Shown here: positions 1 through 64,000 of the stretch, in pieces
How positions within the stretch are numbered: the stretch's first letter is position 1
How the letters are laid out: each line of letters begins with the position of its first letter
DNA from: Escherichia coli
Lineage (GTDB): Bacteria > Pseudomonadota > Gammaproteobacteria > Enterobacterales > Enterobacteriaceae
Length of the DNA: 64,000 nucleotides
Assembly: GCF_003018255.1 (NCBI RefSeq)
Contig: NZ_CP027440.1
Strand: one strand, 5' to 3'
Program-made: the position numbers and the translations under genes
Notes under the pieces: model-generated
Seen by the model: the letters and a program-made list of their open reading frames with translations, nothing else
Database searches by the model: none
Told to the model about the DNA's origin: nothing

Positions 1-1
1 C

Positions 2-91
2 GGGCAGATTGGCGCAGGCACCGTGCGGGCACCGCTGGCGTGCTTTGAGCAGGCGCTGGAAGCACTGGCTGAAAGCATGGGGATTGGTTGA
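2..91 (+). CDS. ylbE: 3' end of upstream gene running off the window edge (position of ylbE, DUF1116-family protein)
   Basis: Open frame 2 from window start to TGA at 89-91, immediately upstream of ylbF in the conserved ylbE-ylbF-ybcF order; product not independently recognised. Confidence 0.35.
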
Positions 92-101
92 GGAACGCAC
101 A

Positions 102-917
102 ATGACGATCATCCATCCTCTGCTTGCCAGTAGTAGCGCACCGAATTATCGCCAGTCCTGGCGGTTAGCGGGAGTGTGGCGGCGGGCGATTAACCTGATG
201 ACGGAAAGCGGCGAACTGTTAACGCTGCATCGTCAGGGTAGTGGTTTCGGCCCCGGAGGATGGGTGCTTCGCCGCGCGCAATTCGATGCGTTATGCGGTG
301 GATTATGCGGCAATGAACGACCACAGGTTATGGCTCAAGGGATTCGCCTCGGACGTTTCACGGTTAAACAGCCACAGCGTTATTGTTTGCTGCGTATTAC
401 GCCGCCTGCGCATCCTCAACCGCTTGCAGCTGCATGGATGCAACGCGCGGAGGAAACCGGGCTTTTCGGGCCACTGGCGTTGGCGGCAGGCGATCCGCTT
501 CCTGCTGAATTACGCCAGTTTCGTCACTGTTTTCAGGCCGCGCTCAATGGCGTTAAGACCGACTGGCGGCACTGGCTGGGTAAAGGCCCAGGATTAACGC
601 CAAGTCATGATGACACGCTGAGCGGAATGCTGCTGGCGGCCTGGTATTATGGCGCTTTAGATGCGCGCTCCGGTCGCCCGTTTTTTGCCTGTTCCGACAA
701 TCTTCAACTCGTTACCACAGCGGTGAGCGTCAGTTATTTACGTTATGCCGCGCAAGGATACTTCGCCTCGCCACTCCTGCACTTTATTCATGCTCTGAGT
801 TGCCCGAAACGTACCGCTGTTGCGATTGATTCGCTGCTGGCGCTGGGGCATACGTCAGGGGCAGATACGCTGCTGGGGTTCTGGCTTGGCCAACAATTAT
901 TACAAGGAAAATCATGA
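102..917 (+). CDS. ylbF: YlbF (DUF2877-family protein of the allantoin/carbamate cluster)
   Basis: ORF 9..917 with internal ATG at 102 ([11 protein letters not shown]...); stop overlaps start of downstream carbamate kinase gene (ATGA at 914-917); synteny with K-12. Confidence 0.7.
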
Positions 918-1807
918 AAACACTGGTTGTGGCTCTTGGGGGCAACGCCTTACTCCAGCGCGGTGAGGCGCTGACGGCAGAAAATCAATATCGCAACATT
1001 GCCAGTGCTGTACCCGCACTGGCGCGCCTGGCCCGTTCTTATCGGCTGGCGATTGTTCACGGCAACGGGCCGCAGGTGGGGCTGCTGGCGTTACAGAATC
1101 TGGCGTGGAAAGAGGTAGAACCGTATCCGCTGGATGTGCTGGTGGCGGAAAGCCAGGGGATGATTGGCTATATGCTGGCGCAGAGCTTGAGCGCACAGCC
1201 GCAGATGCCGCCTGTCACGACAGTGCTGACGCGCATTGAAGTTTCGCCTGATGATCCGGCGTTTTTGCAGCCAGAGAAGTTTATCGGTCCGGTTTATCAG
1301 CCAGAAGAACAAGAGGCACTGGAAGCGGCTTATGGCTGGCAGATGAAACGTGATGGTAAATATTTACGCCGGGTGGTGGCGTCTCCGCAACCGCGTAAAA
1401 TTCTCGACAGCGAAGCCATCGAGTTGTTGCTCAAAGAGGGGCATGTGGTGATTTGCAGTGGCGGCGGCGGTGTGCCTGTGACGAAAGACGGGGCAGGGAG
1501 TGAAGCGGTAATTGATAAAGATCTCGCCGCTGCGTTGCTCGCCGAGCAGATTAATGCCGATGGACTGGTGATCCTCACCGATGCTGATGCGGTATATGAA
1601 AACTGGGGAACGCCGCAGCAACGTGCCATTCGCCATGCCACACCGGATGAGTTAGCGCCATTTGCCAAAGCCGATGGTTCGATGGGGCCGAAGGTGACTG
1701 CGGTGAGTGGCTATGTCAGAAGCCGTGGCAAACCCGCGTGGATTGGGGCGTTATCGCGGATTGAAGAGACGCTGGCGGGCGAAGCGGGGACTTGTATTTC
1801 GCTGTAG
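914..1807 (+). CDS. ybcF: carbamate kinase-like protein (ArcC family)
   Basis: 297-aa [17 protein letters not shown]..., amino-acid kinase fold motifs, expected length and position after ylbF. Confidence 0.85.
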
Positions 1808-1820
1808 TGATGGGCACCAG

Positions 1821-2324
<504 letters not shown>

Positions 2325-2339
2325 GAAAATGAGCATCAA

Positions 2340-3407
2340 TTAACTGAACTTGCTCTGCGCCCACATCACGCCGCTGGCATACTCTGGCGGCAGCAGCGGG
2401 ATTAAGGCTTCCAGCGTCGCGGTCAGACGCGATGTGTCGCTGTCGGTCAAATTCAGATGCCCCACTTTACGCCCCGGACGGACTTCTTTGTCGTACCAGT
2501 GCAGATGCACCAGCGGCAGTTTCAGCCAGTCATAATTCACATCGCTACCAATCAGGTTGATCATCACCGACGGACTATTCACTACCGGTTGCGGTAACGG
2601 CAGATCGGTAATCGCCCGCAGATGCAGCTCAAACTGGCTGATGCTGGCACCGTTTTGTGTCCAGTGACCGCTGTTATGCACACGCGGAGCCAGTTCGTTG
2701 ATCAGCAGACCTTGCGGGGTGACAAAACACTCCATTGCCATCACGCCTACATAGCCCAGCTCCTGCATAATCGCCGACAGCATCTCTTCGGCTTGCGCTT
2801 GCTGCTGCGCATTGGCCTGCGGGAAAGCGACGCTGGTGCGCAAAATACCGTCCTGATGCAGGTTATGCGTCAGCGGATAAAACACGGTGCTGCCATCAAA
2901 ACCGCGCGCGCCAACCAGCGACACTTCACCAGAGAAGTTAATGCCCTGCTCGACAATACATTCGCCGTAACACTCTGCCGGTAACTGTTCGGTTTCATTT
3001 GCGCGTAAACGCCATTGACCGCGACCGTCATAGCCACCAGTGCGACGCTTAACAATCGCCAGTTCACCTAAACGATCAAACACCGCAGGCCACTCGCTGC
3101 GATCGGCAAGTAACTGCCACGGCGCGGTCGGCAGGTGGAGCTTATCGAAAAGCTGCTTCTGAGTCAGACGGTCGGCAATAATCGGGAACACATCGCGGTT
3201 CACAAAGGCCGGATGGCGCGCCAGCTCGCGGGTTAATGCGGTTTCCGGCCAGCGTTCGATCTCAGCGGTAATCACACTTTGTTGAACAGGCACCGCCGCC
3301 GGTTCAGCGTCCAGCCCGACCGGCCAGACAGCAATGCCTAACGGTTCGCCTGCCTGACGCAGCATACGGCCTAACTGCCCGTTACCGAGGACGCAAACCT
3401 GTTTCAT
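2340..3407 (-). CDS. purK: N5-carboxyaminoimidazole ribonucleotide synthase
   Basis: 355-aa [19 protein letters not shown]... (ATP-grasp), overlaps purE stop; purEK operon arrangement. Confidence 0.95.
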
Positions 3408-3913
3408 GCCGCACCTCGCGGGTCCGGGTTTTCCAGCACTTCGTCGGTCTGGGCTTTGCGCCAGTCATTCAGACGCTGGTGCAGTTCTTTATCATGAGTC
3501 GCAAGAATTTGTGCTGCCAGTAACGCCGCGTTTGCCGCGCCAGCTTTACCAATCGCCAGCGTACCCACCGGAATGCCGCGCGGCATTTGTACGATGGAGT
3601 AGAGGCTATCGACACCGCTCAGTGCGGCGCTCTGTACTGGCACGCCCAGCACTGGCACCAGCGTTTTGGCGGCAATCATGCCTGGCAGGTGCGCTGCGCC
3701 GCCTGCGCCCGCAATAATCACCTGATAACCGTTCTCTTCGGCACTTTCGGCGAAGCTGAACAGTTTATCGGGGGTGCGGTGAGCAGAAACCACTTCAACG
3801 TGGTGTGGGACATTCAGGATTTCGAAGATTTCGGCGGCGAACTGCATGGTAGCCCAGTCGCTTTTGGACCCCATCACGATGGCGACACGCGCCGGATTAT
3901 TGCGGGAAGACAT
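3404..3913 (-). CDS. purE: N5-carboxyaminoimidazole ribonucleotide mutase
   Basis: ORF 3404..3940; start placed at internal ATG ([20 protein letters not shown]...) giving 169 aa. Confidence 0.93.
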
Positions 3914-3974
3914 GCGTCTTAAAACTCCTGTGGTGCACAACTCTCGGCTTTAGAGGGCACAGAGAATAGCACGG

Positions 3975-3991
3975 AAAGAGAGCAAGGAAAA
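3975..3991 (-). promoter_or_regulatory. candidate PurR operator (pur box) upstream of purEK
   Basis: Minus-strand reading cgcgcaaccgttttcct is a near match to pur-box consensus aCGCAAACGTTTTCtT; lies in purE 5' region. Confidence 0.5.
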
Positions 3992-4030
3992 CGGTTGCGC
4001 GGTTATGAAATCAGCAAAGTTGCGCGTTTT

Positions 4031-4753
4031 TTAAAATGGAAAATGGATCAACTCAACGTCATCCGCCGTGACTTTCACCATCGAACCTTCAGTATGCCAG
4101 GCACCCAGCACGACGCGGAAAGCAGGTTGCTGATTGGCGATAAGTTCATGTACTGCCGGGCGATGGGTATGCCCGTGAATCAGCCATTGCACCTGATGTT
4201 TTTCCATCGCACTGACCACCGCGTTTTGGTTAACGTCCATGATCGCCAGCGATTTACTGCTGTTGGCTTCTTTGCTGTTCGCGCGCATTCGCGCGGCAAT
4301 GCGTTTGCGCACAAACAACGGCAGGGCGAGGAATAGCGTTTGCAGCCAGGGTTTGTGGACTTTGGCGCGAAAAGCCTGATAACCGGCGTCATCGGTGCAC
4401 AGCGTGTCGCCATGCATAATCAACACCCGGCGACCATAAAGTTCGAGCACCTTTTCTTCCGGCAATAACGTCATGCCGCTTTCACGGGCAAAGCGTTTGC
4501 CGAGCAGAAAATCACGGTTGCCATGAATGAAATAACAGGGAACGCCGGAATCGGACACCGCTTTGATCGCTGCCGCCATCTGGCGATGGAGTGGGTTGGG
4601 ATCGTCGTCGCCAATCCATGCTTCAAACAGATCGCCAAGAATATACAGCGCGTCGGCCTTGCGGGCTTCCCCCGCTAAAAAACGCAGAAAACCGGCGGTG
4701 ATCGCCGGTTCTTCCGCGCAGAGATGAAGATCTGCAATAAAGAGTGTCGCCAC
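4031..4753 (-). CDS. lpxH: UDP-2,3-diacylglucosamine hydrolase
   Basis: 240-aa [19 protein letters not shown]..., calcineurin-like metallophosphoesterase motifs (DLH, GNRD, GHTH). Confidence 0.95.
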
Positions 4754-4755
4754 GA

Positions 4756-5250
4756 TTACTCGCTAACGGTCACGCTTTCAATGATAACGTCTTCTTTTGG
4801 CACGTCCTGGTGCATACCGCTACGACCGGTTGCAACACCTTTGATTTTGTCTACCACGTCCATGCCTTCAACCACTTCAGCAAACACGCAGTAACCCCAA
4901 CCTTGCAGGCTTTCGCCAGAGAAGTTCAGGAAGTCGTTATCAACCACGTTGATGAAGAACTGTGCAGTTGCAGAGTGCGGTGCCTGAGTACGGGCCATTG
5001 CCAGTGTACCACGGGTATTTTTCAGACCGTTGTTAGCTTCGTTTTTGATCGGGTCTTTGGTGGTTTTTTGCTTCATGCCCGGCTCAAAACCGCCGCCCTG
5101 AATCATAAAGCCGTTGATTACACGGTGGAAAATGGTGTTGTTGTAAAAACCTTCGCGGCAGTAGTCCAGGAAGTTTTTAACTGTTTCAGGTGCTTTATCG
5201 TCAAAAGTTTTGATGACAATATCGCCGTGATTGGTGTGGAAAGTAACCAT
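4756..5250 (-). CDS. ppiB: peptidyl-prolyl cis-trans isomerase B (cyclophilin)
   Basis: 164-aa [30 protein letters not shown]... Confidence 0.95.
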
Positions 5251-5423
5251 TTTTGCATCCTGTTCCGTTTGATTGGTGCTTCAACCCGGTTCGGGTCATA
5301 TATAGGGTGGTGTTATAGCATAACCGCACGATCGGATCATCACGCAATGTATGCTGATTCGCGCGGGAAATATGGGTATTATACGCAACTCAATTACCCA
5401 CACATGTCTAAACGGAATCTTCG

Positions 5424-6809
5424 ATGCTAAAAATCTTCAATACTCTGACACGCCAAAAAGAGGAATTTAAGCCTATTCACGCCGGGGAAGTCGGCATGTA
5501 CGTGTGTGGAATCACCGTTTACGATCTCTGTCATATCGGTCACGGGCGTACCTTTGTTGCTTTTGACGTGGTTGCGCGCTATCTGCGTTTCCTCGGCTAT
5601 AAGCTGAAGTATGTGCGCAACATTACCGATATCGACGACAAAATCATCAAACGCGCCAATGAAAATGGCGAAAGCTTTGTAGCGCTGGTGGATCGCATGA
5701 TCGCCGAAATGCACAAAGATTTTGATGCTTTGAATATTCTGCGCCCGGATATGGAGCCGCGCGCGACGCACCATATCGCAGAAATTATTGAACTCACTGA
5801 ACAACTGATCGCCAAAGGTCACGCGTATGTGGCGGACAACGGCGACGTGATGTTCGACGTACCGACCGATCCGACTTATGGCGTGCTGTCGCGTCAGGAT
5901 CTCGACCAGTTGCAGGCAGGCGCGCGCGTTGACGTAGTCGATGACAAACGCAACCCAATGGATTTCGTTCTGTGGAAGATGTCGAAAGAGGGCGAACCGA
6001 GCTGGCCGTCGCCGTGGGGCGCGGGCCGTCCAGGCTGGCACATTGAATGTTCGGCAATGAACTGCAAGCAGCTGGGTAACCACTTTGATATCCACGGCGG
6101 CGGTTCAGACCTGATGTTCCCGCACCACGAGAACGAAATCGCGCAGTCCACCTGTGCCCATGATGGTCAGTATGTGAACTACTGGATGCACTCGGGGATG
6201 GTGATGGTTGACCGCGAGAAGATGTCCAAATCGCTGGGTAACTTCTTTACCGTGCGCGATGTGCTGAAATACTACGACGCGGAAACCGTGCGTTACTTCC
6301 TGATGTCAGGCCACTATCGCAGCCAGCTGAACTACAGCGAAGAGAACCTGAAGCAGGCACGCGCGGCGCTGGAGCGTCTCTACACTGCGCTGCGTGGCAC
6401 AGATAAAACCGTTGCGCCTGCCGGTGGCGAAGCGTTTGAAGCGCGCTTTATTGAAGCGATGGACGACGATTTCAACACCCCGGAAGCCTATTCCGTGCTG
6501 TTTGATATGGCGCGTGAAGTGAACCGTCTGAAAGCAGAAGATATGGCAGCGGCGAATGCAATGGCATCTCACCTGCGTAAACTTTCCGCTGTATTGGGCC
6601 TGCTGGAGCAAGAACCGGAAGCGTTCCTGCAAAGCGGTGCGCAGGCAGACGACAGCGAAGTGGCTGAGATTGAAGCGTTAATTCAACAGCGTCTGGATGC
6701 CCGTAAAGCGAAAGACTGGGCGGCGGCAGATGCGGCGCGTGACCGTCTTAACGAGATGGGGATCGTGCTGGAAGATGGCCCGCAAGGGACCACCTGGCGT
6801 CGTAAGTAA
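5424..6809 (+). CDS. cysS: cysteinyl-tRNA synthetase
   Basis: 461-aa ORF with class I HIGH (CHIGHGRT) and KMSKS motifs. Confidence 0.97.
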
Positions 6810-6814
6810 TTGCG

Positions 6815-6845
6815 CTATTGCCGGATGCGAGTTTTCGCATCCGGT
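6815..6845. repeat. REP-like palindrome between convergent cysS and ybcI (probable bidirectional terminator hairpin)
   Basis: gccggatgcgagttttcgcatccgg inverted repeat directly after cysS stop. Confidence 0.5.
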
Positions 6846-7366
6846 TATCGTCTGCGCCACCACAACATTCCCATCAGTAGCATCCCCGGCAACCACACCC
6901 ACATCAATTCAGAAATAATCACCTGATGCCCGTACGGCGTGGTGTAACGAGACAATGCAAACGGCGCGACTTTAATCACCTGCCAGGGAGCGAAAAAGCG
7001 TTCATCTGACCACGGCCACAGCCAGCCAACGCCTTTACCGCCAGTGGTTACCGAATCCAGCAAGCTGTGCGATAGCAACGAGACGGTTAAAAACAGCCAG
7101 CAGCGAATCAGCCCAGCCCTGAACCATCGACGTCCAATCAGCACACATAACAGCGGGACAACAAACGCAAACACCAGCGAATGGGTAAACCCGCGATGAC
7201 CAAAAACATTGCCGTAAGCAAAGCCAAATTTAAACGACAATACGTCGGCATCAGGCAGCATCGCCAGGACGATTCCGGCAAATAACAGGCGCGGAGGGAT
7301 GACTTTCGAACCCAACCCTAAACCAATGCAAAGGGGAACGGCGGCGTGCGTAATAACGGTTGGCAT
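6845..7366 (-). CDS. ybcI: inner-membrane metal-dependent hydrolase family protein
   Basis: 173-aa hydrophobic ORF in conserved position. Confidence 0.8.
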   Translation of the reverse strand: MPTVITHAAVPLCIGLGLGSKVIPPRLLFAGIVLAMLPDADVLSFKFGFAYGNVFGHRGFTHSLVFAFVVPLLCVLIGRRWFRAGLIRCWLFLTVSLLSHSLLDSVTTGGKGVGWLWPWSDERFFAPWQVIKVAPFALSRYTTPYGHQVIISELMWVWLPGMLLMGMLWWRRR

Positions 7367-7473
7367 GATGGTCGCTTCGGCAAAATGTCGATGCTATCAG
7401 CATGGATGAACGGGGCGTAGAGGGCAACAGTCTGAAAAGAGAACCGGCCTGTTGTTACAGGCCGGGAAAGGGA

Positions 7474-7686
7474 TCAGGCAACAACCTGTACGCTGTGACC
7501 TGCAAAACTCACTGTCTGCCCGGCGACGATTTTGCAGCGTTTGCGCGTTTCAACCGCACCGTCGACTTTCACCTGGCCTTCGGCAATCGCGATTTTCGCC
7601 TGCGCGCCGCTTTCGCTCCAGCCTTCCAGTTTCAGCAAGTCGCACAGCTCAACGTGCGGATGTTTACCTAAAGAAAATGTCGCCAT
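7474..7686 (-). CDS. ybcJ: S4-like RNA-binding protein
   Basis: ORF 7474..7740; start placed at internal ATG 7684-7686 (MATFSLGKHPHVELCDLLK...) giving 70 aa, abutting folD stop. Confidence 0.8.
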   Translation of the reverse strand: MATFSLGKHPHVELCDLLKLEGWSESGAQAKIAIAEGQVKVDGAVETRKRCKIVAGQTVSFAGHSVQVVA

Positions 7687-7687
7687 G

Positions 7688-8554
7688 TTACTCACCCTGT
7701 GGATCATGATATTCAACGCACGCCTGTAGCGTGTTTTCAATCAGCGTGGCAACCGTCATCGGGCCAACGCCGCCCGGAACAGGCGTAATGTATGAGGCGC
7801 GTTTAGCCGCGTCTTCAAACACGACGTCGCCCACAACTTTGCCATTTTCCAGACGGTTGATGCCGACATCAATCACAATTGCGCCTTCTTTGATCCAGTC
7901 ACCAGGAATAAAGCCCGGCTTGCCGACGGCAACGATCAGTAGATCGGCATTTTCTACGTGGTGACGCAGATTTTTAGTGAAACGGTGAGTCACGGTGGTG
8001 GTGCAACCTGCCAGTAGCAGTTCCATGCTCATCGGGCGGCCAACGATATTCGATGCGCCAATCACCACGGCGTTGAGGCCGAAGGTATCAATGTTGTAAC
8101 GCTCAAGCAGCGTGACAATACCGCGCGGGGTGCAGGGACGCAGACGCGGCGCGCGCTGGCACAGGCGACCGACGTTATAAGGATGGAAACCGTCCACGTC
8201 TTTGTCCGGGTGTATACGTTCCAGCACTTTGACGTTATCAATACCCGCCGGTAACGGCAGTTGAACCAGAATGCCATCGATGGTGTTGTCGGCATTCAGC
8301 GCATCGATAAGCTCCAGCAGCTCCGCTTCGCTGGTGGTTTCCGGGAGGTCATAAGAGCGGGAGACGAACCCGACTTCTTCACAAGCCTTGCGTTTGCTTG
8401 CGACATAAATTTGCGATGCAGGGTTACTACCCACCAGCACAACGGCCAGTCCTGGTGCCCGCAGTCCGGCTGCAATACGCGCCTGAACTTTTTGAGCAAC
8501 TTCAGAGCGCACCTGCTGCGCAATCGTTTTACCGTCAATAATCTTTGCTGCCAT
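7688..8554 (-). CDS. folD: bifunctional 5,10-methylene-tetrahydrofolate dehydrogenase/cyclohydrolase
   Basis: 288-aa [26 protein letters not shown]... Confidence 0.97.
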
Positions 8555-8765
8555 CAGAGAGAGGATTCCATCTGTTACGTAGGTCGAAGGGGATGCGTCT
8601 ATTTTGTCAGAAGCGTGGCGCGCTGTCAGTTTTCGTTTTCTGAAAAGTAAAACCTTCTGTACCTGGCTGATTCACACCTATCATGATAACCGTCGTTGGT
8701 TTGCCGCCATAGTGAGCTACATCTGATGCGGTCGTACACTTGTTCAGCAACTGGTTCAAAAGCCA

Positions 8766-8793
8766 TTGACTCAGCAAGGGTTGACCGTATAAT
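8766..8793 (+). promoter_or_regulatory. candidate sigma70 promoter for argU
   Basis: TTGACT (8766-8771), 16-bp spacer, TATAAT (8788-8793), about 30 bp upstream of the tRNA 5' end. Confidence 0.5.
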
Positions 8794-8824
8794 TCACGCG
8801 ATTACAGCACACCGTGGTATCAAT

Positions 8825-8901
8825 GCGCCCTTAGCTCAGTTGGATAGAGCAACGACCTTCTAAGTCGTGGGCCGCAGGTTCGAATCCTGCAGGGCGCGCC
8901 A
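8825..8901 (+). tRNA. argU: tRNA-Arg (anticodon UCU)
   Basis: 77-nt sequence gcgcccttagctcagttggatagagcaacgaccttctaagtcgtgggccgcaggttcgaatcctgcagggcgcgcca with CCA end; anticodon loop cuUCUaa. Confidence 0.95.
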
Positions 8902-8908
8902 TTAAAAT

Positions 8909-9536
8909 TCAATCAGTTACGCCTTCTTTATTTCTTCTATAATTCCAGAGTGGGACATTATCACCAAAAATGTCGTCTATTTTCCTCGCGTGCTCAGTCA
9001 AATGATTAGGCGCAAGGTGAGCATATCTACGAACCATTTCTCTGGACTCCCATCCGCCCATTTCCTGAAGCACTGATAATGGGACGCCTGACGGAATCAA
9101 CCAGCTTGCCCAGGTATGCCAGAGGTCATGGAAACGGAAATTTTCAATTCCTGCACGACGACAAGCTGATAGCCATGCTGTCTTGCTGTCAATGCGCATC
9201 TTCCTGAGCGCAGGCATTGATGTTCCATCTGCTCGCTTAGCCGCCCTGGTATGTACACCCACATTTGTGATGCTTGCCTGTTTGATCACGCAACACTTTA
9301 GAGGCGGTATCGTTCAGCGCCACACCAATGGCGCAGTTTGATTTGCTATCTTCTGGATTCACCCTGGCAACTTGTCGCTGCATGTCAATCTGTTGCCACT
9401 CCAGATTTATGATGTTCGACTTTCTCAGAACAGTTACCAGCGCAAATTTGACGACAGATTTCAGTGGTTCGGGGCTCTCATCAATCAGGCGTTTGGCCTG
9501 ATTCTTTTGTAAGTCTCTTGTGCCATTCCACCTCAT
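8909..9536 (-). pseudogene. tyrosine recombinase/integrase pseudogene (frameshifted, N-terminally truncated)
   Basis: Two overlapping minus-strand ORFs in different frames (8909..9289 with catalytic-region HDLWHTWAS and RRYAHL; 9237..9536) totalling about 210 aa; no N-terminal domain upstream. Confidence 0.8.
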
Positions 9537-9948
9537 ACAGGTTTGCCTGCAAACAGTACTGATATTGCCCAGATATTCCGGCTGGCTTCGTGGTTGTTTT
9601 CAACAGTGATGAGGCATCGTGGCATCTCGTTGAAGACCATCGGGGTAAAACGGTTTATGACGTGGCATCAGGGGACGCATTATTTATTTCTGAACTCGGT
9701 CCGTTACCGGAAAATGTCACCAGGTATCCCCGGCAGGGGAGTTTCAGAAGTGGAACGGCATATCATGGATAAAGGATACGGAGGAAGAAACCTCGTTGCT
9801 GGAAGCCTGGAAGATGTATCGGGTGTTGCTGAACCGAGTTGATACATCAACTGCCCCTGATATTTAGTGGCCTGTGAACCCTGTCAGAGAGTAATCATTG
9901 GGATTATGCCGCAGAACGTCGTGCGCAAGAACGTGCTGCGGCTGGATG

Positions 9949-10617
9949 CTATTTTTTCCCTGAAGCGGAAAACATTACTACAGTACCTTTAACCTTGGTT
10001 TTAACATTCTCGAAATGCTCTGAGAGTATATGTGTTAAGCCTTCTTCGGAATCTTTTGTGTTTGAAAAGATGCCTTTCTGATTGTAAATGCGCATCAGTT
10101 TTTGACCGAAGCTATTGTGCACAACGCCGTCACCAAGAATTGTGGCTCCGTATAGAGTTCCATCGTCAGTTAAGGCCTGCGCCGCATTGCGTATTACACA
10201 GCTTTTTGTAGATATATTTCCAGGCAGGCAGTGAAGAAGGTAAAACATGGAAATGGAATCAAATTGACCATGTAACGCCGCGGGATAAGGATCAAAAACA
10301 TCATGGCTAATTTTATGTTTAATTTTTGATTCCCCAGCCCTTGTCGATGCCGCGTTCAGGCTAGCTTCGTTCAAATCCATTAAAGATATCAGACTACTCT
10401 CAGGTACGTGAGTAAGGTAAAACCCAGTTCCAACGCCAATATCCAGATGGTTGTTACCTAAATGTTCCAGAAAGTGTGGAAGAAGGTGTTCCTTTGTAGG
10501 ACATCCCCATGCAAGCCGATTTGATACACCCAAAACCCACCAGTCATAAAGCTTTAGGGTAAGTGGTGTGTAAATTTTAGCCCCATCATCTGTGTTTTTT
10601 TTCATTAGTTTCACCAT
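9949..10617 (-). CDS. class I SAM-dependent methyltransferase (prophage-associated, YbcY-like)
   Basis: 222-aa ORF with SAM-binding motif I LDIGVGTGFYL. Confidence 0.7.
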   Translation of the reverse strand: MVKLMKKNTDDGAKIYTPLTLKLYDWWVLGVSNRLAWGCPTKEHLLPHFLEHLGNNHLDIGVGTGFYLTHVPESSLISLMDLNEASLNAASTRAGESKIKHKISHDVFDPYPAALHGQFDSISMFYLLHCLPGNISTKSCVIRNAAQALTDDGTLYGATILGDGVVHNSFGQKLMRIYNQKGIFSNTKDSEEGLTHILSEHFENVKTKVKGTVVMFSASGKK

Positions 10618-10848
10618 GTTATAGTTTTATTTGTGAATTAAATCAATTATAGCGATGAATTACAAGGGGTTAAATGATGCCACGGCATAACGAATTTGAA
10701 TATATTGAGTCTTGTGTTGCGGTAAGAGGTTACACGCCAGGACGCAGGTTAAATGCTTACAAGATTAGGGGATATTGTTTGCTTTTAACGGTAAACAAAT
10801 TCCCCGGGGCTATACAATACCACCGGGGAGAAAATCTATTTAACGTTG

Positions 10849-11802
10849 TTAAAAGGTGTACTTAAGACCAGCAGTAGTGATGAAGTTATAGTTTTCTATG
10901 CCTGCACCATTTTTGCTGTAGTCAGAAGTGTTATCATTGTGATCATAAAGTGAAGTATCACCTTTTTTATTCGTAACCCGATTCCATGCGCCTTCAATAT
11001 AAACTTTTGCATTAGGCGTTACGTAATAACCTGCATTGACTGCAACAGAATAGTAATTTTGGTCTTTGACTTTACTGCGATAAGTGATTCTTTTTCCTGG
11101 GTCATAGTGTTCATCGTTATCAGATGCTTCCACCCAGCCGCTGTATTTAAATGTGCCACCTAGCTCAAAATCTTCATAACGATAACTTCCAGTCAAGCCA
11201 ATGTAGGGCATTTTAAAACGTTGTTTGTAGCCGATTGCTCTTTCTCCATTCGGGAAGGAGCCGATATCATCTCTGAATCCCTCCTCAGAACTGTAGATAT
11301 AGGAACCACCTCTGGCTGTAAAGCTATAACGGCTTTCCTGATATCCGGCCATGAGTCCCAGGCGGTAATTGGGTTCGTTGAGGAACCAGCCTTTGATATT
11401 CAGATCAAATTCGTTGGCATAATTGAGTTGTGTATCAGGGTGTCTACTTTCATCCGTCCAGGTTCCGGGGTTACTGGAATCCATCCAGTCCTGATCGACC
11501 ATATTGCCACCTCGGCTGCCGAGTGTTGTCCAGCCAGCAGCCCCGATAGATATCTGGGGCATCAAATCCCAATTAATTGCACCTTTAATAATTGCAGCGT
11601 TATTGAATTTCCAGTCAAGTTGACTGACTTTTCGGCCTCCTTCTTCGGCTAGATAAACACGCTCTTTTGTTTTTCCGCTCAGAGTTCCAAGACTAATGTC
11701 CGCATTTATGTTGTCAGGAGTAAACGATAAAGTCTCGGTAGAAGCAAAAGAGCTGATCGCAATAGGGGTTGTCAGGACTATTCCCAGAAGTTTCGCCCGC
11801 AT
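10849..11802 (-). CDS. ompT: outer-membrane protease VII (omptin)
   Basis: 317-aa ORF MRAKLLGIVLTTPIAISSFAST..., beta-barrel ending ...TAGLKYTF. Confidence 0.95.
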   Translation of the reverse strand: MRAKLLGIVLTTPIAISSFASTETLSFTPDNINADISLGTLSGKTKERVYLAEEGGRKVSQLDWKFNNAAIIKGAINWDLMPQISIGAAGWTTLGSRGGNMVDQDWMDSSNPGTWTDESRHPDTQLNYANEFDLNIKGWFLNEPNYRLGLMAGYQESRYSFTARGGSYIYSSEEGFRDDIGSFPNGERAIGYKQRFKMPYIGLTGSYRYEDFELGGTFKYSGWVEASDNDEHYDPGKRITYRSKVKDQNYYSVAVNAGYYVTPNAKVYIEGAWNRVTNKKGDTSLYDHNDNTSDYSKNGAGIENYNFITTAGLKYTF

Positions 11803-12225
11803 AAAAGGTCTCCATTCAATCGTTTTAATGATTGAGTATGTATTTTTTATATCTAACTTAATGAGTCAATTGTATATTGCCCCACTGTTTATATTTTGTT
11901 TAACATTGAATTTTTGTCACAATGCACTGTCAGTTTTTTAGTTTAATTGTCTGTTTGTGTTTTGCATTGTGGTTTTATGGGCTAATTATTTTTTTCTTTG
12001 TGGAGTTTTTATCTATTCAAGTACCATGCCTTTAGATGCATATTAGCGATAATAGCATGAGGTTTATCCTCAATTGCTGTGTTTTTTAGTATAAAAAAGA
12101 GGAACAAAACTGAGACACATAAGGCCTCGCAATGGCTTGCAAGGTTTTACATATTTTGAGGTGGTGGAACGTGTGAACGCAGAGATGGCGCGGTAATTTG
12201 TTGATTTAAAATGTCGTTCCTGGAG

Positions 12226-12270
12226 TTTCTAAGTCGTGGGCTACAGGTTCGAATCCTGCAGGGCGAGCCA
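12226..12270 (+). repeat. argU 3'-end direct repeat (prophage attR core)
   Basis: tctaagtcgtgggctacaggttcgaatcctgcagggcgagcca matches the last ~45 nt of argU with about 3 mismatches. Confidence 0.75.
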
Positions 12271-12460
12271 TTTCCTCGCCATTTATTTGTTCCCTTTTAC
12301 AAATTACACCATCACTTTGTTGTCGCGGTTTTGCTAAATAATTGGAACACGTCAGACGAATAAAATGAAAACAGAAATTCTGCTAAACAATTCATCTTGC
12401 CAGGATTTTGATTAGGAAAGTGAAAAGGAAAGGAGCAAGCTAAGTTGCTCCCTTTAATCA

Positions 12461-13351
12461 TTAATACTCAAGGATACTCTGCGCGACGGGCAAATAGCGC
12501 AGAGAGAAATAGAGCGTGTCTTTACCGCAAGAGGAACGTTTCGCTAACAGCGAGGCGATCTCTGCATCCGGTTTCGGTTTCGCTGTAAACGTTTTACCTT
12601 TACCAGCGACAAACAGTTCATAAACAATGCCGCTTGCTGGGGCGGAACTTTGGCAATCGGCGCTGGCCTGTAGATAACGTTCACGCTGTTCAGCGGTCAG
12701 TTTATCCACGCCGCTGCCATCCTGTACCCAGACATTAACACCGGTTGCTTTAACTTGTTCCAGCAGTTGGCGATAGCCATCTGGCGACATGTTTCCGGCG
12801 AAAAAACTACTGATATAAACCGGTTTTGCTGAAACATCGCTAATCAACCGCTGCGCGTTGTTTAACCATGTTAGCAAAGGTTGACGGGCGGCTTCGCTGC
12901 GCCAGTTCAGGTCGTCAATTTCCGCGCTGATGTACCAGCCATCCGGCGTTACGCCAGGCACGGCGCTCCATAATCTGGCTTGCTGGAGATCGGCAGCCAG
13001 CAGGCGATTAAGATAGCTTTCCAGCGCTGCGGAGGACTGTTTCTGGTGTATAAAAAATTCCGGATCGGCGTTCAGCCCGACAATCAGCTTCAGGCCAGCC
13101 TGTTGCGCAGCTGCGGCACGCTTAAACAATAACGCGCGCTGTTCTGGCTGGGTGAATGCATCGCCGTAACGGGTCCATTGCAAAACCAGGGTATCGAAGC
13201 CTTGCAAACGTAACTGACTCATCAGCCCCTGCCACTGGGTATCGGTAACCTGACTATCACGGTTTTGTGGTTGCCAGATAATACCTTTCATCGCAAAGGA
13301 AAAAGGGCTGACCAAAAGCAGTGTCAACAATACGAAAATGAACTTACGCAT
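12461..13351 (-). CDS. ybcH: YbcH family secreted protein of unknown function
   Basis: 296-aa ORF with N-terminal signal peptide, directly downstream of nfrA as in K-12. Confidence 0.8.
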   Translation of the reverse strand: MRKFIFVLLTLLLVSPFSFAMKGIIWQPQNRDSQVTDTQWQGLMSQLRLQGFDTLVLQWTRYGDAFTQPEQRALLFKRAAAAQQAGLKLIVGLNADPEFFIHQKQSSAALESYLNRLLAADLQQARLWSAVPGVTPDGWYISAEIDDLNWRSEAARQPLLTWLNNAQRLISDVSAKPVYISSFFAGNMSPDGYRQLLEQVKATGVNVWVQDGSGVDKLTAEQRERYLQASADCQSSAPASGIVYELFVAGKGKTFTAKPKPDAEIASLLAKRSSCGKDTLYFSLRYLPVAQSILEY

Positions 13352-16324
13352 TTACCAGTGCACTCCAATGGTGAGAAACGCGTTGTTGCGCTCTCCGTTA
13401 CGTTGATTAATCGCCTTAAAGGTATGTTGATATTCGATGCCGAGACTGACTTTGTGCGGCCAGGCGTCGTAGTGCGTCTCGCCGGTCCAGATATTCCAGC
13501 GGACCCCGACACCGCCAAGCTGCGCGCCCTGAGTGCCTTTATCACGATAACCGTTGTCCTGAACGTGAGCATAAGGCTCAATAGTCTGCCCGTTTGCCAC
13601 CTTCTGATGCCAGCTGACTCGATAATCTGCCGTCCACGCCTGAATATCCTGGCGGATATATTGCGCCGCATCGAGGTACAGGTTTTGGGCAAACCAGCCT
13701 GAACCGTTCGGGTGCCATTCGTCGCTGTATTTGCCGCCATTAAAGAATGAGGCGCTGGCGCGCAGCATGGTATCGGATGCGCCATTTTGTCCGTTCAGCG
13801 GCAACTGCTGTTCGACGGCGAGGAAAAAGATCTGATCGCGCAGCGGCTTCCAGCGCAGACCGGTGCCGGACATCGGATTTTTCACCGGCATCATCACCCC
13901 GTTTTCACCGGTATCGGCAAAGACGCGGCTATAAACTGAGAGCAGGTCGCCTTCCAGCAGCATATTGCGTCCGATGCGGTACTCGGCTTCCAGTTGCCCG
14001 TAGCTACGATAGCTTTTCCTTGGCGCTGCGCCGCCGACATTATTGTTAGCGGTACTCATTGCGCCGGAACGCAAGCCAATAGAAGAATCGAAACTGAACG
14101 TCCAGTGGCGACCGACCTCCTCATGCAGACGGCGGAAATTGAAGCGTTGCTGATTTTGCTCTGGGGTCAGTGGGGTTATCAGCGCCTGATTATCAATGTC
14201 ATCAATCACCAGTCGGGCGTAGTGCTGCGTCGCAGGCATGTCATCCAGACGCTGGTTCACGTAGGCCAGTTGTCGGATAAGTGCCGGATCGTCCGGTAGC
14301 CCTTTATGCGCCTGTTCGAGCATTTCCCGCGACTGTGCGATATCACCGCTATCCCACAAGGCGTAACCGAGCGCTGCCTGGGTGTTGCTATTATTCGGTT
14401 CCAGTTCCAGAGCGGCGCGCAAATCACTCACCGCCGCCGGGACATTATGACGTTGGCGATAAATTGTCGCCCGCGCAACGTAAGCGTTGGCAGAAGGCGC
14501 AATATTGATTGAGCGCGTGAGATCGCTCAGTGCGAGTTCCGGCTGACCAGGAATGTAACGTTGCGCATGCAGCCACCAGTAGAGGGCATTGTTTCCCAGC
14601 CCACGTTGTTCTGCCTGCTGAAGCCAGCGATCGCGAGCCGCACCATTTCCTGCCGCCTGGGCGGTATTGGCAGCAGCAAGCAGATCCTCATTGCTCATGC
14701 CGTGAAGACTGATTTTCTGCCAGGCCGCCAGTGCGGTGGCGTAGTCCTCAACCTGATACGCCTGATAGGCTACCGCACGATGTTGCCAGGCGTTCGGTTG
14801 TCGTTGTTCGGCCTGAAGCCATGCATACAACGCCACACCGGGTAGCGTGTCCCGATAACACTTTGCCAGACGGTTCCAGGCGGCAGCATCGTAGGAAGGC
14901 GACATATCGCCCAGCAAGCGAACTATTGCCGGGCAATTATCTGCAATACCCGGCAACTGACTTTGCCACTGACGTTGCTCCGCCAGCGGTAAGGGTTTCG
15001 ATAAAATCGCCACCTTCGCCGGAGTTGCCAGGTAAGGATGACTTTCCAGCAGAGACGCCAGTCGCGCCATTAAAGTCTGGCTGACACGCGCATCGCCCTG
15101 GAAAGGATAGCGTTGCAGCAATAAATCGGCAGCTTCACGTGACTGCTCGTTCTGCATCAGTTGCCAGGTCAGTTGATCCAGGCGGGTAAGATTTGCCGGT
15201 TCTTGCTGATACAGCAATCGTGCCAGACGCAGAGCTTCAGCCTTGTTACGGGTCGCCACGCTAACGGTATAACGCTCCTCAAGCATTTCATTGGCGGGGA
15301 GGGTGGCGAGCAGTTTTTGCGCTGCGTCGTACTGACCTTCTTTTAACAGCACCGGTAGCGTCGCGCCAACAACATACTGGCGGTTGTCGGCAAACTGTAC
15401 CGTATAATTCGCCAACGCCTGAACGGGGTTGCCGCTGTATTTAGATAACAGATAGAGCCAACTTTTCTCTTGTGCGTCCGTGGTAAATAGCGGCGTATTT
15501 TCAATGAGATAATGCTGGAGGCGTGCTTTTTCGCCACGATAAGCCAGCGCGGTCGCGTAAGTAATATATGACTGAGGATCGGTGAAGATCCCCTGTGATT
15601 GCAGCGCCAGGATCCGATCGTCCAGCTGCCCGGCAAGAAGCACATCAAACCACTGACGGCGTTCTGCCGCGCTTAATGTGTTCTGCTGGCGTGCTTCATT
15701 GTATAGCGTATCTGCCTGGGACCATTGTTTCAGGTAGATTGCCCGTTGCAGCAGATCGGTTCGCAGCGTTTTTCCTTCCGGCGATGCAGCAAACGTCGCA
15801 TCGTTCAGTTGCGCTCTGGCGACAGGTAATTGTGCCAGCCGCAGGGCATTCTGCCCGACTTCACTGCGACAACGCAGGGTCGGCGCAGCATCGCACGCTT
15901 TTTGCTGGGCAAGCAGTTCTTCAACAGTCGTAACGCTTTTCACTTCAACTGGAATAGCCGCCAGACTGCGCTCAAGTCGGGCATCTCCTGGGTGACGTTT
16001 CAGTTGATCCTCAAGCAACAGCCGCGCCCGGTCATCATGACCAAAATGGCGATAGGCTTCCGCAAGGTATAAAGTCAGCGGAATATTATCCGGCACCTGT
16101 TGGTGTATATATTCAAATTCGCGGATGGCGGTTGCTTCGTCGTTATTTTTCTGTGCCTTCAGCGCCTTATCGAGACGGGGATAAATAACAAAATGGCGAT
16201 AATCGCTCAGCCCCAGCTCTTCTGCGCTGGTGCCGATATTGTCTGCGAGTGCGCTGGTGCTCAATAAAGACGTCAGCAGTAAACCAGACCATCCGATGAC
16301 GCGATTAAGGTTATTCTCCTTCAT
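13352..16324 (-). CDS. nfrA: bacteriophage N4 adsorption protein A (outer membrane, TPR-rich)
   Basis: ORF 13352..16345; start placed at MKENNLNRVIGWSGLLLTSLLSTSALA (signal peptide), about 990 aa. Confidence 0.9.
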   Translation of the reverse strand: MKENNLNRVIGWSGLLLTSLLSTSALADNIGTSAEELGLSDYRHFVIYPRLDKALKAQKNNDEATAIREFEYIHQQVPDNIPLTLYLAEAYRHFGHDDRARLLLEDQLKRHPGDARLERSLAAIPVEVKSVTTVEELLAQQKACDAAPTLRCRSEVGQNALRLAQLPVARAQLNDATFAASPEGKTLRTDLLQRAIYLKQWSQADTLYNEARQQNTLSAAERRQWFDVLLAGQLDDRILALQSQGIFTDPQSYITYATALAYRGEKARLQHYLIENTPLFTTDAQEKSWLYLLSKYSGNPVQALANYTVQFADNRQYVVGATLPVLLKEGQYDAAQKLLATLPANEMLEERYTVSVATRNKAEALRLARLLYQQEPANLTRLDQLTWQLMQNEQSREAADLLLQRYPFQGDARVSQTLMARLASLLESHPYLATPAKVAILSKPLPLAEQRQWQSQLPGIADNCPAIVRLLGDMSPSYDAAAWNRLAKCYRDTLPGVALYAWLQAEQRQPNAWQHRAVAYQAYQVEDYATALAAWQKISLHGMSNEDLLAAANTAQAAGNGAARDRWLQQAEQRGLGNNALYWWLHAQRYIPGQPELALSDLTRSINIAPSANAYVARATIYRQRHNVPAAVSDLRAALELEPNNSNTQAALGYALWDSGDIAQSREMLEQAHKGLPDDPALIRQLAYVNQRLDDMPATQHYARLVIDDIDNQALITPLTPEQNQQRFNFRRLHEEVGRHWTFSFDSSIGLRSGAMSTANNNVGGAAPRKSYRSYGQLEAEYRIGRNMLLEGDLLSVYSRVFADTGENGVMMPVKNPMSGTGLRWKPLRDQIFFLAVEQQLPLNGQNGASDTMLRASASFFNGGKYSDEWHPNGSGWFAQNLYLDAAQYIRQDIQAWTADYRVSWHQKVANGQTIEPYAHVQDNGYRDKGTQGAQLGGVGVRWNIWTGETHYDAWPHKVSLGIEYQHTFKAINQRNGERNNAFLTIGVHW

Positions 16325-18548
16325 TTTCGGACTCCAGTTGCGCAACCTGTTCTGGGTTTAAACCTGCTTTGAGTAATAGTGATTGCATCGAAACTTGTAA
16401 TTCGCGTTGAATTGTCAGGACGCGATCCAACGTTTCCTGGCTGATAACGCCTTCGGTGACCAAAAACTTGCCGAGCGGCAGAGAACTGCGTTCATGGCGC
16501 AATAACAACACGTTAATTGCTGAACGATTAATATGACCGAGCGTGGTCAGTATTTCGGCGAACAGGAACTGATGCGGCACATATTGCCGCCAGATTTCAC
16601 CGGCCTGCTGTTCCGTGAGCCACTGATGCTGAACCGCATTGTACAACATTGCCCGCGGGTCGTGACCGCGTCGGCGTGCATACCAGTGACGTAACCCCGT
16701 GACAATTTGTCCGCGCAGAACAATGACGTAACGCACTTTGCGTCCGACTTTACGCGTCAGGGCTGCCAGCGAAACCGGGTCAATACCATCTTCACTGCCG
16801 ACAATTAACTCATCATTTTCCAGACGCAGCGGCAGCACTGCATAATGCAGCGCCACGGAAGCCGGCATTTCGGCAATCAGTGATGAAGGGATCTGCCAGG
16901 CGTCGATCGACTCCCACGCCACGCCGTTTTGCTCTGCCAGCGCCTGTGCCAGCTGTTCGGCGCTAATCAGCCCCTGCATCAGCATTGAACCGCCCAGGCG
17001 TAGACCTTCGACGCGATTACGCAGTGCTGTATCGAGTTGTTCTTCAGTGATGACCTGATTTTCCAGCAGGATTTGGCCTAACGGGCGCAACGAGCGGGTA
17101 TCGCCAGTCACGCTGGGGAAGTCATGCGTTGTTTTATCCCACGCGACGCGACGTGGATCGCCGTGTTGAAGTACCTGTTTTAACGCGCGCCAGTTGGCCA
17201 TGAAGTTAATCAGGTTGCCCCAGAAAAGACGCAGGACAGATAGCAGCCCCTGCGTCAGACCGTAGTAGCCAGTGACAAAAATCACCCGCTGCACGATGCG
17301 GTTAACCATCAAACCAAAGTTTAGCCACAGCAGGGTCATTAACCATGCGCTGCCGCTGAAAATAGAAAGGAAATGCCAGGCATCGGGCCACAAACTTTCA
17401 TACGCCAGTAACAGCAAAAGCTGGATCATCACCAGCATCGCGAGGAAGCTGACAAAGTTACTGATTGCCCCTTTGCGGTCGCGCCAGAGAAAGTAGTTCA
17501 GCGTCAGGCTGGAGGTCCATTTGTGGGTTTTAAAGCCCTGGAAAACAATGCCGATGATCCAGCGAGATTTTTGTCGAACCGCAGTCGAAAAGGTATCGGG
17601 GAAATATTCGCGCACGCAGATCATGTTTGACGTCCGCGCGTGCTGTAAAAATTTACGCTGCTCGCGTTCTTTGGCTTCGTCCACCACCGGAAAACGGACA
17701 AAAATTTCCGTCATACCTTTTTCTTTCAGGCGGAAACCAATGTCGTAATCTTCAGTCAGACTCTGCACGTCGAAAGCAATACCGTCACCGTCAGCTAACA
17801 GTGCGGTCACGGCGCGGCGGCTGAAACAGGTGCCGACGCCTGCGCTGGGCACCTGTCCGGCGAGGGCTTCACGCACCGGAACATCTTTGCCATGCAGTTC
17901 TGAAAACTCATCAATGTAGGTCATGCTGGTGAAGTGCGTCCATTCGCGTTCGAACGGATACACTGGGATCTGAATCAGATCTTTACGCTCGACCAGATAG
18001 TTGAACAGACGCAATTCCATCGGTGAAATCACATCTTCGGCGTCATGCAGAATAAAACCAGCAAAAGCGAAATTGGCGCTACGTTCAAATTGGGTGATGG
18101 CGTCCAGCACGTTGTTCAGACAGTCGGCTTTGCTGGTGGGGCCAGGACGCGCGCAGACTACCTTATGCACGTTCGGGAAGCGAGCGCACACTTCGTCAAC
18201 ATCACGCTGAGTATCGGGGTCGTTGGGGTAGGTGCCAACAAAGATATGATAGTTTTCGTAGTCGAGCGTGGTCGCCGCCAGCTCGGCCATATTGCCGATG
18301 ACGCCCGTTTCATTCCACGCCGGAACCATAATCGCTAACGGTTTTTCATCTGGTTTATACAGTTCGCGGTAACTCATTCGCGGGTAGCGGCGATAAACAC
18401 TCAACTTGCGTTTAATGCGGCGTACCCAGTAGACGACATCAATAAAAAAATCGTCCAGCCCGCTGATGAACATGATGACCGCTAACGTTATCGCGATTAC
18501 TTTTAAGCCGTAGAGCCAGGTAGCAAAAACATCAAGAAGCCAGTCCAC
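16311..18548 (-). CDS. nfrB: bacteriophage N4 adsorption protein B (inner-membrane glycosyltransferase-like)
   Basis: 745-aa ORF, N-terminal TM helix, GT2-like region; overlaps nfrA start. Confidence 0.9.
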   Translation of the reverse strand: MDWLLDVFATWLYGLKVIAITLAVIMFISGLDDFFIDVVYWVRRIKRKLSVYRRYPRMSYRELYKPDEKPLAIMVPAWNETGVIGNMAELAATTLDYENYHIFVGTYPNDPDTQRDVDEVCARFPNVHKVVCARPGPTSKADCLNNVLDAITQFERSANFAFAGFILHDAEDVISPMELRLFNYLVERKDLIQIPVYPFEREWTHFTSMTYIDEFSELHGKDVPVREALAGQVPSAGVGTCFSRRAVTALLADGDGIAFDVQSLTEDYDIGFRLKEKGMTEIFVRFPVVDEAKEREQRKFLQHARTSNMICVREYFPDTFSTAVRQKSRWIIGIVFQGFKTHKWTSSLTLNYFLWRDRKGAISNFVSFLAMLVMIQLLLLLAYESLWPDAWHFLSIFSGSAWLMTLLWLNFGLMVNRIVQRVIFVTGYYGLTQGLLSVLRLFWGNLINFMANWRALKQVLQHGDPRRVAWDKTTHDFPSVTGDTRSLRPLGQILLENQVITEEQLDTALRNRVEGLRLGGSMLMQGLISAEQLAQALAEQNGVAWESIDAWQIPSSLIAEMPASVALHYAVLPLRLENDELIVGSEDGIDPVSLAALTRKVGRKVRYVIVLRGQIVTGLRHWYARRRGHDPRAMLYNAVQHQWLTEQQAGEIWRQYVPHQFLFAEILTTLGHINRSAINVLLLRHERSSLPLGKFLVTEGVISQETLDRVLTIQRELQVSMQSLLLKAGLNPEQVAQLESENEGE

Positions 18549-18699
18549 ACAAAAACCTTACATTAACGCTGGTTATGTTTAGGGTGGCGTATATTAAGGT
18601 TTTTTATGAATTGTGACAGCTTTTTACCATTAATAGGTATGACTATTGCGGCACGTTATTTTTACACTGGTTATAAAAGTTGCCGTTTGCGTAGAATGT

Positions 18700-19900
18700 A
18701 GACAAAAGCGTGGTGTCAAGGAGGGGAGGTTAACGCAGGGAAAGATTACGAAAGCCCGCTCCCAGCAAGGACTGACGCGAGATAGTTTCTGTCCATGGCT
18801 GCTTTTCGCAACTTACGTCTTAACCCTGCCTTGAATACCTTATCATTCGTCAAAATATTAATAGCGATGTGCCGTAGCCCTGAAAATAATTCTGCTGCAT
18901 TTCCTCTTCTTATTTTGCAGTCGTCTTCATTCATTACCACGTCCAGACGCCAGTGCAGCTTATTCTCCACGTGCCAGTGGTTTCGGATTGCTGTGGCGAA
19001 CTTCTCTGCGGTTAAATCAGCAGAACTGATATAATATCTGACCGTCATTTCTGGCTCTTTCTTTTGTTCTGCTATTATTGACCGAAAGGAGACTGCCACG
19101 CATAATTTCTTCAGTCCTTTCCATTCAAACGTGAAATCAATAAGTTCATCAGGGACATCGCAAACAATGTGAAGCCGGATTTCTTCTCTGCCGTGACTCT
19201 TTTCACTAATTGCGTAACTGTCATGCTCTGGATTATTTAATTCTTTCAGTGGGAATTTTTCCTCAAAGGCTTTATTAAGCCGCCCCTGATTTCCTTTTAC
19301 AGCGAATAAATAATCACCGCCCTGTTTTTGTATCTTCTCTGCAATATCTTTCTGGCAACCCATCGCATCAGTTGTGATGATTTTTCCTTTAATATCCAGC
19401 ATGTTAAGAAGTTCTGGGATAGCTGTAATCTCATTAGATTTCTCATCCGTCCTGATCTGTCCGATGACCAGACTGTGCATTGTTGAGAACGCACTAATGA
19501 CATGAATCGCTCCCCTGCGGCGACTCCTGTCATAAGAATGCCGGAGTGTTTTTCCATCGATTGCAATAACGTCTTTATCATCTGAAGTATGGCAATCTCG
19601 CATCCAGTTAATAAAGCACTCGTGAAATTTTGAAGGACTGATACAGGATACAACTCTGGCGATGGTATCGTGAACAGGAATACCATTTTCAAAATCACCA
19701 TATTGTTTTAAAAAATCGAGATGTGTTTCCCCAAAATCCTCTATATCTTCCCAGCCTTCTGCACCAGAAATAACGGCACAAATAGTCAACAGTAGAATAT
19801 CCGACAATTTATGTTCCACTTTCCAGGCTTGTCTGTAATCGGGGATAATAGAAATATGTTCCATCAATTTTTTAAGTTCCATTTTGTTCTCCTTAATTAT
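18700..19900. mobile_element. ISAs1-family (H-repeat) insertion element at the distal end of the Rhs island; boundaries approximate
   Basis: Contains an H-repeat-type transposase ORF; this family is classically found at the end of E. coli Rhs elements. Confidence 0.6.
18746..19882 (-). CDS. ISAs1-family transposase (H-repeat-associated protein)
   Basis: 378-aa [54 protein letters not shown]... typical of H-rpt/YhhI-type transposases. Confidence 0.85.
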
Positions 19901-19908
19901 GTAAGGAG

Positions 19909-20146
19909 TATTTGATCATGTATACGCAATAAAAAACAGCTTCAGGTAATGAGGAATATCTCGATTTTTAAACATAAAATGCGAATTACTTAGTACAAAA
20001 AATGTACTTCTGATGATCTTTCCCTGGTATTTGATCATGTATAAGCAATAAAAAACAGCTTCAGGTAATGAGGAATATCTCAATTTTTAAACATAAAATG
20101 CGAATTGTTTAGTACAAAAAAGCAGCGTTACGTGATCTTTCCCTGG
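19909..20146. repeat. tandem duplication, 2 x 119 bp, next to the H-repeat transposase start
   Basis: tatttgatcatgtatacgcaataaaaaacagcttcaggtaatgaggaatatctc... repeated at 19909 and 20028; copies diverge in their last third. Confidence 0.85.
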
Positions 20147-20230
20147 TGCAGGAACTGAGGAAGGAACTTTATCAGGTTAAACAGGTGGTGAAGGGAATGA
20201 AGAACGGGATATCCGGCGTATTACGCGAGG

Positions 20231-20266
20231 TATAAAAATAAAAGCCGGGAGATTGTCACTCCCGGC
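20231..20266 (-). terminator. candidate intrinsic terminator after the orphan immunity gene
   Basis: Hairpin gccgggag...ctcccggc followed on the minus strand by a T-rich run (ttttatttttat). Confidence 0.5.
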
Positions 20267-20272
20267 AACATA

Positions 20273-20554
20273 TTATTTTTTTATTTCATTATATCTGATA
20301 AAAAAAGTATTTAGCGCATCATGTTCATCTTGTGAGAACAATAAAATAATTTTATCCCATGAATGTCCTGTTACTCCATAATAGTCTTCAATATAAGATT
20401 GAAGCCTTATTAATATCTCAATATTGACGATTTCTTTTGGCTCTCTCATTTGCCATCCATCCAGGAAAGCTTTTAACGCCGATATGGTATGCCTGCTTAA
20501 ATATAAAGCTGGTCTTTTTTCTATCATATCAATCAGTTTAACAATATCATTCAT
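20273..20554 (-). CDS. putative immunity protein for the orphan Rhs toxin tip (RhsI-like)
   Basis: 93-aa AT-rich ORF starting 2 nt after the toxin-tip stop; position is the only evidence. Confidence 0.5.
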   Translation of the reverse strand: MNDIVKLIDMIEKRPALYLSRHTISALKAFLDGWQMREPKEIVNIEILIRLQSYIEDYYGVTGHSWDKIILLFSQDEHDALNTFFIRYNEIKK

Positions 20555-20556
20555 AA

Positions 20557-21180
20557 TTAAAACCTTGATGGAGTAATGGTGTATTCGCCAGGAGAGTATA
20601 TATCATTCAGCCAATCTTCATACTTTATACCAGAAGGATTCATATTATCAAAAACTGTATCACCTACTTTTATTGCTTCATGATGACCATTAGTTGCTAT
20701 ATTTTTACCTATTCTATCACTCCATATATTGCCAAAGGCACCTTGTTTATTTTTAGTTTCGAGTATGAGATGCTCACCATTTACCCCAGCTTGTTGCATT
20801 TTACTTTTTAACGCTGCGGCAAATTTATCGCATTGAAAAAGCTGTTTAAACTTATCACTTATTGTTGTTGCAAGATCCCTTGTTTTTGCGATATCGCAAA
20901 TGGTTAATCCTAATGGATCAATATAACCAAGGGGATTATGAACATATGCATAATTGTTTATCCCGCCTCTCAGCCCTATCGGGTCACTCACCAGGTACAT
21001 CCCTGTTTCCGGCTCGTAATACCGGAACCGGTTATAGCACAGCCCGGATTCCGTATCCTGCCACTGTCCTGCATACAGCAGGCCGGGGTCGGGGTCGGCT
21101 TCCGGGTCCAGCTCCCCGCGCGGGTCCGGGTAGCCGGTGTCTGCGGGCAGACTGAGTGCCAGCCCCCACAGGCTGGTTTG
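20557..21180 (-). CDS. orphan Rhs C-terminal toxin cassette (conserved PxxxxDPxGL junction plus about 115-aa variable toxin domain of unknown activity)
   Basis: In frame with orphan core fragment after an in-frame TGA; contains YYEPETGMYLVSDPIGLRGG...NPLGYIDPLGL then an AT-rich divergent tail. Confidence 0.65.
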   Translation of the reverse strand, partial: QTSLWGLALSLPADTGYPDPRGELDPEADPDPGLLYAGQWQDTESGLCYNRFRYYEPETGMYLVSDPIGLRGGINNYAYVHNPLGYIDPLGLTICDIAKTRDLATTISDKFKQLFQCDKFAAALKSKMQQAGVNGEHLILETKNKQGAFGNIWSDRIGKNIATNGHHEAIKVGDTVFDNMNPSGIKYEDWLNDIYSPGEYTITPSRF

Positions 21181-22476
21181 TCACGGTCGCCACACGGTTT
21201 TACCTTCACTGTTAAAGAGCATCAGCGGACGGCCCGTCAGGTCGCTCACCGCATGATTCGTCCGCGTCACCCACTGCGGGGCCACCGACGGATGCGGCTG
21301 CCGTACCCGGCTGCACTGCTGGCTTATCAGCTCAAAGCCGTTAAACACCAGGTGCCGTACGCTGTACAGTTTATCATCGCGGTATTCCCGGATTTCCGCA
21401 ATATTGTCGCCGTCCCACAGGTACGTAAAACGGATTTTCTTCCGGTCGCAGCGTTTTTCCGTCCGCCTGCCGCTGGCGTCGTAGCGGTATTCCCACTGCT
21501 CACCCTGTGCGCTGCAATACCCGGTCAGCTGGTCACGGCTGTCCCACCGGAACCGCTCTGTTTCCGGGCGGTAGCCGTCACGGTGTCTGGTGCGGCTGAC
21601 CATCCGGCCTGCGGCGTCATAGTCATACTGCGTGTTTCCGGCCTGTTTCAGCCGGTGGCCTCCGGCATACTGGTCAGTCTCTTCACTTATCCGGTGCCTG
21701 CCCGCAGACTGCGCCTTCAGGTAGCCACAACTGTCATAGCCATAGGACTCATCGCCTTCGCCATAGCCCAGCCCGGTGCCTGAGGCTGTCACCGCCGTGA
21801 CCTGACCGTTCCGGTCCAGCCGGTATTCCCGCCGTGTTTCCCGTCCGTAATCTTCCCGGCTGGTGACAGCCGACACATTGCCCGCGCTGTCGTAACGGTA
21901 CTCCCGTACCAGTGAGGGGAGCAGCCCGCCCCATGTGGTTTCCTCCGGGAAAAATCCGGCGCGCTGGGTGACAAGCTGGCTGGCTGCATTCCAGCCCTGC
22001 TCACAGGCAAAACCCCGGTTACTGTGCCGGAGCACTTCACGTCCTGCCTCATCACGGCTGAACGTCAGCGTCTCATCCCCCGGCAGGATAACCTCCGTCA
22101 GTTCTCCGGCGGCGTTGTAGCGGTAGGTGGTTTTCAGCAGGGATTCACCGGGATGTCTGTCGCGTTCATCTTCCGGTGGCAGGATACAGCGGATGACGGT
22201 GTGTTCATCGGGGTAGTGGTATTCAATGGCCCGTCGGCCCTGAGTGGTGACATTCACCCGCCCGCGTTCGTCATAGCCGGTGCGCTGTGATGTGCCGTCC
22301 GGGCTGAAGATACCCGTCAGCCTGCCGGATTTGTCATACGCATACTGCGTTTTGCCTTCCGGCGTGATGACTTCTGCCAGGCGGCCTGCGGCGTCCCGGC
22401 TGTAGAGGATGGTTTCCTCCAGACCGTTAACCCTGGCGGTACACAGGCCATCGGCGTCATAGCGGTAACGCCAGGC
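21181..22476 (-). pseudogene. orphan rhs core 3' fragment (no start or N-terminus), near-identical duplicate of the 3' core of the main rhs gene
   Basis: About 1.3 kb near-identical at DNA level to 23589-24884; YD-repeat translation; homology to main copy ends at about 22476. Confidence 0.8.
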
Positions 22477-22503
22477 TACTCCGTTGTACCCAGCTCATAG
22501 AAT

Positions 22504-22926
22504 TTATCTAGCAATTTGTATTAAGGGGGTTTCACCCACATGTTTTAATAAACTCATTAACCAGATGGCCTCTTCTCTCGTTCCGGAGTATATTACCTTC
22601 GATTCATTTCTAATAATTCGAAGTGCTTCTTTTGTATCAATCGAAAAAGCCTTACGAATGACTTTTATAGTTTCCATCTGTGATTTTATATTTTCAAGTC
22701 TAACATTCCATAAACCCTCAAAATCAATCAATTGTAGACGAATTTTTTCTGGGGGAAAGCCTATATCATCTGATTCACTACGTAATCCGCAATTATGGCA
22801 TATAATTGATTCATACCATGCGAGTATACCATTGTGACTCGTCTGCCCTATAGCTATAGAACATATTTTTCCACAGCAAGGACACTCAATAGTCGTTTTA
22901 AATTCATCACCAAACACTATAACCAC
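22504..22926 (-). CDS. putative immunity protein for the main Rhs toxin (RhsI-like), Cys-rich zinc-ribbon-like N-terminus
   Basis: 140-aa ORF overlapping the toxin stop; CPCCGKIC ... CHNCG cysteine pairs. Confidence 0.55.
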   Translation of the reverse strand: MVIVFGDEFKTTIECPCCGKICSIAIGQTSHNGILAWYESIICHNCGLRSESDDIGFPPEKIRLQLIDFEGLWNVRLENIKSQMETIKVIRKAFSIDTKEALRIIRNESKVIYSGTREEAIWLMSLLKHVGETPLIQIAR

Positions 22927-23588
22927 CCTCTCATCCGCTTATATCTTCGAATCGTCTCGTAAAATTTCTGTTCCATCTCAGTACCTTTGGGATGATGATC
23001 ATTCAATCCTCGCTTCCACCACCTATGATGTAATTCTTCATGAATAATAACATCTCTTAATGCTGCACGAGACGAAAAACTATTTTTACCAAACTGAGTT
23101 CCTTCCCAAAGTTTAGCAATCCCTGTTCGCATAAACGGATTGTATTGAGGGATATATGTTAGTTTAAGATATGCAAAATCTTCTTTAAGTATGGCTGTAA
23201 TTGCCTTATTTCTGGCTCTGGCCGTAGAACCTGTAACATGACCGAGATCAGAAACATAAGTCTGTGGCCCTCTAGAAAACTCGACTGTTTTATTAATTAT
23301 ACTAGTTATAGCTAATCCCAGCGGATCAACATACCCACACGGATTAGGCACATACCGGTAAGTCTGCTCACCCCCCAGCAACCCCAGCGGATCACTCACC
23401 AGGTACATCCCTGTTTCCGGCTCGTAATACCGGAACCGGTTATAGCACAACCCGGATTCCGCATCCCGCCACTGTCCTGCATACAGCAGGCCGGGGTCGG
23501 GGTCGGCTTCCGGGTCCAGCTCCCCGCGCGGGTCCGGGTAGCCGGTGTCTGCGGGCAGACTGAGTGCCAGCCCCCACAGGCTGGTTTG
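22917..23588 (-). CDS. C-terminal extension of main Rhs protein: PxxxxDPxGL junction plus about 130-aa toxin domain with HExxH motif
   Basis: Same frame as Rhs core, separated by TGA at 23589-23591; translation ...[20 protein letters not shown]...VDPLGL then ...[13 protein letters not shown]... Confidence 0.65.
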   Translation of the reverse strand, partial: [223 protein letters not shown]

Positions 23589-26500
23589 TCACGGTCGCCA
23601 CACGGTTTTACCTTCACTGTTAAAGAGCATCAGCGGACGGCCCGTCAGGTCGCTCACCGCATGATTCGTCCGCGTCACCCACTGCGGGGCCACCGACGGA
23701 TGCGGCTGCCGTACCCGGCTGCACTGCTGGCTTATCAGCTCAAAGCCGTTAAACACCAGGTGCCGTACGCTGTACAGTTTATCATCGCGGTATTCCCGGA
23801 TTTCCGCAATATTGTCGCCGTCCCACAGGTACGTAAAACGGATTTTCTTCCGGTCGCAGCGTTTTTCCGTCCGCCTGCCGCTGGCGTCGTAGCGGTATTC
23901 CCACTGCTCACCCTGTGCGCTGCAATACCCGGTCAGCTGGTCACGGCTGTCCCACCGGAACCGCTCTGTTTCCGGGCGGTAGCCGTCACGGTGTCTGGTG
24001 CGGCTGACCATCCGGCCTGCGGCGTCATAGTCATACTGCGTGTTTCCGGCCTGTTTCAGCCGGTGGCCTCCGGCATACCGCTCAGTCTCTTCACTTATCC
24101 GGTGCCTGCCCGCAGACTGCGCCTTCAGGTAGCCGCAGCTGTCATAGCCATAAGTCTCATCGCCTTCGCCATAGCCCAGCCCGGTGCCTGAGGCTGTCAC
24201 CGCCGTGACCTGGCCGTTCCGGTCCAGCCGGTACTCCCGGCGTGTTTCCCGTCCGTAATCTTCCCGGCTGGTGACACCTGACACGTTACCCGCGCTGTCG
24301 TAACGGTACTCCCGTACCAGTGACGGAACCAGCCCGCCCCATGTGGCTTCTTCCGGAAAAAATCCGGCGCGCTGGCTGACAGGCTGGCCGGCTGCATTCC
24401 AGCCCTGCTCACAGGCAAAACCCCGGTTACTGTGCCGGAGCACTTCACGTCCTGCCTCATCACGGCTGAACGTCAGCGTCTCATCCCCCGGCAGGATAAC
24501 CTCCGTCAGTTCTCCGGCGGCGTTGTAGCGGTAGGTGGTTTTCAGCAGGGATTCATCGGGGTGTCTGTCGCGTTCATCTTCCGGTGGCAGGATACAGCGG
24601 ATGACGGTGTGTTCATCGGGGTAATGGTACTCAATGGCCCGTCGGCCCTGAGTGGTGACATTCACCCGCCCGCGTTCGTCATAGCCGGTGCGCTGTGATG
24701 TGCCGTCCGGGCTGAAGATACCCGTCAGCCTGCCGGATTTGTCATACGCATACTGCGTTTTGCCTTCCGGCGTGATGATTTCTGCCAGGCGGCCTGCGGC
24801 GTCCCGGCTGTAGAGGATGGTTTCCTCCAGGCCGTTAACCCTGGCGGTACACAGGCCATCGGCGTCATAGCGGTAACGCCAGGTCACGCCGCCCCAGTCA
24901 TGCTCTTCCGTCACCCGCCCACAGTTGTCGAGAAGATAACGGTATGACTCACCCTGCGGGTTGATGACTTCTGTCAGTTGCAGCGTGTCTTTATCATAGC
25001 GGTACTGCCAGCGGTGGCCTTCACCGTCCGTTCGCGCCACCGGCAAATCAAACGGGCCGTATTCCATTGTCCAGACAACGCCGTTACCGTCCGTGTACGC
25101 CAGCAGGTTGCCGTGGCGGTCATAGCGGAATCCTTCTGCGCCGGTTCCTGCCCGCTCAAGGCCGCTCAGTTTATGGTGCTGCTGCCACTGCAACCGCACT
25201 GACTGACCGCCGGGGCCGCGCATCTTCACCGGCAGGTCGTGACCACTGTATTCGGTGTGGTGTTCACGGCCCATCACGTCGGTGAGTGTTTCCGGCCGGT
25301 TGTGGTGGTCGTACTCTATGCCCAGACGCCGTTCATCCTGGCGGAATATCCCCGACAGCAGCCCCTGAGCGGTGTACGCCAGCCGGGTCTCTTCGCCCTG
25401 TGGCGATACCAGACTCACCGGCAGGCCGCGTTCATCGCACTGCTGTGTCCACGTCTGCCCGGCAGGGTCGGTGATGTTGCTGAGCAGGCCGCGCTCATCA
25501 TAGCGGTACAACCACACCGCGCCGTCTGCCGCCGTATAACGGCTTAACTGACCGTGTACGGCGTTGTATTCAAATTTCTCCACCCGTCCGGCAGGGGAGT
25601 GGCGGGCCAGCAGGTGATGGAATTCATCCCATTCATACGTGGTGGTGCTGCCGTCCGGCGCTTCTTCCCGCAGAATATTGCCGTCAGGATCATAGTAATA
25701 ACGGTGAATGCCCTTGCCGTCCGTCACGGTGGTGCAGCCGTCACTATAGTCCAGCGTGGCGTTGTAATAGCCGTCCGCCCCGGTGACATTCACGCACCGG
25801 CCCTGTTCATCGTAGGTGAAACGGCTCCACGTCTGGTCGTTATCGGACCAGCGGATGATCCGGTCCGCAGCGTCGTACTCATAAAACAGGTGGTAGTCCA
25901 GCCGCGCATCCGCTTCGGTCAGCCGCCCCCGCGCATCCTGTTCGTAGGTCGCCAGCGTCTGTATGCCGTTATCCGTGCGGTGAATGGCTTTCAGGTAGCC
26001 GCTGGCGTGGTACGTCAGTTTAAGCCGGATCCCGTCGGTGTGACTGACACCCGTGATGCGGTACTGGCTGTCGCGCTCAAACGTGATGCGGTTGCTGGCG
26101 GTGTCGCTCATCCCGCCCAGCATGTACATCCGGTCACCGGGGCTGTGTGCCAGGCGGTCATCATTGGTATCGTCAGTCACCGGGTGGCGCAGGCGCATTC
26201 CCGGAAAGGCGTCATAAAAGAAGCGGCTGCTCAGGGCATCACGGTCGAACAGCTCCAGGTAATCGTCGCGGCGGCGCAGGATATACTGGGCGTGATACGG
26301 GTTAACCGCCGTATCACTGTCTCCGTCGAAGGCAAAGTACAGCGTGGCTCCCTGGCTGATGATATCCACCCGGTTTCCCTGTTCACGCACCCAGGCGTAT
26401 TCGCTCCAGGAGTCGCTCCAGCCCACGCCCGTCAGGCCATGCAGTGGCAGTACAGAACTGTGGAAACGGGTGAAGGAGAGGGGGAGTGTCTGGCCCAGCG

Positions 26501-27728
26501 TAAAGTCGGTACGTTCGTCGCAGTATGCGCCGGTTACCGGATCGACAGGATCTGTTACCCATCTGATGACTTTATTGGCAATACTTTTTAACGACTTACC
26601 TGTTTTCCCCAGCAACGCGCCGAGCTTTGCCCCCAGCAGCTTCCCGCTTTTCCCCAGCAGGTTTCCCAGTTTGCCGAGTTTCGCCAGATTCCCCAGTTTT
26701 CCCAGCAGTCCCGCGGGCGGCAGAAGATAGCTGGCTATCGTTATTCCCCCCAGGATCATTCTCTGCCACGGCGGGAACTCCGGCTGGATATCCAGATAGG
26801 TCACCTGTTCACCGCCAATAAAGACGTCCGGCGAACCTTCCACGATTGCCGCGCTGCACTCCAGTTTGTCGCCCTTGCGCGCGGCAGGCTGATTGTTGAT
26901 AAAGACGTTGCTGCTGCCCTGGGCTATCCTCGGTGGTTTGTTCTCCTTGTCGCAGAGCGCCGTGTCCTCACCGGCTTCCGGGAAATCCACGTCTTTTTTG
27001 ATTTCGCCACGCCCGCCCACCATGGTGGCAAACTCCATTAATACCGGACCGGCGGGAAACAGAAGCGATGCGCCGGCGCTGACGCGATCCATAATACCGG
27101 CATTGCTGTCCGTCAGGGTGATAACAGCGTTCCCCCAGGCCTTCGCCAGTGGCACTGCTTTTTCCGCTGCCGATTCAAGCAGGTCAGTGGCAATATCCCC
27201 CCATGAAGGTTCCCCCTGTGGTGGAGAGGGTATTGCTTCAGTCAGGGGAGGAGGGGGAAGGGTGACGGCGGCCCTGGCTGCTGGCTTACCGTTAATTTTT
27301 ACGTTTTCAGAACCGGTATTGATGGCGCCGTCCGTGTCACAAAAACTGTTTATCCATGACTCAAGCTGGTTCTGTTTCTCCTCCACATAATCACTCGCCT
27401 TATAGCTGGCATACATCAGCGCAGGCACCAGAACCAGCGCATAAGGGCCGGTGGCGCAGGCGGCCATAATCAGGCAACCTTCTGCGATAGTTACTATCGC
27501 CCCCAGCACGGCCCCTGCCAGTGCCCCCAGAAAACTTTTATGCTGAATTTCATCGCCCAGCCTGGCGGCAGGTGGGCCGGACTTCTTTGCTGCCAGCATC
27601 TGTGCAATGGCTTTGTCGTTGGCTGCCCGTTTCATCTGGCTGGCGACCATCGCCTGCTGTGACAGCATTCGCATTGCCAGCGTACCGCCTGCGGTCGCTC
27701 CCTGTGGGCCGCCTGGTCCTTCACTCAT
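23589..27728 (-). CDS. prePAAR/PAAR-domain Rhs repeat protein (T6SS effector core with YD-repeat shell)
   Basis: 1379-aa ORF; prePAAR motif [10 protein letters not shown] near N-terminus, PAAR motif ([14 protein letters not shown]), many YD repeats (YRYD, YEYD, YDxxGR); ORF ends at in-frame TGA before the DPxGL region. Confidence 0.9.
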   Translation of the reverse strand: [1379 protein letters not shown]

Positions 27729-27747
27729 GTGTTATCCCTCGTTTATG

Positions 27748-28209
27748 TCAGCGCGGCTGGTCCTTTTGGATGTCATTCTCCGGTGGCAACGGGGTGAAGC
27801 TCTTTATCACCTCCAGCAGCATCGTCTTTTGACTGTTCTTCAGGGATAAGGAGGTGCTGAAAGTGAAGGTCAGCAGCGTATCTCCACGCCGCTGGAATAC
27901 GGCTATCTGGTCAATCCGTCCCTGGTTCCCCTCATCTTCCGGACCGTTCCAGGAATAATCCAGCAGCCAGGCCGGGGCCTCTGCCAGAGTGATTTCCCGG
28001 CAGGCATGTTCGGTGTACCCATCAAGTTTGCCCTGGTACAGCGCCAGCGTTTCCTGGTACAGCTCTGGTGTCAGGGTTCCCTGTGGAACGGCTTCGCGGG
28101 TAATGACCAGGTTGATGCCACTGTTATCTGTGGACACCAGGACCTGCATTGACTGATCCTGCCATTGCGATGGCAGCTGAATATGACCTTCATTAAAAGT
28201 GAACTGCAT
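27748..28209 (-). CDS. DUF1795/Eag-family effector chaperone (inferred)
   Basis: 153-aa ORF between vgrG and the prePAAR-Rhs gene; size and position typical of Eag chaperones for prePAAR effectors. Confidence 0.65.
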   Translation of the reverse strand: MQFTFNEGHIQLPSQWQDQSMQVLVSTDNSGINLVITREAVPQGTLTPELYQETLALYQGKLDGYTEHACREITLAEAPAWLLDYSWNGPEDEGNQGRIDQIAVFQRRGDTLLTFTFSTSLSLKNSQKTMLLEVIKSFTPLPPENDIQKDQPR

Positions 28210-28236
28210 AAAATACTCCCTGATAATCTGAATGAA

Positions 28237-30138
28237 TCAGTTGATGAAAACAGAACCGCCCACGATGGTGATGCCATCCTTCGACAGCCTGATTACCGTC
28301 GATTCCCCGACCTGTAGCTGAATGCCATCCGGCGTCAGCGCAATTTTGCTTTCCTCCACGGCCAGCATAATTTGCTTAATTGCCGTATAAGCCTGTATAC
28401 CGTCGCCTTCGCCACCATTGTTTACAGCGTCAACATGCACTGAACCGGCAATCGTGCCTCTGTCCTGAAAAACATCCTCAGATAAAGACCCTTTTAGTAC
28501 GCCTGTGATTTTGTGGCCTTTTTCCACCGTAAGAAGGCGGTTACCTTCCTGGATCATGACCGTCTGGTCATTTTTTACGGTTTCGCGGTGATCGTGTTTT
28601 ACGGTGGTGGTACGGTCGTTGAGTACCTCGGTATCCATGTTCTTCTGGGCGTGGATGTAGACCTGTTCTTTCCCTGTCGCATCGTCAAACTTCAGCTCGT
28701 TAAACCCGCTGCCCATATATGTTTTGGAGCGGATGGTCATCTGCGTCTTCGTTCCCGGCAGGCTGCCCGGCGAGCGGTTATCTTCGTGGTAGGTGCGCCC
28801 CATAATGATCGGCTGGTCCGGATCGCCGTTGAGGAAGTCCACAATCACCTCCTGACCCACGCGCGGTATCGCCAGGTTGCCAAATCCCGGCCCCGCCCAC
28901 GCCTGCGCCACCCGTATCCAGCACGAACTGTCCTGATTGGCCGGGTTATAGCGGTCCCAGTTGAATTTCACCCGCACCCGGCCATGCTCGTCGCAGAAGA
29001 TTTCCTCTCCCGCAGGCCCCGTCACGACGGCGCTCTGCGGACCGTCCACTGACGGCTTTGGCTTCGGCTGAGGTCGCCACGTCCGGTCTGCCGGTATTAC
29101 CGCAAAGTGGTTATTCAGCGTGGTACCTGACCCCCTGCGTCCCGGCACCGCCTGCGGCTGTTCGCCGTGCAGTTCGCTCGCCACCACCTGCCATTCCCGG
29201 TTCAGGTTCGCCTGCGGATGCTCCGTCAGCACAATTCGCCGTCCAGGCCATATCTCCGGCGAGCGGCTCATTCCCCGCGCGGTTTCGGCGTTGTTTCGCC
29301 AGCCGTCCATCTGCCAGCGGGCAAAGTTCTGCCCGTGGGCGCTCTTGAAACGCCCGGGCCAGTCATACACTTCATACTGTGTGCGCTGGTAATCCTGATG
29401 CTGGCCTTCCTGGTCAAAACGTCCGGCCCAGCCGGGGCGTTTAAAGGTGTAGTCTTTGGTCACCACAGAGGAAGGACGGATTTGTGCGCTGTAGCGGAAC
29501 TGGCTGATGCAGAGGGTGCTCACCTCGGTACGGGTGTTCGGGTTCCAGGGGATTTCAAAGGATTCCGGCAGATAGCGGACCGTGTCGCACAGCACCAGAC
29601 TCTGGTCGGTACTTTTCTGCGCGTGCTCCTCATAGAAGAAGATGCCTTCCTCCGCTGCTATCCGGCAGAGAAAGTCGTAATCGGTTTCACCGTACTGGAC
29701 ACAAAACTCACGGGAAGGATGCGGCTCACTGAACAGCGGGCTCCACTCCGTGACGTCATTTTCCTGCAGTATGGTGCCGAGGATGCTTCTGATGTCCTCG
29801 TTCTGGAATATACGGAAGTTCTGACGCAGTCCTGCCCGCCACAGCGGCGGGCGCACCTTCATGCTGTACAGCATCTGGTTTTTGTCGTTCTCCCCGAGTT
29901 CAAACCAGGTCACCACGCCTTTCACCCGGCGCTGTACGTCATCGCCCTGCCATACCGTCAGGTAGGCCATTTTGTCCAGCACCTGCGCAAATTCAAGGGA
30001 GAGAAACTGCTGACTGACCAGAGAAAGGTCAAGGGAAAAAAGTGAAGAGAGTGACTGGGTGAGATGAAAGGAGACCACCGCAAAAGCGTCCGGTGGCAGG
30101 CCGTCCACTTCCAGTGTGAAACGTAATCCGGTTGACAT
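28237..30138 (-). CDS. vgrG: type VI secretion spike protein VgrG
   Basis: 633-aa ORF starting MSTGLRFTLEVDGLPPDAFAVVSF... with gp27/gp5-like regions and C-terminal beta-helix repeats. Confidence 0.9.
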   Translation of the reverse strand: MSTGLRFTLEVDGLPPDAFAVVSFHLTQSLSSLFSLDLSLVSQQFLSLEFAQVLDKMAYLTVWQGDDVQRRVKGVVTWFELGENDKNQMLYSMKVRPPLWRAGLRQNFRIFQNEDIRSILGTILQENDVTEWSPLFSEPHPSREFCVQYGETDYDFLCRIAAEEGIFFYEEHAQKSTDQSLVLCDTVRYLPESFEIPWNPNTRTEVSTLCISQFRYSAQIRPSSVVTKDYTFKRPGWAGRFDQEGQHQDYQRTQYEVYDWPGRFKSAHGQNFARWQMDGWRNNAETARGMSRSPEIWPGRRIVLTEHPQANLNREWQVVASELHGEQPQAVPGRRGSGTTLNNHFAVIPADRTWRPQPKPKPSVDGPQSAVVTGPAGEEIFCDEHGRVRVKFNWDRYNPANQDSSCWIRVAQAWAGPGFGNLAIPRVGQEVIVDFLNGDPDQPIIMGRTYHEDNRSPGSLPGTKTQMTIRSKTYMGSGFNELKFDDATGKEQVYIHAQKNMDTEVLNDRTTTVKHDHRETVKNDQTVMIQEGNRLLTVEKGHKITGVLKGSLSEDVFQDRGTIAGSVHVDAVNNGGEGDGIQAYTAIKQIMLAVEESKIALTPDGIQLQVGESTVIRLSKDGITIVGGSVFIN

Positions 30139-30881
30139 AGCAACCTCCGTGAAAATGAATAATAATCCGCATATATTGCATGTACAACATGTCGGGTAAT
30201 GAGATAAGCGGGCCGGCTTCAGGCGTTACCGGGGAATATCAGAAAAGTGTCATGGTTATGTGATGATTTTGTCCGGGATTTTACTTCAGAGAAACGGGGG
30301 GCTGTTGACTCAACAAAATAATCACAAACTCAACTGACGGGTTCACGATGTTATTAAGGACAGGCTCGTATATTACATCGAGTAACAAAAAAACACCTGA
30401 TATGCAAAGTCAAACCAATATTTGTAATGTCTTTTTATTCACAATAATAAATAACTCAATAAACATTATTGAAATGAATGATGGTTTGTATAAGGAATAT
30501 ACGCTACCGCCCCACCCTGATAACATGATCTGCACATTGCTATCTTAACGTCGTTAGACGCTGGCTTAATAGTGAATATTTTAAATTAGGAATTTATCAA
30601 GTTCACTTGATAAATAGACCGCGTGAATAATATAGAGATTAATGATGCCTGACTGCGCTTTATATTATAGCCGATTCTTTTATAGTGATGAAAATTTAGT
30701 AATAGCATTGTGCTCTACAATTGGTAGAAACACGAATTTAATTAAATTGCATATCTAAATATCTCGTAAATATCCGAAAATGAATAACCTTCGATTTCAG
30801 ACGACCAATAAGGTCTTCCCTGTTTTATTGATAAATAATAACAGAAGGCGATACATCACTCTTTGAGTTTGAACTAACTAA

Positions 30882-32330
30882 TTAACCTTTCTCCGGTAGT
30901 TTGATCATAAACCTTGTCCCCCGAGCATCTGACGTTACTGCAACCGTGCCTTTATGCGCGACAACAATCGATTTCACTATCGCCAGGCCAATACCGCTAC
31001 CTTCGCCTTTTCGCTGACGGGAGGGGTCAACGCGATAGAAACGGTCAAACAATCGCGGTAAGTGCTCGGGCGCAATGGGCGTACCGGGGTTTTCGACGGT
31101 AACTTGCACCAGGTGATCGACCGTCTGGCAGCGCACGACAATTGTCTCTCCGGTTGGCGTATAACGCAGGGCATTAGAAAGCAGGTTGCTTAACGCCCGA
31201 CGCAGCATCAGCGGATCGCCCGCAACCTGACACTCGTCGCCAACAAACCGCAGCTCCACGCCGCGATCTTCTGCTAACGCCTCGAAAAAATCGAACACTT
31301 TGCCGACTTCATCCGCCAGGTTGAGCATTTTCTTTTCGGGGATTAGCTGGTTGTTATCGGCCTGAGCGAGAAACAGCATATCGCTGACCATTTTCGCCAT
31401 TCGCGTCAGCTCTTCGAGATTAGAGTAGTGCACATCTTCCAGCTCCTTCTGGCTGCGCGACTGGCTGAGGGCGATTTCCGTTTGCGTAATGAGATTAGTA
31501 ATAGGTGTGCGAATTTCGTGGGCGATATCCGCTGAGAAATTGGACTGGCGGGTAAAGACATCCTCAATACGCTCGATCATATGGTTGAACGACAGTACCA
31601 GCTGTTCCAGCTCAATGGGCACGGTCTGCGGGTCAAGGCGAACGTCGAGATCTTTCGAGGTAATGTTCTGGATTTGACGGCTGACGCTGCGGATCGGCGC
31701 GTGACCTTTATGTACCGCCAACAGCACGATAAAGACGATCAGGATGCTGATTACCGATGCGGTCATAATAAGTTTATTCATCAAATCATTTATGTAATGA
31801 AGATGAAAATCGATCGAAAGCGCAATGTAGAGCGTATAAATCGGTTTGCCGTCCACCAGTGGGCCAACCGGCAAGCTAATCATCCGCCAGTTGCTGTGTT
31901 CCATATGCCCGTGACCGTGGCCCGGCATCATCATCGTCGGGCCGGAAAGGAGATACACCTCGCCGCCCTGCGCGTCTTTATCGGGTATGGCGTCACGCGT
32001 AAACTCGCGGATATCCGGCGCTCCGGGGGAGTGATACACCGTTTTACCGTGGCTATTTGCCAGGGAGATCAACACATTGGAATAACCACTGACGATATCT
32101 TCCAGCGTCATTAAGCGTCGGGCTTGCGTTTCGTCAGGGTGATTAAGTACCCGTTCAAGGGTGGCGCTAATCTCCTTTAAATCATTAATATCCTGCTCGG
32201 CAAAATGCACTTTTACCGAGTGGATCATGATCCATGCAAAGGCGAAAAACGCCGCGATGGTGGCGAGGCTGATAAAAAAGGTCAGGCGGGTTGCCAGCGA
32301 AAACGGGCGCTGAAATGGCTTACTGACCAT
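30882..32330 (-). CDS. cusS: copper/silver-sensing histidine kinase
   Basis: 482-aa ORF with two TM segments, periplasmic domain, HisKA (H-box [10 protein letters not shown]) and ATPase domains. Confidence 0.93.
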
Positions 32331-33003
32331 CCGGCACCTCTAGCATGTAACCCACGCCGCGCACGGTTTGAATCAGCTTCGGCTCAAAGTCGTTGTCGAT
32401 TTTGCCACGCAGCCGCTTCACCGCCACATCAATGGCGTTAGTGTCGCTGTCGAAATTCATGTCCCACACCTGTGAGGCAATAAGTGAGCGGGGCAGTACT
32501 TCGCCCTGATGGCGAAGGAAAAACTCCAGCAGAGTAAATTCTTTACTGGTCAGAGTGATGCGCGTGCCACTGCGGGTGACTTTGCGGCTGACGAGATCGA
32601 CCATCAGATCGGCAACCTGAAACTGACTTTCGATAATCACCGCCGCCCCGCGCCGCAGTAGAGTGCGCACCCGCGCCAGCAGTTCAGCAAAAGCGAACGG
32701 CTTCACCAGATAGTCATCCGCCCCCAACTCCAGCCCCTTGACGCGATGTTCAATGGTGCCAAGCGCGGTAAGCAACAGAATCGGCATCCCCTTATTGGCG
32801 GAACGCAACATGCGCACGATATCCCAGCCGTTCACGTCCGGCAGCATAATATCGAGGATTATCAGATCATAATCACCGGTCATCGCCAGATGGTAGCCAT
32901 TCAGCCCGTTGTCGGCCAAATCGACCACAAAACCGGCTTCGGTTAACCCTTTGGTCAAGTATTCTCCGGTTTTCTTTTCATCTTCGACAATCAACAGTTT
33001 CAT
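32320..33003 (-). CDS. cusR: copper/silver response regulator (OmpR family)
   Basis: 227-aa [19 protein letters not shown]..., receiver plus winged-helix domains, overlaps cusS start. Confidence 0.95.
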
Positions 33004-33068
33004 ATTTCCTCCGCATGTTGCCCGGGCAATTCTAGAGTAGCGGGATCAGATGGCAATCGCTTATTGGC

Positions 33069-33090
33069 AAAATGACAATTTTGTCATTTT
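33069..33090. promoter_or_regulatory. CusR box in the divergent cusR-cusC intergenic region
   Basis: Perfect palindrome aaaatgacaattttgtcatttt. Confidence 0.75.
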
Positions 33091-33159
33091 CCTGTCACCG
33101 GAAAATCAGAGCCTGGCGAGTAAAGTTGGCGGCATAAAATCACCAGAAATTATGAGCCT

Positions 33160-34542
33160 ATGTCTCCTTGTAAACTTCTGCCATTTTGTGTGGCCCTTGC
33201 GCTAACCGGTTGTTCACTGGCACCGGATTATCAGCGCCCGGCAATGCCCGTGCCGCAGCAGTTCTCACTCAACCAGAACGGCCTGGTTAACGCAGCAGAT
33301 AACTACCAGAACGCGGGCTGGCGCACCTTTTTTGTTGATAATCAGGTGAAGACGCTGATTAGCGAGGCGCTGGTGAATAACCGGGATTTGCGCATGGCGA
33401 CGCTGAAAGTGCAGGAAGCGCGGGCGCAATATCGTCTGACCGATGCCGACCGCTACCCACAGCTCAATGGCGAGGGCAGCGGCAGCTGGAGCAACAATCT
33501 TAAAGGCGATTCAGCCACGACGCGGGAGTTCTCGACTGGCCTTAACGCCAGCTTTGATCTCGATTTTTTCGGGCGCTTAAAGAACATGAGCGAAGCCGAG
33601 CGCCAAAATTATTTAGCCACTGAGGAAGCTCAGCGCGCGGTGCATATTTTGCTGGTTTCTAATGTCGCGCAAAGCTATTTCAATCAGCAGCTGGCGTATG
33701 CGCAATTGCAAATAGCCGAAGAAACGCTGCGTAATTATCAGCAGTCATATGCGTTTGTCGAAAAACAACTGTTGACAGGTAGCAGTAATGTTCTGGCGCT
33801 GGAACAGGCTCGCGGGGTGATTGAAAGTACCCGCAGCGACATCGCTAAACGTCAGGGGGAACTGGCGCAGGCGAATAATGCATTGCAACTGTTATTGGGA
33901 AGCTACGGCAAGCTGCCGCAAGCGCAGACAGTAAACAGCGACAGCCTGCAAAGCGTTAAATTACCGGCGGGCTTGTCGTCGCAAATCTTATTGCAGCGCC
34001 CGGATATTATGGAAGCTGAACATGCGTTAATGGCGGCTAATGCCAATATTGGTGCTGCACGCGCGGCATTTTTCCCGTCTATCAGCCTGACCAGCGGAAT
34101 ATCAACCGCCAGCAGCGATCTGTCGTCATTATTTAACGCCAGCAGCGGGATGTGGAATTTTATACCCAAAATTGAGATCCCCATTTTTAATGCCGGACGT
34201 AACCAGGCCAATCTGGATATCGCCGAAATTCGCCAGCAGCAGTCGGTGGTGAATTATGAACAGAAAATCCAGAACGCCTTTAAAGAAGTGGCAGATGCGC
34301 TGGCATTACGTCAAAGCCTGAACGATCAAATTAGCGCCCAGCAGCGTTATCTGGCGTCGCTGCAAATTACTTTGCAACGGGCGCGGGCATTATATCAGCA
34401 CGGCGCGGTAAGTTATCTGGAAGTGCTGGATGCTGAGCGTTCTTTATTTGCAACCCGACAAACTTTACTTGACCTGAATTATGCCCGTCAGGTTAATGAA
34501 ATTTCTTTATATACCGCCTTAGGCGGCGGTTGGCAGCAATAA
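33160..34542 (+). CDS. cusC: outer-membrane factor of the Cus copper/silver efflux system
   Basis: 460-aa ORF MSPCKLLPFCVALALTGCSLAPDY... (lipoprotein signal, TolC-like). Confidence 0.95.
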   Translation: MSPCKLLPFCVALALTGCSLAPDYQRPAMPVPQQFSLNQNGLVNAADNYQNAGWRTFFVDNQVKTLISEALVNNRDLRMATLKVQEARAQYRLTDADRYPQLNGEGSGSWSNNLKGDSATTREFSTGLNASFDLDFFGRLKNMSEAERQNYLATEEAQRAVHILLVSNVAQSYFNQQLAYAQLQIAEETLRNYQQSYAFVEKQLLTGSSNVLALEQARGVIESTRSDIAKRQGELAQANNALQLLLGSYGKLPQAQTVNSDSLQSVKLPAGLSSQILLQRPDIMEAEHALMAANANIGAARAAFFPSISLTSGISTASSDLSSLFNASSGMWNFIPKIEIPIFNAGRNQANLDIAEIRQQQSVVNYEQKIQNAFKEVADALALRQSLNDQISAQQRYLASLQITLQRARALYQHGAVSYLEVLDAERSLFATRQTLLDLNYARQVNEISLYTALGGGWQQ

Positions 34543-34565
34543 TTTTTAACTCCAGGAGAGAATAA

Positions 34566-34898
34566 ATGAAAAAAGCACTGCAAGTCGCAATGTTTAGTCT
34601 GTTTACCGTTATTGGCTTTAATGCCCAGGCTAACGAACATCATCATGAAACCATGAGCGAGGCACAACCACAGGTCATTAGCGCCACCGGTGTGGTAAAA
34701 ACCATTGATCTGGAAAGCAAAAAAATCATCATCCACCACGATCCAATTACCGCGGTGAACTGGCCGGAGATGACCATGCGCTTTACCATCACCCCGCAGA
34801 CGAAAATGAGTGAAATTAAAACCGGCGACAAAGTGGCGTTTAATTTTGTCCAGCAGGGCAACCTTTCTTTATTACAGGATATTAAAGTCAGCCAGTAA
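34566..34898 (+). CDS. cusF: periplasmic copper/silver chaperone
   Basis: 110-aa ORF with signal peptide and metal-binding Met/His/Trp residues. Confidence 0.95.
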   Translation: MKKALQVAMFSLFTVIGFNAQANEHHHETMSEAQPQVISATGVVKTIDLESKKIIIHHDPITAVNWPEMTMRFTITPQTKMSEIKTGDKVAFNFVQQGNLSLLQDIKVSQ

Positions 34899-34913
34899 CC
34901 CAGGTTTAATGAG

Positions 34914-36137
34914 ATGAAAAAAATCGCGCTTATTATCGGCAGCATGATCGCGGGCGGTATTATTTCTGCGGCAGGTTTTACCTGGTTTGCAAAGGCGGAA
35001 CCGCCCGCAGAAAAAACGTCGACCGCAGAACGTAAAATCTTATTCTGGTACGACCCGATGTATCCCAATACGCGGTTCGATAAACCAGGTAAATCGCCGT
35101 TTATGGATATGGATCTGGTGCCGAAATATGCCGATGAAGAGAGTTCTGCGTCTGGTGTACGCATTGACCCGACCCAGACGCAGAATCTGGGGGTGAAAAC
35201 GGCGACCGTAACGCGCGGGCCGCTGACTTTTGCCCAGAGTTTCCCGGCGAATGTCAGTTACAACGAGTATCAGTATGCCATTGTGCAGGCTCGCGCTGCC
35301 GGGTTTATCGATAAGGTGTATCCGCTTACCGTGGGCGATAAAGTACAAAAGGGCACACCGCTTCTCGACCTGACCATTCCCGACTGGGTGGAAGCGCAGA
35401 GTGAGTATTTACTGCTGCGCGAAACCGGCGGTACGGCGACCCAGACTGAAGGCATTCTTGAGCGACTGCGACTGGCGGGAATGCCGGAGGCGGATATTCG
35501 CCGCCTGATTGCCACGCAAAAAATCCAGACTCGCTTTACGCTCAAAGCACCCATTGATGGCGTGATCACCGCGTTTGATCTGCGCGCGGGAATGAATATC
35601 GCCAAAGATAACGTGGTCGCGAAAATTCAGGGTATGGACCCGGTGTGGATCACTGCCGCGATCCCGGAGTCCATCGCCTGGCTGGTGAAAGATGCCTCGC
35701 AGTTTACGCTCACCGTTCCGGCGCGACCTGATAAAACACTCACCATTCGCAAATGGACCCTGCTACCCGGCGTGGATGCCGCGACCCGCACGCTGCAGCT
35801 GCGTCTGGAAGTCGACAACGCCGACGAGTCGCTAAAACCGGGCATGAACGCCTGGTTGCAACTCAATACCGCCAGCGAACCGATGCTGCTCATTCCGTCA
35901 CAGGCGCTGATTGATACCGGCAGTGAACAGCGGGTGATTACCGTTGATGCCGACGGACGCTTTGTACCGAAACGCGTTGCCGTTTTCCAGGCATCGCAAG
36001 GCGTCACCGCGTTACGCTCTGGTCTGGCGGAAGGTGAAAAGGTGGTTTCCAGCGGCCTGTTCCTGATTGATTCCGAAGCCAATATTTCTGGCGCACTGGA
36101 GCGGATGCGCTCTGAAAGTGCTACCCATGCGCATTGA
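34914..36137 (+). CDS. cusB: Cus efflux membrane fusion protein
   Basis: 407-aa ORF; operon position between cusF and cusA. Confidence 0.95.
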   Translation: MKKIALIIGSMIAGGIISAAGFTWFAKAEPPAEKTSTAERKILFWYDPMYPNTRFDKPGKSPFMDMDLVPKYADEESSASGVRIDPTQTQNLGVKTATVTRGPLTFAQSFPANVSYNEYQYAIVQARAAGFIDKVYPLTVGDKVQKGTPLLDLTIPDWVEAQSEYLLLRETGGTATQTEGILERLRLAGMPEADIRRLIATQKIQTRFTLKAPIDGVITAFDLRAGMNIAKDNVVAKIQGMDPVWITAAIPESIAWLVKDASQFTLTVPARPDKTLTIRKWTLLPGVDAATRTLQLRLEVDNADESLKPGMNAWLQLNTASEPMLLIPSQALIDTGSEQRVITVDADGRFVPKRVAVFQASQGVTALRSGLAEGEKVVSSGLFLIDSEANISGALERMRSESATHAH

Positions 36138-36148
36138 GGGAATAACCA

Positions 36149-39100
36149 ATGATTGAATGGATTATTCGTCGCTCGGTGGCGAACCGTTTTCTGGTGCTGA
36201 TGGGCGCGTTGTTTCTGAGTATCTGGGGCACCTGGACCATCATTAACACGCCAGTGGATGCACTGCCGGATCTCTCTGATGTGCAGGTGATTATTAAAAC
36301 CAGCTATCCCGGTCAGGCACCGCAAATCGTTGAAAATCAGGTGACTTATCCGCTAACCACCACCATGTTGTCGGTGCCTGGCGCGAAGACTGTGCGCGGT
36401 TTCTCGCAGTTTGGCGACTCTTATGTGTATGTCATTTTCGAAGATGGCACCGATCCGTACTGGGCGCGCTCGCGGGTGCTGGAGTACCTCAACCAGGTAC
36501 AGGGTAAGCTGCCTGCGGGAGTCAGCGCCGAGCTGGGGCCAGATGCCACGGGTGTTGGCTGGATCTATGAATATGCACTGGTGGATCGCAGCGGTAAGCA
36601 CGATCTTGCCGATTTACGCTCATTGCAGGACTGGTTTCTCAAATATGAGCTGAAAACCATTCCTGACGTTGCGGAAGTGGCGTCGGTAGGCGGTGTGGTG
36701 AAAGAGTATCAGGTGGTTATCGATCCTCAGCGCCTGGCGCAATATGGCATCAGTCTCGCCGAAGTAAAAAGCGCGCTGGATGCTTCAAACCAGGAAGCGG
36801 GTGGTTCGTCGATCGAACTGGCGGAAGCGGAATATATGGTGCGAGCCAGCGGCTATCTGCAAACGCTCGACGACTTTAATCACATCGTTTTAAAAGCCAG
36901 TGAAAATGGCGTGCCCGTTTATCTGCGTGATGTTGCGAAGGTCCAGATTGGCCCGGAGATGCGCCGGGGCATTGCCGAACTGAACGGCGAAGGCGAAGTG
37001 GCGGGCGGGGTGGTGATCCTGCGCTCCGGCAAAAACGCCCGAGAAGTAATCGCCGCCGTGAAGGACAAACTGGAAACGCTGAAAAGTAGTCTGCCGGAAG
37101 GCGTGGAGATAGTTACAACATACGATCGCAGCCAGCTCATTGATCGCGCCATCGACAACCTCAGCGGCAAGTTGCTGGAAGAGTTTATTGTGGTGGCGGT
37201 AGTCTGTGCGCTGTTTCTCTGGCATGTGCGCTCGGCGCTGGTGGCGATTATTTCGTTGCCGCTGGGGTTGTGTATTGCTTTTATTGTCATGCACTTTCAG
37301 GGACTGAACGCCAATATTATGTCGTTGGGTGGCATTGCGATTGCCGTCGGGGCGATGGTCGATGCCGCTATCGTCATGATCGAGAATGCGCATAAACGGC
37401 TGGAAGAGTGGCAGCACCAGCATCCTGACGCCACGTTGGATAATAAAACGCGCTGGCAGGTGATTACCGATGCATCTGTTGAAGTGGGGCCGGCGCTGTT
37501 TATCAGTCTGCTGATTATCACGCTGTCGTTTATCCCGATCTTCACCCTGGAAGGGCAGGAAGGGCGTCTGTTTGGCCCGCTGGCGTTCACCAAAACCTAT
37601 GCGATGGCGGGTGCGGCGCTACTGGCGATCGTAGTGATCCCGATCCTGATGGGCTACTGGATCCGTGGCAAAATTCCGCCGGAAAGCAGTAACCCGCTCA
37701 ATCGCTTTTTGATTCGTGTTTATCATCCGCTGTTGCTGAAAGTACTGCACTGGCCGAAAACCACGCTGTTGGTGGCAGCGCTTTCGGTGCTGACGGTTCT
37801 CTGGCCGCTCAATAAAGTTGGCGGGGAATTTTTACCGCAGATCAATGAAGGCGACTTGTTGTATATGCCATCGACGCTGCCGGGGATTTCCGCAGCAGAG
37901 GCGGCGAGCATGCTGCAAAAAACCGACAAGCTGATTATGAGCGTACCGGAAGTGGCGCGGGTATTTGGCAAAACCGGGAAAGCGGAAACCGCCACCGATT
38001 CAGCTCCACTGGAGATGGTAGAAACGACTATCCAGCTTAAGCCGCAGGATCAGTGGCGGCCTGGCATGACGATGGACAAAATCATTGAGGAACTGGATAA
38101 CACCGTGCGTCTGCCGGGGCTGGCGAATCTGTGGGTGCCGCCAATTCGTAACCGTATCGATATGCTCTCGACTGGCATTAAAAGCCCGATTGGCATTAAA
38201 GTTTCCGGCACCGTGCTGGCGGATATCGACGCGATGGCGGAGCAAATTGAAGAAGTGGCGCGAACGGTGCCAGGCGTGGCTTCTGCGCTTGCTGAGCGTC
38301 TGGAAGGTGGGCGTTATATCAACGTTGAGATTAACCGTGAAAAAGCCGCGCGTTACGGTATGACGGTGGCGGATGTGCAGTTGTTTGTGACTTCTGCGGT
38401 GGGCGGGGCGATGGTTGGCGAAACGGTGGAAGGGATTGCTCGTTATCCAATTAATCTGCGTTATCCGCAAAGCTGGCGCGATAGCCCGCAGGCACTGCGC
38501 CAGTTGCCGATCCTCACGCCGATGAAGCAGCAAATCACCCTGGCAGACGTGGCTGACGTTAAAGTCTCTACCGGACCGTCGATGCTGAAAACCGAGAATG
38601 CGCGCCCGACGAGCTGGATTTATATCGATGCCCGCGATCGTGACATGGTGTCGGTGGTTCACGATCTGCAAAAAGCGATAGCTGAAAAAGTGCAGTTAAA
38701 ACCGGGCACCAGCGTGGCATTCTCCGGGCAGTTCGAGCTACTGGAGCGCGCCAACCATAAGCTGAAACTCATGGTGCCGATGACGCTGATGATCATCTTC
38801 GTGCTGTTATATCTGGCGTTCCGTCGGGTGGGCGAAGCGTTGCTGATTATCAGCAGCGTACCGTTTGCGCTGGTGGGCGGCATCTGGTTGCTGTGGTGGA
38901 TGGGCTTTCATCTTTCCGTGGCGACGGGCACCGGTTTTATTGCCCTTGCCGGGGTTGCCGCCGAATTTGGCGTGGTGATGCTGATGTATTTACGTCACGC
39001 CATAGAGGCCGAGCCGTCGTTGAATAATCCGCAAACATTCAGCGAGCAGAAGCTGGATGAGGCGTTGTATCACGGCGCGGTCCTGCGCGTGCGCCCGAAA

Positions 39101-39292
39101 GCGATGACGGTGGCAGTGATTATCGCCGGTCTGCTGCCGATTCTGTGGGGAACGGGGGCTGGTTCAGAGGTGATGAGCCGGATTGCCGCACCGATGATTG
39201 GCGGCATGATCACCGCACCTTTGCTGTCGCTGTTTATTATCCCGGCGGCGTATAAGCTGATGTGGCTGCACCGACATCGGGTACGGAAATAA
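36149..39292 (+). CDS. cusA: RND heavy-metal efflux pump
   Basis: 1047-aa ORF, 12-TM RND transporter. Confidence 0.97.
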
Positions 39293-39393
39293 AAGCAGGA
39301 TACCCCGTTTAACCGTGTGGATTGTGTCTTGCGACGATGGGCACTAAATGTTAAAAGGTGCCCCTCAACAAAAAAGACACACAGGGGAAAGGC

Positions 39394-40770
39394 GTGAAAA
39401 ACGCGTCAACCGTATCGGAAGATACTGCGTCGAATCAAGAGCCGACGCTTCATCGCGGATTACATAACCGTCATATTCAACTGATTGCGCTGGGTGGCGC
39501 AATTGGTACTGGTCTGTTTCTTGGCATTGGTCCGGCGATTCAGATGGCGGGTCCGGCTGTATTGCTGGGCTACGGCGTCGCCGGGATCATCGCTTTCCTG
39601 ATTATGCGCCAGCTTGGCGAAATGGTGGTTGAGGAGCCGGTATCCGGTTCATTTGCCCACTTTGCCTATAAATACTGGGGACCGTTTGCGGGCTTCCTCT
39701 CTGGCTGGAACTACTGGGTAATGTTCGTGCTGGTGGGAATGGCAGAGCTGACCGCTGCGGGCATCTATATGCAGTACTGGTTCCCGGATGTTCCAACGTG
39801 GATTTGGGCTGCCGCCTTCTTTATTATCATCAACGCCGTTAACCTGGTGAACGTGCGCTTATATGGCGAAACCGAATTCTGGTTTGCGCTGATTAAAGTG
39901 CTGGCGATCATCGGTATGATCGGCTTTGGCCTGTGGCTGCTGTTTTCTGGTCACGGCGGCGAGAAAGCCAGTATCGATAACCTCTGGCGTTACGGTGGTT
40001 TTTTTGCCACCGGCTGGAATGGGCTGATTTTGTCGCTGGCGGTAATTATGTTCTCTTTCGGCGGTCTGGAGCTGATTGGGATTACTGCCGCTGAAGCGCG
40101 CGATCCGGAAAAAAGCATTCCGAAAGCAGTGAATCAGGTGGTGTATCGCATTCTGCTGTTTTATATCGGTTCACTGGTGGTTTTACTGGCACTCTATCCG
40201 TGGGTGGAAGTGAAATCCAACAGTAGCCCGTTTGTGATGATTTTCCATAATCTCGACAGCAACGTGGTAGCTTCTGCGCTGAACTTCGTCATTCTGGTGG
40301 CATCGCTGTCGGTGTATAACAGCGGGGTTTACTCTAACAGCCGCATGCTGTTTGGCCTTTCTGTGCAGGGTAATGCACCGAAGTTTTTGACTCGCGTCAG
40401 CCGTCGCGGCGTGCCGATTAACTCGCTGATGCTTTCCGGAGCCGTCACTTCGCTGGTGGTGCTGATTAACTATCTGCTGCCGCAAAAAGCGTTTGGTCTG
40501 CTGATGGCGCTGGTGGTAGCAACGCTGCTGTTGAACTGGATTATGATCTGCCTGGCGCATCTGCGTTTTCGCGCGGCGATGCGACGTCAGGGACGTGAAA
40601 CACAGTTTAAGGCGCTGCTCTATCCGTTCGGCAACTATCTTTGCATCGCCTTCCTCGGCATGATTTTGCTGCTGATGTGCACGATGGATGATATGCGCTT
40701 GTCAGCGATTCTGCTGCCAGTGTGGATTGTATTCCTGTTTGTAGCGTTTAAAACGCTGCGTCGGAAATAA
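39394..40770 (+). CDS. pheP: phenylalanine-specific permease (APC family)
   Basis: ORF 39358..40770; start placed at GTG 39394 (VKNASTVSEDTASNQEPTLHRGLHNRHIQLIALGGAIGTGLF...). Confidence 0.9.
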   Translation: MKNASTVSEDTASNQEPTLHRGLHNRHIQLIALGGAIGTGLFLGIGPAIQMAGPAVLLGYGVAGIIAFLIMRQLGEMVVEEPVSGSFAHFAYKYWGPFAGFLSGWNYWVMFVLVGMAELTAAGIYMQYWFPDVPTWIWAAAFFIIINAVNLVNVRLYGETEFWFALIKVLAIIGMIGFGLWLLFSGHGGEKASIDNLWRYGGFFATGWNGLILSLAVIMFSFGGLELIGITAAEARDPEKSIPKAVNQVVYRILLFYIGSLVVLLALYPWVEVKSNSSPFVMIFHNLDSNVVASALNFVILVASLSVYNSGVYSNSRMLFGLSVQGNAPKFLTRVSRRGVPINSLMLSGAVTSLVVLINYLLPQKAFGLLMALVVATLLLNWIMICLAHLRFRAAMRRQGRETQFKALLYPFGNYLCIAFLGMILLLMCTMDDMRLSAILLPVWIVFLFVAFKTLRRK

Positions 40771-40812
40771 GGCATTCGCGCCGTATCCGACAAAATGATG
40801 TCAACCATCCGA

Positions 40813-40848
40813 AACCGCTCTCATCCATTCGATGAGAGCGGTTTTTTT
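40813..40848 (+). terminator. intrinsic terminator between convergent pheP and ybdG
   Basis: Hairpin aaccgctctcatc/gatgagagcggtt followed by T run. Confidence 0.75.
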
Positions 40849-40850
40849 AA

Positions 40851-42146
<1,296 letters not shown>

Positions 42147-42205
42147 TTATGCAAATCAGGAGAATCTGAGGGGAAATAGCCGGGCAGATGCCCGGCAAGG
42201 GAGAA

Positions 42206-42859
42206 TTACACTTCGGTTAAGGTAATGTTTTGCGGCAGACGAGATTTCGGCAGCGTAGCGTTAAAATCTTCAACGCTGTGATGACCCACAGGAACAACCA
42301 CCAGACTGGTGTAGCCTTTCTCTTCCAGACCAAATTCTTCATCGAGGATGGCGGCGTCAAAACCTTCGATGGGCACCGCGTCCAGACCCAGCGCCGCCAC
42401 GCCGAGCAGGAAGTTACCGACGTTGAGATAAACCTGTTTTGCCATCCACTCTGCATCATCGTGCAGATCTTTACGGTGCATATCGGCGAAGAACTTGCGA
42501 CCTTTATCGTTCGCGGCTTTCGCTTCCGGCGTGGCAAAGCGGCCATCGGCATCTTCCTGGTCAACAACCAGCTTCAGCCAGGCATCGTCCATCGCGGTTT
42601 TTGCACAGAACACCACGACGTGCGAGGCATCAAGCATTTTACGCTCGTTGAACACGTAATTATCGGCAGCGGATTTGGCAACACGCGCTTTACCTTCTTC
42701 CGTGCTGGCAACAATAAAATGCCATGGCTGGGAGTTGGTGCTGGATGGGCTGTATTGCAGTAGCGTTTTTATCTGCTCGGCCTGTTCCGGGGTAAGTTTT
42801 TTGCTGGCATCAAATGCCTTAGTGGAATGACGCTTTAAGGCGACAGAAATGATATCCAT
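42206..42859 (-). CDS. nfsB: oxygen-insensitive NAD(P)H nitroreductase
   Basis: ORF 42206..42910; start placed at [23 protein letters not shown]... giving 217 aa. Confidence 0.95.
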
Positions 42860-42952
42860 AAAGACTCCATGTGAAAGTAATTTTGCGTGCCAGCAGATTA
42901 CAAGGTTCAACGAGAAATGGTAAGCGAGAAAAATGCGCTATAGATTTCCGCT

Positions 42953-43321
42953 TTAGCCTGGACGCACTCTTTTTTGATCGCGTTTAGCCAGACCATCAAC
43001 CACCAGATTCCACGAATCGTTGATCAGATCGCGAAGTAACGCTTCGGAGATTTCCTCGCCGGGATACACTGAAATCCAGTGCTTTTTATTCATGTGATAC
43101 CCTGGCTTGATGCTCGGGTATATTTGCTGATTTAACAGGGATTTTTGTGGATCGGACTTCAGATTGATAAAGGGGACGCCGCGCAGCTCCGACGACAGCA
43201 TAAAAATCTTGCCGCCAATTTTAAAAACATCGAACTCCGGGCCAAAAGGCCAGCAAAGCTCGACAAAGGGTAACTCAAGGGCCAGGCGTTTCGCCGTTTC
43301 GTGCAGTGATTGCTTATCCAT
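42953..43321 (-). CDS. ybdF: YbdF (DUF419-family protein)
   Basis: ORF 42953..43441; start placed at [21 protein letters not shown]... giving 122 aa. Confidence 0.8.
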
Positions 43322-43385
43322 AAACGTTCCTTTAGGCGAAGGAGAATAAGCAAAGTATGCCGCGAAGTACGGCGATAATCGACGT

Positions 43386-43634
43386 TTAATCCGCCAGCGA
43401 GAACCAGCGTCGCCAGATAAAGCGCAGAACAAAATACTCAATAGCGCCCAGCACTAAAAACCACAGACAAAACAATAAAGTGTAAAGCTGGCTAAGATCC
43501 ATCAGATGGAACATGGTCACCAGTTTTTGTGCCAGCGTCAGCCCCAGTGCGGGGGCGGGCAGCAGCAGGCAAGAAAGGAAAGCCATCAGCAAAATGCCTG
43601 CTGCGGTGGTCAAGGTTTCTAAAGGGTGTTTCAT
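43386..43634 (-). CDS. ybdJ: small inner-membrane protein
   Basis: 82-aa two-TM ORF in conserved position. Confidence 0.8.
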
Positions 43635-43699
43635 AACATTGTTAAATGTAAGTTAAAACACCATTGTCAGGGATATTCTTCTGTAAGGCAATTCCCGGC

Positions 43700-44827
<1,128 letters not shown>

Positions 44828-45259
44828 TTATGTTGGCGTTTTCTATTCAGTATAGAAGTCGGAGCGGCTGGGCGAGATGCGGAAGTTCTGGAATGTTTCT
44901 TTTTTTGATGATGGTGACTGAAGCAAATTGGCTACATTTTGCAATATGACAAGTTATGGCAGTGCGGACTGGTGGCGAAGAATTTTGACGATTGAGGCAT
45001 GCAGAATAAAACGGGTTCAGCTTCAGTTGATCAAATGAGGATTGAGAAGTCCGAAACAGGACTTACTGTATAAATAAACAGCTATTTTGCTAAGGAAGGG
45101 TAAGATAACGGCGGGTGCCTGAAGCTTTCCGGTTTCAGGTTTACTCTGAGGTCTGGAAAGATGAAGCCCCAGGAGATATTTCTATCAATCCTGGGGCTGC
45201 CACTCCAAACCCAAACAATTTGGATGGTAGTCCCTTCTTCGCATGGAGGCAATATAAAC

Positions 45260-45397
45260 ATGCTGACGAAATATGCCCTTGTGGCGGTCATGGTGCTGTG
45301 TTTAAAGGTAATTTTTATCCGGTTTATTCGGAGCAATAGTGATTGCAAGCGTATCAAGAAAATTCTTATAGAACTGAGCAATTTGTTGCCAGAATGA
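45260..45397 (+). pseudogene. hokE: hokE toxin gene remnant (Hok N-terminus intact for about 15 codons, then unrelated sequence)
   Basis: ATG 45260 encodes MLTKYALVAVMVLCL (Hok family N-terminus); after about 45304 the frame reads KVIFIRFIRSNSD..., unlike Hok; expected position downstream of ybdK. Confidence 0.5.
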
Positions 45398-46330
45398 CGA
45401 TACAACCTGATCCAGAAGTAATATAGAACGCCCGTCGCAAACTTGGGGAGTATGCAGAACATGGAATGCCTGAGAAGGATAACCACTCCAGTCAACGGCA
45501 ATGACGCACAACGTAAGGTCTCGGGGCTGAAACCGGGTAATATTATGAAAAATAGCCGGGATATCGCGGTGTAAAGCGTCATTGCCTGGCAGGCGATCGA
45601 TGGGCTTAATCTTGTTTTAACCTGAGCATTACCTGGCATATACCGTCCAATGCTGGTAAGGATGAGGGATGCGTCCCGACTAAGCGCAGCAGTGGCGTCA
45701 AGGATGGCATTCTGGCGGTACTGATGAAATGGAGTCAAATCATCACGGAAAAACTTTTGGCATGATGAGCGAACGGGCATAGAGGTGATCTCCTGAATTG
45801 TTAGCACAACCAGTCGACCACAAAACTCTATGCCCGTCTTTTTTACCCGCCTATTACTGAGGATTTCTCCGTACCATTACCGGCATTTGTTATCTTTCAT
45901 TGCTACATACGTCATCCCCCAACAAAGCAATGCTTTATAATATTATCGTAATGTCTTATTTTTTATTATTGCGATGGCTTTCTGAACATTTTATAGTGTT
46001 AGGTGTAAATCATTTATATTGATTCACGATAGGAGGATATGGACACCACACTTATTTTATGTCACTCAAGAAACACTTAAAATTCGTTGCACGTGTTATT
46101 ATTCTATTAAATAATTGCACATAATAGATTTTTTCTATTATGTAATAAAATAAAACACTATTAGATACTAGATATGCTAATGGTTTTATACTCTAAATAA
46201 TTCGAGTTACAGGTAGTGTATAAGTGAGTTCCCAAGAGCTTGCATAAGTAAGTGACTGAGGGAGCGTAAGTGCAGTACATGCAACTTGTTGCATGACAAA
46301 TATATTATCTATTAACAATAAGAGGTTATA

Positions 46331-46693
46331 ATGAAGAAATATATTTTAGTATCTCTGATGGGATTAAGTTTGAACGCATTTGCGGGTGGCAGCGGCTGGA
46401 ACCCAGACAGGGTAGACCCGAGCCGTTGTGTTATGGCGACGGGGTCAGGTCCTACCTCTGCGGGTTATATGGTATACCGAACGACTGACTCAGTGTGTAT
46501 GCAGGGTATAAATGAAGGAAAAGTGAAAGGTGTCCATATTTATGATGGGCATCATGAGTTCAATGATGGTACTGTTGACACGTTTAGCGGTAATGTTACC
46601 CCAATATCACCTTTGACATTAAAAACTGATGTTCAAAAAGTTAATAAAGTTGGCATCAAACGCTGGTGGTATAAAGCTAGCTGGATTAAATAA
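46331..46693 (+). CDS. small secreted protein, candidate cargo of the adjacent Aat-like system (dispersin/CexE-like; predicted mature N-terminus Gly-Gly-Ser-Gly)
   Basis: 120-aa ORF with RBS aagagg, signal peptide MKKYILVSLMGLSLNAFA and predicted signal peptidase I site AFA|GGSG; immediately upstream of the PABCD-like operon. Confidence 0.7.
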   Translation: MKKYILVSLMGLSLNAFAGGSGWNPDRVDPSRCVMATGSGPTSAGYMVYRTTDSVCMQGINEGKVKGVHIYDGHHEFNDGTVDTFSGNVTPISPLTLKTDVQKVNKVGIKRWWYKASWIK

Positions 46694-46732
46694 AAAATAC
46701 CTTGCCAAACGTTAATAAATAACTTAAACACA

Positions 46733-46768
46733 TCGAATGCGAATCTTTGCATTCGGTGTATTTTTTTC
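46733..46768 (+). terminator. intrinsic terminator/attenuator between cargo gene and transporter operon
   Basis: Hairpin cgaatgcgaatctttgcattcg followed by tgtattttttt. Confidence 0.65.
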
Positions 46769-46774
46769 AAAAAA

Positions 46775-47902
46775 ATGATTGTTTTTTTTTACATTAAAGA
46801 TGCTTTGCAAAATATTGCTGAAAATAAAAAGCAAATTTTCACATTTGTGATTTTTTTAACACTTAGTTTCATCGGTATAACAATTACTGATTCGTTGATT
46901 TTTAGTGTTTCAAAAAAAGCAGAAGAAGAGCTCAAAACTTATGGTGACAATGTTATTTCTATTGACATCTATAATCAAAAAAATATTAATGAGGTAATGC
47001 AAGTATTATCTCCTATATATAAATCATTATCATACTCAAAAACTTATATATTCAATGGCGGTCAAACACCTTACGATGACAAACCTTTATCAGTGACAGG
47101 TATTGATGCGCTAGGTTTATCCATAAATAAAATAACCACCAATAACATGGAATTTAATGGAGATGTTGCTATTGTTAGTGAGGATAGTCCATATTTACAC
47201 AATGGGATTGTTTTCCTTAATGGGATACCGTTTAAAATTATTGGCGTAATTCCAAAAATGAAAATGGACTTCCTGGACAGTCTTGGGTTATCGAAATATC
47301 AGAGCAACAATCAGCTCTTTGTCCCCTTAAGTACATTATTCAGATTCAAGCTAAGCAGTAATATTGACAATGTTAAGATAGTGTTAAGTGATAAAGTTGG
47401 CGAAAATGATATTAACACAACAAAAAAAACGCTTGGTGAGGAAAAAATACCAGAATACAATATTATAACAGCTCTTGATGTAAGAACCACCGTCGACAAA
47501 GTGTTGAATAGATTCTCCATATTAACAAACACTATATATATAATGTTGACATTGTTTGCTGCGGTTATATGCATTGTGTTGTGTAAACGAACATTTTCTT
47601 CCCGAAGCACAGAATTTGCACTAAAAATTATCCACGGTATAAAACAAAACTCGATAATTCTCGTTGTCATCATAGAATCAATGATTACATTAGTAATTTG
47701 TTTATTCAACTCATTGGTCGCTTCTTATTTTATTATGTTATGGATGTCTCAAATGCTATCTACAGATATTAAAATAAGAGTTGTAATGATTTCATTATCG
47801 TTAAGTGGCGTGCTGTTAATTTTTCTGTGTTCGAATATATTTTTTGGAAAATTGTTTTTCAGAATAAACCCTATATATTTAATTAAAGGTCGCCAGCAAT
47901 GA
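46775..47902 (+). CDS. ABC transporter permease, FtsX/MacB-like (AatP-like)
   Basis: 375-aa ORF: N-terminal TM helix, large extracytoplasmic domain, C-terminal cluster of TM helices; stop overlaps next gene start (ATGA). Confidence 0.75.
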   Translation: MIVFFYIKDALQNIAENKKQIFTFVIFLTLSFIGITITDSLIFSVSKKAEEELKTYGDNVISIDIYNQKNINEVMQVLSPIYKSLSYSKTYIFNGGQTPYDDKPLSVTGIDALGLSINKITTNNMEFNGDVAIVSEDSPYLHNGIVFLNGIPFKIIGVIPKMKMDFLDSLGLSKYQSNNQLFVPLSTLFRFKLSSNIDNVKIVLSDKVGENDINTTKKTLGEEKIPEYNIITALDVRTTVDKVLNRFSILTNTIYIMLTLFAAVICIVLCKRTFSSRSTEFALKIIHGIKQNSIILVVIIESMITLVICLFNSLVASYFIMLWMSQMLSTDIKIRVVMISLSLSGVLLIFLCSNIFFGKLFFRINPIYLIKGRQQ

Positions 47903-49113
47903 GATTTTTATCAAAGTCTGTTGTTCTGTTTTTTTGTGTTTATATGGTAACTCCATATGCCAAATCTCAGGAATGCATTATGGATGATTACTTCAATAAG
48001 ACTAATATTTTTTCTTCTTATATTCTGGAACAAGAGCATAATAAGAACGAAGAATCTAATAATGTTGCCTCACTTTTACCAAGTATGTCTATTGGTTTGG
48101 GGCAGTATATTAATAATAATAAGAGATTGTCTACTTTCGGGGATAGTGATATATATTTCTCTCTTTCACAGGATATATTTTCTGCATATAAATATAAAAA
48201 TAATAAAGATAAATTAGCCATCCAAAATAACCTGCAAAATTTAGAGTTGCAGAGAAAAAGATATGAGTATTTGTTGGGTTTTTACTATAGCAGCATTAAT
48301 TATACATATCAACTTGAACAAATTCAGTTAACTAAAAAACAAATCCAAAAACTAGAGACAGATTACAATATATCTAAAGAATTATTTAAGATGGGTAAAG
48401 CACCTTATCTTGACACGGAAATAAAAGGAAATAATCTAGATAAAATGAGAAATACACTTAATGAAGTGGAACTGGAAAGGCAGTATTCTCTAATGAAGAT
48501 TAAAAGTGATTATTCTGTCCCAGAAGAATTGTTGCACAAAGTAACAATTGAAGATATAAAAGCGTGTAAAAGATCAAGTATTATAGAATTAGTCAAAAAT
48601 ATTTATAAAAAAAAGAATGAGTCAGTCGATATTGATAACAAAATTAGTGAGTCATCACTCTTACCATCGTTATATTTCTCTGTAGGTTTAACTCCTAAAA
48701 ATGGTGGGACATTGAGCGATATCAGCCTTAGAGAAATGGATTATAACGCTAGTATTAGTGTGAATGTGCCGTTGAGCGATTTTTTTTCATCATTCAACAG
48801 TAAAAAAACAAATGCAATTAATTCAATGAAAAACAATATTGATAACCTTAATGATTTTAGAGAGCTTGAGTTGTTACGTTTTGATATCAATAACAAACTT
48901 CATATCATAAAGAATAAAATTCCGATTCTTAAAAATAATTTATATATAAAAAACAAAGAACTAAACTATATTTCTGAAAGAGTAAAAAATAAGAAAGAAA
49001 GTGTACTTACGTATTACTCACTACAGGATGATATTTATGAAATTGAGCTTAATATCAAAAGAAATGAAAATGAACTTATGTATTATGAACTTTATCTTGA
49101 TTTTCTTGGTTAG
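47899..49113 (+). CDS. outer-membrane efflux protein, TolC-like (AatA-like)
   Basis: 404-aa ORF with signal peptide MRFLSKSVVLFFCVYMVTPYAKSQ and coiled-coil-rich sequence; operon position. Confidence 0.6.
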   Translation: MRFLSKSVVLFFCVYMVTPYAKSQECIMDDYFNKTNIFSSYILEQEHNKNEESNNVASLLPSMSIGLGQYINNNKRLSTFGDSDIYFSLSQDIFSAYKYKNNKDKLAIQNNLQNLELQRKRYEYLLGFYYSSINYTYQLEQIQLTKKQIQKLETDYNISKELFKMGKAPYLDTEIKGNNLDKMRNTLNEVELERQYSLMKIKSDYSVPEELLHKVTIEDIKACKRSSIIELVKNIYKKKNESVDIDNKISESSLLPSLYFSVGLTPKNGGTLSDISLREMDYNASISVNVPLSDFFSSFNSKKTNAINSMKNNIDNLNDFRELELLRFDINNKLHIIKNKIPILKNNLYIKNKELNYISERVKNKKESVLTYYSLQDDIYEIELNIKRNENELMYYELYLDFLG

Positions 49114-49849
49114 TTTTTTTTCTCCACAAGCCTTTTGTGATGTTTACTATGGCGTCTTACATGGGAATAAAATCATGCATTTTAAGAGCCCATACTCTGG
49201 AATTGTGAAATTATCGGATATGGAAGAAGGCGAAATAAAACAGAACGTCACATTATTTGATGTGTTGAATTATGAGTATAATTCCAAGATTCTTTTAATT
49301 GAAAAAAAACTACAGGCTGAATGTAAAAAAAAACGTAGACTTCATAATGACTATAAAGAGAGTAAGCATTCCTATGAGTTGGGATATATATCCAAAGATG
49401 AATTACTTGACATAGAAGATAAAATAAATGATTCGAACATGGCTATTATAAATCAGAATATAGAGAGAAATAATATTACTAATATATTAAAACTTGCAAA
49501 ACCGTTGGTATCATCGCCTTTTATCATAAGGAATATTGCTGTAAGCAATGGGCAATATGTCAATTCAGGAGACGATATCGTAGATATTGAACTTCTGGAT
49601 AAGTTTTTCATTGATGTTAAAATTGATCCTGTGTCTGAACAAGGAAATATCAAAGAAAAAAAGATAAGATATCACTCTTTGGTCAATGGATTATCCGGTT
49701 TAGCATCTGTAGTCCGCATCACCCGTACCTTCGAAAATGGCCAGGATGATAAAAGTTCTGGTTTGAGGGTTGTAACATTGGCCATTGATGGTGATCATAA
49801 AAAACTCGCTGAATTACTCGATACTGCTTTTGAGATTGAAATAAAGTGA
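49064..49849 (+). CDS. periplasmic adaptor/membrane-fusion-like protein (AatB-like); start uncertain (alternatives 49001, 49037, 49070)
   Basis: ORF 49001..49849 overlaps preceding gene; N-terminal hydrophobic segment MKMNLCIMNFILIFLVSFF; stop overlaps GTG start of the ATPase gene. Confidence 0.55.
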   Translation: MKMNLCIMNFILIFLVSFFSPQAFCDVYYGVLHGNKIMHFKSPYSGIVKLSDMEEGEIKQNVTLFDVLNYEYNSKILLIEKKLQAECKKKRRLHNDYKESKHSYELGYISKDELLDIEDKINDSNMAIINQNIERNNITNILKLAKPLVSSPFIIRNIAVSNGQYVNSGDDIVDIELLDKFFIDVKIDPVSEQGNIKEKKIRYHSLVNGLSGLASVVRITRTFENGQDDKSSGLRVVTLAIDGDHKKLAELLDTAFEIEIK

Positions 49850-50475
49850 TTAAATTAGATATTTATGAAAAACAGTTCAAGGATAAAAAAATCCTTAGTT
49901 CTATATCTGTTAATGTTGAAAAAGGTTCATTTCATGTTATTACAGGGCCTTCCGGGGTCGGAAAGAGTTCACTGTTAAACATACTTGGTTTGTTGGATAG
50001 TGAATTTGATGGGAATTATGAGTTTTGTGGTAAAAATATTAATCCGAAGGATTACAATAAAACTTCTCGTATAAGGAAGGAGTATTTTGGTTTTATATTT
50101 CAAGATTCTCTCATTAATGAAAAACAAAGTGTACTACGTAACATTCTATGCTCCGTAGATTATCCTTATTTAAAATTCGCAGAGAAAAATGCGCATACCA
50201 TGCTTGAAATCGTTGGACTCCCTATGCCTGATATGAAGGTTGTGAACCTTTCAGGGGGAGAAAAACAGCGTCTTGCTCTTGCAAGAGCTTTAATAAAAAA
50301 ACCTAAAATTCTTTTGGCCGATGAACCCACCGCGAGTCTGGATAAAAATAATAAAAGGATTATTATGAATATTTTATCCGAATATAATAAAGATGGTGGA
50401 AGTGTCGTCATGGTGACACATGATCTTGAACTAATCACAAGCGACATGAGTTTAATTAAATTAGAGAACAACTAG
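49846..50475 (+). CDS. ABC transporter ATP-binding protein (AatC-like)
   Basis: 209-aa ORF with Walker A GPSGVGKSS, ABC signature LSGGEKQRLALARAL, Walker B ILLADEPTASLD. Confidence 0.85.
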   Translation: MIKLDIYEKQFKDKKILSSISVNVEKGSFHVITGPSGVGKSSLLNILGLLDSEFDGNYEFCGKNINPKDYNKTSRIRKEYFGFIFQDSLINEKQSVLRNILCSVDYPYLKFAEKNAHTMLEIVGLPMPDMKVVNLSGGEKQRLALARALIKKPKILLADEPTASLDKNNKRIIMNILSEYNKDGGSVVMVTHDLELITSDMSLIKLENN

Positions 50476-50483
50476 CCAACAAG

Positions 50484-51704
50484 ATGTTTTTGCATATTTT
50501 ATTATTTATCTTCATGCTTTGTTATTATCTGATTTCTAAAGGTAATATTAAGTTATTTTTATTTTTCGTATTAATATATTCTTTTGGCTTGTCATTTGAA
50601 ATGGTTAATGAATATTTTTTTTCGTTAACTCCAACAGTTCATTTCAATTCGATTATTTTATTATATGTTGCTTTATGTAATATCCTGATATTTACCCTAT
50701 ATTACAAGTTATCAAAGAACGGTATTTGGGGATGTGCGATATACGCCGCTGCGATTACCGCTATTTCAGCGATAAAAATATCAATCCCATTAAACCCAAT
50801 AATATTATATTATAAATACAACCTATTTATTCTACCGCAAACAAATTCTCCCTTGCTTAATCTGTATGTTATAAATTTATTACCAGCATTATTTTTTTGT
50901 TGTGATTTTAAAAAAATAATGCTGGTAATTCTATGCTATTTGGCTATGATATTACCCTGTCGCATGCTAATTTCAGATAAAATACCAAAGAGTAATATCG
51001 CTGTTATTCAAGTTGGTCTTTATTATAAAAATGGAGGGACACCTGAAAGGTTTTATAATGACATGGCGAAATTTATAAAAGAAAACAGTGTTGACCTTAT
51101 TGTTTTTTCTGAGAATGTTTACTTTGGTTATAAAAATGAAGTTATTAAAAAAAATACGGATGATTTGTTACTAAAGATTAAAACTGATTCAACACTTAAG
51201 CAAAAAGCATTTTTATTTAATTTTTTTGGATACAAAAAGTTTAATAATGTTATATCCATGTTCTTGCATGTGGATAATTCGCAATTACATCAGAAAACAG
51301 CATTAATTCCTTTTATAGAAAAAAGAGGCGTATTCAATGCTCCAGAAAAGCTTTCATCAGAATATCTAAATATCGATAAAAAAATAAAAAATAATAATAC
51401 ATTTAAGCTTCATGGCTTAAGTTATAGCATATATATATGCTATGAAGCACTGTTTCCTGAAAAATATGTACACAACGGGGTCGTAATAACACAATCTGAT
51501 TACATAAGACTTAATAACGGTAGGGGATATAAGACTACATTGGTTAACGGTAGCTTACTTGCAAAGTTTTCCGTTGCACCAAACACCAAGTTAATAAATG
51601 TCCAGAATTATGGTGGAACTATTGTTTTTAATAATGATTGGGAAATTGACTGGGATATTTATAACAAATCCAAAAAAGAACATTTTTTTGTGGTTACTTT
51701 ATAA
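50484..51704 (+). CDS. apolipoprotein N-acyltransferase (Lnt)-like membrane acyltransferase (AatD-like)
   Basis: 406-aa ORF: polytopic N-terminus plus C-terminal nitrilase/CN-hydrolase-like domain with candidate E-K-C triad contexts (LIVFSENVY, KTALIPFIEKRG, ICYEALFPE). Confidence 0.75.
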   Translation: MFLHILLFIFMLCYYLISKGNIKLFLFFVLIYSFGLSFEMVNEYFFSLTPTVHFNSIILLYVALCNILIFTLYYKLSKNGIWGCAIYAAAITAISAIKISIPLNPIILYYKYNLFILPQTNSPLLNLYVINLLPALFFCCDFKKIMLVILCYLAMILPCRMLISDKIPKSNIAVIQVGLYYKNGGTPERFYNDMAKFIKENSVDLIVFSENVYFGYKNEVIKKNTDDLLLKIKTDSTLKQKAFLFNFFGYKKFNNVISMFLHVDNSQLHQKTALIPFIEKRGVFNAPEKLSSEYLNIDKKIKNNNTFKLHGLSYSIYICYEALFPEKYVHNGVVITQSDYIRLNNGRGYKTTLVNGSLLAKFSVAPNTKLINVQNYGGTIVFNNDWEIDWDIYNKSKKEHFFVVTL

Positions 51705-51851
51705 TACAGCGAGGGAGTGTTGTTGAAATTTTTATGAGCTATTTACGCGCCCACATATTATTCAAGTCTTGCATATATATGCTGAGTAGTTAAATTCCCC
51801 TGTGCTATGCCAGTTACTCCATTCGCTTCTAAGTAGCTGATCCTAATACCG

Positions 51852-52687
51852 CTACACTTTAGCCAGCCCATGCTTTCCACCGGGGAATGGGCTGACGGTA
51901 TCCATAAAGTGACGAACCTTTTTCAACAGTTGCCACATTGAACGGCACTGGTGATTTCGGGTTATTGTTTCATGAAGCGCCTGCCACAACCGTTCGACAT
52001 GATTGACCCATGGCGAGTAAATTGGCTGATAAATCACCCTGAACTTTGGGTTTGCTTTCAGCCAGCGCAACGTTTCACAGCTTTTGTGGGTGATGTAGTT
52101 ATCGACAATGAGCGTAATCTTTTTTGCCCGTCAGTATGTCTCCTTCAGATGTTTTAACAGCCTGATAAATAAGGATGAACCTTTACTGTTTCCACCCACG
52201 TAGCTGACTTTGCCCGTACCACTGTGCAGCGCACCGGCAAGATAGTACTTTTCATTCCGGCCCGGCGTAACAACGCGCTTTTGCTGCCCGCGTAACTGCC
52301 AGTCTGCGCCGATTTTGGGATTGAGGTGGATCTCCACTTCATCTTCGTAAAACACAGGGTGTTCTATGCTACAACTGACTAACGCTACATTAATCGCTGC
52401 CATTTTTTCTTCCTTATTCGGGCCCCGGATACGCAGTGTTGGTGCTGCTCTGCGCCATACCAGTTCGGCTGCAGGTAACCATCGCCGGGAGAATGCTTAA
52501 CAAGCTCACGCAGCAATGCGCAAATATGCTCGAACGGCCAGCGCCTCTCACGTCCTGACGGCAATGACTTCAGGCCTTCAACACCCGACAGCGTGAACCA
52601 GTTAATCCAGCGACCAATCGATGAGCGAGCACAGCAGAGTGTTCTGGCAGCATGACTGACGGTGTCACCACGATGCAGCATCAGCAT
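51852..52687 (-). pseudogene. IS630-family transposase, disrupted into three reading-frame fragments
   Basis: Minus-strand ORFs 52385..52687 (HTH-like N-terminus), 52131..52403 and 51852..52070 (C-terminus ...YSPWVNHVERLWQAL...) in different frames. Confidence 0.75.
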
Positions 52688-52883
52688 GGCTGTGAGCCGC
52701 CGGGCGTGGTTTTTTGTCCTTTGTTTTATGGATCGTTTTCTGGATCAGGCGTCGTTCAGTTCTGGGTATTGGTGCTATGATCGGCACTGCTCCGTCCGGT
52801 TGGTGATTTGGGATATTCAGCGATTGATCAGATCGCATAATCGACTCTGTAACAACCTGAACGGTGTCGGGGTGGTAACATAG

Positions 52884-53045
<162 letters not shown>

Positions 53046-53130
53046 TAACGTTCTTAGCGTAAAACGGTGGTCAATATTACTTGACTACTACAAGCAATGG
53101 TTGCTGGCTAACCACAGTAAGGGTTATCCA

Positions 53131-53751
53131 TTAATCGTGTTGACAAAGCGTTATGAGTTGTTTTCCTCTTATCTGCCATTGCACAGCAAATATCTCGTTC
53201 TCCCAACAAATAATGATCCGCTGTTTATTCCAGTTCACTATCTGATAATCCAGAAAACCTTGATCTGTCTGTAACTTGCTTGCCTTAAACGCACTCTCTT
53301 TCGCTGAAAACGCCAGTGTAAGCACCACAGAAAAGGGTAAATTGCTGACCACAAGCAGCTCGTATTCTGCTGGTGTCATAATGCTGTCTTTCAACTCTTC
53401 CGCTGCTTGTGCAGAGAAGATCTCTTCGATATCAATACCCGTTGGTTGATGGGATACCACCGCTAATGCCGTAGCCTGGCAGTGACTAATACTGCCGTAT
53501 AACCCGGCAGGCCAAAGTGGCTGGCGACGTTCACCGACAGGGGGGGCGTACTTAAAGCCAAATTCCCGTAAAGCATGAACAGCAGCAATCCGTCCGGCTA
53601 AATGTTCGGCTTTGCGTTTCCGTCCGGCATGTTGCAGTTGCGCATAATGCGGCAGCCAGAGTAAATCCTGTTCGTGAAAACTTGCTGGATCGAACTCAAC
53701 AAAATGCAGCGTATGTCCGGCAAAGGGGAGGGAGGTATGCGTAGTTTTCAT
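53131..53751 (-). CDS. entD: phosphopantetheinyl transferase for enterobactin synthesis
   Basis: ORF 53131..53829; start placed at MKTTHTSLPFAGHTLHFVEFDP... giving 206 aa. Confidence 0.9.
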   Translation of the reverse strand: MKTTHTSLPFAGHTLHFVEFDPASFHEQDLLWLPHYAQLQHAGRKRKAEHLAGRIAAVHALREFGFKYAPPVGERRQPLWPAGLYGSISHCQATALAVVSHQPTGIDIEEIFSAQAAEELKDSIMTPAEYELLVVSNLPFSVVLTLAFSAKESAFKASKLQTDQGFLDYQIVNWNKQRIIICWENEIFAVQWQIRGKQLITLCQHD

Positions 53752-53780
53752 ATCGACCATATTAGAGACTGATGACAAAC

Positions 53781-53872
53781 GCAAAACTGCCTGATGCGCT
53801 ACGCTTATCAGGCCTACACTATCCTGCAATATATTGAATTGGCAAGATTTTTGTAGGCCGGATAAGGCGTTC
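53781..53872. repeat. REP palindromic units between entD and fepA; the last unit is interrupted by the IS
   Basis: gcctgatgcgctacgcttatcaggcctac ... gtaggccggataaggcgttc ends at the IS left end; the matching gccgcatccggc half is found at 55312-55323 after the IS right end. Confidence 0.75.
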
Positions 53873-54780
<908 letters not shown>

Positions 54781-55362
54781 TCCAGGAGATGCTCCTGCAT
54801 GGCTTTCAGATATGCATTTTCTGCGCGAAGATAACGCAGCTCATTCTTCATCTCTTCCGGCGTCATGTTTGCCTCGTTTTCATGGGTATCATCAGAACGG
54901 GTCATGCTTTTCTCCTTCCTGCGCCTGATAAAGGCCTCATTACCAGATTTGCGGTAGCCTTTTATCCAGTTTTTAACCATGTTGTGGCTGGGAATGTTAA
55001 ACCGGGCAGCTACCCGGGGTAGAGACTCAGAATGCCCGAGAGCATAAAGAACCACGCAAAGTTTATCTTCAGGAGAATAGCTACGCTTGTGTCTGCAATC
55101 CAGTGCCCGAGGACCGTGAAGAAGAAAAAGATTAATCCAGTGTGAGAGGCTGGTGTGAGAAAGTTGAAAGAGTTTTGCCGTAGAAATGATGCCTGCATGA
55201 CCAGCCAGGTAATGATTTACAGCGGCAAGTTTTACTTCAAATGAATGTTTCATAAACTGCACCTTCAGATGTCAGATTATGTCCAACATTTGGGGTGCAG
55301 TTCAGTTTCACGCCGCATCCGGCATGAATTACGCGCACTTTGTCAACAATCTGACGTTAGCA

Positions 55363-57603
55363 TCAGAAGTGAGTATTAATGCTCATATACCACGTACGTC
55401 CCGGCTCGTTATAGGTATACGCCCCGGCACCGGCGATATAGTTGGCTCCTGCCAGATCGCCCGTGGTCTGGGCATTACCCGCACGCCACAAACGTTTGTC
55501 GAACAGGTTGTCCACGCCGCCGGTCAGACTGACATTCTTCGTCACATCCCAGGTCGCGCTCAGACCCACAATGCTGTAAGGACTGATTTCTTTGGTTTCC
55601 GGTCCAACCGCTGGCTGACCTTTATAGTTGTACTTCTTCGGCTGCTGCTTGCCGTACCAGGTGAAGGTTGTTTGCATCGACAAATCTTCCCGTGCCTGCC
55701 AGCTCAGCGTTGAGTTCAACGTATACTCCGGGATGATCGACAAACGGTCGCCCGTGGTTTTGTTTTCACTCTTCAGCATATAAGTGATGTTATTGGTCCA
55801 CATCACCGTTTCGCTAACCGGTACGTTTAACGATCCTTCCAGACCTTCAACCACCGCTTTCGGTACGTTATCCCACTGATAGAGATCGGTGCCGACTGCG
55901 TTTTGCCCTACAGCCACATAGCCCGCTTCAATCTTATTGCGATAATCGTTACGGAACCAGGTGACGCCCGCCAGCCAACCGTCGCGTTTGAACTCCAGAC
56001 CAATCTCTTTGTTGATGCTGGTTTCCGCTTTCAGGTCATCATTACCTTGCAGATAGCAGCCGCCCGCGCTGGCATAGCAGCCCTGACCTTTACTGTAGAG
56101 AATGTAGTTTGGGTTAGTCTGGTACAGACTCGGCGCTTTATAAGCGCGGGCAATGCCCATTTTCAGCGTGAAGTCATCGCCTAAACCTTGCGATATGTTC
56201 AGCGCCGGACTCCAGTTATTGCCGACAATACTGTGATGATCGAAACGCAGCCCCGGCGTTACGATGGTGCTGTCAGTCAGCTCCATATTGTTTTCGGCAA
56301 ACAGCGAGAAAATTTCTGCTTTTGAATACGGGCTACGGTCGGTGGCACTCACGCCATCAATAGCGCCGCCGGTATTCGTCCCGGTGAGCGCCTGGGTGTT
56401 GGAACTCAAGTCCTTCATCCGCTGCTGATTCCACTCCGTACCCAGCGTCAGCGTCTGGTTAACGAGGAAATCAATCGGCAGGTTAACTTCGCTGTGCAGC
56501 ATCACGTCATCGAGATCGATATCGACGAAATCCTGTGTCGCTTTTTCGTTAAATTTCCCTTCGGTACCGCCCGCCAGACCTTCCGGAATACGCGAGTTAC
56601 GGGTGTGTTCGTACTGCACCCAGTTGCTGGTGGTCACGCCGTTATCCCAGCCGCCGTTCCATGTCAGCGAGTAGTTCTGGCGATACAGACGGTTGGTTTC
56701 ATCGCCATATTTCGAGCGGGTATAGGAGTCAGAGTTGGTGTTCTGGGTATCGCCCGCATACAGGTTACCCTGGCGGCTGTAACCCGCTTCCAGTTCCAGC
56801 GATTGCAATGGTGCGAAGTCCCAGCGCACCACGCCGTTAATATCTTTGTTGATCACCCCTTCGCGCCCGGCTGGTAACGTCGTGGCATACGTTCCGGCAC
56901 GCGCGGACTGATGGCCCTGGTTGATATCCCACGCGTCAGCCTGAGTTTTGTCGAGGTTGCCATACAAGCGGAAGCTGAATTCGTCGCCCAGCGGACCGGT
57001 GAGGCTAAAGTTAGTGCGTTTGGTGGCACCTTCCTCTTTATGTTCTGGCGCATTGAAATAAGCGTCCCACGAGCCGTGCCACTCACCACTGCCTTTTTTG
57101 GTAATGATGTTAACCACGCCGCCCGCCGCGCCGTTGCCATAACGCGCAGCTGCCGGACCACGTAGAACTTCAATACGTTCAATCATTTCAGGCGGCACCC
57201 AGGAGGTATCACCACGGGTATCGCGCTCGCCACGCCAGCCCTGACGCACCGAGTTACGGCTGCTTACCGGCTTGCCGTCAATCAAAATCAGCGTGTTTTC
57301 CGGACCCATACCGCGAATATCAATCTGGCGGTTATTCCCACGCTGACCACTGGTGGAGTTACCGGTCAGGTTAACGCCTGGCATGGTACGGATGATCTCC
57401 GACACATCGCGGGCAACCGGGTTTTTGCGGATTTCATCTGCGGTGATGGTCGAAACGCCAGGTGCCTGCAAGTTCTGCTCGGCGGCGGTAACGACAATGG
57501 TATCGTCATGTGAAACAGGAGTATCGGTCGGCTCTTGTGCCTGTGCTACCCCATAAATCCCCAGATTGACCAACAAGGCCAGGGAATGAATCTTCTTGTT
57601 CAT
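55363..57603 (-). CDS. fepA: ferric enterobactin outer-membrane receptor (TonB-dependent)
   Basis: ORF 55363..57663; start placed at MNKKIHSLALLVNLGIYGVAQA; C-terminal ...YMSINTHF. Confidence 0.95.
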   Translation of the reverse strand: MNKKIHSLALLVNLGIYGVAQAQEPTDTPVSHDDTIVVTAAEQNLQAPGVSTITADEIRKNPVARDVSEIIRTMPGVNLTGNSTSGQRGNNRQIDIRGMGPENTLILIDGKPVSSRNSVRQGWRGERDTRGDTSWVPPEMIERIEVLRGPAAARYGNGAAGGVVNIITKKGSGEWHGSWDAYFNAPEHKEEGATKRTNFSLTGPLGDEFSFRLYGNLDKTQADAWDINQGHQSARAGTYATTLPAGREGVINKDINGVVRWDFAPLQSLELEAGYSRQGNLYAGDTQNTNSDSYTRSKYGDETNRLYRQNYSLTWNGGWDNGVTTSNWVQYEHTRNSRIPEGLAGGTEGKFNEKATQDFVDIDLDDVMLHSEVNLPIDFLVNQTLTLGTEWNQQRMKDLSSNTQALTGTNTGGAIDGVSATDRSPYSKAEIFSLFAENNMELTDSTIVTPGLRFDHHSIVGNNWSPALNISQGLGDDFTLKMGIARAYKAPSLYQTNPNYILYSKGQGCYASAGGCYLQGNDDLKAETSINKEIGLEFKRDGWLAGVTWFRNDYRNKIEAGYVAVGQNAVGTDLYQWDNVPKAVVEGLEGSLNVPVSETVMWTNNITYMLKSENKTTGDRLSIIPEYTLNSTLSWQAREDLSMQTTFTWYGKQQPKKYNYKGQPAVGPETKEISPYSIVGLSATWDVTKNVSLTGGVDNLFDKRLWRAGNAQTTGDLAGANYIAGAGAYTYNEPGRTWYMSINTHF

Positions 57604-57761
57604 TGTTTTATTCCTGCATTTTTGCCACGAATTGCAACTGTCGGGCATGGTCGCCATCAACACGACGCATCCCGCTACCGCGAAAACCTTTGATCCTGAA
57701 AGACACGCAGTGCAGCTGATTAATTAATGTCCGCGCTTCCCACGGCGCGCCATTACGCTAT

Positions 57762-57800
57762 TGCAAATGCAAATAGTTATCAATAATATTATCAATATAT
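57762..57800. promoter_or_regulatory. candidate Fur boxes in the divergent fepA/fes promoter region
   Basis: attgcaaatgcaaatagttatcaataatattatcaatat contains overlapping hexamer repeats resembling the GATAATGATAATCATTATC Fur consensus. Confidence 0.55.
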
Positions 57801-57845
57801 TTCTGCAATCAATGAAAAATTGCACAGTAAACATGGGGTTATGGT

Positions 57846-59048
57846 GTGACGGCGTTAAAAGTAGGAAGTGAGAGCTGGTGGCAGTCGAAACATGGCCCGG
57901 AATGGCAACGTCTGAATGACGAAATGTTTGAGGTCACTTTCTGGTGGCGTGATCCCCAGGGTTCTGAAGAATACTCGACGATAAAGCGCGTATGGGTCTA
58001 TATCACTGGCGTGACCGATCACCATCAGAACAGCCAGCCCCGGTCGATGCAGCGAATTGCAGGAACCGATGTTTGGCAGTGGACGACACAACTCAATGCC
58101 AACTGGCGCGGCAGCTACTGCTTTATTCCTTCTGAACGCGATGACATTTTTTCTGCACCATCCCCCGATCGCCTCGAATTACGCGAAGGCTGGCGAAAAC
58201 TATTACCCCAGGCGATAGCCGATCCGCTGAATCCACAAAGCTGGAAAGGCGGGCGAGGGCACGCTGTTTCTGCACTCGAAATGCCGCAAGCGCCTCTGCA
58301 ACCGGGATGGGATTGTCCGCAAGCGCCAGAAACGCCTGCCAAAGAAATTATCTGGAAAAGTGAACGGTTGAAAAATTCACGCCGTGTATGGATTTTTACC
58401 ACCGGCGATGCAACAGCAGAAGAACGCCCGCTGGCAGTTTTGCTTGATGGCGAATTTTGGGCGCAGAGTATGCCCGTCTGGCCTGCGCTGACTTCGCTGA
58501 CCCATCGTCGGCAACTTCCGCCCGCCGTGTATGTGTTGATCGACGCTATCGACACCACGCACCGCGCCCACGAACTGCCGTGTAATGCGGATTTCTGGCT
58601 GGCAGTACAGCAAGAGTTATTACCCCAGGTGAAAGCTATTGCCCCTTTTAGCGATCGCGCCGATCGCACCGTGGTCGCCGGACAGAGTTTTGGTGGGCTT
58701 TCCGCGCTGTATGCCGGACTGCACTGGCCTGAACGCTTTGGCTGTGTATTAAGCCAGTCAGGTTCGTACTGGTGGCCGCATCGGGGCGGGCACCAAGAGG
58801 GCATGTTACTTGAACAGCTAAATACTGGTGAAGTTAGCGCCGAAGGTCTGCGCATTGTGCTGGAAGCGGGTGTTCGCGAGCCGATGATCATGCAGGCCAA
58901 TCAGGCGCTGTATGCGCAATTACACCCCCTAAAAGAATCCATTTTCTGGCGTCAGGTTGACGGCGGACATGATGCGCTTTGTTGGCGCGGTGGCTTGATG
59001 CAGGGGCTAATCGACCTCTGGCAACCACTTTTCCATGACAGGAGTTGA
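57846..59048 (+). CDS. fes: enterobactin/ferric enterobactin esterase
   Basis: 400-aa ORF from GTG 57846 (MTALKVGSESWWQSKHGPEW...), esterase GQSFGG motif. Confidence 0.92.
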   Translation: MTALKVGSESWWQSKHGPEWQRLNDEMFEVTFWWRDPQGSEEYSTIKRVWVYITGVTDHHQNSQPRSMQRIAGTDVWQWTTQLNANWRGSYCFIPSERDDIFSAPSPDRLELREGWRKLLPQAIADPLNPQSWKGGRGHAVSALEMPQAPLQPGWDCPQAPETPAKEIIWKSERLKNSRRVWIFTTGDATAEERPLAVLLDGEFWAQSMPVWPALTSLTHRRQLPPAVYVLIDAIDTTHRAHELPCNADFWLAVQQELLPQVKAIAPFSDRADRTVVAGQSFGGLSALYAGLHWPERFGCVLSQSGSYWWPHRGGHQEGMLLEQLNTGEVSAEGLRIVLEAGVREPMIMQANQALYAQLHPLKESIFWRQVDGGHDALCWRGGLMQGLIDLWQPLFHDRS

Positions 59049-59050
59049 AT

Positions 59051-59269
59051 ATGGCATTCAGTAATCCCTTCGATGATCCACAGGGAGCGTTTTACATTTT
59101 GCGCAATGCGCAGGGGCAATTCAGTCTGTGGCCGCAACAATGCGCCTTACCGGCAGGCTGGGTCGTTGTGTGTCAGCCGCAGTCACAGGCGTCCTGCCAG
59201 CAGTGGCTTGAAGCCCACTGGCGTACTCTGACACCGGCGAATTTCACCCAGTTGCAGGAGGCACAATGA
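59051..59269 (+). CDS. ybdZ: MbtH-like protein
   Basis: ORF 59045..59269; start placed at MAFSNPFDDPQGAFYILRNAQGQFSLWP... Confidence 0.9.
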   Translation: MAFSNPFDDPQGAFYILRNAQGQFSLWPQQCALPAGWVVVCQPQSQASCQQWLEAHWRTLTPANFTQLQEAQ

Positions 59270-62200
59270 GCCAGCATTTACCTTTGGTCGCCGCACAGCC
59301 CGGCATCTGGATGGCAGAAAAACTGTCGGATTTACCCTCCGCCTGGAGCGTGGCGCATTACGTTGAGTTAACCGGAGAGGTTGATGCGCCACTACTGGCA
59401 CGCGCGGTGGTTGCCGGATTAGCGCAAGCAGATACGCTGCGGATGCGTTTTACGGAAGATAACGGCGAAGTCTGGCAGTGGGTCGATGATGCGCTGACGT
59501 TCGAACTGCCAGAAACTATCGACCTGCGAACCAACATTGATCCGCACGGTACTGCGCAGTCATTAATGCAGGCGGATTTGCAACAAGATCTGCGCGTCGA
59601 TAGCGGTAAACCACTGGTCTTTCATCAGTTGATACAGGTGGCGGATAACCGCTGGTACTGGTATCAGCGTTATCACCATTTGCTGGTCGATGGCTTCAGT
59701 TTCCCGGCCATTACCCGCCAGATCGCCAATATTTACTGCGCATGGCTGCGTGGCGAACCAACGCCTGCTTCGCCGTTTACGCCTTTCGCTGATGTAGTGG
59801 AAGAGTACCAGCAATACCGCGAAAGCGAAGCCTGGCAGCGTGATGCGGCATTCTGGGCGGAACAGCGTCGTCAATTGCCGCCGCCCGCGTCACTTTCTCC
59901 GGCACCTTTACCGGGGCGCAGCGCCTCGGCAGATATTCTACGCCTGAAACTGGAATTTACCGACGGGGAATTCCGCCAGTTGGCTACGCAACTTTCAGGT
60001 GTGCAGCGTACCGATTTAGCCCTTGCGCTGGCGGCTTTGTGGCTGGGGCGATTGTGCAACCGCATGGACTACGCTGCCGGATTTATCTTTATGCGTCGAC
60101 TGGGCTCGGCGGCGCTGACGGCTACCGGACCCGTGCTCAACGTTTTGCCGTTGGGTATTCATATTGCGGCGCAAGAAACGCTGCCGGAACTGGCTACCCG
60201 ACTGGCGGCTCAACTGAAAAAAATGCGTCGCCATCAACGTTACGATGCCGAACAAATTGTCCGTGACAGCGGGCGAGCGGCAGGTGATGAACCGCTGTTT
60301 GGTCCGGTACTCAATATCAAGGTATTTGATTACCAACTGGATATTCCTGATGTTCAGGCGCAAACCCATACCCTGGCAACCGGTCCGGTTAATGACCTTG
60401 AGCTGGCCCTGTTCCCGGATGAACACGGTGATTTGAGTATTGAGATCATTGCCAATAAACAGCGTTACGCTGAGCCAACGTTAATCCAGCATGCTGAACG
60501 CCTGAAAATGCTGATTGCCCAGTTCGCCGCGGATCCGGTGCTGTTGTGCGGCGATGTTGATATTATGCTGCCAGAAGAGTATGCACAGCTGGCGCAGATC
60601 AACGCCACTCAGGTTGAGATTCCAGAAACCACGCTGAGCGCGCTGGTGGCAGAACAAGCGGCAAAAACACCGCATGCTCCGGCGCTGGCAGATGCGCGTT
60701 ACCTGTTCAGCTATCGGGAAATGCGCGAGCAGGTGGTGGCGCTGGCGAATCTGCTGCGTGAGCGCGGCGTTAAACCAGGCGACAGCGTGGCGGTGGCGCT
60801 ACCGCGCTCTGTATTTTTGACTCTGGCGCTACATGCAATTGTTGAGGCTGGTGCGGCCTGGTTACCGCTGGATACCGGCTATCCGGACGATCGCCTGAAA
60901 ATGATGCTGGAAGATGCGCGTCCGTCGCTGTTAATCACCACCGACGATCAACTGCCGCGCTTTGCCGATGTTCCAGATTTAACCCGCCTTTGCTATAACG
61001 CCCCGCTTACACCGCAGGGCAGTGCGCCGCTGCAGCTTTCACAACCGCACCACACGGCTTATATCATCTTCACCTCCGGTTCCACCGGCAGACCAAAAGG
61101 GGTAATGGTCGGGCAGACGGCTATCGTTAATCGCCTGCTTTGGATGCAAAACCATTACCCGCTTACAGGCGAAGATGTCGTTGCCCAAAAAACGCCGTGC
61201 AGTTTTGATGTCTCGGTGTGGGAGTTTTTCTGGCCGTTTATTGCCGGGGCTAAACTGGTGATGGCTGAACCGGAAGCGCACCGCGACCCGCTCGCTATGC
61301 AGCAATTCTTTGCCGAATATGGTGTAACGACCACGCACTTTGTGCCGTCGATGCTGGCGGCATTTGTTGCATCGCTGACGCCGCAAACCGCTCGCCAGAG
61401 TTGCGCGACGTTGAAACAGGTTTTCTGTAGTGGTGAAGCCTTACCGGCTGATTTATGCCGCGAATGGCAACAGTTAACCGGCGCGCCGTTGCATAATCTA
61501 TATGGCCCGACGGAAGCGGCGGTAGATGTCAGTTGGTATCCGGCTTTTGGCGAGGAACTGGCAGAGGTGCGCGGCAGCAGTGTGCCGATTGGTTATCCGG
61601 TGTGGAATACGGGCCTGCGCATTCTCGATGCGATGATGCATCCGGTGCCGCCGGGTGTGGCGGGAGATCTCTATCTCACCGGTATTCAACTGGCGCAGGG
61701 GTATCTTGGACGACCCGATCTGACCGCCAGCCGCTTTATTGCCGATCCTTTTGCCCCAGGTGAACGGATGTACCGTACCGGAGATGTTGCCCGCTGGCTG
61801 GATAACGGCGCGGTGGAGTACCTCGGGCGCAGTGACGATCAGCTAAAAATTCGCGGGCAGCGTATTGAACTGGGCGAAATCGATCGCGTGATGCAGGCGC
61901 TGCCGGACGTTGAACAGGCCGTGACCCACGCCTGCGTCATTAACCAGGCTGCCGCAACGGGAGGCGATGCGCGTCAGTTGGTTGGGTATCTGGTGTCGCA
62001 ATCAGGCCTGCCGCTGGATACCACTGCATTGCAGGCGCAGTTGCGCGAAACATTGCCACCGCATATGGTGCCCGTGGTTCTGCTGCAACTTCCGCAGTTG
62101 CCGCTTAGCGCCAACGGCAAGCTGGATCGCAAAGCCTTACCGTTGCCTGAACTGAAAGCACAAGCGCCGGGGCGTGCGCCGAAAGCGGGCAGTGAAACGA

Positions 62201-63147
62201 TTATCGCCGCGGCATTCTCGTCGTTGCTGGGTTGTGACGTGCAGGATGCCGATGCTGATTTCTTTGCGCTTGGCGGTCATTCGCTACTGGCAATGAAACT
62301 GGCTGCGCAGTTAAGTCGGCAGTTTGCCCGTCAGGTGACGCCGGGGCAGGTGATGGTCGCGTCAACTGTCGCCAAACTGGCAACGATTATTGATGGTGAA
62401 GAAGACAGCTCCCGGCGCATGGGATTCGAAACCATTCTGCCGTTGCGTGAAGGTAATGGCCCGACGCTGTTTTGTTTCCATCCTGCGTCCGGTTTTGCCT
62501 GGCAGTTCAGCGTGCTCTCGCGTTATCTCGATCCACAATGGTCGATTATCGGCATTCAGTCGCCGCGCCCTCATGGCCCCATGCAGACCGCGGCAAACCT
62601 GGATGAAGTCTGCGAAGCGCATCTGGCAACGTTACTTGAACAACAACCGCACGGCCCTTATTACCTGCTGGGGTATTCGCTGGGCGGTACGCTGGCGCAG
62701 GGCATTGCGGCGCGGCTGCGTGCCCGTGGCGAACAGGTGGCATTTCTTGGCTTGCTGGATACCTGGCCGCCAGAAACGCAAAACTGGCAGGAAAAAGAGG
62801 CTAATGGCCTGGACCCGGAAGTGCTGGCGGAGATTAACCGCGAGCGCGAGGCCTTCCTGGCGGCACAGCAGGGAAGTACTTCAACGGAGTTGTTTACCAC
62901 CATTGAAGGCAACTACGCTGATGCTGTGCGCCTGCTGACGACTGCTCATAGCGTACCGTTTGACGGTAAAGCGACGCTGTTTGTTGCTGAACGCACGCTT
63001 CAGGAAGGTATGAATCCCGAACGCGTCTGGTCGCCGTGGATAGCCGAGCTGGATATCTATCGTCAGGATTGTGCGCATGTGGATATTATCTCTCCAGGGG
63101 CATTTGAAAAAATTGGGCCGATTATTCGCGCAACGCTAAACAGATAA
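59266..63147 (+). CDS. entF: enterobactin synthase component F (serine-activating NRPS)
   Basis: 1293-aa ORF with condensation, adenylation (FTSGSTGRPKG), PCP (FFALGGHSL) and thioesterase (GYSLGG) motifs. Confidence 0.97.
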   Translation: MSQHLPLVAAQPGIWMAEKLSDLPSAWSVAHYVELTGEVDAPLLARAVVAGLAQADTLRMRFTEDNGEVWQWVDDALTFELPETIDLRTNIDPHGTAQSLMQADLQQDLRVDSGKPLVFHQLIQVADNRWYWYQRYHHLLVDGFSFPAITRQIANIYCAWLRGEPTPASPFTPFADVVEEYQQYRESEAWQRDAAFWAEQRRQLPPPASLSPAPLPGRSASADILRLKLEFTDGEFRQLATQLSGVQRTDLALALAALWLGRLCNRMDYAAGFIFMRRLGSAALTATGPVLNVLPLGIHIAAQETLPELATRLAAQLKKMRRHQRYDAEQIVRDSGRAAGDEPLFGPVLNIKVFDYQLDIPDVQAQTHTLATGPVNDLELALFPDEHGDLSIEIIANKQRYAEPTLIQHAERLKMLIAQFAADPVLLCGDVDIMLPEEYAQLAQINATQVEIPETTLSALVAEQAAKTPHAPALADARYLFSYREMREQVVALANLLRERGVKPGDSVAVALPRSVFLTLALHAIVEAGAAWLPLDTGYPDDRLKMMLEDARPSLLITTDDQLPRFADVPDLTRLCYNAPLTPQGSAPLQLSQPHHTAYIIFTSGSTGRPKGVMVGQTAIVNRLLWMQNHYPLTGEDVVAQKTPCSFDVSVWEFFWPFIAGAKLVMAEPEAHRDPLAMQQFFAEYGVTTTHFVPSMLAAFVASLTPQTARQSCATLKQVFCSGEALPADLCREWQQLTGAPLHNLYGPTEAAVDVSWYPAFGEELAEVRGSSVPIGYPVWNTGLRILDAMMHPVPPGVAGDLYLTGIQLAQGYLGRPDLTASRFIADPFAPGERMYRTGDVARWLDNGAVEYLGRSDDQLKIRGQRIELGEIDRVMQALPDVEQAVTHACVINQAAATGGDARQLVGYLVSQSGLPLDTTALQAQLRETLPPHMVPVVLLQLPQLPLSANGKLDRKALPLPELKAQAPGRAPKAGSETIIAAAFSSLLGCDVQDADADFFALGGHSLLAMKLAAQLSRQFARQVTPGQVMVASTVAKLATIIDGEEDSSRRMGFETILPLREGNGPTLFCFHPASGFAWQFSVLSRYLDPQWSIIGIQSPRPHGPMQTAANLDEVCEAHLATLLEQQPHGPYYLLGYSLGGTLAQGIAARLRARGEQVAFLGLLDTWPPETQNWQEKEANGLDPEVLAEINREREAFLAAQQGSTSTELFTTIEGNYADAVRLLTTAHSVPFDGKATLFVAERTLQEGMNPERVWSPWIAELDIYRQDCAHVDIISPGAFEKIGPIIRATLNR

Positions 63148-63162
63148 ATTAACATTATCTAC

Positions 63163-63209
63163 AAACCCATAATTACAGAAAATAATTATGGGGTTTTTAT
63201 TTGTTTGAT
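63163..63209 (+). terminator. intrinsic terminator after entF
   Basis: Hairpin cccataatta...taattatgggg followed by tttttatttg. Confidence 0.6.
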
Positions 63210-63361
63210 TTATAGGTTTGATGAATATTTCTCTTAAATAGAGTGAATGTTGCATTCAGTGGAAGGAATTTACAAACTTCAGCTTCGGATAATTATCACC
63301 AACTGGTAAAGTGAGCGCCGTGGAGATTTCCCCTATTGGACTCATTTTCAGGTTATACCCC

Positions 63362-64000
63362 ATGTCATCACTGAATATTAAACAGGGAAGTGACGCTCAT
63401 TTTCCTGAGTATCCTCTGGCGTCGCCCAGTAATAATGAAATTGATTTACTTAATCTAATCGCAGTTTTATGGCGGGCCAAAAAAACGGTCATGGCGGTCA
63501 TTTTTGCGTTTGCCTGCGCAGGCTTGCTGATCTCTTTCATCCTGCCGCAAAAATGGACCAGCGCGGCGGTTGTCACGCCTCCAGAACCTGTTCAGTGGCA
63601 GGCGCTTGAGAAAACATTCACTAAGCTTCGAGTGCTGGATCTGGATATCAAAATTGATCGTACAGAAGCATTTAACCTGTTTATCAAGAAGTTTCAGTCG
63701 GTTAGCTTGCTGGAAGAGTACCTGCGTTCATCACCTTATGTGATGGACCAATTAAAAGAGGCGAAAATCGACGAACTGGATTTGCATCGCGCAATTGTCG
63801 CATTGAGCGAAAAAATGAAAGCGGTTGATGACAATGCCAGTAAGAAAAAAGATGAACCGTCACTGTATACCTCCTGGACGCTAAGTTTTACCGCGCCAAC
63901 CAGCGAAGAGGCGCAGACCGTTTTGAGCGGGTATATCGATTATATCTCTGCGTTGGTGGTGAAAGAGTCGATAGAAAACGTCCGTAATAAACTGGAGATC
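63362..64000 (+). CDS. fepE: ferric enterobactin transport/polysaccharide chain-length protein (Wzz-like), 5' part; continues past window end
   Basis: ATG at 63362 (MSSLNIKQGSDAHFPEYPLASPSNNEIDLLNLIAVLWRAKK...) open to window end. Confidence 0.9.
   Translation, partial: MSSLNIKQGSDAHFPEYPLASPSNNEIDLLNLIAVLWRAKKTVMAVIFAFACAGLLISFILPQKWTSAAVVTPPEPVQWQALEKTFTKLRVLDLDIKIDRTEAFNLFIKKFQSVSLLEEYLRSSPYVMDQLKEAKIDELDLHRAIVALSEKMKAVDDNASKKKDEPSLYTSWTLSFTAPTSEEAQTVLSGYIDYISALVVKESIENVRNKLEI

Follow-up and report, generated by a model that had tools for sequence, protein, structure and literature searches.

The question that this locus raises is why an rhs gene of full length, together with the orphan rhs cassette downstream of it, are both interrupted by an identical in-frame TGA, and whether that codon is a mutation, a recoded signal or an error of assembly. 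The window, meaning the whole 64,000-nt stretch of DNA analysed, belongs to an E. coli chromosome and contains a vgrG-eagR-rhs island with cusS on one side and nfrB on the other. The first-pass annotation had reported the in-frame TGA at 23589-23591 and again at 21181-21183, and both are confirmed by the sequence and by the ORF listing. Its description is corrected on strand: the rhs genes are oriented on the minus strand, and the plus-strand letters 'tca' at the two sites correspond to a minus-strand TGA. The island is made up as follows.

28237..30138, minus strand: vgrG heading the island, 100% identical only in the three TGA-allele genomes
27748..28209, minus strand: DcrB-related (DUF1795/Eag-type) chaperone gene upstream of rhs, whose genuine stop is TGA
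23592..27728, minus strand: truncated main rhs ORF, 1379 codons, with prePAAR motif, PAAR, DUF6531 and YD/RHS repeats
23589..23591, minus strand: premature TGA of the full-length rhs, codon 1380, ancestrally GGA/GGG (Gly)
22917..23588, minus strand: in-frame continuation of the main gene, with the last 92 Rhs core residues (Rhs_assc_core, two DPLGL motifs) and the toxin tip, closed by TAG at 22917-22919
22504..22926, minus strand: putative immunity gene for the main toxin, whose match in relatives is WP_073568922.1 ('hypothetical protein'), with 100% identity in both JNE23-011 and DETEC-S792
21184..22475, minus strand: orphan rhs core fragment 5' of its TGA, without N-terminus or PAAR, homologous to main 23592..24883
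21181..21183, minus strand: TGA of the orphan rhs fragment, identical to the main stop
20557..21180, minus strand: in-frame continuation of the orphan, with core end and toxin tip, named 'papain fold toxin domain' by PGAP in relatives
20273..20554, minus strand: putative immunity gene for the orphan toxin, corresponding to WP_001561591.1 of relatives

The full-length PAAR-Rhs gene (27728..23592) is terminated by the TGA at 23591..23589, and the ORF listing gives a minus-strand ORF at 23589..27728 with an ATG start and 1379 aa. Past this stop the translation remains open for 223 codons, to 22917, through the remainder of the core, the DPxGL motifs and the toxin tip. The orphan, listed as an ORF at 21181..22257, has the same peptide around its stop (21183..21181), and its frame continues to 20557. 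The stop had been placed exactly between the YD-repeat shell and the motif preceding the toxin; it is in fact codon 1380, which belongs to the conserved Rhs core and precedes the core end by 93 codons. In the repaired protein, NCBIfam assigns RHS_core to aa 1358-1472, Rhs_assc_core to aa 1406-1472 and YD repeats (TIGR01643) to 11 stretches, while Pfam, run on the N-terminal 1161 residues only, finds prePAAR_I (PF25799) at aa 54-100 (E = 1.4e-4) and PAAR_motif (PF05488) at aa 267-310 (E = 9.4e-10); the AARLGDEIQH peptide can be read in the main translation. The NCBIfam scan returned no toxin family for either the repaired full protein or the orphan C-terminal region. An HEELH (HExxH) motif is visible in the translation of the main toxin tip, and this motif is the sole basis for the label 'zincin-like'. 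Each tip is followed by an intact small ORF that is conserved in relatives and for which NCBIfam gives no family match in either case.

The main gene can be placed among the T6SS class I prePAAR PAAR-Rhs effectors on sequence criteria, by a prePAAR motif with a transmembrane segment, by the PAAR domain, and by the vgrG and Eag/DUF1795 chaperone genes adjoining rhs; in near-identical relatives the counterparts of 28237..30138 and 27748..28209 are annotated 'VgrG' and 'DcrB-related protein'. A second vgrG-like site is present in relatives, at another point of the genome. Intact E. coli effectors of this class (WP_001289017.1 in E. coli W, WP_456287228.1 in JNE23-011) occupy the same cusS-nfrB locus in the same gene order, namely vgrG, DcrB-related/Eag chaperone, rhs, immunity gene, orphan cassettes and ISAs1, and have the same domain set (prePAAR_I, PAAR, DUF6531, YD repeats, Rhs_assc_core); identity between the window and JNE23-011 is 99.6% over 21 kb. 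In contrast with these intact proteins, the window has TGA in place of Gly at codon 1380, so that its ORF breaks off 92 residues short of the core end and lacks the toxin; downstream, both window copies also contain a duplication of 6 bp that adds an Asp-Pro. The repaired core aligns through its last 450 residues with Photorhabdus laumondii Rhs1/Tre23 (PDB 7PQ5; E = 1.9e-81) and the Salmonella bongori Rhs core (8QJB-8QJD; E of about 1e-43), across the stop position and as far as the core's DPxGL end, whereas the window product would end inside the aligned region. The Rhs_assc_core/DPxGL region that closes the cage and the toxin both lie after the TGA, and are not predicted to share one polypeptide with the rest. 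The main rhs is thus, as judged from its predicted domains, a member of the effector family by descent, and its ORF as written is an incomplete member.

The alignment of homologues proposed in the first-pass annotation identifies the residue that the stop replaces. The codon context is CCG GGA/GGG CAG in the three E. coli W copies, in the main gene of JNE23-011 and in strains N3, D8, DSM 103246 and IGC. Glycine occupies the position in all 155 copies found on 120 metagenome contigs (GGG in 105, GGA in 50), the single match in the species-representative genome collection also reads GGA/GGG, and the S. bongori Rhs (PDB 8QJB/8QJD) has a Gly aligned to it. On this comparison, the stop arose by a G-to-T transversion in the first position of the codon, turning Gly GGA into TGA. 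The single G-to-A change from TGG that had been suggested earlier does not hold, and a tryptophan ancestor is ruled out by the GGA/GGG of all homologues.

The TGA allele is rare and restricted in its distribution. The two states of the stop site would be told apart by the k-mers GGCGACCGTGACAAACC and GGCGACCGGGRCAGACC. The exact 71-nt TGA haplotype occurs in three of 5426 complete E. coli genomes, about 2330 of which contain the core segment itself, and TGA is present in none of the 155 metagenomic copies; the exact truncated protein is recorded from one NCBI contig. In DETEC-S792, the main gene and three orphans all have the TGA, and PGAP calls them pseudogenes with an 'internal stop' (PID00_RS24295, RS24280, RS24270, RS24260). 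This strain shares the 71-nt haplotype, the vgrG allele and the toxin/immunity pair with the window, but its four copies lie in a flanking backbone about 0.9% diverged, whereas the two copies of the window lie in a backbone identical to that of JNE23-011. In JNE23-011, a near-clonal relative, only the orphan has the TGA and the main gene is intact (WP_456287228.1). With a sense codon in homologues and a stop that is rare and lineage-restricted, the window gene is, on this sequence evidence, a nonsense-mutation pseudogene, as PGAP already calls the same allele in DETEC-S792. The same island is inactivated in other strains, for instance by a frameshifted rhs in strain N3, and a premature stop has been described in an STEC Rhs (bioRxiv 10.1101/2024.03.05.583533).

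The presence of the stop in both copies is best understood from two further features.

23468..24078: 611-nt identity block, 100% identical to orphan 21060..21670
23559..23700: recombination patch differing at 12 sites, the stop included, from JNE23-011's intact main gene; here the window main gene has the orphan haplotype

The TGA lies inside the 611-nt block, whose flanks are diverged (about 5% upstream). Over main 24100-24400 the two copies differ at more than 20 sites, and each tip is toxin-specific below 23380 (main) or 20970 (orphan). Because the copies are 100% identical over these 611 nt around the stop, the main and orphan stops are not two coincident events. Compared with JNE23-011, the window has no difference across 8.6 kb of flank (nfrB-nfrA-ybcH-ompT) and one across the 5.2 kb from vgrG to the 5' part of rhs, but 25 mismatches and a 6-bp indel in rhs between 25200 and 23300. 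These differences fall in three patches, each of which matches another cassette; for three clustered substitutions, no ectopic template was found within the window. The combination of an identity block with mosaic patches is, at the level of sequence, the mark of gene conversion, or concerted evolution, among tandem rhs repeats. The earlier option of a nonsense mutation spread by gene conversion is supported by the sense codon in homologues, the small lineage, the block and the patches. The main gene of the more distant DETEC-S792 also carries TGA, which suggests that the JNE23-011 main gene was repaired; the JNE23-011 patch resembles the main genes of strains N3 and D8, which suggests that the JNE23-011 state is ancestral. 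The allele may have moved from orphan to main or may have been removed from the JNE23-011 main gene.

We consider it highly probable that the TGA is an ordinary recent nonsense allele which has spread among the rhs repeats, with loss or strong reduction of toxin delivery. We propose that a G-to-T change turned a conserved Gly codon, GGA, into TGA within the 3' end of the Rhs core, in a stretch repeated in the full-length rhs and in a silent downstream orphan cassette, and that short-tract homologous recombination made the copies identical around the mutation. Both copies would carry the stop because gene conversion between the tandem repeats homogenised the mutated region. The main product would be a 1379-residue prePAAR-PAAR-Rhs protein without the last 92 core residues (the Rhs_assc_core/DPxGL autoproteolysis region) and without the toxin, and the delivered-toxin function of the vgrG-eagR-rhs island would be lost or greatly reduced. 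A comparable arrangement of a full-length rhs followed by an orphan toxin/immunity cassette is known from rhs-main/rhs-orphan of Salmonella Typhimurium (Koskiniemi et al, 2014, PMC3967940), where several hundred bp of core homology are the site of recombination between the two (PMC3967940). In Salmonella this recombination activates the orphan toxin; in the window, by contrast, the homology itself carries the stop, and recombination would spread or maintain an inactivating allele and leave any chimera truncated. Recombination with the orphan would not rescue the main gene since the orphan has the same stop.

As a counterpoint, the locus looks intact apart from the stop, its toxin and immunity region being 100% identical to that of a strain with an intact gene. 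The further decay downstream that is expected of a pseudogene is not seen, the frame being open and this region unchanged from the intact allele. Such an absence fits a very young allele and says nothing on selection; without secondary decay, loss of selection is not proven, and the allele may be too young for decay.

An alternative, which is compatible with the recent-nonsense-allele reading, is that the stop removes the secreted form only, and that the toxin tip and the immunity gene are expressed from an internal promoter and start 3' of the TGA, in the manner of a toxin-antitoxin pair. Internal expression of toxin tips is known in Salmonella Typhimurium (Starsta et al, 2020, PMC7043789), where a transcript initiates 89 nt upstream of the sequence for PxxxxDPxGL, and the product made from a CTG start is toxic and is neutralised by the immunity protein (PMC7043789). 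The corresponding start position in the window would fall 3' of the TGA, and both genes, toxin and immunity, are intact. However, a consensus scan of the minus strand from the stop to the toxin found no sigma-70-like site, and we regard this internal expression as unlikely.

A functional leaky stop, at which a near-cognate Trp-tRNA would read the UGA at a low rate, could deliver a small dose of full-length toxin alongside a majority of toxin-less PAAR-Rhs, a situation tolerated or selected. The main stop stands in the context CGA CCG UGA C, followed by an intact downstream frame, toxin and immunity gene. A C-terminal Pro reportedly weakens termination (a finding ascribed to Hayes, Bose and Sauer in 2002), and a C following UGA is said to do likewise (attributed to Poole and colleagues in 1995). 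Reporters in E. coli K-12 show about 2-4% UGA read-through (PMC10570021), and at the pheL end CCC_UGA is read through at about 4%, with tmRNA tagging as well (PMC3082878). Some incidental read-through is likely at Pro-UGA-C, a comparatively weak termination context, and a certain amount of full-length protein may thus still arise. A dedicated function is quite improbable, since the TGA is not conserved (3/5426 genomes, 0/155 metagenome copies) and Trp would take the place of a Gly conserved as far as Salmonella. The penultimate residue is moreover Arg, which lowered recoding at Pro-UGA in the pheL study, and UGA termination is more efficient in natural isolates than in K-12 (PMC3082878). The RNA 3' of the stop gains no folding stability over shuffled sequence (z = 0.38), and the small hairpin present there is encoded by the conserved QTSLWG peptide and found in sense-codon alleles as well. 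Programmed read-through, as offered in the first-pass annotation, finds neither a conserved stop across homologues, a trait expected of read-through or selenocysteine codons alike, nor a stimulatory structure (SECIS or read-through element) just 3' of the stop, by fold z-score (0.38) or by any Rfam family at gathering score in the region. The +1 frameshifting seen at the pheL CCC_UGA is also set aside, as at this site Arg precedes a CCG codon and no slippery re-pairing would be expected.

A combined version would make Pro-UGA-C a leaky attenuator, in which a mostly toxin-less cage still sits on VgrG with a few percent armed, internal toxin-antitoxin-like expression also preserves toxin and immunity, and the allele, tolerated or useful, has persisted and spread in cassettes and in two E. 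coli backgrounds; we hold this to be very improbable.

An assembly or polishing artefact would require the main copy to be truly GGA, with orphan reads mis-assigned in the repeat and the consensus homogenised. The stop does lie inside a 611-nt stretch identical between copies, and the nearest relative has TGA in the orphan only, which is the state that such an artefact would distort. Yet all 12 sites of the 142-nt patch are orphan-type in the main gene, not the stop alone, and copy-specific differences persist just 122-139 nt past the stop on its downstream side (23467, 23462, 23450). The source contig is a resolved chromosome of 4.89 Mb, and the independent complete assembly of DETEC-S792 has TGA in the main gene with private main-copy SNPs kept. 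This earlier option has very little probability left, the same allele being found in independent complete assemblies in different copy combinations.

Selenocysteine has a negligible probability and is effectively refuted: E. coli has the Sec machinery and a 7-bp GC-rich hairpin begins 4 nt past the UGA, but its spacing and loop do not fit an fdhF-type SECIS, shuffled sequences fold just as stably, Rfam gives no match at gathering threshold, and homologues carry Gly, not Cys or Sec. An alternative genetic code is ruled out, the window being 99.6% identical to an E. coli chromosome, and eagR and vgrG, immediately upstream of rhs, stopping at TGA.

For annotation, this strain's rhs effector in the cusS-nfrB vgrG island should be listed as a pseudogene with an internal stop (Gly1380 to stop), and not as a recoded gene. 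Silent orphan cassettes, usually seen as a store of alternative toxins, recombine with the expressed gene and can just as well share an inactivating mutation with it; conversely, repair of the main gene may have taken place in the JNE lineage. With the stop in both copies, the orphan-activation route shown in Salmonella would be blocked. The current understanding of Rhs and T6SS biology is unchanged by this allele.

The full-length PAAR-Rhs gene (main copy) and the downstream core fragment without N-terminus or PAAR (orphan copy) both lie on the minus strand, and the plus strand reads 'tca' at 23589-23591 and at 21181-21183.

23589..27728, minus strand: main rhs open reading frame, 1379 codons
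21181..22257, minus strand: orphan rhs open reading frame

The in-frame TGA that the first-pass annotation reported in both copies is borne out by sequence and translation. Past the main stop, the frame stays open to a TAG at 22917-22919 and encodes a tip with HEELHH; the orphan frame encodes an identical peptide around its stop and then reads into a tip unlike that of the main copy, with its end at 20557. The placement of the stop exactly between the shell and the conserved motif was imprecise, as it lies within the conserved core, 93 codons before the core end. In a domain scan of the main protein repaired by replacing the stop with Gly, NCBIfam RHS_core covers residues 1358-1472 and Rhs_assc_core (TIGR03696) residues 1406-1472, and the alignment with solved Rhs cages (7PQ5, 8QJB-D) runs unbroken across the stop position. 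Codon 1380 is therefore inside the conserved core, since the RHS_core match and the cage alignments both span it. As written, the main product would be a prePAAR-PAAR-Rhs protein with no toxin and without the final 92 residues of the core, to which the DPxGL region belongs. The Rhs core here contains two DPLGL motifs 22 residues apart, and the core motif before DPLGL is RYYEPETG (window ~23425-23440, minus strand). Many Rhs/Tc proteins have Asp where this motif has Glu; RYYEP is present in 164/164 fetched copies of this particular E. coli Rhs family, of which this Glu is a trait.

The locus is a T6SS class I prePAAR PAAR-Rhs effector island of the ordinary kind. Over 21 kb, the region shares 99.6% identity with the chromosome of the near-clonal E. 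coli relative JNE23-011, and the gene order, from the annotations of JNE23-011, of DETEC-S792 (a more distant E. coli carrying the TGA allele) and of E. coli W, is cusRS, vgrG, a DcrB-related (Eag-type) chaperone gene, rhs, a small ORF, the orphan rhs fragment, another small ORF, a SymE remnant, ISAs1 and nfrB-nfrA. Pfam assigns prePAAR_I, PAAR, DUF6531 and RHS repeats to the N-terminal 1161 residues of main Rhs. The ISAs1-family transposase ORF (18746-19882) is intact (378 aa), whereas the JNE23-011 copy differs by 5 SNPs and is annotated with an internal stop. Other features of the window are four tandem Rfam naRNA4 copies (CssrE, REP-type elements) at 1892-2269 with 100-nt spacing and, both with Rfam matches above the gathering score, a sok antitoxin RNA of a hok/sok-type locus (45113-45268) and the ES036 sRNA (53810-53851). 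The region 3' of tRNA-Arg(TCT) (8825-8901) is a decayed prophage remnant, in which the JNE23-011 annotation places frameshifted remnants of integrase and tail-fibre-assembly genes, and ompT, as far as ~12000.

Among 5426 complete E. coli genomes, ~2330 contain the core segment, and only 3 the exact 71-nt stop-bearing version (TGA haplotype). In DETEC-S792 the main gene and three orphans carry it, and PGAP labels all four as pseudogenes with 'internal stop'; JNE23-011 has it in the orphan only, its main rhs being an intact 1601-codon CDS (WP_456287228.1); and JNE112863 has it in one copy, with the same match pattern as JNE23-011. A 100% identical vgrG is found only in these three strains, and the exact truncated Rhs protein is recorded from one NCBI contig (4.89 Mb). 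Its presence in independent assemblies shows that the TGA allele is real; it is rare, and a single island lineage carries it. The codon context in every other copy examined is CCG-GGA/GGG-CAG (Pro-Gly-Gln), the sense-codon genomes being E. coli W (three copies), JNE23-011 (main), N3, D8, DSM 103246 and IGC_RcoliRes. Metagenome copies, fetched by a degenerate pattern able to match TGA or TGG as well, carry a Gly codon in 155/155 cases on 120 contigs (105 GGG, 50 GGA), and the Salmonella bongori Rhs core has Gly aligned at this position. Species-representative genomes gave a single match, a sense codon (GGA) on a 3.5-kb contig of a MAG labelled Collinsella sp.; this contig, JAIJJM010000330.1, bears an E. 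coli-type rhs core and is probably a binning contaminant. Gly is thus the residue that homologue alignment normally gives at this codon, and the stop arose from a Gly codon by a G-to-T transversion rather than by the TGG-to-TGA change first proposed. Relative to the nearest sense haplotype, there are three substitutions within 16 nt (window 23586-23601: GTC to GTG, GGA to TGA, CAG to CAA), none seen in the 155 metagenome copies or other examined genomes, and a search within the window found no template for them. Three private substitutions in such proximity suggest that several nucleotides changed in one event, or that an unsampled donor supplied the stretch.

The proposal that gene conversion made the nonsense mutation common to both copies held up. 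Core homology between main and orphan extends over ~1.5 kb (24883..23388 vs 22475..20980), and a 611-nt block that includes the stop (23468..24078 = 21060..21670) is 100% identical, the copies differing at ~5% of sites upstream of it. A 6-bp tandem duplication, GACCCC (EADPDPGL vs EADPGL), found in both window copies (23501-23506, 21093-21098) but lacking in both JNE23-011 copies and in three out of four from DETEC-S792, likewise marks the window copies as homogenised with each other; fetched loci have EADPGL in 134 copies and EADPDPGL in 2. The window and JNE23-011 show 0 differences over 8.6 kb of nfrB-nfrA-ybcH-ompT, 1 over 5.2 kb from vgrG to the 5' part of rhs, and 25 mismatches plus a 6-bp indel in rhs at 25200-23300, in three patches.

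25075-25098, six SNPs: window main gene like a DETEC-S792 orphan cassette, JNE23-011 main gene like the DETEC-S792 main gene
24556-24630: JNE23-011 main gene of orphan type
23559-23700: window and DETEC-S792 main genes of orphan/TGA haplotype, JNE23-011 main gene near the N3 and D8 main genes

Mosaic patches of this kind, between chromosomes that otherwise match, are the signature left when short-tract gene conversion acts repeatedly among cassettes. The DETEC-S792 orphan cassette resembling 25075-25098 is missing from the window, and the patch implies past conversion from a cassette since lost, or an external donor. External imports occur at this locus too, since 39 clustered SNPs in cusS/cusR (window 31111-32671), with flanks identical to JNE23-011, look as if one of the two lineages had imported the stretch by homologous recombination. 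DETEC-S792 as outgroup points to an ancestral main gene that already had the TGA and was repaired later in the JNE lineage, and the likeness of the JNE23-011 patch to main genes in other strains points to a window main gene converted by its own orphan; whichever direction the patch went, the stop moves with a recombination tract.

Stop-codon read-through at the UGA, another early suggestion, is a possible trickle and not a mechanism. Pro-UGA followed by C is a weak termination context. E. coli K-12 reporters show ~2-4% UGA read-through (PMC10570021), and the CCC_UGA end of pheL ~4% with tmRNA tagging; however, a basic penultimate residue, Arg in main Rhs, suppresses recoding at pheL, and non-K-12 RF2 terminates better (PMC3082878). 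The TGA is not conserved (3/5426 complete genomes, 0/155 metagenome copies), the folding of the 81 nt around and beyond the UGA is no better than that of shuffled sequence (z = 0.38), the sole hairpin lies in the codons for the conserved QTSLWG peptide and hence exists in sense alleles as well, and no Rfam family matches the stop region at threshold. Some incidental read-through would nevertheless be expected at the main-copy UGA. If the locus behaves as in Salmonella, where the toxin tip is made from an internal promoter and CTG start 3' of the equivalent position and acts in a toxin-antitoxin-like module (PMC7043789), production of the tip would survive the stop, but a simple promoter scan gave no site on the minus strand. 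An assembly artefact, in which polishing homogenised the repeat copies and so gave the main gene its TGA, is unlikely: all 12 sites of the 23559-23700 patch are orphan type in the main copy, copy-specific differences persist 122-139 nt downstream of the stop, and DETEC-S792, independently, has the TGA in a main copy that retains private SNPs. A non-standard genetic code is ruled out, as eagR and vgrG, neighbours of rhs, have genuine TGA stops and the code is therefore standard.

Gly1380-to-stop is a recent, lineage-restricted nonsense allele in the repeated part of the Rhs core, common to main and orphan copies via gene conversion. The downstream frame, toxin and small 3' ORF are undamaged and match the intact JNE23-011 allele at 100% identity, which fits a very young mutation and is uninformative on selection. 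Inactivated rhs genes are nothing exceptional at the cusS-nfrB island: frameshifted copies occur there in strain N3, and a preprint describes an STEC Rhs that a premature stop splits (bioRxiv 10.1101/2024.03.05.583533). In Salmonella, main-orphan recombination activates orphan toxins (PMC3967940), whereas here it would yield only truncated chimeras, because both copies have the stop. Public annotation already treats the allele as a pseudogene. The finding is of interest for annotation; it brings no new mechanism, and the rhs array is a small illustration of concerted evolution.

Follow-up and report, generated by a model that had tools for sequence, protein, structure and literature searches.

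The window (the whole stretch of 64,000 nucleotides of Escherichia coli DNA that was analyzed) contains an orphan vgrG island next to the cus genes in the order cusR, cusS, gap, vgrG, EagR-type gene, and PAAR-Rhs gene, with cusS and vgrG co-directional on the minus strand (Table 1). Past the PAAR-Rhs gene, orphan rhs-CT/immunity fragments and an ISAs1 element extend leftwards to approximately position 12600, up to nfrB. A papain-fold toxin domain gene, a symE fragment, the ISAs1 transposase, and small putative immunity genes were noted at 22923-27728 and leftwards. No regulator gene is encoded among the island genes. An earlier note made from the sequence had placed an AT-rich, non-coding region of roughly 740 bp upstream of vgrG, and this description is accurate: the gap at 30139-30881 is 743 bp long and has a GC content of 34.9% versus 50.1% across the window. 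Its sequence is 100% identical to that of E. coli strain DETEC-S792. The whole 743-bp gap belongs to the island, because the homology of the island-free K-12 sequence begins only at approximately 30895, within the end of cusS. Two small ORFs in the gap, one on the minus strand (30586-30708, 40 aa) and one on the plus strand (30348-30548, 66 aa), were rejected as genes; their products are of low complexity and their frames are broken by indels of 3, 11, and 17 nt between alleles.

The 22-mer tttatcaagttcacttgataaa was found at exactly the positions previously given for it, 30593-30614. It is arranged around a 2-bp center as had been described, but the arms are not 9 bp long: the interval 30593-30614 is made up of 10+2+10 bp, and the maximal arms are 11 bp. 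The palindrome is located 454-477 bp upstream of the vgrG ATG and 267 bp downstream of the cusS stop codon; among perfect short-loop inverted repeats of the window, only the one at 40812-40844 is longer. When the 743-bp gap was shuffled 2,000 times with dinucleotide composition preserved, 0.25% of the shuffles contained arms of 11 bp or more and 3% contained arms of 9 bp or more. Over the 64-kb window, approximately 0.16 such repeats were expected from local composition and 2 are present. Within the gap alone the palindrome is thus unlikely; allowing for the look-elsewhere effect, it is no more than mildly surprising. Its length, with 11-bp perfect arms here and 10 of 11 arm pairs in the common allele, falls within the 16-24 bp range of operators. 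The dyad had no match elsewhere in the 64-kb window at up to 3 mismatches.

Table 1. Coordinates of genes and sequence features at the cusS-vgrG locus
Feature	Position	Strand	Remarks
prePAAR-PAAR-Rhs effector gene	23589..27728	-	RefSeq: pseudogene, internal stop in this strain
DcrB/DUF1795 (EagR-type) chaperone gene	27748..28209	-	
vgrG	28237..30138	-	633 aa; Phage_GPD, Phage_base_V, and Gp5_trimer_C domains
Putative long vgrG 5' leader	30139..30569	-	432 nt with the TSS base; ~90% identical to rhsE-locus paralog
Pho-box-like TATCAGAAAAGTGTCATG	30237..30254	+	one base off the K-12 rhsE-upstream motif; ~100 bp upstream of vgrG ATG
29-nt stretch CCACCCTGATAACATGATCTGCACATTGC	30512..30540	.	invariant in seven aligned sequences (cusS and rhsE loci)
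Putative transcription start, A	30570	-	homologous to EDL933 TSS 675571(-); measured in ortholog
Candidate -10 hexamer TAAAAT	30578..30583	-	5/6 to TATAAT; at -13..-8, ends 7 nt before putative TSS
Perfect inverted repeat ATTTATCAAGT-TC-ACTTGATAAAT	30592..30615	.	11-bp arms, 2-nt center
Palindrome arms	30592..30602 and 30605..30615	.	ATTTATCAAGT and ACTTGATAAAT; center TC
Putative -35-like hexamer GTGAAC	30601..30606	-	3/6 to TTGACA; 17 nt upstream of -10
Derived G	30601	.	A in all other alleles and paralog; single transition perfects dyad
cusS	30882..32330	-	co-directional with vgrG

Allelic variation and distribution of the dyad

Of 5,426 complete E. coli genomes, 3,833 carried homologs of the gap, some of them at as many as three places, and the homologous loci identified were the cusS locus and the rhsE/yncH locus. 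Divergent alleles at the cusS locus are approximately 79% identical across the gap, and the rhsE/yncH-locus copy is approximately 90% identical, over 30139 to approximately 30616 only. Genomes were counted with a 32-nt query around the palindrome, which gave 2,735 genomes with the cusS-locus version. Three of these (DETEC-S792, JNE23-011, and JNE112863) are identical to the window (TTTATCAAGTTCACTTGATAAA, 11/11 arm pairs). A single difference characterizes 2,357 genomes, with A at 30601 in every sequence examined (TTTATCAAATTCACTTGATAAA, 10/11), and two or three differences occur in the remaining 375, as in the O157 sequence ending in ACTTTATAAA (9/11). The rhsE-locus paralog retains 7/11 arm pairs (TTTATTAAATTCACCTGATGAA). 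Because A occupies position 30601 in every other allele and in the paralog, the G of the window is the derived base; read on the minus strand, the change falls at the final base of the -35-like hexamer and converts GTGAAT to GTGAAC.

A metagenome scan made from the invariant flank recovered 54 copies with 10/11 pairs, 1 of the O157 type, 1 perfect copy, and 51 of the rhsE type. Compensatory changes in the arms were absent from the aligned genome alleles and from the approximately 107 homologous metagenome copies. The palindrome is therefore perfect in this window, as the earlier note had it, but not as a general trait of the locus, given that only 3 of 2,735 genomes have the perfect form, which stems from the A-to-G change at 30601; the perfect symmetry is a private polymorphism. 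Nor is the palindrome preserved in homologous vgrG upstream regions, where 10/11, 9/11, or 7/11 arm pairs are found with no compensatory changes.

Several minor observations bear on the history of this segment. Four clustered transitions within 22 nt (30601 A to G; 30619, 30620, and 30622 each T to C) set the 3-genome sub-allele apart from its 85 nearest relatives, and the cluster at 30601-30622 may be a small recombination patch or a localized mutational event. The proximal gap (30139-30616) is closer to the rhsE-locus paralog (~90%) than to the common HS-type allele at its own locus (~77%), a pattern suggestive of gene conversion between the orphan vgrG islands of these two loci. Homology between the cusS and rhsE/yncH islands ends to the right of the palindrome, at approximately 30616-30650 and within about 35 bp of it. 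At the rhsE locus of strain SW070917, an IS1 insertion interrupts the right arm of the palindrome copy (approximately 4070-4083 of that locus), and in a second strain IS1 lies in or just past the right arm (6721 of that locus). Since IS1 insertions occur there in two strains, the AT-rich module edge is an IS1 target.

Recurrence of the motif upstream of other vgrG or T6SS operons had been put forward as a check on the palindrome; neither the 79 vgrG loci compared nor the main T6SS cluster of O157 Sakai showed it. The 79 loci come from other genera (Citrobacter, Enterobacter, Lelliottia, Serratia, Photorhabdus, Vibrio, and others), and upstream of their vgrG genes there is neither a homologous block nor a dyad within 4 mismatches; the dyad was likewise absent from the Sakai cluster at up to 4 mismatches. 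Within the 5,426 E. coli genomes, the 32-nt BLAST (roughly at least 90% identity) detected no locus besides the cusS-vgrG site. Judged from these searches, the dyad element appears to be specific to E. coli. A link to phage operators was also considered and rejected, as the 8 exact pattern matches in viral contigs were all in unrelated AT-rich sequence.

The predicted vgrG promoter, its leader, and the nucleoid context

Transcription start sites for the orthologous gap are available from Cappable-seq of strain EDL933 (Zehentner et al. 2023, PMC10469882, Table S10), in which four TSSs are positioned between vgrG1 (z0707) and cusS. The only one on the minus strand, in the vgrG sense, is 675571(-), which was labelled "orphan" on account of its distance of more than 250 bp from vgrG, cleared the reproducibility filters of the study, and was differentially regulated between media in stationary phase with an FDR of 0.0014 (PMC10469882). 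The homolog of the palindrome in EDL933 lies at 675594-675615, which makes TSS 675571(-) equivalent to window position 30570. The same start is probably used in the present strain, and would drive vgrG, by analogy with EDL933. The other three TSSs of the gap in EDL933 (NZ_CP008957.1) are on the plus strand, at 675202, 675305 (approximately window position 30288), and 675709 (PMC10469882), and are antisense to the putative vgrG leader or to the 3' end of cusS; they suggest pervasive bidirectional initiation in the AT-rich DNA of the gap.

On the minus strand, the sequence leading to the putative start reads ...TATTTATCAAGTGAACTTGATAAATTCCTAATT-TAAAAT-ATTCACT-A(+1). Two features of a core promoter were seen, namely an ortholog-mapped start 5-8 nt past the -10 hexamer (here 7 nt) and a -10 hexamer with A at position 2 and T at position 6. 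TAAAAT is the same in the four cusS-locus alleles compared and is TGAAAT in the rhsE paralog. The -35-like hexamer, GTGAAT in most strains and GTGAAC here, is a weak match at 17-bp spacing, and a consensus promoter scan made no call at the 30570 promoter. The palindrome spans -22 to -45 relative to the putative start, with its center at -33.5, and so covers the -35 hexamer and the spacer. Given one TSS in about 600 bp, a 24-bp element would overlap its -10 to -50 zone by chance with a probability of roughly 0.1.

A conservation profile was compiled from four cusS-locus alleles and two rhsE-locus copies. Conservation in the distal gap peaks at 30499-30547 and at 30568-30607. In the second block, at least 95% invariance is retained between alleles whose overall identity is only approximately 79%; because this block coincides with +3 to -37 of the predicted promoter, it is regarded as the promoter footprint. 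The left arm of the palindrome lies within this peak and, with its adjacent bases, inside the best-conserved DNA of the distal gap; the right arm (-35 to -45) lies on the decaying edge of the peak and is better conserved than the DNA further upstream. The predicted leader has a length of 432 nt here versus 405 nt in EDL933. Nowhere is the gap more conserved than in the 29-nt invariant stretch at +31 to +59 of this leader, which holds a Dam GATC site at 30527-30530. An alignment of six sequences gave no convincing covariation for a conserved RNA structure in the 432-nt leader.

Two other candidate promoters were set aside. The predicted minus-strand promoter TTATCA-16-TATATT (30523-30496) was rejected as the main promoter, no TSS having been mapped at the equivalent EDL933 position. 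For the K-12 promoter TTGACT-17-TATTAC proposed in PMC3946193, which corresponds to approximately 30413, the spacer is 3 nt longer here and the -10 hexamer becomes TGTTAC.

The K-12 paralog of the leader is bound by H-NS and has a weak PhoB ChIP-seq peak with the motif TATCAGAAAAATGTCATG (PMC10294691 Table 1). The K-12 yncH-rhsE spacer also binds sigma-70 holoenzyme in vitro and was flagged "HNS" (PMC3946193), and the T6SS of EHEC is repressed by H-NS (PMC5363993). By analogy with the K-12 paralog, H-NS probably covers the cusS-locus copy as well. When the gap was scanned with the H-NS motif tCGATAAATT (PMC2094087), matches were found in the palindrome arms (TTGATAAATT, 9/10; TTGATAAATA, 8/10) and at 30828-30837. 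Three matches versus 2.2 expected in shuffled sequence (p=0.38) do not constitute an enrichment, and because such matches are no commoner than in shuffles, the resemblance of the arms to the motif adds nothing beyond AT-richness. This third match is an exact copy of the right-arm sequence TTGATAAATA, 45 bp from the cusS stop codon, and is probably a chance occurrence in AT-rich DNA.

Interpretations of the palindrome

The site is an ordinary candidate control element and not a demonstrated regulator-binding site. It is an even call that the palindrome is core-promoter DNA of the orphan vgrG-eagR-rhs operon, located in an H-NS-silenced, AT-rich leader, and that its symmetry is nearly incidental. 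Transcription towards vgrG would then start at approximately 30570 on the minus strand from a good -10 hexamer (TAAAAT, 30583-30578) and a weak -35 hexamer (GTGAAC, 30606-30601). The left arm would provide the spacer and the edge of the -35 hexamer, the center and the first bases of the right arm would complete the hexamer, and the remaining right arm would cover about -38 to -45. Such a promoter would lie in a horizontally acquired segment of 35% GC, of the kind that H-NS coats and silences, and would feed the 432-nt leader. Its sequence would be conserved because it is promoter DNA, and the dyad, 10/11 in most E. coli, would have become perfect through the private A-to-G change in a strain in which rhs is already a pseudogene. 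If the unit shared between the islands is the transcription unit, the edge of homology falls just upstream of the promoter, as expected. Against the promoter explanation, the TSS was measured in EDL933 and AT-rich DNA gives many spurious starts; furthermore, the 10/11 dyad of approximately 2,400 genomes exceeds most genuine operators in its symmetry.

The earlier note had expected a regulator of the effector island to bind here, an expectation that holds insofar as the palindrome lies in regulatory DNA, over the -35 region of an ortholog-mapped promoter, and that fails on the unconserved symmetry, the lack of recurrence, and the lack of a regulator in the island. It is possible, though doubtful, that a dimeric transcription factor encoded elsewhere binds the dyad, occludes the -35 region across -22 to -45, and represses vgrG-eagR-rhs; action of the same factor as an anti-silencer or activator is less likely. 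A dyad of 10/11 to 11/11 pairs with a 2-bp center occurs in approximately 2,700 genomes and sits over the -35 region and spacer of a mapped TSS, the position where a repressor would bind. The shuffles of the gap (P of 0.0025 for arms of at least 11 bp and 0.03 for at least 9 bp) and the greater conservation of the right arm relative to the DNA beyond it point the same way. In EHEC, replacement of the vgrG1 promoter still yielded no VgrG1 or RhsF, and negative control was suspected, with a post-transcriptional mechanism suggested (PMC13141884, discussion). Weighing against an operator, the arms show no compensatory substitutions and decay to 9/11 in O157 and 7/11 at the rhsE locus; no second copy of the motif was detected in E. 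coli genomes (32-nt BLAST), the Sakai T6SS cluster, or the 79 vgrG upstream regions of other genera; the island is without a regulator gene; and promoter function by itself accounts for the conservation of the left arm. A comparison by eye with operator consensus sequences found no convincing fit to CusR, FNR (TTGAT-N4-ATCAA), IHF (WATCAANNNNTTR), NarL (7-2-7), Fur, SlyA (9/12), or the RcsB half-site, and the lack of a match to CusR, FNR, and IHF in particular argues against an operator. A search of the literature found no published protein binding at the dyad. A broader proposal, in which the dyad would be the operator of a chromosomal repressor, H-NS co-silencer, or anti-silencer that gates orphan vgrG-rhs island promoters, is considered unlikely. 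Such a gating operator would help to explain why VgrG1 and RhsF cannot be expressed in vitro in EHEC, although that failure followed a promoter swap, and the private A-to-G change in DETEC-S792-type strains would then make a tighter, perfectly symmetric operator.

It is improbable that the palindrome arose by chance and has no function, the overlap with the EDL933 TSS being a coincidence in AT-rich foreign DNA. In its ancestral form the palindrome amounts to a perfect repeat of 9 bp around a 6-nt spacer, of a kind present in 3% of gap shuffles and estimated at more than 100 per genome; its perfection comes from a private SNP, four TSSs on both strands fall within 593 bp, and the same 22-mer pattern occurs in unrelated AT-rich viral contigs. 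A purely accidental origin is countered by the 40-nt near-invariant block comprising the TSS, the -10 hexamer, and the left arm in alleles with an overall identity of only about 79%, and by a TSS that is reproducible by the filters of its study and regulated by growth condition. A structural role, either as an RNA hairpin that ends read-through from cusRS (a terminator or stabilizer) or as a DNA cruciform or recombination joint at the module edge, is highly improbable. No intrinsic terminator is predicted between the co-directional cusS and vgrG, and the hairpin of this strain folds at -10 kcal/mol (z = -4.7); its stem, however, is A/U-rich and is not followed by a U-tract in either orientation, the hairpin of the common allele is weaker at -5.8 kcal/mol (z = -2.3), and there is no Rfam match. 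An intrinsic terminator of cusS was rejected on the same grounds, with none predicted at 30000-31000 and an A/U-rich stem lacking a U run. The Rfam 15 scan of that interval at a permissive E-value returned only two sub-threshold chance matches, at 30763-30816. A recombination joint would fit the end of inter-island homology within approximately 35 bp of the dyad and the IS1 in the right arm of the SW070917 rhsE-locus copy, but flanking direct repeats and a recombinase are absent and the upstream end of a promoter would account for the homology edge equally well.

The palindrome itself adds little, being a routine candidate cis-element whose eye-catching perfect symmetry is a strain-private polymorphism. 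The likely promoter at approximately 30570, the conserved leader of about 430 nt, and the promoter-overlapping dyad provide concrete sites to mutate, and they connect an "orphan" Cappable-seq TSS and a long, conserved leader with the orphan vgrG-rhs islands of E. coli, whose regulation is poorly understood. The T6SSs of EHEC and other E. coli are silent in vitro, and control of the vgrG1/RhsF island was called unknown by the authors of PMC13141884.

Comparison with known systems and neighboring repeats

The locus resembles H-NS-silenced T6SS/Rhs loci of E. coli in its AT-rich (35% GC) acquired upstream region and in its 90%-identical K-12 paralog, which is H-NS-bound; it differs in that H-NS motifs are not enriched in the gap (p=0.38), and H-NS needs no dyad. 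In the sci1 T6SS promoter of EAEC, Brunet et al. reportedly described in 2011 Fur boxes with Dam sites overlapping the promoter. The present locus likewise has a symmetric AT-rich element over the -35 region and spacer of a T6SS-related promoter and a conserved GATC nearby (30527-30530), but the element does not resemble a Fur box (GATAATGATAATCATTATC), and the GATC is approximately 40 nt downstream of the TSS and outside the dyad.

The gap was also compared with h3R of EHEC, a 209-bp segment between hcp3 and vgrG3 that has a GC-rich terminator and limits VgrG expression (PMC13141884). Both would be regulatory non-coding segments directly upstream of an E. coli vgrG, but they are not homologous: by BLAST against the Sakai hcp-vgrG region, the gap aligns only at the 5' coding end of vgrG and over 11 nt with the ribosome-binding site. 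The gap was therefore rejected as an h3R-like leader of the vgrG3 type, homology being absent beyond the vgrG 5' end and ribosome-binding region.

Two further inverted repeats were observed in the window. The cusR-cusC divergent promoter region contains a perfect palindrome with 10-bp arms and a 2-bp center (AAAATGACAATTTTGTCATTTT, 33069-33090), which is presumably the CusR box. Like the vgrG dyad, 2.5 kb away, it is a perfect dyad with a 2-bp center in a promoter region, next to cusRS, but its half-sites are unrelated, agreeing at about 3 of 10 positions by eye. The longest perfect inverted repeat of the window (40812-40844, 14-bp arms, AAACCGCTCTCATCCATTCGATGAGAGCGGTTT) is situated between the convergent genes pheP and ybdG and looks like a bidirectional intrinsic terminator.

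Follow-up and report, generated by a model that had tools for sequence, protein, structure and literature searches.

Lipoproteins acylated on an N-terminal glycine, together with the Aat system that exports them, were established as a class in 2020–2021. In EAEC the cargo is Aap, encoded on the plasmid pAA beside aggR and kilobases away from the transporter genes aatPABCD; LC-MS places its cleavage at Ala21/Gly22, and its N-terminal peptide is palmitoylated, with a mass shift of +238 Da (PMC7478709). In ETEC H10407 the cargo gene, cexE, lies directly upstream of aatP, separated from it by a 272-bp spacer. The mature N-terminus of CexE is GGGNS by Edman sequencing, a single N-terminal glycine suffices for acylation by AatD, and residues E217, K278, E286 and C325 of ETEC AatD are needed for this; a mix of glycine and serine in the first five mature residues serves as the criterion of the class, and in 18.4% of 826 Aat systems the cargo gene precedes aatP by no more than 400 bp (PMC7943197). 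The known regulators of the family belong to the AraC type and recognise asymmetric, A/T-rich TATC sites (PMC6392122). An aap-like gene (47% amino-acid identity), with aat-like genes at 30–47%, has been described in aggR-negative travellers' diarrhoea isolates, in a study that does not treat locus structure, promoters, repeats or terminators (PMC7251025).

The locus considered here is an ordinary member of this dispersin/Aat family. It lies in a 64-kb stretch of Escherichia coli DNA, which we call the window (Table 1); its six genes, a cargo gene and aatPABCD, are all intact there, and they form an island on the chromosome, with IS remnants on either side and ybdK and entD as its neighbours. 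The five aat genes and their order are those of EAEC, but the Aat proteins are only 30–40% identical to their EAEC counterparts (AatD, 39%), the location is chromosomal rather than on a plasmid, and the cargo gene, instead of being remote, sits directly upstream of aatP, as cexE does in ETEC. The protein has a 6-residue insertion relative to Aap, the leader contains an ERIC repeat, and there is neither an AggR gene nor an AggR-type promoter; the Rns/CfaD-dependent promoter and nearby cfaD of H10407 are likewise without counterpart, and the spacer before aatP is reduced to 81 bp. The identities reported for the aggR-negative isolates match this locus, and may refer to this chromosomal allele or to a plasmid allele about 76% identical to it.

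An index of public assemblies has the exact cargo protein in 1593 blocks, and in 10/10 of the places listed it adjoins ybdK, which suggests that the island has been retained. In the 99.8%-identical chromosome of DETEC-S792, RefSeq lists the transposase gene at the left edge as frameshifted and partial. The AT-rich DNA that follows it is present in only 3/5426 complete E. coli genomes; when positions 45808–46186 were compared with plasmids, only the IS end matched (the first ~62–76 nt, found at IS ends on many plasmids), and no similarity beyond it was found.

Table 1. Features of the island, in window coordinates
Feature	Position	Strand	Remarks
IS4/IS5-family transposase remnant	45023..45883	-	Left island edge; RefSeq annotation of DETEC-S792
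AT-rich island-specific upstream DNA	45884..46186	+	27-36% GC; holds the sigma-70-like match and the second palindrome
Sigma-70-like match, TTGCGA-17-TATAGT	45969-45997	+	Only upstream match; 334 bp upstream of cargo
Second palindrome	46121-46141		Within AT-rich upstream DNA; inverted-repeat scan
ERIC/IRU miniature repeat, 118-bp copy	46187..46304	+	79.7% identity to 127-nt consensus; two internal deletions
Inverted repeat 8+2+8, CATGCAAC-TT-GTTGCATG	46278..46295	.	Right end of ERIC copy; 35 bp before ATG
Shine-Dalgarno AAGAGG	46320..46325	+	5 nt before cargo ATG; read from sequence
Cargo ORF	46331-46693	+	120 aa; begins MKKYILVSLMGLSLNAFA/GGSGW
Cargo signal peptide, residues 1-18 (MKKYILVSLMGLSLNAFA)	46331..46384	+	Predicted signal peptidase I site AFA/G
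Mature dispersin-like cargo	46385..46693	+	102 aa plus stop; starts GGSGWN; Gly19 is the predicted N-acylation site
Intrinsic-terminator-like hairpin, cargo/aatP gap	46730..46767	+	Stem-loop 46730-46759, then A+T7 46760-46767
aatP, MacB/LolC-like permease	46775..47902	+	Intact in this window; T9 tract 46782-46790 is codons 3-6
aatA, TolC-like outer-membrane channel	47899..49113	+	404-aa form has signal peptide; RefSeq start 47980
aatB, periplasmic adaptor	49001..49849	+	RefSeq start 49085
aatC, LolD/MacB-type ABC ATPase	49846..50475	+	LolD 2e-44, FtsE 1.5e-45
aatD, Lnt-like N-acyltransferase	50484..51704	+	TIGR00546 Lnt at 3.5e-9; catalytic E210, K271, E279, C319
IS630-family transposase remnant	51852..52687	-	Right island edge, before entD

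Cargo protein and export genes

The cargo shares 46.7% identity with Aap of EAEC 042 (tblastn) and matches the dispersin structure PDB 2JVU, whose solved chain begins GGSGWN, at an E-value of 3.3e-23 (phmmer); PF28204, 'Dispersin', is among its precomputed Pfam hits. Its family assignment rests on these three lines, and scans of it against local copies of Pfam-A, NCBIfam and PADLOC gave no match. Identity to CexE is only 27%, though CexE shares the alanine at the end of the signal followed by a glycine-rich N-terminus. Two cysteines conserved with Aap, C33 and C56, and also W118, are invariant in the homologue alignment.

Judged by alignment, the signal peptide has an MKK n-region, a hydrophobic core (YILVSLMGLSL) and a cleavage site, AFA/GGSG, and lacks a lipobox cysteine. 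Cleavage at other small residues, after G20 or S21, is also possible in this stretch. The segment SLNAFA/GGSGWN is the same in the cargo and in Aap, and all 7 aligned homologues have A18, G19 and G20, including Aap and CexE, whose processing has been determined by experiment. The mature protein opens with GGSGW, the same five residues as in Aap; four of them are glycine or serine, and this fits the Gly/Ser mix of the class. The mature N-terminus is thus almost certainly Gly19. The original prediction, which had described a 120-aa protein of the Aat/Cex cargo class with a mature glycine start, agrees with the ORF found, with a cleavage region that is that of Aap, with the homology to Aap and CexE, and with the adjoining aatPABCD genes.

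The four catalytic residues of AatD, counterparts of those needed in ETEC, are invariant in an alignment with the ETEC and EAEC proteins. By homology, Sec would export the cargo precursor, signal peptidase I would cut it after Ala18, and AatD would place one acyl chain on the amino group of Gly19; AatP and AatC would then pull the lipoprotein out of the inner membrane, and AatB and AatA would hand it on to the cell surface. The homology and the conserved motifs are plain in the alignments, and it is from them that cleavage, acylation and secretion would be expected. We consider it likely that the cargo is a dispersin-family (Aap/CexE) coat protein and a substrate of the aatPABCD system encoded directly downstream.

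The export genes vary among the 13 island copies compared (the window and 12 other loci). Near its start aatP has a T-tract with three alleles: T9, as here and in DETEC-S792; T8, found for instance in JNE23-011, which breaks the ATG frame in 6/13 copies and leaves an in-frame GTG start; and a GTG-interrupted form, in which the slippery tract is gone and the frame is kept. The T8 allele hints at decay of aatP. In some assemblies (L011, L015 and L019) aatA is split.

Base composition and the upstream repeat

The cargo gene had been described as close to 50% GC by eye and set against extremely AT-rich transporter genes, as a sign of mosaic origin. Windowed calculation bears out the difference, at a smaller size: the cargo gene is 42.4% GC—50% only in its first 120 nt, and 35% in its last third—and aatPABCD is 29.7%. 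That the cargo was drawn from a GC-richer donor and joined to AT-rich transporter genes might seem to follow, since no 363-nt window of aatPABCD exceeds 36.6% and GC3 differs too (38.8% against 25–31%). But the same gap, of 10–15 points, recurs in aap (41.7%), in cexE (43.0%) and in the plasmid variants (39–42%), set beside 26–36% GC for the aat genes. From one lineage to another the cargo has diverged to much the same degree as the aat genes (76% and 70% amino-acid identity, respectively). The cargo protein itself is soluble and richer in Gly, Ala, Pro and Arg; the transporter genes encode membrane proteins rich in Ile, Phe, Lys and Asn. The amino acids of the cargo combined with the codon usage of the aat genes predict 40.4% GC, against 42.8% observed, whereas host codon usage would give 48.3%. 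Amino-acid composition on aat codon usage thus accounts for about 10.7 of the 13 points (~80%), which leaves a mosaic origin unsupported; we regard it as highly improbable. On this comparison the cargo's raised GC content is a trait of the whole protein family, with no sign of separate origin.

The DNA just upstream of the cargo gene is a copy of the ERIC/IRU repeat, a co-transcribed element of 127 bp with 7-bp terminal repeats (PMC2229807). A profile HMM from which this copy had been left out matches it over its full length (E 8.8e-25; model positions 3–130 of 134). Aligned with five E. coli ERIC copies and the consensus, it has 24 substitutions in 118 aligned positions and deletions of 4 nt and 5 nt. 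The left terminal repeat, TATACTC, is intact (46187–46193); the right end, AAATATA, is degenerate and matches GAGTATA at 5/7 positions. The ERIC2 primer sequence has no match in the window at up to 3 mismatches, because this copy has an indel at that place. Like other members of its family—present in 5425/5426 E. coli genomes, at a median of 5 detectable places—it is intergenic and next to a gene start; it differs in being shortened to 118 bp, and in three substitutions that weaken its long stem and give rise to a local hairpin of 8 bp. Homology with related loci starts only at about 46290–46318; beyond that point the window has nothing in common with the upstream regions of five other cargo lineages. 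The element probably inserted some 26 bp before the cargo ATG, and did so in this chromosomal lineage alone.

It is this local hairpin that the original prediction took for an operator, calling it a perfect palindrome. Its position is as claimed, 35 bp upstream of the ATG, but the 18-mer is not perfect: its reverse complement is CATGCAACAAGTTGCATG, and 8-bp arms flank a non-symmetric TT. Were it the genuine site of a dimeric regulator, giving the cargo independent control, the three substitutions that perfect its arms would have been selected. Their occurrence is indeed somewhat unlikely under pure drift: in simulations a perfect 8-bp local inverted repeat arises in only 0.86% of drifted ERIC copies. 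The right arm with the next 3 nt (TGCATGACA) also recurs, 9/9, at a comparable position in front of a cargo variant of 73% identity (L078/L079), so that some function of this segment is possible. The palindrome is also the same in the 12 other island copies, but all 13 are near-identical throughout, so this identity carries no information. The left arm, moreover, with its adjoining CTTG, is invariant in all ERIC copies—it is the right arm that departs from the family sequence GAAGTATG, at 3 positions—and neither the palindrome nor the ERIC copy is present at the related plasmid, ETEC and EAEC cargo loci.

Wider searches point the same way. The window contains no second copy at up to 3 mismatches, and among 100,044 species genomes the 18-mer has no enterobacterial match, only a Planctomycetota repeat and scattered other non-enterobacterial occurrences. 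Gene annotation of the island reveals no regulator gene, AraC-type or other, to bind such a site, and the known AraC-type regulators of the family bind asymmetric sites. Inverted repeats of this kind are common enough: the window has 23 perfect ones (arms of 8 bp or more, spacers of up to 6 bp), and shuffling the 523-bp upstream region yields one in ~10% of cases. As an RNA hairpin the palindrome is unremarkable (-8.5 kcal/mol, z -0.71). In an informal comparison, PurR/LacI-type, CRP, FNR, LexA, Fur and TyrR boxes and sigma-54 promoters were rejected for misfits of spacing or core. A private operator is, in our estimate, very unlikely. By any test available the palindrome appears to be no ancestral operator, and if transcribed it would form a small hairpin in a long structured leader.

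Terminator-like hairpin, promoters and expression

Between cargo and aatP the terminator scan finds a 13-pair stem with 5 G-C pairs, a 4-nt loop and an A followed by U7, which bears out, as a feature, the hairpin and T-run noted in this gap earlier. It folds at -17.4 kcal/mol (z -5.88), and none of 200 shuffles is as stable (0/200). Stable hairpins also lie 3' of cexE and aap, and all the related cargo genes examined have one there. A predicted hairpin is thus a plain property of the locus; termination and read-through at it are what such a structure would be expected to bring about. The aatP gene starts at the eighth nucleotide past the U-tract, with 7 nt in between, and no Shine-Dalgarno-like motif comparable to the AAGAGG of the cargo precedes its ATG. 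The layout therefore appears to set dosage: a strong Shine-Dalgarno sequence for the cargo, then a terminator that would stop most transcripts. With a U7 terminator, and with neither a Shine-Dalgarno sequence nor room for an activator-dependent promoter of its own before aatP, the transporter would be made from read-through, at a much lower level. High expression of the cargo with attenuated read-through, as originally proposed, is plausible. An efficient U7 terminator might leave aatPABCD with hardly any expression.

Layouts of this kind, with a leaky terminator between a structural gene and its export genes, are known from hlyCA/BD of E. coli and from the lantibiotic genes nisA/BTC. The likeness—an abundant substrate gene, an intrinsic terminator, a transporter expressed by read-through—is an analogy of function only.

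The only sigma-70-like match upstream of the cargo gene is a distant one (Table 1), and the island carries no activator gene; the locus may therefore be silent. The published rule for AggR sites, WWWWWWWTATC plus a -10 element at 21–23 bp (PMC6392122), picks out the known aap promoter, which has a spacing of 22 and lies 134 bp from the start, and a candidate for cexE, but finds no AggR/Rns-type promoter within 600 bp upstream of the cargo or before aatP; two W7TATC strings (45937–45947 and 46299–46309) lack a suitably spaced -10. The 73%-identical variant, in contrast, has an adjacent AraC-family gene, the product of which is 34% identical to the C-terminal domain of AggR. An Rfam scan of 45700–46900, at E-values up to 1, returned only two chance-level matches, so no known riboswitch, thermometer or sRNA is apparent there. 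Sequestration of the Shine-Dalgarno sequence by the left end of ERIC was considered but is not claimed here; the outcome depends on the 5' end assumed (partner probability 0.17 vs 0.86).

Two other readings bear on expression, and both strike us as rather unlikely. The main role of the hairpin might be to stabilise a 3' end or to form a barrier to processing, letting the cargo mRNA outlive the aat segment, or termination might be complete and aatPABCD be served by internal promoters. The plasmid variants lend this some weight, for they keep the stem, with G-U pairs and one compensatory change, despite poor U-tracts (GUUUAUAC); the operon on pAA of O104:H4 has internal transcription starts before aatB and aatD (PMC5066232), and there are promoter-like matches just inside aatP here (46788–46816 and 46856–46884). 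Such matches, however, number 3 where 5.5 are expected in shuffled sequence, and in this locus a canonical U7 tract comes after the stem. Alternatively, the island might be a decaying, largely silent remnant, its AraC-type activator and promoter lost through IS and ERIC insertions, with cargo little expressed or exported in most carriers. The IS remnants on both sides, the want of a regulator gene and of an AggR/Rns-type promoter, the activator gene still present beside the 73%-identical variant, the T8 allele and the split aatA genes are all in keeping with this, as is the composition of the island, very AT-rich DNA being a typical target of H-NS. Against it stand the six intact genes of this window, the many assemblies that have the exact cargo, and the aatP alleles themselves, of which T8 keeps an in-frame GTG start and the GTG-interrupted form keeps its frame while losing the slippery tract.

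A bolder version of events seems to us a good deal less probable again. On this account ERIC insertion and IS-mediated loss of the activator rewired the dispersin system to independence of AggR/Rns; the ERIC leader, through its 8-bp hairpin and the pairing of its left-end CUCU with the Shine-Dalgarno sequence, would provide post-transcriptional control; and T8/T9 variation in aatP would act as a slipped-strand switch of export.

Significance of the locus

The GC contrast and the supposed private operator are no pointer to new biology. What the locus adds to the family is a divergent, chromosomal member that is common among E. coli assemblies and lacks the usual AggR/Rns regulator, and with it the question of how a dispersin system is expressed without an AraC-type activator. 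There is a practical side, too: enteroaggregative E. coli is diagnosed with probes for aat and aap, and this variant is a possible source of confusion in such tests.

A divergent dispersin locus

The cargo, a dispersin-like protein of 120 aa, finds no match in local Pfam-A and NCBIfam scans. It is 46.7% identical over its full length to Aap of EAEC 042 (tblastn), and it matches the solved dispersin structure 2JVU (phmmer, E 3.3e-23); precomputed Pfam annotation assigns PF28204 'Dispersin' to the protein and to its relatives, and AatD, encoded downstream, is 39% identical to AatD of EAEC and 37% to that of ETEC. These comparisons place the locus firmly within the Aat/dispersin system, as one of its divergent members.

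Features of the cargo–aatPABCD region and its flanks (window positions)
Feature	Position	Strand	Remarks
W7TATC string	45937–45947
Sigma-70-like match	45969–45997		TTGCGA-17-TATAGT
Second perfect inverted repeat	46121–46141		CATAATAG-ATTTT-CTATTATG (8+5+8)
ERIC/IRU element	46187–46304		full length, by alignment with other copies
Palindrome	46278–46295		CATGCAACTTGTTGCATG
Palindrome right arm + 3 nt	46290–46298		TGCATGACA
W7TATC string	46299–46309
Cargo ORF	46331–46693	+	120 aa, N-terminus MKKYILVSLMGLSLNAFAGGSGWNPDRVDPSRC
Hairpin	46730–46759		13 pairs, 4-nt loop, then A+U7 (terminator scan)
aatP	46775–47902	+	MacB/LolC-like permease
Homopolymer	46782–46790		aatP codons 3–6
aatA	47899–49113	+	TolC-like protein
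aatB	end 49849	+	periplasmic adaptor
aatC	49846–50475	+	LolD-like ATPase
aatD	50484–51704	+	Lnt-like acyltransferase; TIGR00546, 3.5e-9
IS3-family element	53905–54627 onward		between entD and fepA; L001 16106–19803
fepA	55363–57663		766-aa ORF; annotated as frameshifted in DETEC-S792

In three complete E. coli genomes the chromosome carries DNA 99.8% identical to the block. There it forms an island with ybdK and entD on either side and, at its edges, two transposase genes: one partial, of IS4/IS5, the other frameshifted, of IS630. The identical cargo protein occurs in 1593 indexed blocks of public assemblies—ybdK adjoins it in all 10 of the places listed—and a version of the block about 79% identical is found on five E. 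coli plasmids. At an identical locus RefSeq starts aatA at 47980, and so drops the N-terminal signal peptide of the longer ORF (MRFLSKSVVLFFCVYMVTPYAKSQ...); EAEC AatA has a signal peptide. The start of aatB is likewise uncertain (49001–49084).

The mature N-terminus and the GC content of the cargo

That the mature cargo would begin with glycine, as the original prediction had it, is supported by comparison. The signal peptide opens with a basic n-region (MKK), continues with a hydrophobic core of 11 residues and closes with the c-region NAFA; the 12 residues at the predicted cut, SLNAFA/GGSGWN, are the same in the cargo and in Aap. In Aap the cut between Ala21 and Gly22 has been measured by intact-mass LC-MS, and the Gly22 peptide gains 238 Da only when AatD is present (PMC7478709); Edman sequencing of CexE, the ETEC cargo, gave GGGNS after Ala19, and one N-terminal Gly is enough for AatD-dependent acylation of mCherry (PMC7943197). 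An alignment of seven homologues, Aap and CexE among them, leaves A18, G19, G20, C33, C56 and W118 invariant. Other small-residue sites would place the cut after G20 or S21; we infer, strongly, that it falls after Ala18. The AatD of the window keeps E210, K271, E279 and C319, which correspond to four residues of ETEC AatD whose mutation abolishes acylation (PMC7943197). Homology to Aap and to CexE predicts the route: the precursor would be exported by Sec, cleaved after Ala18 by signal peptidase I and acylated at Gly19 by AatD; the lipoprotein would then be pulled from the inner membrane by AatP and AatC, and delivered to the surface through AatB and AatA.

The cargo gene had also been described as close to 50% GC beside very AT-rich transporter genes, which suggested a mosaic origin. 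The gap is real, but it amounts to about 13 points, not 20: the cargo is 42.4% GC (GC3 38.8%), with 50% in its first 120 nt only and 35% in its last third, versus 29.7% for aatPABCD overall, 27–34% for the five genes individually (GC3 25–31%) and 36.6% for the highest 363-nt window within them. The gap recurs at related loci, where the cargo gene has 41.7% GC (aap of EAEC 042), 43.0% (cexE) or 39.4% and 41.9% (the plasmid variants), and the accompanying aat genes 26–36%. If its amino acids were encoded with the codon usage of the neighbouring aat genes, the cargo would be expected to reach 40.4% GC, versus 42.8% observed; with that of the host (ybdK and entD), 48.3%. Gly, Ala, Pro and Arg make up 23% of the cargo versus 12% of the Aat proteins, and Phe, Ile, Lys, Asn, Tyr and Met 29% versus 42%. 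Because of these figures, some four-fifths of the gap is attributed to protein composition. Codon usage in the cargo is AT-biased like that of its neighbours, and a mosaic origin finds no support.

The palindrome and the promoter region

The inverted repeat upstream of the cargo was taken at first for a perfect palindrome, and for an operator-like site of the cargo's own. It is no perfect 18-mer but consists of perfect 8-bp arms flanking TT, and it lies within an ERIC copy. The 128-bp stretch 46187–46314 belongs to a repeat that 5425 of 5426 complete E. coli genomes contain, at a median of five detectable places in each; the best matches lie at well-known intergenic sites (ler–espG of the LEE, yafP–prfH, yeiS–preT, ybhJ–ybhI and pgk–fbaA). 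An HMM built from five other ERIC copies, with the window copy left out, aligns with that copy over model positions 3–130 of 134 (E 8.8e-25). The consensus of five copies is 127 nt long, the published ERIC length (PMC2229807), and the window copy departs by 24 substitutions in 118 aligned positions and 9 deleted bases. Across all ERIC copies the palindrome's left arm and centre (CATGCAACTTG) do not vary; its right arm is GTTGCATG versus GAAGTATG in the family, and these three changes raise self-complementarity from 5/8 to 8/8.

Drift may have produced the palindrome, or its right arm may be a patch of native promoter DNA. The window contains 23 comparable inverted repeats, and shuffling the upstream region yields one in 10% of cases; among ERIC copies drifting in simulation, only 0.86% gained one. 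The right arm with the next 3 nt has a 9/9 match about as far upstream of the 73%-identical cargo variant (L078 ~3086–3094, L079 ~2913–2921; about −49 to −41), where CATGCAA stands 21 nt further upstream. Under either origin the palindrome is a side product of the ERIC end rather than a conserved operator. It is absent at related loci: the ERIC HMM has no match upstream of the plasmid variants, the 52%- and 73%-identical variants, cexE or aap, and similarity to the window starts there only at 46290–46331, depending on the locus. The island, moreover, contains no regulator gene, judged by gene content in matching complete E. coli genomes. The palindrome is unchanged in 12 of 12 other island copies (L010–L021), which are near-identical throughout and so uninformative. 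No second copy occurs in the 64-kb window at up to three mismatches, and a search of 100,044 species, with one genome apiece, finds the 18-mer only in a Planctomycetota repeat and scattered other non-enterobacterial genomes.

The Planctomycetota repeat is multi-copy in two MAGs, CSMAG_1807 and B1_G9 (L026–L046, L060–L073), where the 18-mer often stands as an inverted pair spaced 47 bp apart; it has no relation to the E. coli locus. The closest relative of the window's ERIC copy is the ler–espG copy of the LEE pathogenicity island (L004, L005); their similarity runs about 10 nt past the ERIC end (TATCTATTA, 46305–46314), which is not so in four other copies compared. The second inverted repeat, in the AT-rich stretch ahead of the ERIC copy, is no better conserved or explained than the palindrome.

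Activators known for the family are AggR and Rns/CfaD, whose sites have the form WWWWWWWTATC and precede a −10 element by 21–23 bp (PMC6392122). As implemented, this rule hits the characterised promoter of aap exactly, at a spacing of 22 and 134 bp from the start, and also yields a candidate promoter for cexE; it finds no match within 600 bp upstream of the cargo, and none before aatP. Neither of the two W7TATC strings has a suitably spaced −10, and the downstream one is just 21 bp from the cargo ATG. About 1.5 kb upstream, the 73%-identical variant has a divergent AraC-family gene with 34% identity to the C-terminal DNA-binding domain of AggR, and because that variant keeps such a gene, the comparison suggests that the chromosomal island lost its activator. 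The cargo is probably regulated without AggR. Upstream of the cargo there is a single sigma-70-like match, and the promoter scan gave fewer such matches than shuffles predict; if this promoter is used, the ERIC copy would lie within a leader of about 330 nt, a placement typical of ERIC elements, which share transcripts with adjacent genes (PMC2229807). CUCU at the ERIC left end (46191–46194) can pair with AGAG of the cargo Shine-Dalgarno sequence (46321–46324), but the predicted probability depends on the transcript start: 0.86 for a start at 46150 and 0.17 for one near 46004.

From cargo to transporter

The predicted terminator-like hairpin and T-run between cargo and transporter stand: the terminator scan matches there, and the fold is −17.4 kcal/mol (z −5.88). 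Two plasmid variants retain the stem, with G-U changes, one compensatory pair and poor U-tracts; stable hairpins also follow cexE (−20.7 kcal/mol, z −5.1) and aap (−17.1 kcal/mol, z −4.7). Because all of these have one, a hairpin after the cargo is a family trait. The aatP start lies 8 nt past the U-tract (7 nt intervene) and is preceded by A7, without a Shine-Dalgarno sequence; that of the cargo, AAGAGG, stands 5 nt before the ATG. Such a layout would fit excess cargo, with transporter made from predicted read-through, the stoichiometry being set by the strong cargo ribosome-binding site and the predicted terminator. On pAA of EAEC O104:H4, the most abundant antisense RNA is a 90-nt transcript from the 3' end of aap (PMC5066232); a promoter scan of 45750–46900 found no promoter-like site on the minus strand at the equivalent place.

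The homopolymer early in aatP is polymorphic among near-identical island copies (the window and L010–L021). The window and four loci have T9, with MIVFFYIK intact; six have T8—also found in assembly GCA_000351685.1 (L017)—which breaks the ATG frame and brings into frame a GTG at 46756, within the terminator stem; in two, the run is broken by a synonymous change from GTT to GTG. Phase variation or decay could account for the differences, as could homopolymer error in some of the assemblies.

The Aat system and its glycine-acylation class are already known, as is the cargo-directly-upstream layout: of the 826 systems in Icke et al., 18.4% have a cargo upstream of aatP and within 400 bp of it (PMC7943197). 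The 47%-identical variant has been noted, too: Petro et al. reported an aap-like gene of that amino-acid identity in aggR-negative isolates, together with aat-like genes (30–47% identity), their significance unknown (PMC7251025). What appears to be undescribed is the absence of an AggR-type promoter, the polymorphic T-tract of aatP and the ERIC copy by the ribosome-binding site.

Follow-up and report, generated by a model that had tools for sequence, protein, structure and literature searches.

Enteroaggregative E. coli (EAEC) carries Aap and AatPABCD on pAA (042, 55989, O104:H4), with the same six components and the same aatPABCD order as the locus described here, which lies in a 64-kb stretch of E. 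coli DNA analysed as a whole (the window). The CexE and Aat (CexPABCD) proteins of ETEC H10407 are encoded on plasmid p948 and are CfaD/Rns-regulated. In ETEC, cleavage by signal peptidase I leaves a glycine at the N-terminus, which AatD then N-palmitoylates; secretion is Aat-dependent (PMC7943197). C. rodentium, likened here from published descriptions, is another species whose Aat system is chromosomal; its cargo belongs to the dispersin clade, and the AraC-like RegA is in control (PMC7478709, PMC7344145). A further likeness is to Lnt with LolCDE and to MacAB-TolC: AatD has the Lnt fold and catalytic residues, AatC resembles the LolD/MacB ATPases, and AatP is an FtsX/MacB-type permease. However, the Aat substrate has an N-terminal glycine and is without a lipobox cysteine; at 406 aa, AatD falls about 100 residues short of Lnt (about 510 aa) and is only 12–16% identical to it in structural alignments; and the Aat route leads through a TolC-like channel to the cell surface, whereas the LolCDE route ends at LolB.

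The preliminary description of the locus had regarded these systems as plasmid-borne, which is too narrow, since chromosomal Aat loci were reported earlier in C. rodentium and on "chromosomal pathogenicity islands". Chromosomal islands and a cargo gene directly upstream were already noted by Icke et al. (2021), whose operon census lists this chromosomal locus by its aatP gene (KTE75, N11-1317). Their supplementary data place WP_001561605.1, a sequence identical to the window's cargo, in the CexE/Aap homologue set, so the suggestion that the cargo might be new does not hold. Because it is already in the published census, the locus is a known Aat system, ordinary rather than new.

The six genes and their relatives

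The six genes and their assigned products are as follows:

46331..46693, + strand: cargo gene, dispersin (Aap/CexE family), 120 aa (BLASTP, PDB, Pfam)
46775..47902, + strand: aatP, MacB/LolCE-type (FtsX-family) ABC permease, 375 aa
47899..49113, + strand: aatA, TolC-family outer-membrane channel, 404 aa, N-terminal signal peptide
49037..49849, + strand: aatB, periplasmic adaptor (HlyD/MFP-like), about 270 aa, start uncertain
49846..50475, + strand: aatC, ABC ATPase of the LolD/MacB/FtsE class, 209 aa
50484..51704, + strand: aatD, polytopic Lnt-like N-acyltransferase, 406 aa (BLASTP, TIGR00546, AF2)

As the preliminary description had it, all six ORFs are co-directional and intact, and both stop/start overlaps are real (ATGA at 47899–47902 and GTGA at 49846–49849, 4 nt each). 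Its likening of gene set and order to Aat/Cex was borne out by near full-length BLASTP matches to EAEC and H10407 (E from 1e-40 to 1e-128), and tblastn likewise paired the six proteins one to one with Aat/Aap counterparts in unchanged order. Its other readings, of a secreted cargo related to Aap/CexE, of Walker A/B and signature motifs in the ATPase and, for the 406-aa protein, of E/K/C contexts like those of Lnt, are upheld by the results below. The five downstream genes are, on sequence, aatP, aatA, aatB, aatC, and aatD. Identity to EAEC is 48% for AatP (E = 8e-120), 35% for AatA over residues 14–403 (E = 5e-74), 48% for AatB (E = 1e-82), 62% for AatC (E = 7e-89), and 38% for AatD (E = 4e-87). 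H10407, by analogy the same system with the same chemistry, is more distant (35, 28, 32, 56, and 34% for P, A, B, C, and D, respectively), and its aatD lies apart from aatPABC, whereas the genes are contiguous in the window.

The arrangement of EAEC recurs in the ATGA overlap of aatA with the aatP stop and in the long overlap of aatB with the 3' end of aatA, which spans 77 nt in the window as against 101 nt in EAEC. The start of aatB has three candidates, namely GTG 49001 (longest ORF), ATG 49037, which is favoured by the EAEC alignment beginning at ORF residue 13, and ATG 49085 (PGAP). AatA and AatB have weak matches to TIGR01844 and TIGR01730 (RND_mfp), respectively, while the NCBIfam matches of AatC include LolD (2e-44) and FtsE (1.5e-45). 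AatC contains Walker A GPSGVGKS (34), the signature LSGGE (135), Walker B ILLADEP (155), and in addition an H-loop, THD (191).

AatD matches the TIGR00546 lnt profile (E = 3.5e-9) and Pfam CN_hydrolase (E = 0.0016). Its residues E210, K271, E279, and C319 align to E217, K278, E286, and C325 of H10407, are identical to the catalytic residues of EAEC AatD, and are invariant across 33 homologues; alanine substitution of those H10407 residues abolishes CexE acylation (mutagenesis). The proposed comparison of a predicted structure with Lnt was run, and the AF2 model (pLDDT 91.6, pTM 0.90) has the Lnt fold, its top 22 matches in the PDB all being Lnt structures aligned over the full length.

The 120-aa protein is assigned as a dispersin/Aap homologue, being 45% identical to Aap of EAEC 55989 (E = 1e-34) and 76% to the cargo of pSTEC299_1; its residues 19–119 match residues 1–94 of the "dispersin" chain of PDB 2JVU (E = 3.3e-23), and Pfam PF28204 (Dispersin) is a precomputed match. 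No BLASTP match to CexE of H10407 was found at E <= 1e-3. Residues 1–18, ending in NAFA, form a predicted type I signal peptide and leave a predicted mature N-terminus of GGSGWNPD…; for WP_001561605.1, SignalP gave Sec/SPI 0.975 with cleavage AFA-GG at 18–19 (Icke et al., 2021, supplementary file 28). The junction NAFA-GGSGWN, both cysteines (positions 33 and 56), and the C-terminal region are alike in dispersin, from which the window's cargo differs by a 6-residue insertion (SGPTSAG).

The closest relative is a sister variant on plasmids (pSTEC299_1, pToe17-2, pAST46/pDLI.5a, and an O170:H18 plasmid), with about 79% nucleotide and 70–83% protein identity (79% for AatP of pSTEC299_1). It shares the six-gene layout, the cargo immediately upstream, and the inter-gene hairpin. 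On pToe17-2, the module lies beside EAEC-type shf-capU-virK-lpxM genes, and pDLI.5a carries on the same replicon a CfaD/AggR-class regulator 40% identical to CfaD. Compared with the pSTEC299_1 variant, dN/dS is 0.12–0.22 in all six genes, with dS of 0.7–1.1.

Insertion site, upstream region and hairpin

The locus occupies a 7.8-kb, low-GC, IS-flanked islet with hokE truncated and entD adjoining, the chromosomal site that had been named from the sequence; the EAEC genes are on pAA. Besides the genes, the islet has these features:

45310..45810, − strand: IS4/IS5-family transposase remnant at the left end (PGAP and junction mapping)
45811..46330, + strand: AT-rich region upstream of the cargo gene, not common to the plasmid variants
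46178..46306, no strand: short dispersed repeat of about 125 bp, ERIC/IRU-like imperfect palindrome
46730..46767, + strand: intrinsic-terminator/attenuator hairpin between the cargo gene and aatP (terminator scan)
51828..52842, − strand: IS630-family transposase remnant, frameshifted, on the right side (megablast and PGAP)

Against the island-free strain JNE070796, the blastn match stops at 45309, and entD homology restarts at 53123, which sets the right boundary at about 53122. The junction 45309/45310 cuts hokE after about 17 codons, and core ybdK-hokE DNA, found in 5410 of 5426 genomes, ends at about 45305–45310 of the window (query about 485–492). In DETEC-S792, PGAP labels the left remnant "IS4/IS5 family transposase, frameshifted"; the right one is labelled "IS630 family transposase, frameshifted; internal stop", and IS630 copies match it at query positions 124–1138 (megablast). 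GC content is 27–35% over 46.5–51.5 kb vs about 50% in the flanks; the block was therefore horizontally acquired and is not a chance set of ORFs. The survey of the site that had been proposed found the islet in only three of 5,426 complete E. coli genomes. A cargo protein of identical sequence occurs on 792 contigs (1593 index blocks); the ten long contigs examined all have it at one and the same site, and the locus is thus stably inherited.

Megablast homology to the plasmid variants starts only at 46318–46329. The dispersed repeat, which stops 25 nt short of the cargo ATG, holds internal inverted repeats and has unannotated copies, 73–79% identical, in 244 PLSDB records of Salmonella, Escherichia, Klebsiella, and Yersinia, with at most four copies per record; its core, GCTTGCATAAGTAAGTGACTG, occurs once in the window. 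Judged by the consensus, it may be an ERIC element. A scan for the AggR-type layout (WWWWWWWTATC, then a −10 element 21–23 bp on) gave no match upstream of the cargo gene or aatP vs one in each of four positive controls, and, unlike the window, pSTEC299_1 has this layout upstream of its cargo. The sole sigma-70-like match upstream of the cargo gene is at 45969–45997 (9 of 12), and such matches in this region are no more numerous than in shuffled sequence. In EAEC, the cargo gene is several kb away from aatP, near aggR, whereas here it lies 81 bp upstream of aatP, with no aggR or aar nearby.

The hairpin in that interval (46730–46759) has a 13-bp stem, a 4-nt loop, and then a U7 tail; its RNA fold of −17.4 kcal/mol has z = −5.8, and none of 200 shuffles folds as well. 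Its stem is kept in pSTEC299_1 and pToe17-2 through changes from A-U to G-C and from U-G to C-G or U-A (alignment read by eye). As the hairpin separates the two, the cargo gene would form its own or an attenuated transcription unit before the coupled aatPABCD. Given this strong hairpin and U-tract, the cargo is probably transcribed well above the transporter genes.

Regulation and integrity of the chromosomal copy

AggR, CfaD, and Aar homologues are absent throughout the 64 kb, in agreement with the initial remark that no regulator gene was visible. The chromosomal copy is uncoupled from the AraC-class activator found with its relatives on plasmids, and other DNA has taken the place of its upstream region. 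AT-rich islands are commonly silenced by H-NS unless an activator is present, and with none in 64 kb, the locus could therefore be silent.

It is conceivable, though rather doubtful, that the locus still belongs to an AraC-class virulence regulon with the activator supplied in trans from a plasmid. A regulator of the AggR/VirF class is plasmid-borne in some carrier strains, and others are without one. The candidate is an unannotated AggR/CfaD/VirF-class protein of pJNE23-011-type plasmids (269 aa, at 48731–49540 in pJNE23-011). Over 258 aa, it is 31–32% identical to AggR (E = 1e-36) and CfaD (E = 5e-41), and its identity to VirF is 36%. The same plasmid occurs in JNE112863, giving two of the three locus-bearing complete genomes vs 18 of 5423 others, and the chromosomal cexE/aat genes of C. 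rodentium under the AraC-like RegA offer a precedent (PMC7344145). However, the JNE23-011 and JNE112863 plasmids are near-identical and amount to a single observation; DETEC-S792 is without the regulator (it is outside the 20 megablast records genome-wide, and none is encoded on its plasmid pDETEC43); in 18 genomes, the regulator occurs without this aat locus; and the exact regulator allele is found in 36 index blocks vs 1593 for the cargo. A correctly spaced AggR-type site was likewise not found upstream of the cargo gene or aatP, although a divergent regulator may prefer other sites. Plasmids of the pJNE23-011 type also bear a CFA/III-like cof type IVb pilus and a T6SS.

The start of aatP bears on whether the locus is decaying. 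A T9 tract (46782–46790) directly after the start codon is polymorphic, with T9 in the window and four relatives and T8 in six of the 11 related loci, and the T8 allele shifts the conserved ATG out of frame. The ATGATT start is kept in both plasmid variants aligned (pSTEC299_1 and pToe17-2), in which the T-run differs in being interrupted. Among AatP annotations, the T8-derived 365-aa form is on 261 contigs vs 174 for the 375-aa form. No obvious Shine-Dalgarno sequence was seen on inspection at ATG 46775 or the alternative GTG 46756.

It is unlikely that the locus is a cryptic, decaying remnant that transposed off a virulence plasmid without its activator and is silent and becoming a pseudogene in this lineage. 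The degraded IS4-family and IS630 copies on the flanks, the replaced upstream region without activator or AggR-type promoter, the T8 allele, and frameshifts in aatA (L008, L012), aatB (L008), and aatD (L014) would fit such a history. Against it, the window has the six ORFs all intact, as do four of the 11 related loci (L001, L007, L010, and L011, of which L001 and L011 are one DETEC-S792 chromosome), and four more (L009, L013, L015, and L016) deviate solely in the T8 tract. Some of the frameshifts come from long-read assemblies, in which homopolymer errors could account for them. Within the chromosomal lineage, pN/pS is about 0.27 and not about 1, on small counts (15 synonymous and 16 non-synonymous changes), and the stable inheritance of an identical cargo on 792 contigs also speaks against decay.

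Reading of the locus

A generic MacB/TolC-type efflux or peptide-export pump beside unrelated secreted and nitrilase-like proteins is highly improbable and effectively refuted by the Aat BLASTP matches, the Lnt structures, and the dispersin 2JVU match. Taken singly, the permease, outer-membrane, and adaptor proteins have only weak NCBIfam matches of a generic kind (E = 3e-3 to 3e-4), and the ATPase's best is a bacteriocin-export family. However, the six Aat/Aap matches are specific and near full-length with order kept, the small secreted protein is a dispersin, and the acyltransferase shows both the catalytic residues and the shortened Lnt architecture peculiar to AatD. The six-gene module also recurs on plasmids, where it is 79% identical in nucleotide sequence and has been kept by purifying selection.

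The islet at hokE-entD thus very probably carries an Aat-type secretion system, complete and intact, along with the dispersin-family protein that is its substrate. By homology to the dissected EAEC and ETEC systems (PMC7943197, PMC7478709), Sec would export the 120-aa precursor, and signal peptidase I would cleave after Ala18 (AFA-GG), exposing Gly19. AatD, as an Lnt-like enzyme of the inner membrane whose Glu-Lys-Cys triad is joined by a stabilising Glu, would load a phospholipid acyl chain on Cys319 and pass it to the alpha-amino group of Gly19. The LolCDE/MacB-like AatP-AatC ABC transporter would then pull the acylated protein out of the inner membrane and hand it to the adaptor AatB, from which it would leave by the TolC-like channel AatA to end as a lipid-anchored coat protein at the cell surface.

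An Aat locus with a dispersin-like cargo

The reading of this locus as an Aat secretion system, comprising AatPABCD and a substrate of the Aap/CexE type, is supported. The six co-directional genes claimed in the preliminary description are all present as open reading frames (ORFs), each of them intact in the window, as follows.

Open reading frames of the chromosomal aat locus (46331-51704)
46331-46693, + strand, cargo gene (dispersin homologue), ORF of 120 aa
46775-47902, + strand, aatP, ORF of 375 aa
47899-49113, + strand, aatA, ORF of 404 aa
start ambiguous, stop at 49849, + strand, aatB, ORF
49846-50475, + strand, aatC, ORF of 209 aa
50484-51704, + strand, aatD, ORF of 406 aa

The stop/start overlaps described earlier are also found, each 4 nt long: ATGA at 47899-47902 (aatP/aatA) and GTGA at 49846-49849. 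Three starts can be considered for aatB, namely, GTG 49001, which gives the longest ORF; ATG 49037, which best fits the AatB of enteroaggregative E. coli (EAEC); and 49085, the choice of PGAP. The cargo gene and aatPABCD are separated by a strong hairpin that ends in a U7 tail (46730-46767), with a fold energy of -17.4 kcal/mol (z = -5.8). The GC content across the block is 27-35%, whereas it is approximately 50% on both sides.

The loci on pAA of EAEC 55989 and p948 of ETEC H10407 served as references for the comparison of the six proteins. As had been proposed from the gene set and its order, the five proteins encoded after the cargo gene are near full-length matches to EAEC AatPABCD in the same order. 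AatP, a MacB/LolCE-like ABC permease, has 48% identity to EAEC 55989 AatP over 369 of 375 aa (BLASTP, E = 8e-120) and 35% to that of H10407. AatA, encoded directly after aatP and matching the TolC family weakly, has 35% identity to EAEC AatA over 390 aa (E = 5e-74) and 28% to H10407, while the periplasmic adaptor AatB, with a weak RND_mfp match, has 48% over 271 aa (E = 1e-82) and 32%, respectively (BLASTP for both). AatC is an ABC ATPase of the LolD/MacB class (LolD match at E = 2e-44) with 62% identity to EAEC AatC and 56% to H10407 in BLASTP; beyond the Walker motifs noted at first, Walker A, signature, Walker B, and H-loop are all present. The identity of AatD is 38% to EAEC and 34% to H10407 (BLASTP), and a tblastn search of 72,556 plasmids with the 406-aa AatD returned 163 records, nearly all from E. 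coli and many annotated aatD.

In diarrhoeagenic E. coli, both dispersin and CexE act as colonisation factors and are used as diagnostic markers. A comparison of the cargo with Aap had been proposed, and the cargo has 45% identity to this dispersin (E = 1e-34). The mature cargo matches the dispersin structure PDB 2JVU (phmmer, E = 3.3e-23), residues 19-119 aligning to 2JVU 1-94, from the first mature residue (GGSGW…) to the end; both Cys are conserved, and the cargo differs from 2JVU by a 6-residue insertion. The signal-peptide junction reads …SLNAFA/GGSGW, and the first Cys is residue 33. The cargo sequence thus has the features of an Aat substrate: a signal peptidase I (SPI) site, an N-terminal Gly, first five residues rich in Gly/Ser, and no lipobox Cys. 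For the identical protein WP_001561605.1, SignalP gave Sec/SPI at 0.975 with cleavage at AFA-GG (Icke et al., 2021, supplementary file 28).

A precomputed match of the cargo to Pfam PF28204 'Dispersin' in the gene-call collection conflicts with a Pfam-A profile scan, which gave no match even at E ≤ 10; the Pfam-A copy scanned may predate PF28204, explaining the missing match, and the conflict is settled by the match to the PDB dispersin. In nearly all of hundreds of RefSeq/GenBank records, the cargo is labelled 'hypothetical protein', and one partial copy is labelled 'dispersin Aap'.

The acyltransferase AatD and the proposed route of the cargo

Apart from Aat, no bacterial pathway is known in which a glycine is N-acylated and the lipoprotein so formed is then exported to the cell surface. 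The AatD of H10407 requires E217, K278, E286, and C325 (Icke et al., 2021). Their counterparts here, as aligned with MAFFT, are E210, K271, E279, and C319, so the catalytic residues of the type found in apolipoprotein N-acyltransferase (Lnt) that had been read in the sequence are confirmed. All four are invariant in the 33-sequence family alignment. AatD (ACYLTRANSFERASE, 406 aa) matches the NCBIfam lnt model TIGR00546 with 36.3 bits (E = 3.5e-9), a score far below the equivalog cut-off of 132.9 bits, and Pfam CN_hydrolase matches it weakly.

Lnt was not found when the PDB was searched by sequence, whether the query was AatD itself or a profile of five AatD sequences; a match to dCMP hydroxymethylase (E = 0.007) in the PDB sequence search was dismissed as spurious. 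From the 33-sequence alignment, AlphaFold2 gave a confident model (mean pLDDT 91.6, pTM 0.90) that bore out the supposed likeness to Lnt, as the top 22 Foldseek matches in the PDB are Lnt of E. coli and P. aeruginosa, with TM-scores of 0.56-0.65. Among the PDB searches with AatD, Lnt was reached by this fold search alone. The Lnt structures align over the whole model, whereas the next-ranked matches, soluble enzymes of the nitrilase superfamily, cover the C-terminal domain only. From the Foldseek matches and the catalytic residues, together with an lnt score below the cut-off, it follows that AatD has the fold and catalytic apparatus of Lnt and is a member of the AatD branch, not an Lnt orthologue. 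Its public labels vary among 'apolipoprotein acyltransferase', 'carbon-nitrogen hydrolase family protein', and 'hypothetical protein', and in many cases the annotated start is truncated.

By homology to other Aat systems (PMC7943197 and PMC7478709), the cargo precursor would be exported by Sec and cut by signal peptidase I at AFA/GG, and AatD would then N-acylate Gly19 via an acyl-Cys319 intermediate. AatP and AatC are predicted to pull the acylated cargo out of the inner membrane, from where it would pass through AatB and AatA and end displayed on the cell surface.

Insertion site, distribution, and earlier records

The placement of the locus at a chromosomal hokE-entD site was upheld: core DNA ends at approximately 45309 within hokE, and homology to the island-free relative JNE070796 resumes at 53123, at entD. 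The islet in between is 7.8 kb long; besides the six genes and the AT-rich 520 bp upstream of them, it contains an IS4-family transposase and an IS630, both degraded. It cuts hokE after approximately 17 codons at 45309; the sok antisense RNA gene is intact at 45113-45268 (Rfam RF01794, 85.7 bits). The core ybdK-hokE DNA occurs in 5410 of 5426 complete E. coli genomes. The survey of E. coli suggested for this locus found it in three of the same 5426 (JNE23-011, JNE112863, and DETEC-S792), always on the chromosome and at 99.8% identity, while a sister variant at approximately 79% identity is carried by five plasmids. A larger assembly collection has the identical cargo protein on 792 contigs (1593 index blocks), and in each of the 10 long contigs that were inspected, it lies at this ybdK-entD site.

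Several further observations were made around the site and its relatives. JNE070796 carries a tandem pair of hokE genes at this position. The entD gene (53123-53872) has only 83.6% identity to that of JNE070796, against approximately 98% for the DNA flanking the islet/IS region, which suggests that entD either was replaced by recombination along with the islet or is an exceptionally divergent allele. On the - strand, 53810-53851 matches the Rfam sRNA ES036 (CssrF) with 44.4 bits (gathering score 37.6), overlapping entD at its 5' end. An IS3-family element at 53873-55306, between entD and fepA, is absent from JNE070796 and from one of the related chromosomal loci (L010), and the fepA next to it is annotated as frameshifted in DETEC-S792. 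On the plasmid pToe17-2 (6818-10715 and 17026-22382), the 79%-identity variant lies beside an EAEC-type shf-capU-virK-lpxM.

Homologues of AatD were described in E. coli, Shigella boydii, Yersinia, Enterobacter, and C. rodentium, chromosomal in the last (Belmont-Monroy et al., 2020), and 826 complete systems were collected from EPEC, STEC, Shigella, Salmonella, and other organisms (Icke et al., 2021). The suggestion that the cargo may be new did not survive, as the protein stands verbatim as WP_001561605.1 in the homologue, alignment, and SignalP files of Icke et al. (2021). The aatP position table of the same study places WP_001561606.1 on KB732775.1 (strain KTE75) and MPGQ01000001.1 (N11-1317), which are the loci L015 and L013 of the present analysis, both retrieved here with their ybdK-entD context. 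Because the cargo and the aatP contigs are in those data, the locus has already been catalogued as an Aat system; it is of a known kind, and novelty is not supported. In the Aat literature consulted, the locus is never singled out, and neither its insertion site nor the missing linked regulator is mentioned.

Regulation and the T tract at the aatP start

The lack of a visible regulator gene in the window was corroborated, since tblastn of AggR, CfaD, Aar, and the H10407 ANR protein against the 64 kb gave nothing better than E = 0.17. The AggR-promoter rule places a -10 element 21-23 bp after WWWWWWWTATC (Yasir et al., 2018). A scan with this rule found one site upstream of each of four positive controls (EAEC aap, EAEC aatP, H10407 cexE, and the cargo gene of the plasmid pSTEC299_1) and, in the window, none upstream of either the cargo gene or aatP. 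Bare WWWWWWWTATC motifs at 45937 and 46299 were rejected as AggR sites, neither having a suitably spaced -10; that at 46299 also ends 22 nt before the cargo ATG, which counts against a functional site. Nucleotide homology to the plasmid variants starts only at the cargo ATG, indicating that the region upstream has been replaced. Just upstream of this ATG, at 46178-46306, is an imperfect-palindromic dispersed enterobacterial repeat of approximately 125 bp; copies with 73-79% identity to it, none of them annotated, occur in 244 PLSDB records from several enterobacterial genera. From its resemblance to that consensus, it is a putative ERIC/IRU-like element.

Among the plasmid relatives, pDLI.5a has kept an activator, whereas the chromosomal module is separated from it. 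This regulator (19361-20173) has 40% identity to CfaD, lies approximately 11 kb from the aat variant, and is annotated merely as 'helix-turn-helix transcriptional regulator'. In carriers of the chromosomal locus, a candidate is found on the approximately 98-kb plasmid pJNE23-011 (NZ_AP045068.1), which also has a CFA/III-like cof type IVb pilus operon (cofR, cofS), a T6SS, and lpxR: an ORF at 48731-49540 encodes a 269-aa full-length AraC regulator of the AggR/CfaD/VirF class (31-36% identity), annotated 'hypothetical protein'. CofS of the same plasmid was rejected as activator; its likeness to AggR/CfaD is mainly in the C-terminal HTH region, and the neighbouring full-length AggR-class ORF is therefore preferred. 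The candidate plasmid is present in two of the three complete carrier genomes, JNE23-011 and JNE112863; DETEC-S792 is without this regulator, and its plasmid pDETEC43, checked in full, has no AraC-class regulator. This regulator is on plasmids of 20 complete genomes, among them the milk-outbreak strain ESC818 and strain 16F5M1D1 (O8:H8), and in public data its exact allele is approximately 40 times less frequent than the cargo. Plasmids, dispersin, and regulators are not mentioned in the paper on the OgGp9:H18 outbreak (ESC818, a carrier of the regulator plasmid).

Against the pSTEC299_1 variant, dN/dS is 0.12-0.22 at dS 0.7-1.1 for all six genes, and pN/pS within the chromosomal lineage is approximately 0.27, from small counts. 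Related chromosomal loci carry frameshifts in aatA (L008 and L012, -2 nt), aatB (L008, -1 nt), and aatD (L014, -2 nt), which could be real decay or homopolymer errors of long-read assemblies. An internal lesion that would break aatP in six relatives was rejected, as the difference is a T tract of variable length beside the start codon, at 46782-46790 directly after the aatP ATG (46775). The tract is T9 in the window, in DETEC-S792 (L001 and L011), and in the related loci L007 and L014; it is T8 in L008, L009, L012, L013, L015, and L016, and is interrupted in L010. The ATGATT start of aatP is kept in both plasmid variants, where the T run is interrupted, and T9 is therefore the in-frame state, with the conserved start out of frame in T8. 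For T8 alleles, annotators then choose either a GTG start, giving 381 aa, or a TTG start, giving 365 aa. The T9 and T8 states are both common: in public assemblies, 174 contigs have the 375-aa AatP and 261 have that of 365 aa. The tract could be a slipped-strand on/off switch or a sign of early decay.

A reading in which the chromosomal copy no longer belongs to the AraC-class virulence regulon and has another form of control, for example by the replaced upstream region with its ERIC-like repeat or by T8/T9 slippage at the aatP start, we consider improbable. If it were true, the slippage would switch the transporter, and hence the display of the dispersin-like coat, on and off within the lineage, and this would be a phase-variable Aat system in E. 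coli that are otherwise neither EAEC nor ETEC.

The practical value of these results is modest and lies in better annotation, the cargo still being a 'hypothetical protein' in RefSeq. For the study of Aat expression, the chromosomal locus is a natural test case of control without AggR, Rns, or RegA in cis. In E. coli, this divergent dispersin/Aat module is a stable chromosomal resident of a minor lineage, which includes Japanese clinical isolates (the JNE strains) whose plasmid carries the cof type IVb pilus operon and the T6SS.
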